Source: Methanocaldococcus sp. 16A (lineage in GTDB: Archaea > AGJL01 > Methanococci > Methanococcales > Methanocaldococcaceae). Taken from it: a stretch of DNA of 13,123 nucleotides. The notes beneath the pieces were generated by a model, which made no database searches, was not told the origin of the DNA, and saw only the letters and a list, made by a program, of their open reading frames with translations. Each line of letters starts with the position of its first letter. Within the stretch, counting starts at the first letter, position 1. The translations under genes were made by a program, and so were the position numbers. The stretch lies in the NCBI GenBank assembly GCA_049860595.1, contig CP187553.1. One strand, given 5' to 3'. Below, in pieces: positions 1 through 13,123 of the stretch.

Positions 1-190
1 AATGACACAAATAAAAGGAACTGTGTTAGATGTGGCTACTGCTGCAAATGATACCGATGCTGTTGATTTAGTAAATACCATATTCCAAACAGGAAAATCA
101 GGTTTAATCATATTGGCGTTATCTACTTTGGTACTGGGTGCGGCGACGATTATCGCCTTCTTAAGAGGGGTTGGACATGCCACAAAATGA
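1..190 (+). CDS. 3' part of the putative capsid protein gene (continues from 12852-13123 across the circular junction)
   Basis: The translation MTQIKGT...GVGHATK is identical to residues 92-153 of ORF 6291-6752. Confidence 0.85.
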   Translation, partial: MTQIKGTVLDVATAANDTDAVDLVNTIFQTGKSGLIILALSTLVLGAATIIAFLRGVGHATK

Positions 191-485
191 TGAAAAGAAT
201 GAGGTTAAAATTTTTAAGTGTTTAATTAAAGATGGACAGCTTTATTACTCCATTGAGTTTCTTAGCTATGTGTTAGGCGTTTCTGGGCAAACTTTAAGGA
301 ACAAGATTAAAAATCAAAAAGGTTTTTTACATAAATATGTGTTAAAAATCAAAAAAGGTAGCGGGAAATTTGAGTATTATGTTCCCGATGAGATAATCAA
401 TATATTACAAAATAAATGTCTTGTTATCGATGGTGAGGTTTTATATTATGATAAAAGCACTTCAGAATTAATAAAATTACTTTAA
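177..485 (+). CDS. Small HTH DNA-binding protein (MerR/excisionase-like HTH), ~102 aa
   Basis: YYSIEFLSYVLGVSGQTLRNKIKN is an HTH pattern followed by a beta-wing (IKKGSGKFEYYVP). ATG at 177 is preceded by GAGGGG (165-170); the track's start at 171 is TTG. It overlaps the stop of the upstream gene, suggesting an operon. Confidence 0.75.
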   Translation: MPQNDEKNEVKIFKCLIKDGQLYYSIEFLSYVLGVSGQTLRNKIKNQKGFLHKYVLKIKKGSGKFEYYVPDEIINILQNKCLVIDGEVLYYDKSTSELIKLL

Positions 486-547
486 AATTTCGGTGTAAAA
501 ATAACCGTAAAAAATTTGTTGAGTTTTAGGGTTGTATGAATGTATGC

Positions 548-585
548 CCGACATTTTGTTCAAAATGTCAGGTTAAAATTTTCGG
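548..585. promoter_or_regulatory. Palindromic site GACATTTTG-TT-CAAAATGTC plus adjacent AGGTTAAAATTTTCGG box
   Basis: Perfect 9-bp inverted repeat (550-558/561-569). Both motifs recur at 5954-5995. Confidence 0.55.
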
Positions 586-717
586 TATAAAAAAATAAGC
601 ATAAATTATTTATAATGTAATTGATAAAAAAATAGTGTTAAACCAAAATAAACCCGACCCGACCCACAAACTAAGCTTAACTGTACTGTTAATTGTAGAA
701 AAATAGATTTACTAATT

Positions 718-797
718 TACTTTTAATTTTTGGGAAAGGTAGAGGGGGCCTCTAAGTGGTTACCCCTCTACCCCCAACCCCCAAGAACTAAAAAGTA
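718..797 (+). promoter_or_regulatory. Long stem-loop with GC-rich core directly upstream of the helicase RBS
   Basis: Perfect 10-bp inner stem GGTAGAGGGG(738-747)/CCCCTCTACC(763-772). Imperfect outer stem 718-734/780-797. RBS GAGGTGAT at 800-807. Confidence 0.65.
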
Positions 798-812
798 TTG
801 AGGTGATAACCT

Positions 813-3800
813 ATGAGTAATTATATAGCCACTACTATAAATGATTTACTCAACTATCCAGAGGATGTATTGAGGGCAGTTATAAAATTATTGAATGTTA
901 GATATAATCCTAACACTCTCAAAGAATATGAGATTTTTAAATCTGAACATATTGATTTGGACTTTATGAATATTTGGCTATTTTCAATAAAATACCTATC
1001 CGACGATGAGAGGGCTATTTTAGAAAAACATGGTTTATGGGATATATCCTCAGGTATGCCTTCCGATGAATTCTATAAATTGGAATATTTAATTATGAAC
1101 TCATTAGGTTGGAATGAGTGGAGACCTATAGACCCTGCAGTTGCAACCAAAAAATTAAAAGAAAAAAGTTGCGGTTGCAACTTTGGTAATGGAGGCCAAC
1201 TAAATGGTTGCATGGAAAGTTGCAATGCAACCTCAAGTAACTATGTGAAAGAAGGTGCAACTTCAGATAATTTTGATGAAGATAATGCAACCTTAAGCAA
1301 CTTTTATAATATTGAGAAGTTGCACAGCAACTTTTTAAAAGTAATTGAGTATGATGAGTTTTGGGAGAAACTCGCAGAAAGAATTGAAGCACTTAAAAAA
1401 TCAACACCATATAAAAAGAACACAATAGGAAAATACATAACTCAATTGAAATTCTTAAAAGAGCCACAATCTAAATCCCAATATATCGATGTAGTGTGTA
1501 GAGAATATCAAATATCACACACAACCGTAGAGACACACATAAAGATATTAAAACATCCAGACATTGGATGGGTAGAGGTTTATAAAGGAGAGTATGACAA
1601 GCCATGCCTAAAATTAACTTACAAATTTTACGAAGACATAAGAGACCTTATAGACCAATATTTACCTAAAAAGGAAATATCAGATAGTGAAGATAAAGAT
1701 AAAACCATAGAGGAGTTAAGAAAACAACTAAAGAAACTTATAGAGAAACACATAACACCAGAGGGATTTGAATTTGACATTAACGAAGTTGATGAGTTGG
1801 AAGGCATAGAGAGAGTTGCAGGAGCATACTTTAGAGATAAACTATTAAATGAACCATACACAGCCATAGAATGGATTTATAAAGTTTATTATGAAAAATA
1901 CTTTACATATAAGCCGATAAACATAAACATAGTAGGTTTAGAAACACTTGCAGGAAGTAGGATAATAACGAAGGTAGAGGATTGGGGAGCATTTAAGGAT
2001 AAATTAGTAGTGTTAAGAGGAGATATAGCAGGGATTATAAAGCATAAAGTAAGGAGGGACATTTTACTAACTTACAAATGTGAGGATTACGATAAAAATG
2101 GAGAAAAGAGGGGCTGTGGCTATGAATTGAAGAGATTATATAGACCGTTAGAGGGGACAGCAGACCATAAGGTAAAGTGTCCAAATTGTGGAAGGGAGAT
2201 AAAAGCCGTTGAACCAATATTAAAGGATGTAGAAGGGGATGAGGTAAAATTAGAGAAAGATTTAACAGTTATATTATTGCAGTTAAGAGGGAGTGAAGAG
2301 CTGTATAAGGTATATCTTCCATACACACCAGAGATAAACAACCTAAGGGATGTAGAGATAGTAGGGATTTTAAAAACGAACTATAAAGGGGAGTATTACA
2401 TTGAAGGGCTGAGCATAAATCCACAAAAGACAATAAACTTTAATTATGATGCATTTGTTAGAAAGGTAAAAAAGGAAGGATATGATAATGCCTTAGATTA
2501 CATAAAAGATAAGGTATTTTATGAGATTAAGAGAATATATGACAAAAATGGAGAAAATCCAACAATAGACACATTAATAGAGATAGAGATATTAGCATCT
2601 TCACATATTTGGTGGGATAGCAATAGGAAGGGATACTTAAAGCCAGAAACAATTGATGCCTTATTTATTGGAAGTTACGGGCAAGGGAAGAGTTTAACCA
2701 TAGAACCATTAGCAAAATTACACAACACAACAGAGGATACGATAAGAATAGATATGCCTAATATTGAGAACTTAATAGGGCTGATAACATCAAGAGACAA
2801 CATAAAGTATTTTAAGAAGGGATTAATTCCGATGAACCACAACAGACCGATAATATTTGAGGAGTTTATTGATTTTATCTTAAGATTGGGGAATGACATA
2901 GACCTACTAAAGGCAGGAAAGACTGCAGGAATATGGAAGAGAGAAAGAGAAGGATATAACATACCAATGATAGGAGTAAGTCCATGGATAGGGATTGGAA
3001 ACATAAAAGATATTGAGTTAATGGAGTTGTGGGAAATATACCACTTAAAAGGAGTTAATGAGTTTAGAGAGGCATTAATTAATTATTATACTAAAAAATT
3101 ATTAGAACAATACGAATACAATAGAGAAGAAGCAAGGGAGAGAGCTAAAAAGAGAGTAGATAACATATTAGGAATACATCCAGAATTTGGAGGGTTGGAT
3201 TGGCTATTAACGAATATATTGGAATTTACATTGAGGAATATGAGAGGGATGACAGATAGAATACCATTAATTTACCTATTAAAGCCATACACTAATGAGG
3301 ATTGGAAAGAGATAAAACTACATACTTATTCAGTAAAAAAATCGAGAAAAGACAACAATTTTATAAAATATAAGGAGTTAGAGGCTTACGAATGCTCATT
3401 ATTCATAAACTACATTAAAAACAAGGATATAGAATTCAATAAAGAGGCATTAGTAACACTTTGGGACATAGAGGAGAAGTTAAGGGAATTATTGAGAGAT
3501 AACGACTTATTTAAAGGATATTCCGATAGATTACTTAATCAAATAGAGTATATGGCAAAAGCTTATGCAAAACTAAGATTTAAGGAAGAGGTAGAGTTAG
3601 AGGATGTAAGGGATGCTTTAAAGACATGGTTTAAGAGTATATTAGGAGTATTGTTGAGGATTAAAGCTCCAGAGAAGGTTAAAGAACTATTTAAATTAGT
3701 TGAGGATGAGAAAAAAGAGAACTTAGATGAAGAGCAAGAATTAGAGGAGATAGATAAACTTATTGAAGAGAATAAAAAGATAATGGAATTGAAAGGGAAG

Positions 3801-3962
3801 ATATTAGATTATATGCTACAAAATCCAGAAAAGGTTTATACAACGATAGAAATTTCGGAAGTATTTGAACTATCGGAAGATACGGCGGATAAGATATTGA
3901 AAGAATTATGGAAAGTTGGGGATGTTATGAAAATTGGGGACGGACAATGGAAGCCCGTATAA
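813..3962 (+). CDS. mcm: Divergent MCM-family replicative helicase with N-terminal extension (putative initiator-helicase), 1049 aa
   Basis: C4 Zn finger (C-x11-C...CPNC, 2079-2189) in an OB-like region. Walker A GSYGQGKS (2670-2693), Walker B IIFEEF (2850-2867), Arg-finger-like TDRI (3252-3263). Sensor-2 helix [32 protein letters not shown] and a C-terminal wHTH ([30 protein letters not shown]). Strong RBS GAGGTGAT. Confidence 0.85.
1140..1333. repeat. Cluster of GTTGC/GCAAC (GTTGCAAC-derived) repeats inside the helicase gene; candidate iteron/origin
   Basis: 13 GTTGC/GCAAC pentamers in ~195 bp. TGCAAC occurs at 1226, 1256 and 1286 (30-bp period). Inverted pairs at 1165-1184 and 1317-1333. 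Confidence 0.7.
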
Positions 3963-3974
3963 TGAGGGGGTAGT

Positions 3975-5255
3975 ATGGATAGTAGGGTAGCATACTATAA
4001 ACTAACATCCAGATACTTATATTATTTTTGCTTAGATAGGATGCTAAGTTGCCATAGGTTGGATTTAGATAGAGATAGGAAAATCAATTGGAGACATCCG
4101 AAGTATTGGAACTATAACAATATTCCGAAAGGTAATAAGCCATACCTTAGACATATAGATTTATGGGACAAGAGAGGATATTGGGATAGATGGGTATTGG
4201 AGAACCTTAGGAGTATTTACTGCTCTCCATACTACTTTAAGACACCAAGATATGAGTTGGAGTATCCAGAGGTAGATTATACCTATTGGGATTGGGTATT
4301 GGATATTGACATTAAGGGAGATATTGAGAAGTCGAAGGAAATATGCAGGGCAGTATATGACATCCTCAAAGATTATGGAGTTAAAGATATTCCTATAAAG
4401 TTTAGCGGAGGTAAAGGGTTTCATATTTGGATTAATGCAAAGCACTTAACGAATGAGATATTAGAGAAGGGCTTTATAGAGGGCAGTAAAATTTTAACAC
4501 AATTCTTAGAGTTTAAGTTAAGGAATTACTTAGATTTTTTAGATAAAGACAAAACTACGGGGATAGATTACACTATTTACAAAGAGAACATTTGCATAAC
4601 TGCACCGTTTAGCCTATACTACAAAGATGTAGAGGGCAAGACACCAATAAGCATACCATTCCCAATAAACAAAATAGAGAAGTTTAAGCCAATAACACTA
4701 CAAAGGATTAGGAAGGAACTTTTAAAGAAATTACTAAAATATTATGAAAACTTTGGAGAGATAAGAGGAGATTTAACGGATTTTATAGAGGATGCATTAA
4801 ATTATTATAAAGCAACTAAAAAAGACAACTCCAATACTCTAATAACAATTGATATAGAGCAACGAAAACCTATGAAAAAACCTAAGAAGGAAGATAATAG
4901 AGGGAACGAATACATTAAGGCAACAATAGGGGATAAGGAAGTAGTCCTAAATAAGAGCAAGTTAGAGGACTACCTTAGGGAGTTGATAAATTCAGATTGG
5001 ACTGATGGAAAAATGAGGGCATGTTATTATTTAACTTCACTGTGTAAGTTACTGGGTTATGATAGAGATAAGGCAAAAAAGGTATTGGATGCATGGGCTT
5101 CCAAGTATGGCAGTAAATACATGAAACACATAGAGTATGAGTTAAAATATCTCTATGATAGGAATGGGAAGGTATGTAGCATAAAATGGATAAAAAACAA
5201 CATTCCAGAGGCTAAAAATCAACTCCTCATTTATGAAAGGTATTATAAAGAATGA
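3975..5255 (+). CDS. Archaeo-eukaryotic primase (AEP) / primase-polymerase with C-terminal helical PriX/PriL-CTD/PriCT-like domain, 426 aa
   Basis: Motif I VLDID (DID at 4302-4310), motif II FSGGKGFH (SGGKGFH at 4404-4424), motif III GIDYTIY followed by ITAPFS. A Lys-rich linker precedes the helical domain DGKMRACYYLTSLCKLLGYDRDKAKKVLDAW. It starts 12 bp after the helicase stop with RBS GAGGGGG. Confidence 0.88.
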   Translation: MDSRVAYYKLTSRYLYYFCLDRMLSCHRLDLDRDRKINWRHPKYWNYNNIPKGNKPYLRHIDLWDKRGYWDRWVLENLRSIYCSPYYFKTPRYELEYPEVDYTYWDWVLDIDIKGDIEKSKEICRAVYDILKDYGVKDIPIKFSGGKGFHIWINAKHLTNEILEKGFIEGSKILTQFLEFKLRNYLDFLDKDKTTGIDYTIYKENICITAPFSLYYKDVEGKTPISIPFPINKIEKFKPITLQRIRKELLKKLLKYYENFGEIRGDLTDFIEDALNYYKATKKDNSNTLITIDIEQRKPMKKPKKEDNRGNEYIKATIGDKEVVLNKSKLEDYLRELINSDWTDGKMRACYYLTSLCKLLGYDRDKAKKVLDAWASKYGSKYMKHIEYELKYLYDRNGKVCSIKWIKNNIPEAKNQLLIYERYYKE

Positions 5256-5265
5256 AAGATAAAGA

Positions 5266-5275
5266 TAATATATAC
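5266..5275 (+). promoter_or_regulatory. Putative archaeal TATA box (TAATATATAC) for the 38-aa peptide gene
   Basis: Preceded by a purine-rich BRE-like stretch (GATAAAGA), 21 nt before the ATG at 5297. The same 10-mer occurs on the minus strand at 5713-5722. Confidence 0.45.
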
Positions 5276-5296
5276 TGAAAATAAGAGGTTGTGATT

Positions 5297-5413
5297 ATGG
5301 AATTAGATACATTTACCATAGTGTATATTGCGGTAGTAATTACACTTATGTTATTTACAACAGCATTTGGAATATGGTTTTGGAAGCATAAGAAAAAGTT
5401 ACTCCATTCATAG
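5297..5413 (+). CDS. 38-aa single-pass membrane peptide MELDTFTIVYIAVVITLMLFTTAFGIWFWKHKKKLLHS (not in ORF track)
   Basis: Hand translation from ATG 5297 to TAG 5411-5413. RBS-like GAGGTTGTGAT at 5285-5295. Acidic N-terminus, ~24-aa hydrophobic stretch, WFW aromatic belt and KHKKK basic tail. Confidence 0.7.
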   Translation: MELDTFTIVYIAVVITLMLFTTAFGIWFWKHKKKLLHS

Positions 5414-5647
5414 AGTTTTGTAAATGTGGTATAATGCACCACCAAATATTAATGTAGTGTATGCCATATATCCAATGTCTAATAGCACTAATCCTAAACC
5501 ATTTATAGGATTACCTTCGGAGAAAGCTACTTTAACAACAATAGCAACTAATAAGGTCAATCCTGCTCCAATAAATAATTTATACAAATCAAAAATTGTA
5601 TTGTAAAGTAACTTCCTTTTTTCAAATTCTTTCTCATTGTTACTCAT
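5408..5647 (-). CDS. 79-aa membrane protein with two predicted TM helices, unknown function
   Basis: Charged N-terminus, then two hydrophobic segments (LFIGAGLTLLVAIVVKVAF; GLGLVLLDIGYMAYTTLIFGGALY). RBS-like GGTG upstream and BRE/TATA-like AGAAATTAATATATA on the minus strand at 5714-5728. Confidence 0.75.
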   Translation of the reverse strand: MSNNEKEFEKRKLLYNTIFDLYKLFIGAGLTLLVAIVVKVAFSEGNPINGLGLVLLDIGYMAYTTLIFGGALYHIYKTL

Positions 5648-5727
5648 GTATAGACACCACGATTAATCCTTAATAATACATTTGGGGCTTTATTTTTCTA
5701 TTTTTCAAGAGTGTATATATTAATTTC

Positions 5728-5791
5728 TTACAAAATTACAAAATTGTAAAAATGTGTAATTACAAAACTTATAACAATTACAAAATTGTAA
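5728..5791. repeat. AT-rich TTACAAAA repeats, including two exact copies of AATTACAAAATTGTAA
   Basis: TTACAAAA at 5728, 5736, 5760 and 5778. The 16-mer at 5734-5749 and 5776-5791 contains the palindrome TTACAA-AA-TTGTAA. Confidence 0.7.
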
Positions 5792-5879
5792 GTTACCCCT
5801 ATATTTATTTTTTCGACAAATTATGGCATGAGCAGAGTTAAGATTTAAAATTATCTTTTAAAATGAGAATAACAAAATA

Positions 5880-5923
5880 ACAAAGTGCCGATTGTCAGCT
5901 CGCGCTGTTAATCGGCACTTTGT
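5880..5923. other. Strong intergenic hairpin (14-bp perfect arms plus inner CAGC/GCTG stem, TCGC loop)
   Basis: ACAAAGTGCCGATT(5880-5893) / AATCGGCACTTTGT(5910-5923). Confidence 0.7.
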
Positions 5924-5953
5924 AAAGTAATCAAACAACCAAAAGATTACCTT

Positions 5954-5995
5954 AGGTTAAAAATTTTCGGACACCGACATTTTGGATAAAATGTT
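5954..5995. promoter_or_regulatory. Second copy of the AGGTTAAAAATTTTCGG box and the ACATTTT-N4-AAAATGT palindrome
   Basis: AGGTTAAAAATTTTCGG at 5954-5970 and CCGACATTTTGGATAAAATGTT at 5974-5995. Same motifs as 548-585 in swapped order. Confidence 0.55.
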
Positions 5996-6183
5996 AAGGG
6001 GGTGTTGAATTTTTTTGAAGTTTTGGAGAGGGTACTGCTCTATGGAGGTGTGTATTCACAGATTAAATAAATATATTCAAATATACAAACATTAGATTTT
6101 GAATATAAGCAAAACTGGGGAAGGCACTTTATTATAATATAATTAAGGGTAACGGTAGATTACTATAAAAATTAATGGGTGTG

Positions 6184-6235
6184 AAAATTGCCGAATTCGT
6201 GGAAATTCGGCAATTTTAGGCGTTATCTTTAAATA
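6184..6235 (+). promoter_or_regulatory. 14-6-14 perfect palindrome plus TATA box (TTTAAATA) upstream of the putative capsid gene
   Basis: AAAATTGCCGAATT-CGTGGA-AATTCGGCAATTTT (6184-6217), TTTAAATA at 6228-6235, and RBS-like AGGTGGGG before ATG 6291. Confidence 0.6.
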
Positions 6236-6290
6236 TGAGAAGAGATAACGCTATTTAGTGTAAATCAATTGGTTTGTAAGGTGGGGAAAG

Positions 6291-6752
6291 ATGTCAATAG
6301 CAACAGTTGTATCAAGAGATGCATCTATGAAAGGTTTGGAAAAATTAGTTAAAGCGGTTCAAGGAGATGATACTACATTTATTGAATTGATTACCGATAC
6401 AAGACAGTTTATAGGGGGTTATTCATTCGGGCTAATGAGCTTAATGATAATATCAAATGCAAGATGGTTAATTAATATATTACCAGCCAGATTACCCGCC
6501 ACTGTAGAAATTGCAGTTTCAGCAATTGTTATTTTAGTTGCTTTAATTATAGGAATTTTAATAATGACACAAATAAAAGGAACTGTGTTAGATGTGGCTA
6601 CTGCTGCAAATGATACCGATGCTGTTGATTTAGTAAATACCATATTCCAAACAGGAAAATCAGGTTTAATCATATTGGCGTTATCTACTTTGGTACTGGG
6701 TGCGGCGACGATTATCGCCTTCTTAAGAGGGGTTGGACATGCCACAAAATGA
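6291..6752 (+). CDS. Putative spindle-shaped-virus major capsid protein precursor (SSV1 VP1/His1/PAV1-type architecture), 153 aa
   Basis: The C-terminal ~80 aa form a hydrophobic helix (aa ~71-92, ...ALIIGILIMTQI), a polar loop with an N-glycosylation sequon N107-D-T, a second hydrophobic helix (aa ~125-145) and a short basic tail. A ~70-aa N-terminal extension resembles the cleaved VP1 propeptide. The gene itself is well supported; the product call is pattern-based. Confidence 0.65.
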   Translation: MSIATVVSRDASMKGLEKLVKAVQGDDTTFIELITDTRQFIGGYSFGLMSLMIISNARWLINILPARLPATVEIAVSAIVILVALIIGILIMTQIKGTVLDVATAANDTDAVDLVNTIFQTGKSGLIILALSTLVLGAATIIAFLRGVGHATK

Positions 6753-7047
6753 TGAAAAGAATGAGGTTAAAATTTTTAAGTGTTTAATTAAAGATGGACA
6801 GCTTTATTACTCCATTGAGTTTCTTAGCTATGTGTTAGGCGTTTCTGGGCAAACTTTAAGGAACAAGATTAAAAATCAAAAAGGTTTTTTACATAAATAT
6901 GTGTTAAAAATCAAAAAAGGTAGCGGGAAATTTGAGTATTATGTTCCCGATGAGATAATCAATATATTACAAAATAAATGTCTTGTTATCGATGGTGAGG
7001 TTTTATATTATGATAAAAGCACTTCAGAATTAATAAAATTACTTTAA
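6739..7047 (+). CDS. HTH DNA-binding protein (copy 2)
   Basis: Identical to 177-485. Confidence 0.75.
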   Translation: MPQNDEKNEVKIFKCLIKDGQLYYSIEFLSYVLGVSGQTLRNKIKNQKGFLHKYVLKIKKGSGKFEYYVPDEIINILQNKCLVIDGEVLYYDKSTSELIKLL

Positions 7048-7374
7048 AATTTCGGTGTAAAAATAACCGTAAAAAATTTGTTGAGTTTTAGGGTTGTATG
7101 AATGTATGCCCGACATTTTGTTCAAAATGTCAGGTTAAAATTTTCGGTATAAAAAAATAAGCATAAATTATTTATAATGTAATTGATAAAAAAATAGTGT
7201 TAAACCAAAATAAACCCGACCCGACCCACAAACTAAGCTTAACTGTACTGTTAATTGTAGAAAAATAGATTTACTAATTTACTTTTAATTTTTGGGAAAG
7301 GTAGAGGGGGCCTCTAAGTGGTTACCCCTCTACCCCCAACCCCCAAGAACTAAAAAGTATTGAGGTGATAACCT

Positions 7375-10300
7375 ATGAGTAATTATATAGCCACTACTAT
7401 AAATGATTTACTCAACTATCCAGAGGATGTATTGAGGGCAGTTATAAAATTATTGAATGTTAGATATAATCCTAACACTCTCAAAGAATATGAGATTTTT
7501 AAATCTGAACATATTGATTTGGACTTTATGAATATTTGGCTATTTTCAATAAAATACCTATCCGACGATGAGAGGGCTATTTTAGAAAAACATGGTTTAT
7601 GGGATATATCCTCAGGTATGCCTTCCGATGAATTCTATAAATTGGAATATTTAATTATGAACTCATTAGGTTGGAATGAGTGGAGACCTATAGACCCTGC
7701 AGTTGCAACCAAAAAATTAAAAGAAAAAAGTTGCGGTTGCAACTTTGGTAATGGAGGCCAACTAAATGGTTGCATGGAAAGTTGCAATGCAACCTCAAGT
7801 AACTATGTGAAAGAAGGTGCAACTTCAGATAATTTTGATGAAGATAATGCAACCTTAAGCAACTTTTATAATATTGAGAAGTTGCACAGCAACTTTTTAA
7901 AAGTAATTGAGTATGATGAGTTTTGGGAGAAACTCGCAGAAAGAATTGAAGCACTTAAAAAATCAACACCATATAAAAAGAACACAATAGGAAAATACAT
8001 AACTCAATTGAAATTCTTAAAAGAGCCACAATCTAAATCCCAATATATCGATGTAGTGTGTAGAGAATATCAAATATCACACACAACCGTAGAGACACAC
8101 ATAAAGATATTAAAACATCCAGACATTGGATGGGTAGAGGTTTATAAAGGAGAGTATGACAAGCCATGCCTAAAATTAACTTACAAATTTTACGAAGACA
8201 TAAGAGACCTTATAGACCAATATTTACCTAAAAAGGAAATATCAGATAGTGAAGATAAAGATAAAACCATAGAGGAGTTAAGAAAACAACTAAAGAAACT
8301 TATAGAGAAACACATAACACCAGAGGGATTTGAATTTGACATTAACGAAGTTGATGAGTTGGAAGGCATAGAGAGAGTTGCAGGAGCATACTTTAGAGAT
8401 AAACTATTAAATGAACCATACACAGCCATAGAATGGATTTATAAAGTTTATTATGAAAAATACTTTACATATAAGCCGATAAACATAAACATAGTAGGTT
8501 TAGAAACACTTGCAGGAAGTAGGATAATAACGAAGGTAGAGGATTGGGGAGCATTTAAGGATAAATTAGTAGTGTTAAGAGGAGATATAGCAGGGATTAT
8601 AAAGCATAAAGTAAGGAGGGACATTTTACTAACTTACAAATGTGAGGATTACGATAAAAATGGAGAAAAGAGGGGCTGTGGCTATGAATTGAAGAGATTA
8701 TATAGACCGTTAGAGGGGACAGCAGACCATAAGGTAAAGTGTCCAAATTGTGGAAGGGAGATAAAAGCCGTTGAACCAATATTAAAGGATGTAGAAGGGG
8801 ATGAGGTAAAATTAGAGAAAGATTTAACAGTTATATTATTGCAGTTAAGAGGGAGTGAAGAGCTGTATAAGGTATATCTTCCATACACACCAGAGATAAA
8901 CAACCTAAGGGATGTAGAGATAGTAGGGATTTTAAAAACGAACTATAAAGGGGAGTATTACATTGAAGGGCTGAGCATAAATCCACAAAAGACAATAAAC
9001 TTTAATTATGATGCATTTGTTAGAAAGGTAAAAAAGGAAGGATATGATAATGCCTTAGATTACATAAAAGATAAGGTATTTTATGAGATTAAGAGAATAT
9101 ATGACAAAAATGGAGAAAATCCAACAATAGACACATTAATAGAGATAGAGATATTAGCATCTTCACATATTTGGTGGGATAGCAATAGGAAGGGATACTT
9201 AAAGCCAGAAACAATTGATGCCTTATTTATTGGAAGTTACGGGCAAGGGAAGAGTTTAACCATAGAACCATTAGCAAAATTACACAACACAACAGAGGAT
9301 ACGATAAGAATAGATATGCCTAATATTGAGAACTTAATAGGGCTGATAACATCAAGAGACAACATAAAGTATTTTAAGAAGGGATTAATTCCGATGAACC
9401 ACAACAGACCGATAATATTTGAGGAGTTTATTGATTTTATCTTAAGATTGGGGAATGACATAGACCTACTAAAGGCAGGAAAGACTGCAGGAATATGGAA
9501 GAGAGAAAGAGAAGGATATAACATACCAATGATAGGAGTAAGTCCATGGATAGGGATTGGAAACATAAAAGATATTGAGTTAATGGAGTTGTGGGAAATA
9601 TACCACTTAAAAGGAGTTAATGAGTTTAGAGAGGCATTAATTAATTATTATACTAAAAAATTATTAGAACAATACGAATACAATAGAGAAGAAGCAAGGG
9701 AGAGAGCTAAAAAGAGAGTAGATAACATATTAGGAATACATCCAGAATTTGGAGGGTTGGATTGGCTATTAACGAATATATTGGAATTTACATTGAGGAA
9801 TATGAGAGGGATGACAGATAGAATACCATTAATTTACCTATTAAAGCCATACACTAATGAGGATTGGAAAGAGATAAAACTACATACTTATTCAGTAAAA
9901 AAATCGAGAAAAGACAACAATTTTATAAAATATAAGGAGTTAGAGGCTTACGAATGCTCATTATTCATAAACTACATTAAAAACAAGGATATAGAATTCA
10001 ATAAAGAGGCATTAGTAACACTTTGGGACATAGAGGAGAAGTTAAGGGAATTATTGAGAGATAACGACTTATTTAAAGGATATTCCGATAGATTACTTAA
10101 TCAAATAGAGTATATGGCAAAAGCTTATGCAAAACTAAGATTTAAGGAAGAGGTAGAGTTAGAGGATGTAAGGGATGCTTTAAAGACATGGTTTAAGAGT
10201 ATATTAGGAGTATTGTTGAGGATTAAAGCTCCAGAGAAGGTTAAAGAACTATTTAAATTAGTTGAGGATGAGAAAAAAGAGAACTTAGATGAAGAGCAAG

Positions 10301-10524
10301 AATTAGAGGAGATAGATAAACTTATTGAAGAGAATAAAAAGATAATGGAATTGAAAGGGAAGATATTAGATTATATGCTACAAAATCCAGAAAAGGTTTA
10401 TACAACGATAGAAATTTCGGAAGTATTTGAACTATCGGAAGATACGGCGGATAAGATATTGAAAGAATTATGGAAAGTTGGGGATGTTATGAAAATTGGG
10501 GACGGACAATGGAAGCCCGTATAA
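7375..10524 (+). CDS. mcm: Divergent MCM-family helicase (copy 2)
   Basis: Identical translation to 813-3962. Confidence 0.85.
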
Positions 10525-10536
10525 TGAGGGGGTAGT

Positions 10537-11817
10537 ATGGATAGTAGGGTAGCATACTATAAACTAACATCCAGATACTTATATTATTTTTGCTTAGATA
10601 GGATGCTAAGTTGCCATAGGTTGGATTTAGATAGAGATAGGAAAATCAATTGGAGACATCCGAAGTATTGGAACTATAACAATATTCCGAAAGGTAATAA
10701 GCCATACCTTAGACATATAGATTTATGGGACAAGAGAGGATATTGGGATAGATGGGTATTGGAGAACCTTAGGAGTATTTACTGCTCTCCATACTACTTT
10801 AAGACACCAAGATATGAGTTGGAGTATCCAGAGGTAGATTATACCTATTGGGATTGGGTATTGGATATTGACATTAAGGGAGATATTGAGAAGTCGAAGG
10901 AAATATGCAGGGCAGTATATGACATCCTCAAAGATTATGGAGTTAAAGATATTCCTATAAAGTTTAGCGGAGGTAAAGGGTTTCATATTTGGATTAATGC
11001 AAAGCACTTAACGAATGAGATATTAGAGAAGGGCTTTATAGAGGGCAGTAAAATTTTAACACAATTCTTAGAGTTTAAGTTAAGGAATTACTTAGATTTT
11101 TTAGATAAAGACAAAACTACGGGGATAGATTACACTATTTACAAAGAGAACATTTGCATAACTGCACCGTTTAGCCTATACTACAAAGATGTAGAGGGCA
11201 AGACACCAATAAGCATACCATTCCCAATAAACAAAATAGAGAAGTTTAAGCCAATAACACTACAAAGGATTAGGAAGGAACTTTTAAAGAAATTACTAAA
11301 ATATTATGAAAACTTTGGAGAGATAAGAGGAGATTTAACGGATTTTATAGAGGATGCATTAAATTATTATAAAGCAACTAAAAAAGACAACTCCAATACT
11401 CTAATAACAATTGATATAGAGCAACGAAAACCTATGAAAAAACCTAAGAAGGAAGATAATAGAGGGAACGAATACATTAAGGCAACAATAGGGGATAAGG
11501 AAGTAGTCCTAAATAAGAGCAAGTTAGAGGACTACCTTAGGGAGTTGATAAATTCAGATTGGACTGATGGAAAAATGAGGGCATGTTATTATTTAACTTC
11601 ACTGTGTAAGTTACTGGGTTATGATAGAGATAAGGCAAAAAAGGTATTGGATGCATGGGCTTCCAAGTATGGCAGTAAATACATGAAACACATAGAGTAT
11701 GAGTTAAAATATCTCTATGATAGGAATGGGAAGGTATGTAGCATAAAATGGATAAAAAACAACATTCCAGAGGCTAAAAATCAACTCCTCATTTATGAAA
11801 GGTATTATAAAGAATGA
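10537..11817 (+). CDS. AEP primase/primase-polymerase (copy 2)
   Basis: Identical translation to 3975-5255. Confidence 0.88.
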   Translation: MDSRVAYYKLTSRYLYYFCLDRMLSCHRLDLDRDRKINWRHPKYWNYNNIPKGNKPYLRHIDLWDKRGYWDRWVLENLRSIYCSPYYFKTPRYELEYPEVDYTYWDWVLDIDIKGDIEKSKEICRAVYDILKDYGVKDIPIKFSGGKGFHIWINAKHLTNEILEKGFIEGSKILTQFLEFKLRNYLDFLDKDKTTGIDYTIYKENICITAPFSLYYKDVEGKTPISIPFPINKIEKFKPITLQRIRKELLKKLLKYYENFGEIRGDLTDFIEDALNYYKATKKDNSNTLITIDIEQRKPMKKPKKEDNRGNEYIKATIGDKEVVLNKSKLEDYLRELINSDWTDGKMRACYYLTSLCKLLGYDRDKAKKVLDAWASKYGSKYMKHIEYELKYLYDRNGKVCSIKWIKNNIPEAKNQLLIYERYYKE

Positions 11818-11858
11818 AAGATAAAGATAATATATACTGAAAATAAGAGGTTGTGATT

Positions 11859-11975
11859 ATGGAATTAGATACATTTACCATAGTGTATATTGCGGTAGTA
11901 ATTACACTTATGTTATTTACAACAGCATTTGGAATATGGTTTTGGAAGCATAAGAAAAAGTTACTCCATTCATAG
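11859..11975 (+). CDS. 38-aa single-pass membrane peptide (copy 2)
   Basis: Identical to 5297-5413. Confidence 0.7.
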   Translation: MELDTFTIVYIAVVITLMLFTTAFGIWFWKHKKKLLHS

Positions 11976-12209
11976 AGTTTTGTAAATGTGGTATAATGCA
12001 CCACCAAATATTAATGTAGTGTATGCCATATATCCAATGTCTAATAGCACTAATCCTAAACCATTTATAGGATTACCTTCGGAGAAAGCTACTTTAACAA
12101 CAATAGCAACTAATAAGGTCAATCCTGCTCCAATAAATAATTTATACAAATCAAAAATTGTATTGTAAAGTAACTTCCTTTTTTCAAATTCTTTCTCATT
12201 GTTACTCAT
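11970..12209 (-). CDS. 79-aa two-TM membrane protein (copy 2)
   Basis: Identical to 5408-5647. Confidence 0.75.
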   Translation of the reverse strand: MSNNEKEFEKRKLLYNTIFDLYKLFIGAGLTLLVAIVVKVAFSEGNPINGLGLVLLDIGYMAYTTLIFGGALYHIYKTL

Positions 12210-12851
12210 GTATAGACACCACGATTAATCCTTAATAATACATTTGGGGCTTTATTTTTCTATTTTTCAAGAGTGTATATATTAATTTCTTACAAAATTA
12301 CAAAATTGTAAAAATGTGTAATTACAAAACTTATAACAATTACAAAATTGTAAGTTACCCCTATATTTATTTTTTCGACAAATTATGGCATGAGCAGAGT
12401 TAAGATTTAAAATTATCTTTTAAAATGAGAATAACAAAATAACAAAGTGCCGATTGTCAGCTCGCGCTGTTAATCGGCACTTTGTAAAGTAATCAAACAA
12501 CCAAAAGATTACCTTAGGTTAAAAATTTTCGGACACCGACATTTTGGATAAAATGTTAAGGGGTGTTGAATTTTTTTGAAGTTTTGGAGAGGGTACTGCT
12601 CTATGGAGGTGTGTATTCACAGATTAAATAAATATATTCAAATATACAAACATTAGATTTTGAATATAAGCAAAACTGGGGAAGGCACTTTATTATAATA
12701 TAATTAAGGGTAACGGTAGATTACTATAAAAATTAATGGGTGTGAAAATTGCCGAATTCGTGGAAATTCGGCAATTTTAGGCGTTATCTTTAAATATGAG
12801 AAGAGATAACGCTATTTAGTGTAAATCAATTGGTTTGTAAGGTGGGGAAAG

Positions 12852-13123
12852 ATGTCAATAGCAACAGTTGTATCAAGAGATGCATCTATGAAAGGTTTGG
12901 AAAAATTAGTTAAAGCGGTTCAAGGAGATGATACTACATTTATTGAATTGATTACCGATACAAGACAGTTTATAGGGGGTTATTCATTCGGGCTAATGAG
13001 CTTAATGATAATATCAAATGCAAGATGGTTAATTAATATATTACCAGCCAGATTACCCGCCACTGTAGAAATTGCAGTTTCAGCAATTGTTATTTTAGTT
13101 GCTTTAATTATAGGAATTTTAAT
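12852..13123 (+). CDS. 5' part of the putative capsid protein gene (copy 2; completed by 1-190 on the circle)
   Basis: ATG at 12852 matches 6291 at offset 6561. The frame runs off the window end and continues at base 1. Confidence 0.8.
   Translation, partial: MSIATVVSRDASMKGLEKLVKAVQGDDTTFIELITDTRQFIGGYSFGLMSLMIISNARWLINILPARLPATVEIAVSAIVILVALIIGIL

Follow-up and report, generated by a model that had tools for sequence, protein, structure and literature searches.

A 6.56-kb Methanocaldococcus plasmid with a probable captured viral hairpin-protein gene: a possible satellite of spindle-type viruses

We analyzed a window of 13,123 nt that is the whole of contig C3 from the three-contig, 99.98% complete genome of Methanocaldococcus sp. 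16A (C1 1,580,187 nt; C2 27,218 nt; C3 13,123 nt). We suggest that C3 is very probably a plasmid carrying a captured viral gene, which codes for a hairpin protein of 153 aa (p153). The plasmid may ride on, or interfere with, a virus-like element residing in the same cell. A satellite mechanism for C3 is plausible and unproven, and we propose it as a tentative explanation.

At the structural level, the contig is a head-to-tail dimer of a 6,562/6,561-nt unit (~6.56 kb), and the only difference between the copies is one G in a G5/G4 run (~5997-6001). It is most simply read as a circular replicon, as the dimer suggests. This reading takes circularity from the dimeric contig alone, so the unit might belong to a larger viral genome, as a fragment or by mis-joining, instead of being a free 6.56-kb circle. 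We consider such an artefact very improbable: there are two complete copies one homopolymer base apart, each unit holds a full replication module with relatives on contigs of 5.9-12.9 kb, and the rest of the genome matches the unit only at a 51-nt motif in C2 and at short C1 stretches (~32-37 nt, 86-88% identity). The unit contains six ORFs of at least 40 aa, excluding those embedded antisense in larger genes (Table 1). The preliminary description, made before any database search, had listed an MCM helicase, an AEP primase, an HTH protein, a 153-aa protein and two small membrane proteins, and we found the same inventory, with the HTH assignment weak. It was also right in describing a small replicon that is complete in itself, and the MCM and AEP module is of plasmid type. 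Its statement that there are no genes for an integrase, a further ATPase or a large adsorption-type protein agrees with our searches, in which no unit ORF gave such a match (ORF list, Pfam and PHROG).

Table 1. Features of contig C3, with positions in the window
Feature	Position	Strand	Basis
Unit, copy 1	1-6562		
Unit, copy 2	6563-13123		
p104, putative small DNA-binding protein	171-485	+	weak HTH matches
Intergenic region, candidate origin/control	486-812		repeated motifs and inverted repeat
p1049, divergent MCM-family helicase	813-3962	+	1064-aa homologue in the small extrachromosomal element of M. jannaschii, 61% aa identity
p426, AEP primase, PriS-like catalytic domain	3975-5255	+	PF01896, E 1.4e-5
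p40, tiny single-pass membrane protein	5291-5413	+	one hydrophobic segment
p79, small membrane protein	5408-5647	-	ORF list and similarity to M. lauensis pI
Control region	5648-6290		iterons, hairpins, duplicated and conserved elements
p153, candidate capsid/virion membrane protein	6291-6752	+	family context, alpha-helical hairpin

By sequence similarity, C3 belongs to the replicon family of the M. jannaschii small extrachromosomal element (ECE; pDSM2661_2, NC_001733). Positions 833-5246 align to it at 74.7% DNA identity over ~3.6 kb, and p426 shares 73% aa identity with its homologue there. Since the MCM-primase block is ~75% identical to this ECE, we regard it as a plasmid backbone. Both elements have the same replication module, but the M. 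jannaschii ECE is 16.5 kb long, carries an N-6 DNA methylase and other genes as cargo, and has no p153 homologue. Homologues of p1049 come from contigs 2.0-12.9 kb long, and the best of them (96% identical) is named as a Methanocaldococcus plasmid protein. Sequence support for the helicase itself is weak (Pfam MCM_lid E 0.018; phrog_10371 'DNA helicase' 8.8e-7), and a nine-sequence profile of its family matched MCM7 best in the PDB (E 0.021). Foldseek gave MCM subunits only, among the matches listed (best E 2.8e-9, TM-scores 0.14-0.20), from a low-confidence AF2 model (mean pLDDT 59.7; AAA core below 30). From its sequence, we take p1049 to contain a zinc motif of the C4 type, the Walker A motif GQGKS and, at the C-terminus, a winged-helix region. 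The PF01896 match of p426 reached 26.0 bits against a cut-off of 26.8, with further matches to TIGR00335 (9.7e-5) and phrog_16345 'primase' (2.3e-5).

Metagenome contigs ~93-94% identical to C3 span positions 760-5253 and 5295-5940. One metagenome contig joins 5938 to 592, giving a relative circle without the p153-p104 segment; the joint was called at 85% likeness between similar AAATTTTCGG motifs and is thus possibly a repeat artefact. Given these backbone relatives without the p153 gene, the gene could be dispensable cargo.

For p153, the two hydrophobic helices claimed by the preliminary description were confirmed: a Kyte-Doolittle scan found two hydrophobic stretches (63-103 and 123-149), and AF2 modeled a hairpin of helices 72-105 and 109-151 (pLDDT 87-91; whole-model mean 79.4). 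The protein has a variable N-terminal region (1-~65), a conserved TM1-loop-TM2 hairpin and a short basic tail. An N-terminal helix (46-63) is less hydrophobic and not conserved in homologues, and the loop between TM1 and TM2 (~30 aa) contains an NDT sequon at 107-109. At E<=0.001, the family comprises 12 proteins including the query, from 1.84 billion representatives. Conservation in its alignment (A1) lies in the C-terminal hairpin, where G88, D108 and A111 do not vary, and the sequon is present in all seven of the seven context proteins. These data support that p153 shares the architecture of a pro-region plus an alpha-helical hairpin with spindle-virus capsid proteins.

The genomic context of the homologues is virus-like. 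Close homologues (51-57% identity) are found in L008 (M. indicus chromosome), L021, L022, L023 and L024; L022 and L024 yield identical BLAST rows, so four independent contexts were counted. In all four, the homologue is the first gene of a module and the same genes follow to each contig's end, supporting that close homologues elsewhere occur only at the head of this virus-like module. The order is hairpin protein, small membrane proteins, tyrosine recombinase (PF00589, E 2.8e-12), AAA+ ATPase, a second hairpin protein of 80 aa, a giant DUF2341 protein (E 7e-16) and further membrane proteins. The ATPase matches phrog_5484 (E 3.7e-13) and, with hhalign, SSV1 B251 (95.5%, E 1.6e-8) and His1 ORF16 (93.7%, 249 columns). 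Hairpin protein and ATPase co-occur in the same four of 40 Methanococcales genomes. The module carriers are integrative or episomal virus-like elements of Methanococcales.

DNA similarity of the p153 gene to the L008-type elements is limited to its last 117-130 nt (69%), and therefore we consider the capture old. If a small-ECE-type plasmid and an L008-type provirus recombined long ago, the event could simply have left one viral gene on the plasmid without a current role. The backbone relatives that lack the gene fit this idea, as does the variable cargo of the replicon family, exemplified by the methylase and other genes of the M. jannaschii ECE. We find it quite unlikely, however, as the p153 ORF is full length, retains the family-invariant residues and the NDT sequon, and is preceded by a ribosome-binding motif; a useless 460-nt gene in a 6.56-kb plasmid should decay over ~50% protein divergence.

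The preliminary description had proposed that C3 encodes its own spindle-virus MCP, with similarity to the SSV1, His1 or PAV1 capsid proteins as the check. The hairpin architecture and the virus-like module context speak for this proposal, but the similarity check was negative. At E<=1, p153 matched nothing in Pfam or PHROG, and at E<=10 no family recurred consistently across the 13 p153-family members; PF06281 and PF25665 were absent from the best 25 of 44 Pfam and best 25 of 33 PHROG families matched by family members, and neither had a match in the genome at E<=10. In hhalign, p153 or its family against known spindle capsid proteins gave probabilities of 0.1-1.5%, and the best Foldseek E values were 3.0 (PDB) and 0.52 (BFVD). 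The check has near-zero power for PAV1-type proteins: in a control, it likewise did not connect the proven capsid protein of PAV1 with the capsid profile of fuselloviruses, and a negative outcome for p153 therefore tells little. The module's 80-aa hairpin protein could equally be the capsid protein.

This leaves a reading in which p153 and its C2 counterpart p121 are membrane proteins for assembly, egress or anchoring, or in which the module is a non-viral transfer apparatus; in that case, p153 would be an accessory membrane protein encoded on C3. Besides the lack of a match between the p153 family and any capsid family and the rival 80-aa hairpin, it draws on how generic helical hairpins are (Foldseek matches at E>0.5 were ATP synthase c subunits, designed hairpins and phage membrane proteins), and virus-like particles are unknown for these elements. 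Moreover, C2 has an MCM (47%), an integrase (68%) and an HTH protein (47%) in common with pMEFER01, a plasmid of the pT26-2 family, whose membrane-protein-rich core is interpreted as a secretion or transfer system in the accessible part of its authors' account (PMC6972569). Nevertheless, we judge this reading unlikely. By its ATPase, the module goes with SSV1 B251 and His1 ORF16 and not with the pT26-2 core, and tblastn with C2 proteins (E<=1e-3) recovered no pT26-2 core gene from pMEFER01. In addition, several traits agree with the Thermococcales spindle-virus pattern: the place of the hairpin protein as first gene, its pro-region and glycosylation sequon, and the lectin-like character of the giant proteins. 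In this pattern, as far as the available text of PMC3543421 and PMC12934983 describes it, a hydrophobic alpha-helical hairpin protein comes first, membrane proteins are numerous, two giant proteins are of the lectin type, and the MCM or AEP replication modules can be exchanged; C2 and the L008-type elements match it. By annotation, the gene order of PAV1 is similar (ORF121 MCP, membrane, soluble and ~300-aa membrane proteins, then concanavalin-like giant proteins). PAV1 proteins showed no significant similarity to module proteins (best, a P-loop match at 43.8%), and in the C2 and L008 modules, unlike the PAV1 type, the structural block includes genes for a tyrosine recombinase and an ATPase of the B251 type.

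A co-resident spindle-virus-like element, which the preliminary description had proposed to look for in the source genome, is present: the 27.2-kb C2 carries the same module, as does L025, each headed by a distant p153 homologue (A1 HMM against L025, E 2.2e-8). The proposed comparison of the two proteins showed that p153 and p121 of C2 are invisible to each other with BLAST (p153 tblastn found nothing in C2 or C1), whereas hhalign linked A1 to p121 (95.2% probability, E 2.7e-8, 21% identity in the hairpin). By these comparisons, p153 is an M. indicus-type variant and of a different subtype from p121; therefore, C2 may not be its helper. Regarding CRISPR, 127 of the 247 host spacers match C2, with a CCN flank in 109 of 123 perfect matches, and the C2-matching spacers cluster at one end of all seven arrays. 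C2 thus appears foreign to its host, the spacer matches counting for it. None of the 247 spacers matches C3, with ~31 expected if uptake were proportional to length, which argues that C3 did not arrive with C2.

The distance between p153 and the resident p121, together with the host-C2 conflict evident in the spacers, could also point to interference or exclusion. The preliminary description had raised an MCP that interferes with or resizes helper particles, and we keep this as an alternative: a p153 of foreign subtype would poison or resize the assembly of an incoming virus, or block superinfection at the membrane, and would be a plasmid-borne antiviral or competition factor and not a packaging aid. 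The intact p153 gene with its GGTGG (6280-6284) six nt upstream of the ATG, and the absence from C3 of all other module genes, would suit such a role. Still, we regard it as doubtful, as p153 matches no known defence family (PADLOC left out) and C2 is still in the assembly alongside C3.

Under the satellite mechanism, the modules would build spindle-type virions, and the p153/p121 family would be their major or co-major capsid protein. The C3 plasmid backbone would have acquired the p153 gene and the adjacent p104 gene as cargo. C3 would resemble haloarchaeal SRCE elements or pSSVx in its behaviour and would replicate by itself. When a virus of the family multiplies in the cell, p153 would join the membrane or the virion lattice, and the small plasmid would be packaged and spread.

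The signature module of spindle viruses consists of a hydrophobic alpha-helical MCP and an AAA+ ATPase, and SRCEs are haloarchaeal circles of 2.7-9.0 kb with plasmid replication genes plus the MCP and/or the ATPase, considered putative satellites and likened to cf-PICI by their authors, according to the accessible portion of that preprint (Zhou et al. 2025, bioRxiv 10.1101/2025.02.15.638363). They have overtaken the claim that C3 would be the first archaeal analogue of capsid-encoding satellites. On that description, C3 and the SRCEs are alike in being small circles with a plasmid-derived replication module and an incomplete spindle-virus morphogenetic module. However, C3 resides in a hyperthermophilic methanogen and not in halophiles, and replicates with a divergent MCM and an AEP primase instead of plasmid Rep-family genes. 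Its hairpin protein, unlike those of the SRCEs, does not detectably resemble the capsid proteins of His1 or SSV; seven of nine SRCEs are targeted by host spacers, against none for C3; and C3, unlike them, comes from a 99.98% complete genome of three contigs that also holds a candidate helper. In the available accounts, pSSVx and pSSVi are autonomous plasmid replicons packaged in spindle particles with a helper virus, as C3 may be; pSSVx has an AAA+ ATPase homologue and no capsid protein, while C3 has the hairpin protein and no ATPase.

Finally, the small genes and non-coding regions link C3 to other plasmids. The gene of p104 overlaps the p153 gene end by 20 nt in the circle; its Pfam matches are below cut-off (Mga HTH, E 0.015, 16.3 bits against 21.1; HTH_11, E 0.091), and its homologue was not found in C1, C2, the M. 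jannaschii small ECE or M. lauensis pI. Positions 5278-5719 are 92-93% identical in DNA to M. lauensis pI, where p40 has 77.5% aa identity and p79, spanning the origin of that record, 92-95%; positions 728-778 also match pI (86%). In the intergenic region, AAATTTTCGG-type motifs are repeated at 481-501 and 573-593, with an inverted repeat at 547-572. The control region contains three AATTACAAAA(TTGTAA) iterons (5734-5791), hairpins with 20-nt arms (5880-5923) and perfect 14-nt arms (6184-6217), and a duplicated 19-nt element (5851-5869 and 6223-6241). The 51-nt element at 5924-5974, not found in chromosome C1, is conserved in C2 (24295-24345, 84%), M. lauensis pI (84%) and pMEFER01 (78%). It lies upstream of the integrase gene in both C2 and pMEFER01, and it is the sole feature that C3 shares with pMEFER01.

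Our best reading of C3, the 13,123-nt contig considered here, is a small-ECE-type plasmid (after the small extrachromosomal element of Methanocaldococcus jannaschii) that acquired its hairpin-protein gene from a spindle-virus-like element, in which this gene comes first. The source genome comprises three contigs, a chromosome of 1.58 Mb (C1), C2 of 27.2 kb, and C3, with a GC content of 30-32%. C3 consists of two copies of one unit, arranged head to tail, which differ by one G only, in a G5/G4 run. Assemblers often turn a small circle into such a dimer, with a slip in a homopolymer, and a replicon of about 6.56 kb is hence the simplest reading. We found no sequencing runs with the assembly's own reads; the best run contained at most 0.17 of the sampled words.

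Each unit holds six genes, encoding p1049, p426, p104, p40, p79, and p153 (the 153-aa protein). The gene inventory of the preliminary description was correct: the unit contains no integrase, second ATPase, or large protein, and the MCM-like p1049 is the sole ATPase on C3. p1049 is a putative, very divergent MCM. Pfam returned MCM_lid only, below the cut-off (E 0.018), and a 9-sequence profile against the PDB had MCM7 as top match (E 0.021), with a TDRIPLIY stretch aligned to its SRFD arginine-finger region. Foldseek, queried with a low-confidence AF2 model (AAA core pLDDT <30), gave MCM chains in every row among the matches listed, with a best E of 2.8e-9 and TM-scores of 0.14-0.20. p426 is an AEP primase (Pfam 26.0 bits against a cut-off of 26.8, E 1.4e-5), for which NCBIfam reported PriS and added no further family. 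p104 would be a weak HTH protein at best, and p40 and p79 are small membrane proteins. The unit yielded no tRNA with ARAGORN and, in Rfam at E<=1, a chance thermometer match only. A bacterial sigma-70 and terminator scan was discounted, since the host is an archaeon.

The backbone belongs to a plasmid family. Its helicase-primase part shows 74.7% identity to the small ECE of M. jannaschii (61% for the helicase and 73% for the primase at the protein level), which differs in its size of 16.5 kb and in its cargo. With an MCM-like helicase and an AEP primase related to those of the small ECE, on a dimeric contig, C3 has the plasmid-type module for autonomous replication, probably on a small circle, that is expected of satellites of the SRCE or pSSVx kind. 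Homologues of p1049 are found on contigs ranging from 2.0 to 12.9 kb; the nearest, 96% identical and named a Methanocaldococcus plasmid protein, is on a 9,796-nt contig. The p40-p79 block and its adjoining DNA are 92-93% identical to the M. lauensis plasmid pI (5.1 kb), and in genome G010 one contig resembles the same stretch at 86% identity. Since the remainder of those replicons differs, this cassette is probably a small module moving between plasmids.

Metagenome contigs from four runs of two studies, one run being labelled hydrothermal vent metagenome, cover two stretches of C3 at about 93-94% and then continue into unlike sequence. One contig joins position 5938 to 592, skipping the p153-p104 segment. 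It could be a relative without that segment, which is suggestive only because the joint was called at 85% likeness and has similar AAATTTTCGG motifs on either side. Depth in the four runs was 0-3.3 in the bins 6130-6800 and 1-227, and such lack of cover alone is no evidence.

p153 belongs to a small family, with 12 representatives at E<=0.001, query included, among 1.84 billion. The N-terminal part is variable, and the conserved core comprises the last ~85 residues. In this core, two hydrophobic helices are joined by a loop of ~30 residues bearing an N-D-T sequon, and a short tail, basic or glycine-rich, follows the second helix. The sequon is present in seven of seven proteins with genomic context, and D108 is invariant in all 13 sequences of the family alignment (A1). 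AF2 placed helices at residues 72-105 and 109-151 (pLDDT 87-91), and the hydrophobic stretches span 63-103 and 123-149. This build is the architecture of spindle-virus capsid proteins, as seen in the SSV1 VP1 and PAV1 ORF121 sequences. p153 presents the hairpin of these proteins, two hydrophobic helices in about 70-85 aa that are frequently preceded by an N-terminal extension, although the fold is generic.

The preliminary description named a lack of profile or structural similarity of p153 to spindle-virus capsid proteins as refuting its proposal, and formally this is the outcome, as none was found against those of SSV1, His1, and PAV1. By hhalign, the family reached at most 1.5% probability against SSV1 VP1/VP3, His1 VP21, PAV1 ORF121, and a 14-sequence fusellovirus VP1 profile. 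p153 had no Pfam or PHROG match at E<=1. Extending the search to all 13 members at E<=10 brought up no family consistently, and neither capsid family was among the 25 of 44 Pfam and 25 of 33 PHROG families listed. The Pfam models VP1_VP3 (PF06281) and His1_capsid (PF25665) found nothing in the genome at E<=10. Foldseek with the p153 model returned generic hairpins only, nothing below E 0.5, phmmer against the PDB transaminases only (E 0.37), and tblastn against phage and plasmid collections no match at E<=10. In IMG/VR, alignment A2 gave 172 pattern matches, none confirmed.

These misses carry little weight, because the profile test for capsid homology is weak: as a control, the 14-sequence VP1 profile found VP3 at 99.3% and His1 VP21 at 31.8%, and it gave only 0.7% to PAV1 ORF121, which is described as a shown structural protein (PMC3543421). 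In the ESM Atlas, the named clusters nearest to p153 were VP1_VP3 (0.81) and His1_capsid (0.80), scores that are a lead only, as all lie below the tool's 0.9 bar and do not separate p153 from a second hairpin protein of 80 aa discussed below (His1_capsid, 0.78).

Two distant members of the p153 family, P0011 and P0013, have 97-98 aa and start with basic residues, a G, and a hydrophobic helix, resembling an archaeal class III (pilin/archaellin) signal peptide. Pfam Arch_flagellin was touched by one of the 13 members (E 0.039). There are hints that the pro-region of the family may be cut by a prepilin-type peptidase. SSV1 VP1 undergoes N-terminal processing and glycosylation.

The genomic context of the homologues is informative. 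L008 on the chromosome of M. indicus SL43, the three metagenome contigs L021-L023, and L024 of genome G010 all contain close homologues (51-57% identity); L022 and L024 gave identical BLAST rows and were counted once, leaving four independent contexts. In all four, the same genes follow the hairpin protein as far as the contigs extend, forming a virus-like block that we call the module (see table); the literature searched contained no description of it. The M. indicus block starts right after the atpD gene and is followed by a radical-SAM gene, and from its setting it looks like an integrated element of ~10 kb. The ATPase family matches those of spindle viruses (SSV1 B251 95.5%, E 1.6e-8; His1 ORF16 93.7% over 249 columns; phrog_5484 3.7e-13). 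Homologues of p153 in L008, L022/L024, C2, and L025 are encoded with a B251/His1-ORF16-type AAA+ ATPase, and p153 on C3 is not. Hairpin protein and ATPase are distributed alike among 40 genomes of Methanococcales, both being present in the same four.

Features of C3, of the module, and of related loci (C3 positions are those of the window)
Feature	Location	Remarks
p153 gene	C3 6291-6752 (+)
G5/G4 run	C3 near 5997-6001
Match to M. jannaschii small ECE	C3 833-5246
p40-p79 block and adjoining DNA	C3 5278-5719
Stretches covered by metagenome contigs	C3 760-5253; 5295-5940
51-nt element	C3 5924-5974; C2 24295-24345; L007 211-260; L011 20292-20345	GTAATC...GATTAC inverted repeat, then GTTAA...TTT(C/T)GGACA
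19-nt element, copy 1	C3 5851-5869	just before the hairpin 5880-5923
19-nt element, copy 2	C3 6223-6241	just after the hairpin 6184-6217; 50 nt upstream of the p153 start
Spacer of another Methanocaldococcus (L029)	G007:C1 449013-449052	array-terminal; against C3 4012-4051
CRISPR arrays	C1 at about 46.8, 325.7, 520.8, 540.9, 683.8, 996.1, 1216.2 kb
Whole module	C2 12430-23024 (L010 430-11021); L008 8200-18300; also L022, L024, L025
p121 gene	C2 12430-12795	C2 counterpart of p153
Module, gene 1		hairpin protein (p153 homologue)
Module, next		small membrane protein
Module, next		protein of ~141 aa
Module, next		membrane protein of ~310 aa
Module, next		tyrosine recombinase (PF00589, 1e-11)
Module, next		AAA+ ATPase, 450-474 aa
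Module, next	C2 17002-17244; L008 14727-14972	80-81-aa hairpin (two-helix) membrane protein, just upstream of the giant protein
Module, next		giant DUF2341 protein, 832-1169 aa
Module, end		further membrane proteins

The 80-81-aa hairpin protein is a second, competing capsid candidate of the module, and either or both hairpin proteins could build the shell. We regard a role of the p153/p121 family as putative virion shell protein as somewhat probable. A role of p153 other than capsid protein is unlikely: the generic fold and the empty capsid searches fit it, and the company that its homologues keep in the module speaks for a virion protein.

C2 and L025, the latter from a second genus, carry the module at higher divergence. 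In C2, the first module gene encodes p121, which belongs to the p153 family as a distant relative (hhalign against the A1 family 95.2%, E 2.7e-8, 77 columns including the NDT loop), and the A1 HMM found the L025 copy at 2.2e-8. The C2 module contains a second giant protein of 843 aa, and NCBIfam gave XerA-type matches for its recombinase. The gene order of C2 resembles that of PAV1, and C2 fits the spindle-virus core that a 2026 preprint describes for Thermococcales: hairpin MCPs, two lectin-type giant proteins, many membrane proteins, and swappable MCM/AEP modules (PMC12934983). PAV1 proteins gave no significant pair with the module families by blastp or hhalign. No match was obtained for C2 12001-20000 against plasmids (blastn), p121 against plasmids (tblastn), or the C2 ATPase against phages (tblastn). 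We rejected C2 as a member of the pT26-2 family, the core of which is given as seven genes, t26-5p to 15p (PMC6972569): none of these core genes was among the matches when all C2 ORFs of at least 70 aa were compared by tblastn with pMEFER01, a plasmid of that family. The matches were limited to its MCM and integrase genes, the gene of an HTH protein, and a single small ORF.

For the co-resident spindle virus or provirus supposed earlier as helper, C2 is a candidate. It bears the module in the same genome; its hairpin protein is of a distant subtype, and C1 contains no L008-type element.

The CRISPR record separates the two elements. C1 has seven arrays with 247 spacers, and 127 of them, spread across all seven arrays, match C2. 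Of these matches 123 are perfect, 109 of the 123 with a 5' CCN flank, and the strands are divided 69/54. The C2-matching spacers are grouped at one end of every array. Against C3 there are none among the 247, where ~31 would be expected by length. On this record the host treats C2, but not C3, as a recent invader, and this speaks against the two having arrived together. In another Methanocaldococcus genome (G007), the terminal spacer of an array matches the C3 primase gene (93% over 40 nt). C2 persists in the assembly despite the perfect spacers. Selective spacer uptake in Sulfolobus was reportedly described by Erdmann and Garrett in 2012. The counts for C2 and C3 represent a natural case of selective adaptation between co-resident elements.

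These results bear on the earlier proposal that C3 is a capsid-encoding virus satellite, which is upheld in some respects and weakened in others. In its favor, C3 is a plasmid replicon carrying exactly one module gene, p153, for which we infer a morphogenetic role; this gene is intact, with GGTGG six nt before the ATG; the module-bearing C2 is in the same genome; and C2 and C3 have a 51-nt element in common with two other Methanocaldococcus plasmids. On the other side, p153 is an M. indicus-type variant, a type absent from C1 and C2, and the CRISPR record is lopsided, with C2 targeted and C3 spared. A putative satellite lifestyle of C3 is thus a tentative proposal, to which we give somewhat less than even weight. 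Interference by C3 or p153 is doubtful; C2 is there as a possible target, and p153 is foreign to it in subtype. Still more doubtful is p153 as a neutral remnant, a reading that the intact gene with its GGTGG does not suit.

A three-party system can also be conceived, as a quite improbable combination. C2 would be the first Methanocaldococcus spindle-shaped virus, under massive CRISPR adaptation, and C3 a capsid-gene-bearing satellite or decoy plasmid that is fully spared. The foreign-subtype hairpin protein of C3 would co-assemble with the C2 lattice, so that the 6.56-kb plasmid is packaged in smaller particles or C2 virions are sabotaged. If this were true and the strain is in culture, capsid-forming phage satellites would have a counterpart among hyperthermophiles that is open to experiment.

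The preliminary description also saw in C3 a possible archaeal analogue of capsid-forming PICIs, an idea already in print for haloarchaea. SRCEs of 2.7-9.0 kb are proposed plasmid-derived satellites with their own spindle capsid gene, which the authors compare to cf-PICI; according to the same source, experimental knowledge of archaeal virus satellites is limited to pSSVx and pSSVi, and SRCEs are known from metagenomes only (Zhou et al. 2025, bioRxiv 10.1101/2025.02.15.638363). C3 differs from SRCEs in host order, in replicon type, and in its unrecognised hairpin-protein family, and it is part of a near-complete genome assembly that also contains a candidate helper. For Methanocaldococcus, neither a spindle-type virus nor a satellite turned up in the literature searched, supplements and subscription papers lying outside it; in a 2022 paper, the head-tailed MFTV1 is presented as the first virus of hyperthermophilic methanogens to be characterised.

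Irrespective of a satellite role of C3, the analysis uncovers a spindle-virus-like element family in Methanococcales with a putative capsid protein that no current capsid model recognises. If C3 is a satellite, its packaging, its dependence on a helper, and interference become bench-testable, provided that the strain is in culture, because the three-contig assembly contains both C3 and the candidate helper.

Finally, two intergenic elements of C3 deserve mention. The four extrachromosomal elements with the 51-nt element differ in their replication proteins, and in C2 and pMEFER01 an integrase gene lies directly downstream of it. We rejected it for now as a tRNA-derived att site, with no tRNA in the element, and as a chromosomal origin box, with no convincing copy in C1. 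The 19-nt element, TTATCTTT[T/A]AA[A/T]ATGAGAA, has two copies, each next to a hairpin, and may be a duplicated promoter or operator.

Follow-up and report, generated by a model that had tools for sequence, protein, structure and literature searches.

The plasmid and its replication protein

The window, meaning the whole stretch of 13,123 nt that was analysed, is a circular Methanocaldococcus plasmid with a unit of 6,562 bp written twice, and the two copies of the unit differ only by a single base, within a run of G near 6000. The unit carries the gene of an MCM-like replication protein of 1,049 aa (P0001, positions 813-3962 on the plus strand, second written copy at 7375-10524), recognized from the ORF list, its translation, and its homologs. 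Located 3′ of this rep gene, as in relatives, is an AEP-type primase-like gene (P0002, 3975-5255 on the plus strand), which matches the Pfam family DNA_primase_S with E 1.4e-5 and 26.0 bits, below the cut-off of 26.8. Matches to this primase with 71-73% identity are found downstream of the rep match in the homologous loci L003, L008, L009, and L011. Based on tblastn searches, rep and the primase are the only genes found in common between the window's unit and the other loci, and the remaining ORFs of the unit have no match there. Likewise, no ORF upstream of rep is common to the six loci compared by blastp (E ≤ 1e-3), and L011 has no ORF of at least 60 aa within 878 nt upstream of rep. A small ORF at 171-485 (6733-7047 in the second copy) encodes an HTH-like product of 102-104 aa with weak matches to Mga HTH (E 0.015) and HTH_11 (E 0.09). 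Intergenic DNA shares only short matches across loci, and GC skew, which rises near-monotonically along the plasmid, is uninformative on the origin because every large gene lies on one strand.

The replication protein begins with an N-terminal helical domain (aa 1-119, positions 813-1169 on the plus strand, AF2 pLDDT 73-90), followed by a linker and a winged-helix-like domain (aa ~177-283, positions 1341-1661 on the plus strand, pLDDT 74-90). The linker between these two folded domains is predicted to be disordered (pLDDT 21-28, about 22). The winged-helix-like domain has three helices (205-215, 221-232, and 236-247) and two strands (254-258 and 264-268) by DSSP with pLDDT 80-90, and residues 179-293 match MarR/MecI/SarX/RosR-type chains with middling VIA Z scores of 7-8.9. 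Most of the 50 VIA matches listed are winged-helix DNA-binding regulators (MarR, MecI, SarX, RosR, LmrR, and Fur), some of which were solved with DNA, and the best Foldseek match is also middling (E 0.024). No Pfam HTH family scores above threshold in the winged-helix segments of any of the five homologs or in the N-domain, and the sole trace among these five segments is HTH_36 (E 0.022) in that of the window. The winged-helix assignment is drawn from an AF2 model built from seven sequences together with middling fold scores.

Further downstream, residues 299-540 (positions 1707-2432 on the plus strand) resemble the N-terminal tier of MCM helicases, with a helical subdomain, a Zn-binding motif, and an OB fold. 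This region aligns with 4me3, 1ltl_E, 8q67_F, and 2vl6_A over 180-186 residues (VIA Z 11.8-12.1, rmsd 4.3-5.5), MCM proteins make up 49 of the 50 VIA matches listed, and Foldseek matches to MCM have E-values of 5e-6 to 2e-4 for a model of mean pLDDT 55. A Walker A P-loop follows at aa 620-627 (positions 2670-2693 on the plus strand), in which G620, Y622, G623, G625, K626, and S627 are invariant in the homolog alignment, as are Cys423/435/456/459, E683/E684, and D815/R816 elsewhere. The ATPase tier is poorly modelled (pLDDT < 50), and the region after the P-loop hits Mcm7/Mcm4 alone in a profile comparison with the PDB (E 0.024-0.1). At the sequence level, P0001 falls short of the curated MCM models: Pfam reports no PF00493 match and MCM_lid only (E 0.018, 16 bits against a cut-off of 27.4), and no canonical MCM appears among the five proteins found at E ≤ 0.001 in a profile search of 1.84 billion representatives. 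The first-pass annotation had called the protein an MCM, which agrees with the fold of the N-terminal tier (Z ~12) but not with the sequence, where MCM_lid stays below threshold. The protein ends in a C-terminal winged helix (aa 990-1049, positions 3780-3959 on the plus strand, pLDDT 83-89).

A pentamer array within the coding sequence

The disordered linker (aa ~110-173) is encoded by an array of 13 pentamers in both orientations at positions 1140-1333, which, as the unit is written twice with an offset of 6,562, has a second copy at 7702-7895. The pentamers themselves run from 1140 to 1331 (7702-7893 in the second copy). GTTGC starts at 1140, 1168, 1174, 1207, 1219, and 1319, and GCAAC starts at 1143, 1177, 1227, 1257, 1287, 1297, and 1327, which reproduces all 13 copies listed in the first-pass annotation. 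It had described copies elsewhere as scattered, and indeed only 8 of the 21 in the unit lie outside the array (1815, 4048, 4812, 4859, 4920, 5544, 6300, and 6537). The other details that it gave were also recovered: the palindrome GTTGCAAC occurs at 1140 and 1174 and nowhere else, TGCAAC recurs with a 30-bp period at 1226/1256/1286 (with further copies at 1142 and 1176), and the 19-mers at 1224-1242 and 1284-1302 share 17 of their 19 bases. Two inverted pairs can be read directly from the sequence, namely AAAGTTGC / GCAACTTT at 1165-1184 (8-nt arms, 4-nt spacer) and AAGTTGC-ACA-GCAACTT at 1317-1333 (7-nt arms, 3-nt spacer). Between them lies a central palindrome, GTTGC-AAT-GCAAC plus flanks, at 1216-1234. 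Translation runs through the motif in each of the three frames (VA/AT, SC, GC, CN, SN, and KLH), where the first-pass annotation had spoken of different frames. An antisense ORF at 1126-1392 (88 aa) is regarded as a probable side effect of the motif's strand symmetry.

Chance is excluded as the source of the cluster. In a scan of all strand-symmetric 5-mers over 194-nt windows of the 6,562-bp unit, a check that the first-pass annotation had proposed, the array ranks first with 13 copies observed against 0.62 expected (Poisson 1.8e-13), and the next unrelated cluster is ACAAA/TTTGT at 5730 (P = 3.4e-6). The same unbiased scan places the linker array as the top cluster in each of six homologous loci (P 1e-11 to 7e-18).

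Homologs of P0001 share 42-92% identity, and the loci compared comprise the window and six homologs, i.e., five metagenome contigs and the small extrachromosomal element of M. jannaschii. All six homologous loci have an array at matching offsets and orientations, although the pentamer core differs: GCAAC in the window, TTCAC(C) in L003, L008, and L009, GCCAC in L011, GCTAC in L012, and GTAAC in L013. The comparison of homologous genes, another check that the first-pass annotation had proposed, was positive: the repeats differ from gene to gene but occupy one and the same place in the linker with a like geometry. On a scale that starts at the conserved GWxxW anchor, minus sites recur in most loci at offsets ~60/61, 70, 100, 112, and 172, alongside plus sites at 120, 130, 150, 160, 180, 190, 210, and 220. 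The array of the window is without some of these grid positions and has others peculiar to it. Its first inverted pair falls at offsets 61, 67, and 70, and the second at 212/220, as also found in L013, while the central palindrome at 112(-)/120(+) is held in place in seven of seven loci, each with its plasmid-specific core. Sites within the arrays are spaced by 10, 30, or 60 bp, and because a 10-bp spacing shifts neighbouring sites between reading frames, the period is one of DNA rather than of the peptide. The otherwise identical L008 and L009 differ by one 60-bp unit, equal to five sites and 20 aa. Extended motifs number 0-3 copies per locus outside the arrays, and intergenic DNA has no copy of the cognate motif. 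The DNA supports five motif types, from loci that cannot be counted as independent (L009 is almost a copy of L008, L003 closely resembles both, and L011 and L012 share one backbone), and the types of P0006, P0007, P0009, P0012, and P0016 were deduced from their peptides alone.

The M. jannaschii protein (WP_010890101.1) is a genuine homolog, with 61% identity along its full length, and is now annotated merely as a "winged helix-turn-helix transcriptional regulator." Its element has the same linker array architecture, and the next gene matches the primase of the window at 73%. However, the motif there reads TTCAC(C)A/TGGTGAA in place of GCAAC/GTTGC, the replicon measures 16.5 kb, and the linker/winged-helix cassette is only 15-26% identical to that of the window. 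Among 40 Methanococcales species genomes, the protein occurs only in the window's own genome and in G005, whose rep product was used in the alignment in place of the M. jannaschii protein. A scan of genome contigs and viral contigs with the family alignment found no further relatives.

Codon choice within the linker indicates that it is the DNA, rather than the peptide, that is under selection, as the first-pass annotation had suspected. When the window's linker codons are resampled synonymously, the pentamer appears 3.6 times on average and never more than 9 times, and none of 5,000 trials reached 13 copies. Across the six loci tested, 11-14 copies are observed against resampled means of 1.1-3.6, with none of 5,000 trials per locus reaching the observed number. 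The conserved peptides VAT and NAT are encoded with GCA-AC, GCC-AC, or GCT-AC, tracking the motif of the plasmid, and the wobble bases of Ala agree with each plasmid's motif; in L011, GCC accounts for 5 of 7 Ala codons in the linker compared to 4 of 35 elsewhere (Fisher P = 0.0026). In P0005, the closest relative (92% identical), 1 of 25 codons touching a pentamer has changed compared to 13 of 44 other linker codons (P = 0.012), which bears out the same claim. The Logan record X1-1, with 27 of its 37 differences listed, is only indicative: all 15 changes listed in 1150-1266 spare the pentamers. The linker peptides are unrelated among homologs (Cys/Asn/Ser-rich, LHQQN-type, VTGGY-type, and others), whereas the positions and orientations of the DNA sites are kept. 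Cis sites placed inside a disordered coding linker give rise to hypervariable, odd-looking peptides as a by-product.

Cassette exchange and the possible role of the array

In three pairs of otherwise near-identical proteins, exchange is limited to the array and the downstream winged-helix domain, with like boundaries in L011/L012, P0006/P0009, and L008/P0007. In the window, this exchangeable cassette corresponds to aa ~106-262 (positions 1128-1598 on the plus strand). L011 and L012 are 98% identical in the N-domain, 58% in the linker, 74% in the winged helix, and 97-98% in the rest, and their DNA is 100% identical on either side of the cassette but 60-82% identical within it. The corresponding protein identities are 96, 39, 24, and 91-99% for P0006/P0009 and 90, 23, 46, and 96-98% for L008/P0007. 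The first-pass annotation had proposed both domains flanking the array as its binders. Of the two, only the winged-helix domain (aa ~179-283) changes in step with the array. The N-terminal domain stays 96-100% identical in pairs whose arrays differ, and the C-terminal winged helix is also unlinked to the array type (87-92% identity in such pairs). As the array adjoins the winged helix, part of the co-variation could be mere linkage. Moreover, P0012, available as protein only, has Cys-Tyr repeats that imply an L012-like GCTAC array, whereas its winged helix is nearer to that of L011 (87%) than to that of L012 (75%), so that a simple code of one helix for one base is not established.

The constraint on the DNA, the conserved geometry filled by a plasmid-specific core, and the co-variation within the cassette are best explained, with somewhat better than even confidence, by an array of duplex-DNA binding sites that is read by the winged helix of the protein itself and that probably serves as origin and specificity determinant. 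Taken separately, binding of the array by the winged helix is the likelier part, in keeping with the cassette pairs, and the winged-helix-like domain is proposed as the reading head; that the array acts as the replication origin is favoured more narrowly. Newly made replication protein would bind the pentamers, as inverted pairs and as direct copies at 10-, 30-, and 60-bp spacing, and may nucleate helicase assembly on its own plasmid, with the adjacent AEP primase providing primers. If helicase assembly is nucleated there, the array would be the replication origin or its recognition element. Like iterons, the array would also govern the specificity and incompatibility of the replicon and probably its copy number, and array and reader may move jointly as a cassette of ~450 bp swapped between plasmids by recombination. 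Cdc6/Orc1 is given as missing from the host order (PMC3914693), which makes a self-targeting helicase plausible.

Alternatively, the replication protein may bind the array without the array being the origin, an explanation that we consider unlikely although it deserves weight. The array would then be a copy-control, autoregulatory, or incompatibility element, in the form of a roadblock or operator inside rep or of a titration/handcuffing site, and initiation would occur in intergenic AT-rich DNA. Few stretches of the plasmid form a duplex as stable as that of the array (1101-1280, 2nd-14th percentile of instability), the flank at 1261-1360 is no more than average, and the least stable 60-mers lie upstream of rep at 574-633 and at 5714-5773. 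Since both are 500 bp or more from the array, it has no neighbouring AT-rich unwinding element of the sort typically found at iteron origins. Intergenic repeats are present as well, including TTACAA/TTGTAA at 5728-5790 and repeats or hairpins at 5880-5923 in the window's unit and TTCCATGGTTC-type repeats at ~2800-2870 of L008/L009, and binding 330-520 nt into the gene could plausibly block transcription of rep. On the other hand, the array is always kept among the loci and the intergenic regions are not. A close relative (~94% identical, four runs from two studies) carries different sequence where the window has 5707-5902; the joint of 5706 to 5903 is found in Logan contigs of runs X1 and X2, with an unlike 134-nt loose end in X1. 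The absence of the cognate motif from intergenic DNA leaves the reader of the protein without a site there, and in iteron systems control and origin functions usually reside on the same sites.

The remaining explanations attribute the array to another binder, to nucleic acid structure, or to the peptide. Partition sites, too, are arrays of short direct and inverted repeats, and the product of ORF 171-485, with its weak HTH matches, could be a binder, yet a partition site resembling a centromere, or an operator bound by some other small DNA-binding protein of the plasmid, is improbable since it is a domain of Rep that varies along with the array. Upstream and accessory proteins were rejected as binders because none is common to the six loci compared and, as noted above, the 878 nt upstream of rep in L011 contain no ORF of at least 60 aa. 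We find still less reason to suppose that the inverted copies form an RNA or ssDNA structure (controlling translation or mRNA stability, or acting as a priming signal) with compensatory concerted changes. The RNA of 1130-1345 does fold at -58.6 kcal/mol compared to -42.1 ± 3.9 for shuffled sequences (z = -4.24, matched by 0 of 200 shuffles), and the central palindrome persists across loci even as both of its arms change, but any set of inverted motifs is expected to fold well. Plus and minus copies are unequal (9 and 5 in L003, L009, and L011), the extra plus copies keep 10- and 30-bp spacings that pairing does not explain, the arms of just 5-8 nt would be weak at the host growth temperature, and Rfam has no match in the array (its one match elsewhere, at 1690-1729, has E 0.84). 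Least probable of all, and rejected here, is a peptide-level repeat, such as a Cys/Asn/Ser-rich and possibly metal-binding linker, or slippage-prone filler without a DNA function. Cys and His do occur in the linkers of some homologs and the number of units varies, as between L008 and L009; however, the homologous peptides are unrelated over conserved DNA sites, synonymous resampling shows codon choice to be constrained, the motif runs through three frames on both strands, and the linker is predicted to be disordered.

If the array is the origin, an MCM-type helicase would find its DNA through its own sequence-specific domain without Orc1/Cdc6, and such self-loading would represent Orc1/Cdc6-independent MCM-type targeting in hosts without Orc1/Cdc6. 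The array would also be, for archaeal replicons, the first origin described within a gene. A literature search found no paper describing an origin for this Methanocaldococcus plasmid family. More tentatively, and with slightly less than even confidence, the family of MCM-like plasmid helicases may consist of self-loading initiators that carry the origin in their own linker beside a winged-helix reader, with the cassette swapped for new specificities, i.e., incompatibility types. The family is a natural specificity table of five or more reader/site pairs on one scaffold and is useful for studies of winged-helix recognition. Furthermore, rep with its internal array and the primase form a compact replication module of ~4.4 kb, which could underlie replicating shuttle vectors for hyperthermophilic Methanocaldococcus.

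Comparison with known replication systems

The first-pass annotation had drawn an analogy with lambdoid phages, which is correct in that the lambdoid ori lies within the middle of the initiator gene O, where extra iterons add residues to the protein (PMC7466680). Similarly, the array described here is inside its own replication gene, in an inter-domain linker, and the number of repeats alters the length of the protein (by 20 aa between L008 and L009). In lambdoid replicons, the repeat sequence and the DNA-binding domain differ together among relatives, although the DNA-binding domain of lambda O is N-terminal and the candidate reader here is downstream of the array. The system also differs from lambda in that it belongs to an archaeal plasmid, that the protein is the MCM-like helicase itself instead of a helicase recruiter, that cores of 5-7 nt occur in both orientations at 10/30/60-bp spacing in place of the four 18-19-bp iterons of lambda, and that no AT-rich tract adjoins the array.

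Among archaeal plasmids, pRN1 with its primase-helicase ORF904 is likewise small and encodes a multidomain replication protein with helicase and DNA-binding functions, and its minimal replicon comprises the rep operon and a cis region (PMC4234260). In contrast to the array of the window, this cis region of 166 bp lies downstream of orf904 and not inside it, and the pRN1 helicase is of the SF3 type and fused to a prim-pol. To our knowledge, a plasmid-specific pentamer array has never been reported for pRN1.

In the iteron plasmids pPS10, F, R6K, and RK2, the plasmid's own winged-helix Rep binds clustered repeats that set specificity, incompatibility, and copy control, which resembles the clustered repeats and the winged-helix-like candidate reader of the Methanocaldococcus plasmid. 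Initiators of this class are not helicases, and their iterons are direct repeats of ~17-22 bp in intergenic DNA beside a DUE and DnaA boxes. Hexameric helicases with their own sequence-specific origin-binding domain are known from SV40/polyomavirus large T, which recognizes GAGGC pentanucleotides, and papillomavirus E1. Their sites are short, of the pentamer or hexamer type, and form inverted pairs on which the helicases assemble head-to-head without a separate loader. These helicases, however, belong to SF3 and come from eukaryotic viruses, their origin-binding domain has another fold, and their sites lie in non-coding control regions, whereas the replication protein described here has an MCM-type N-terminal tier, a winged-helix-like candidate reader, and sites within its own coding sequence.

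The plasmid and the repeats in its replication gene

The 13,123-base window makes up the entire contig C3 of a genome in three contigs (1.62 Mb), and its Methanocaldococcus origin is indicated by DNA and protein matches, including 76% DNA identity of the replication genes (1615-5246) to the small extrachromosomal element of M. jannaschii. A 6,562-bp unit is present twice, head to tail, and the sole difference between its copies is a single G in a G run around position 6000 (5 G versus 4 G). Two near-exact copies point to a small circular plasmid that the assembly rendered as a dimer, probably by concatenation together with a miscalled homopolymer. The plus strand encodes a hydrophobic ORF (153 aa, 6291-6752), an ORF with weak helix-turn-helix matches (102-104 aa, 171-485), the replication protein P0001 (1,049 aa, 813-3962), an AEP-primase-like protein (426 aa, 3975-5255), and a small membrane peptide (40 aa, 5291-5413), while a second small membrane-peptide ORF (79 aa, 5408-5647) lies on the minus strand. 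A ~443-bp block that includes both membrane-peptide ORFs (5278-5720) matches M. lauensis plasmid pI at 92-93% identity (93% over roughly 5278-5522). The replication protein of pI (P0004, 1,076 aa) has no evident similarity to P0001, as judged from translations. The block appears to be a common accessory module moving between unrelated replicons and is possibly toxin-like or membrane-related.

The first-pass annotation had described an array of GTTGC/GCAAC pentamers within the replication gene (1140-1333) as a candidate intragenic origin. All 13 pentamer positions were reproduced, as were both GTTGCAAC palindromes (1140 and 1174), the TGCAAC series at 1226, 1256, and 1286, a 19-mer pair with 17/19 identity (1224-1242 and 1284-1302), and two inverted pairs (1165-1184 and 1317-1333); the motif is indeed read in different frames, using all three. 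These 194 nt hold 13 of the 21 copies in the unit against 0.62 expected (Poisson 1.8e-13), the strongest cluster among all strand-symmetric 5-mers (next unrelated cluster, P = 3.4e-6). An 88-aa antisense ORF (1126-1392, minus strand) coincides with the array, probably as a side effect of the motif's strand symmetry.

Homologous loci and constraint on the DNA

Ten homologs of P0001 were found (42-92% identity), and DNA was compared from six other loci, comprising the M. jannaschii element (L003/L006) and five metagenome contigs (L008, L009, L011, L012, and L013). The linker encoded by the array is the sole hypervariable stretch of the protein alignment, with its own odd repeated peptide in each homolog. 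The suggestion that homologous genes might carry different repeats at the same linker position was borne out at every locus, each having one short motif in both orientations, and in an unbiased scan the linker array is the top 5-mer cluster throughout. The copies in the array relative to the whole locus are 13/21 for GTTGC/GCAAC in the window, 10/13, 9/10, and 14/14 for TGGTGAA/TTCACCA in L003, L008, and L009, 14/18 for GTGGC/GCCAC in L011, 14/20 for GTAGC/GCTAC in L012, and 11/13 for GTTAC/GTAAC in L013, and the extended motifs are nearly missing outside the array in each locus. Between loci just the core changes, and four of the five types diverge chiefly at one or two positions of G-N-N-A-C. 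Relative to the conserved GWxxW protein motif, the offsets and orientation of sites are nearly constant in most loci, with minus sites at ~60/61, 70, 100, 112, and 172 and plus sites at 120, 130, 150, 160, 180, 190, 210, and 220; the window array lacks some of these offsets and has some of its own. Adjacent sites at 10-bp spacing necessarily fall in different reading frames. L008 and L009 are one 60-bp unit apart and otherwise identical.

In L003 (NC_001733.1), the homologous MCM-like replication protein is annotated as a ‘winged helix-turn-helix transcriptional regulator’ (WP_010890101.1), and the TTCACCA/TGGTGAA array at 3520-3710 includes two near-identical 60-bp units. The only distant relative is P0016 (a 995-aa protein sequence, E 1.8e-22), whose equivalent linker has repeated short peptides (IPxGY-like and ENKL-like), and the embedded-array design may thus reach beyond the close family. 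The stand-alone protein P0018 (188 aa) matches the family N-terminal domain only (profile positions 15-114).

The claim that selection acts on the DNA was upheld by drawing synonymous codons at random according to the usage of the gene concerned, for six loci with 5,000 trials per locus. Motif copies averaged 1.1-3.6 against 11-14 observed, and at no locus did any trial (0 of 5,000) reach the observed number. Within the conserved VAT/NAT peptides, the silent third base of the Ala codon matches the plasmid's own motif, the codon being GCA in the window, GCC in L011, and GCT in L012, and GCC accounts for 5 of 7 Ala codons in the L011 linker versus 4 of 35 elsewhere (P = 0.0026). Relative to P0005, the closest relative (92% identical), 1 of 25 linker codons touching a pentamer had changed versus 13 of 44 others (P = 0.012), and a ~94%-identical relative, with contigs from four sequencing runs of two studies, has the same tendency among the differences listed.

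The replication protein and its exchangeable segment

In Pfam, P0001 matches MCM_lid alone, with a score of 16 bits where 27.4 is required, and the family profile reaches the Mcm7/Mcm4 sequences of the PDB at E 0.024-0.1. The family is narrow, as only five proteins at E ≤ 0.001 emerged when its profile was run against 1.84 billion representatives. An AF2 model from 10 sequences, with mediocre overall confidence (pLDDT 55) but informative domains, contains a helical N-domain (residues 10-119), the linker (120-179, pLDDT ~22), a helix-turn-helix and beta-hairpin domain (~180-283), a domain spanning 299-540, a P-loop tier of poor model quality, and a C-terminal winged helix modelled with confidence. 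The 299-540 domain aligns with complete MCM N-terminal domains (Z 11.8-12.1, 180-186 residues); MCM accounts for 49 of the 50 fold matches listed, and the best Foldseek matches are all MCM (E 5e-6 to 2e-4). The family alignment shows no variation in the four zinc-motif cysteines, the P-loop, the two acidic residues of Walker B, or a D-R pair. Given this fold and these motifs, together with the sub-threshold Pfam score, P0001 is called MCM-like and by sequence is outside the curated MCM family. In a separate model of residues 1-301 (pLDDT 67), the linker was again disordered (121-166), and residues 179-293 matched mostly winged-helix DNA-binding regulators (MarR, MecI, SarX, RosR, LmrR, and Fur) at middling Z scores of 7-8.9, with a best Foldseek E of 0.024 and no helix-turn-helix detected by Pfam. 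A winged-helix fold is predicted for this domain with moderate confidence.

Of the N-terminal and winged-helix domains proposed to bind the array, only the latter is a likely reader, since segment-wise identities co-vary with the array in the domain directly downstream and not in the N-domain or the C-terminal winged helix. Identities for the N-domain, linker, winged helix, and mid/core are 98, 58, 74, and 97-98% between L011 and L012, 96, 39, 24, and 91-99% between P0006 and P0009, and 90, 23, 46, and 96-98% between L008 and P0007, versus 76, 71, 89, and 88-90% between P0007 and P0009, which have the same peptide type. At the DNA level, L011 and L012 match at 100% as far as residue ~103 and again from residue ~263, with 60-82% identity in the stretch between. 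As the three exchanged pairs have common breakpoints (roughly residues 108-123 and 251-276) with reduced identity inside, the array and winged helix behave as an exchangeable cassette of ~450 bp. P0012, known from its protein sequence, apparently combines an L012-like array with an L011-like helix. No accessory ORF common to the loci was found, the shared genes being those for the replication protein and primase.

Probable role in origin recognition and known systems

Constraint on the DNA, preserved geometry, a plasmid-specific core, and co-variation with the adjacent DNA-binding-type domain of P0001 are the signature of a cognate protein/site pair, and the array is inferred to serve this replicon as its origin-recognition element and to determine its specificity. 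An origin in intergenic DNA, with the array acting in control, is an unlikely but live rival because the array has a higher GC content and greater stability than most plasmid DNA, with no AT-rich element found adjoining it, and because intergenic repeats and hairpins exist (TTACAA/TTGTAA at 5728-5790; hairpins at 5880-5923, 6185-6215, and 6222-6256), as does a strong CCATGG-type cluster upstream in L008 and L009. However, the intergenic regions are not conserved among loci and lack the cognate motif, and sequencing runs of a close relative have other sequence in place of 5707-5902, the stretch that holds the TTACAA cluster. RNA of the array has a better fold than shuffled sequences (z = -4.24); the unbalanced and phased direct copies argue for recognition as duplex sites.

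The TTACAA(AA)/TTGTAA cluster occurs in both orientations in the plasmid's least stable DNA and could serve as a promoter/operator or belong to a rival origin. The three intergenic hairpins are strong, one having 20-nt arms (90% complementary) and a 4-nt loop and two being further inverted repeats, and none has an Rfam match. Two stretches of ~50-60 nt (5660-5720 and 5924-5974) recur in other Methanocaldococcus contigs at 80-85% identity, the latter also matching contig C2 of the same genome. They are adjacent and inverted in two contigs (G006:C2, 138-196/211-260; G010:C9, 12358-12408/12423-12469) and could mark the termini of a small mobile insertion or represent a common cis element. In L009 (2690-2910) and also L008, intergenic DNA ~1.1 kb upstream of the replication gene adjoins a 193-aa ORF with an N-terminus resembling a ribbon-helix-helix by eye. 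Multiple TTCCATGGTTC-type repeats occur in this intergenic DNA together with inverted repeats of ATGGCAAC/GTTGCCAT, and it may be an operator or partition site.

With the array as the putative recognition element of P0001, the functional likeness is to helicases of the SV40 T antigen type, as T antigen has its own origin-binding domain and reads inverted pentamers. Phages and bacterial plasmids offer familiar examples of initiator-binding origins placed inside genes; the present case would add an archaeal host, an MCM-like helicase as initiator, a conserved grid of pentamer sites, and a cassette of sites and reader that can be swapped. Neither an origin nor iterons nor this array turned up in full-text searches on these plasmids and the M. 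jannaschii element, and the searched text of PMC2926602, PMC5862659, and PMC3914693 does not mention the array, while supplementary files, outside the search, could list the proteins. A self-targeting MCM-like helicase is attractive because the host order is without Orc1/Cdc6, according to passages of PMC3914693. The closest known arrangement is that of ori-lambda, which passages of PMC7466680 place in the middle of gene O.
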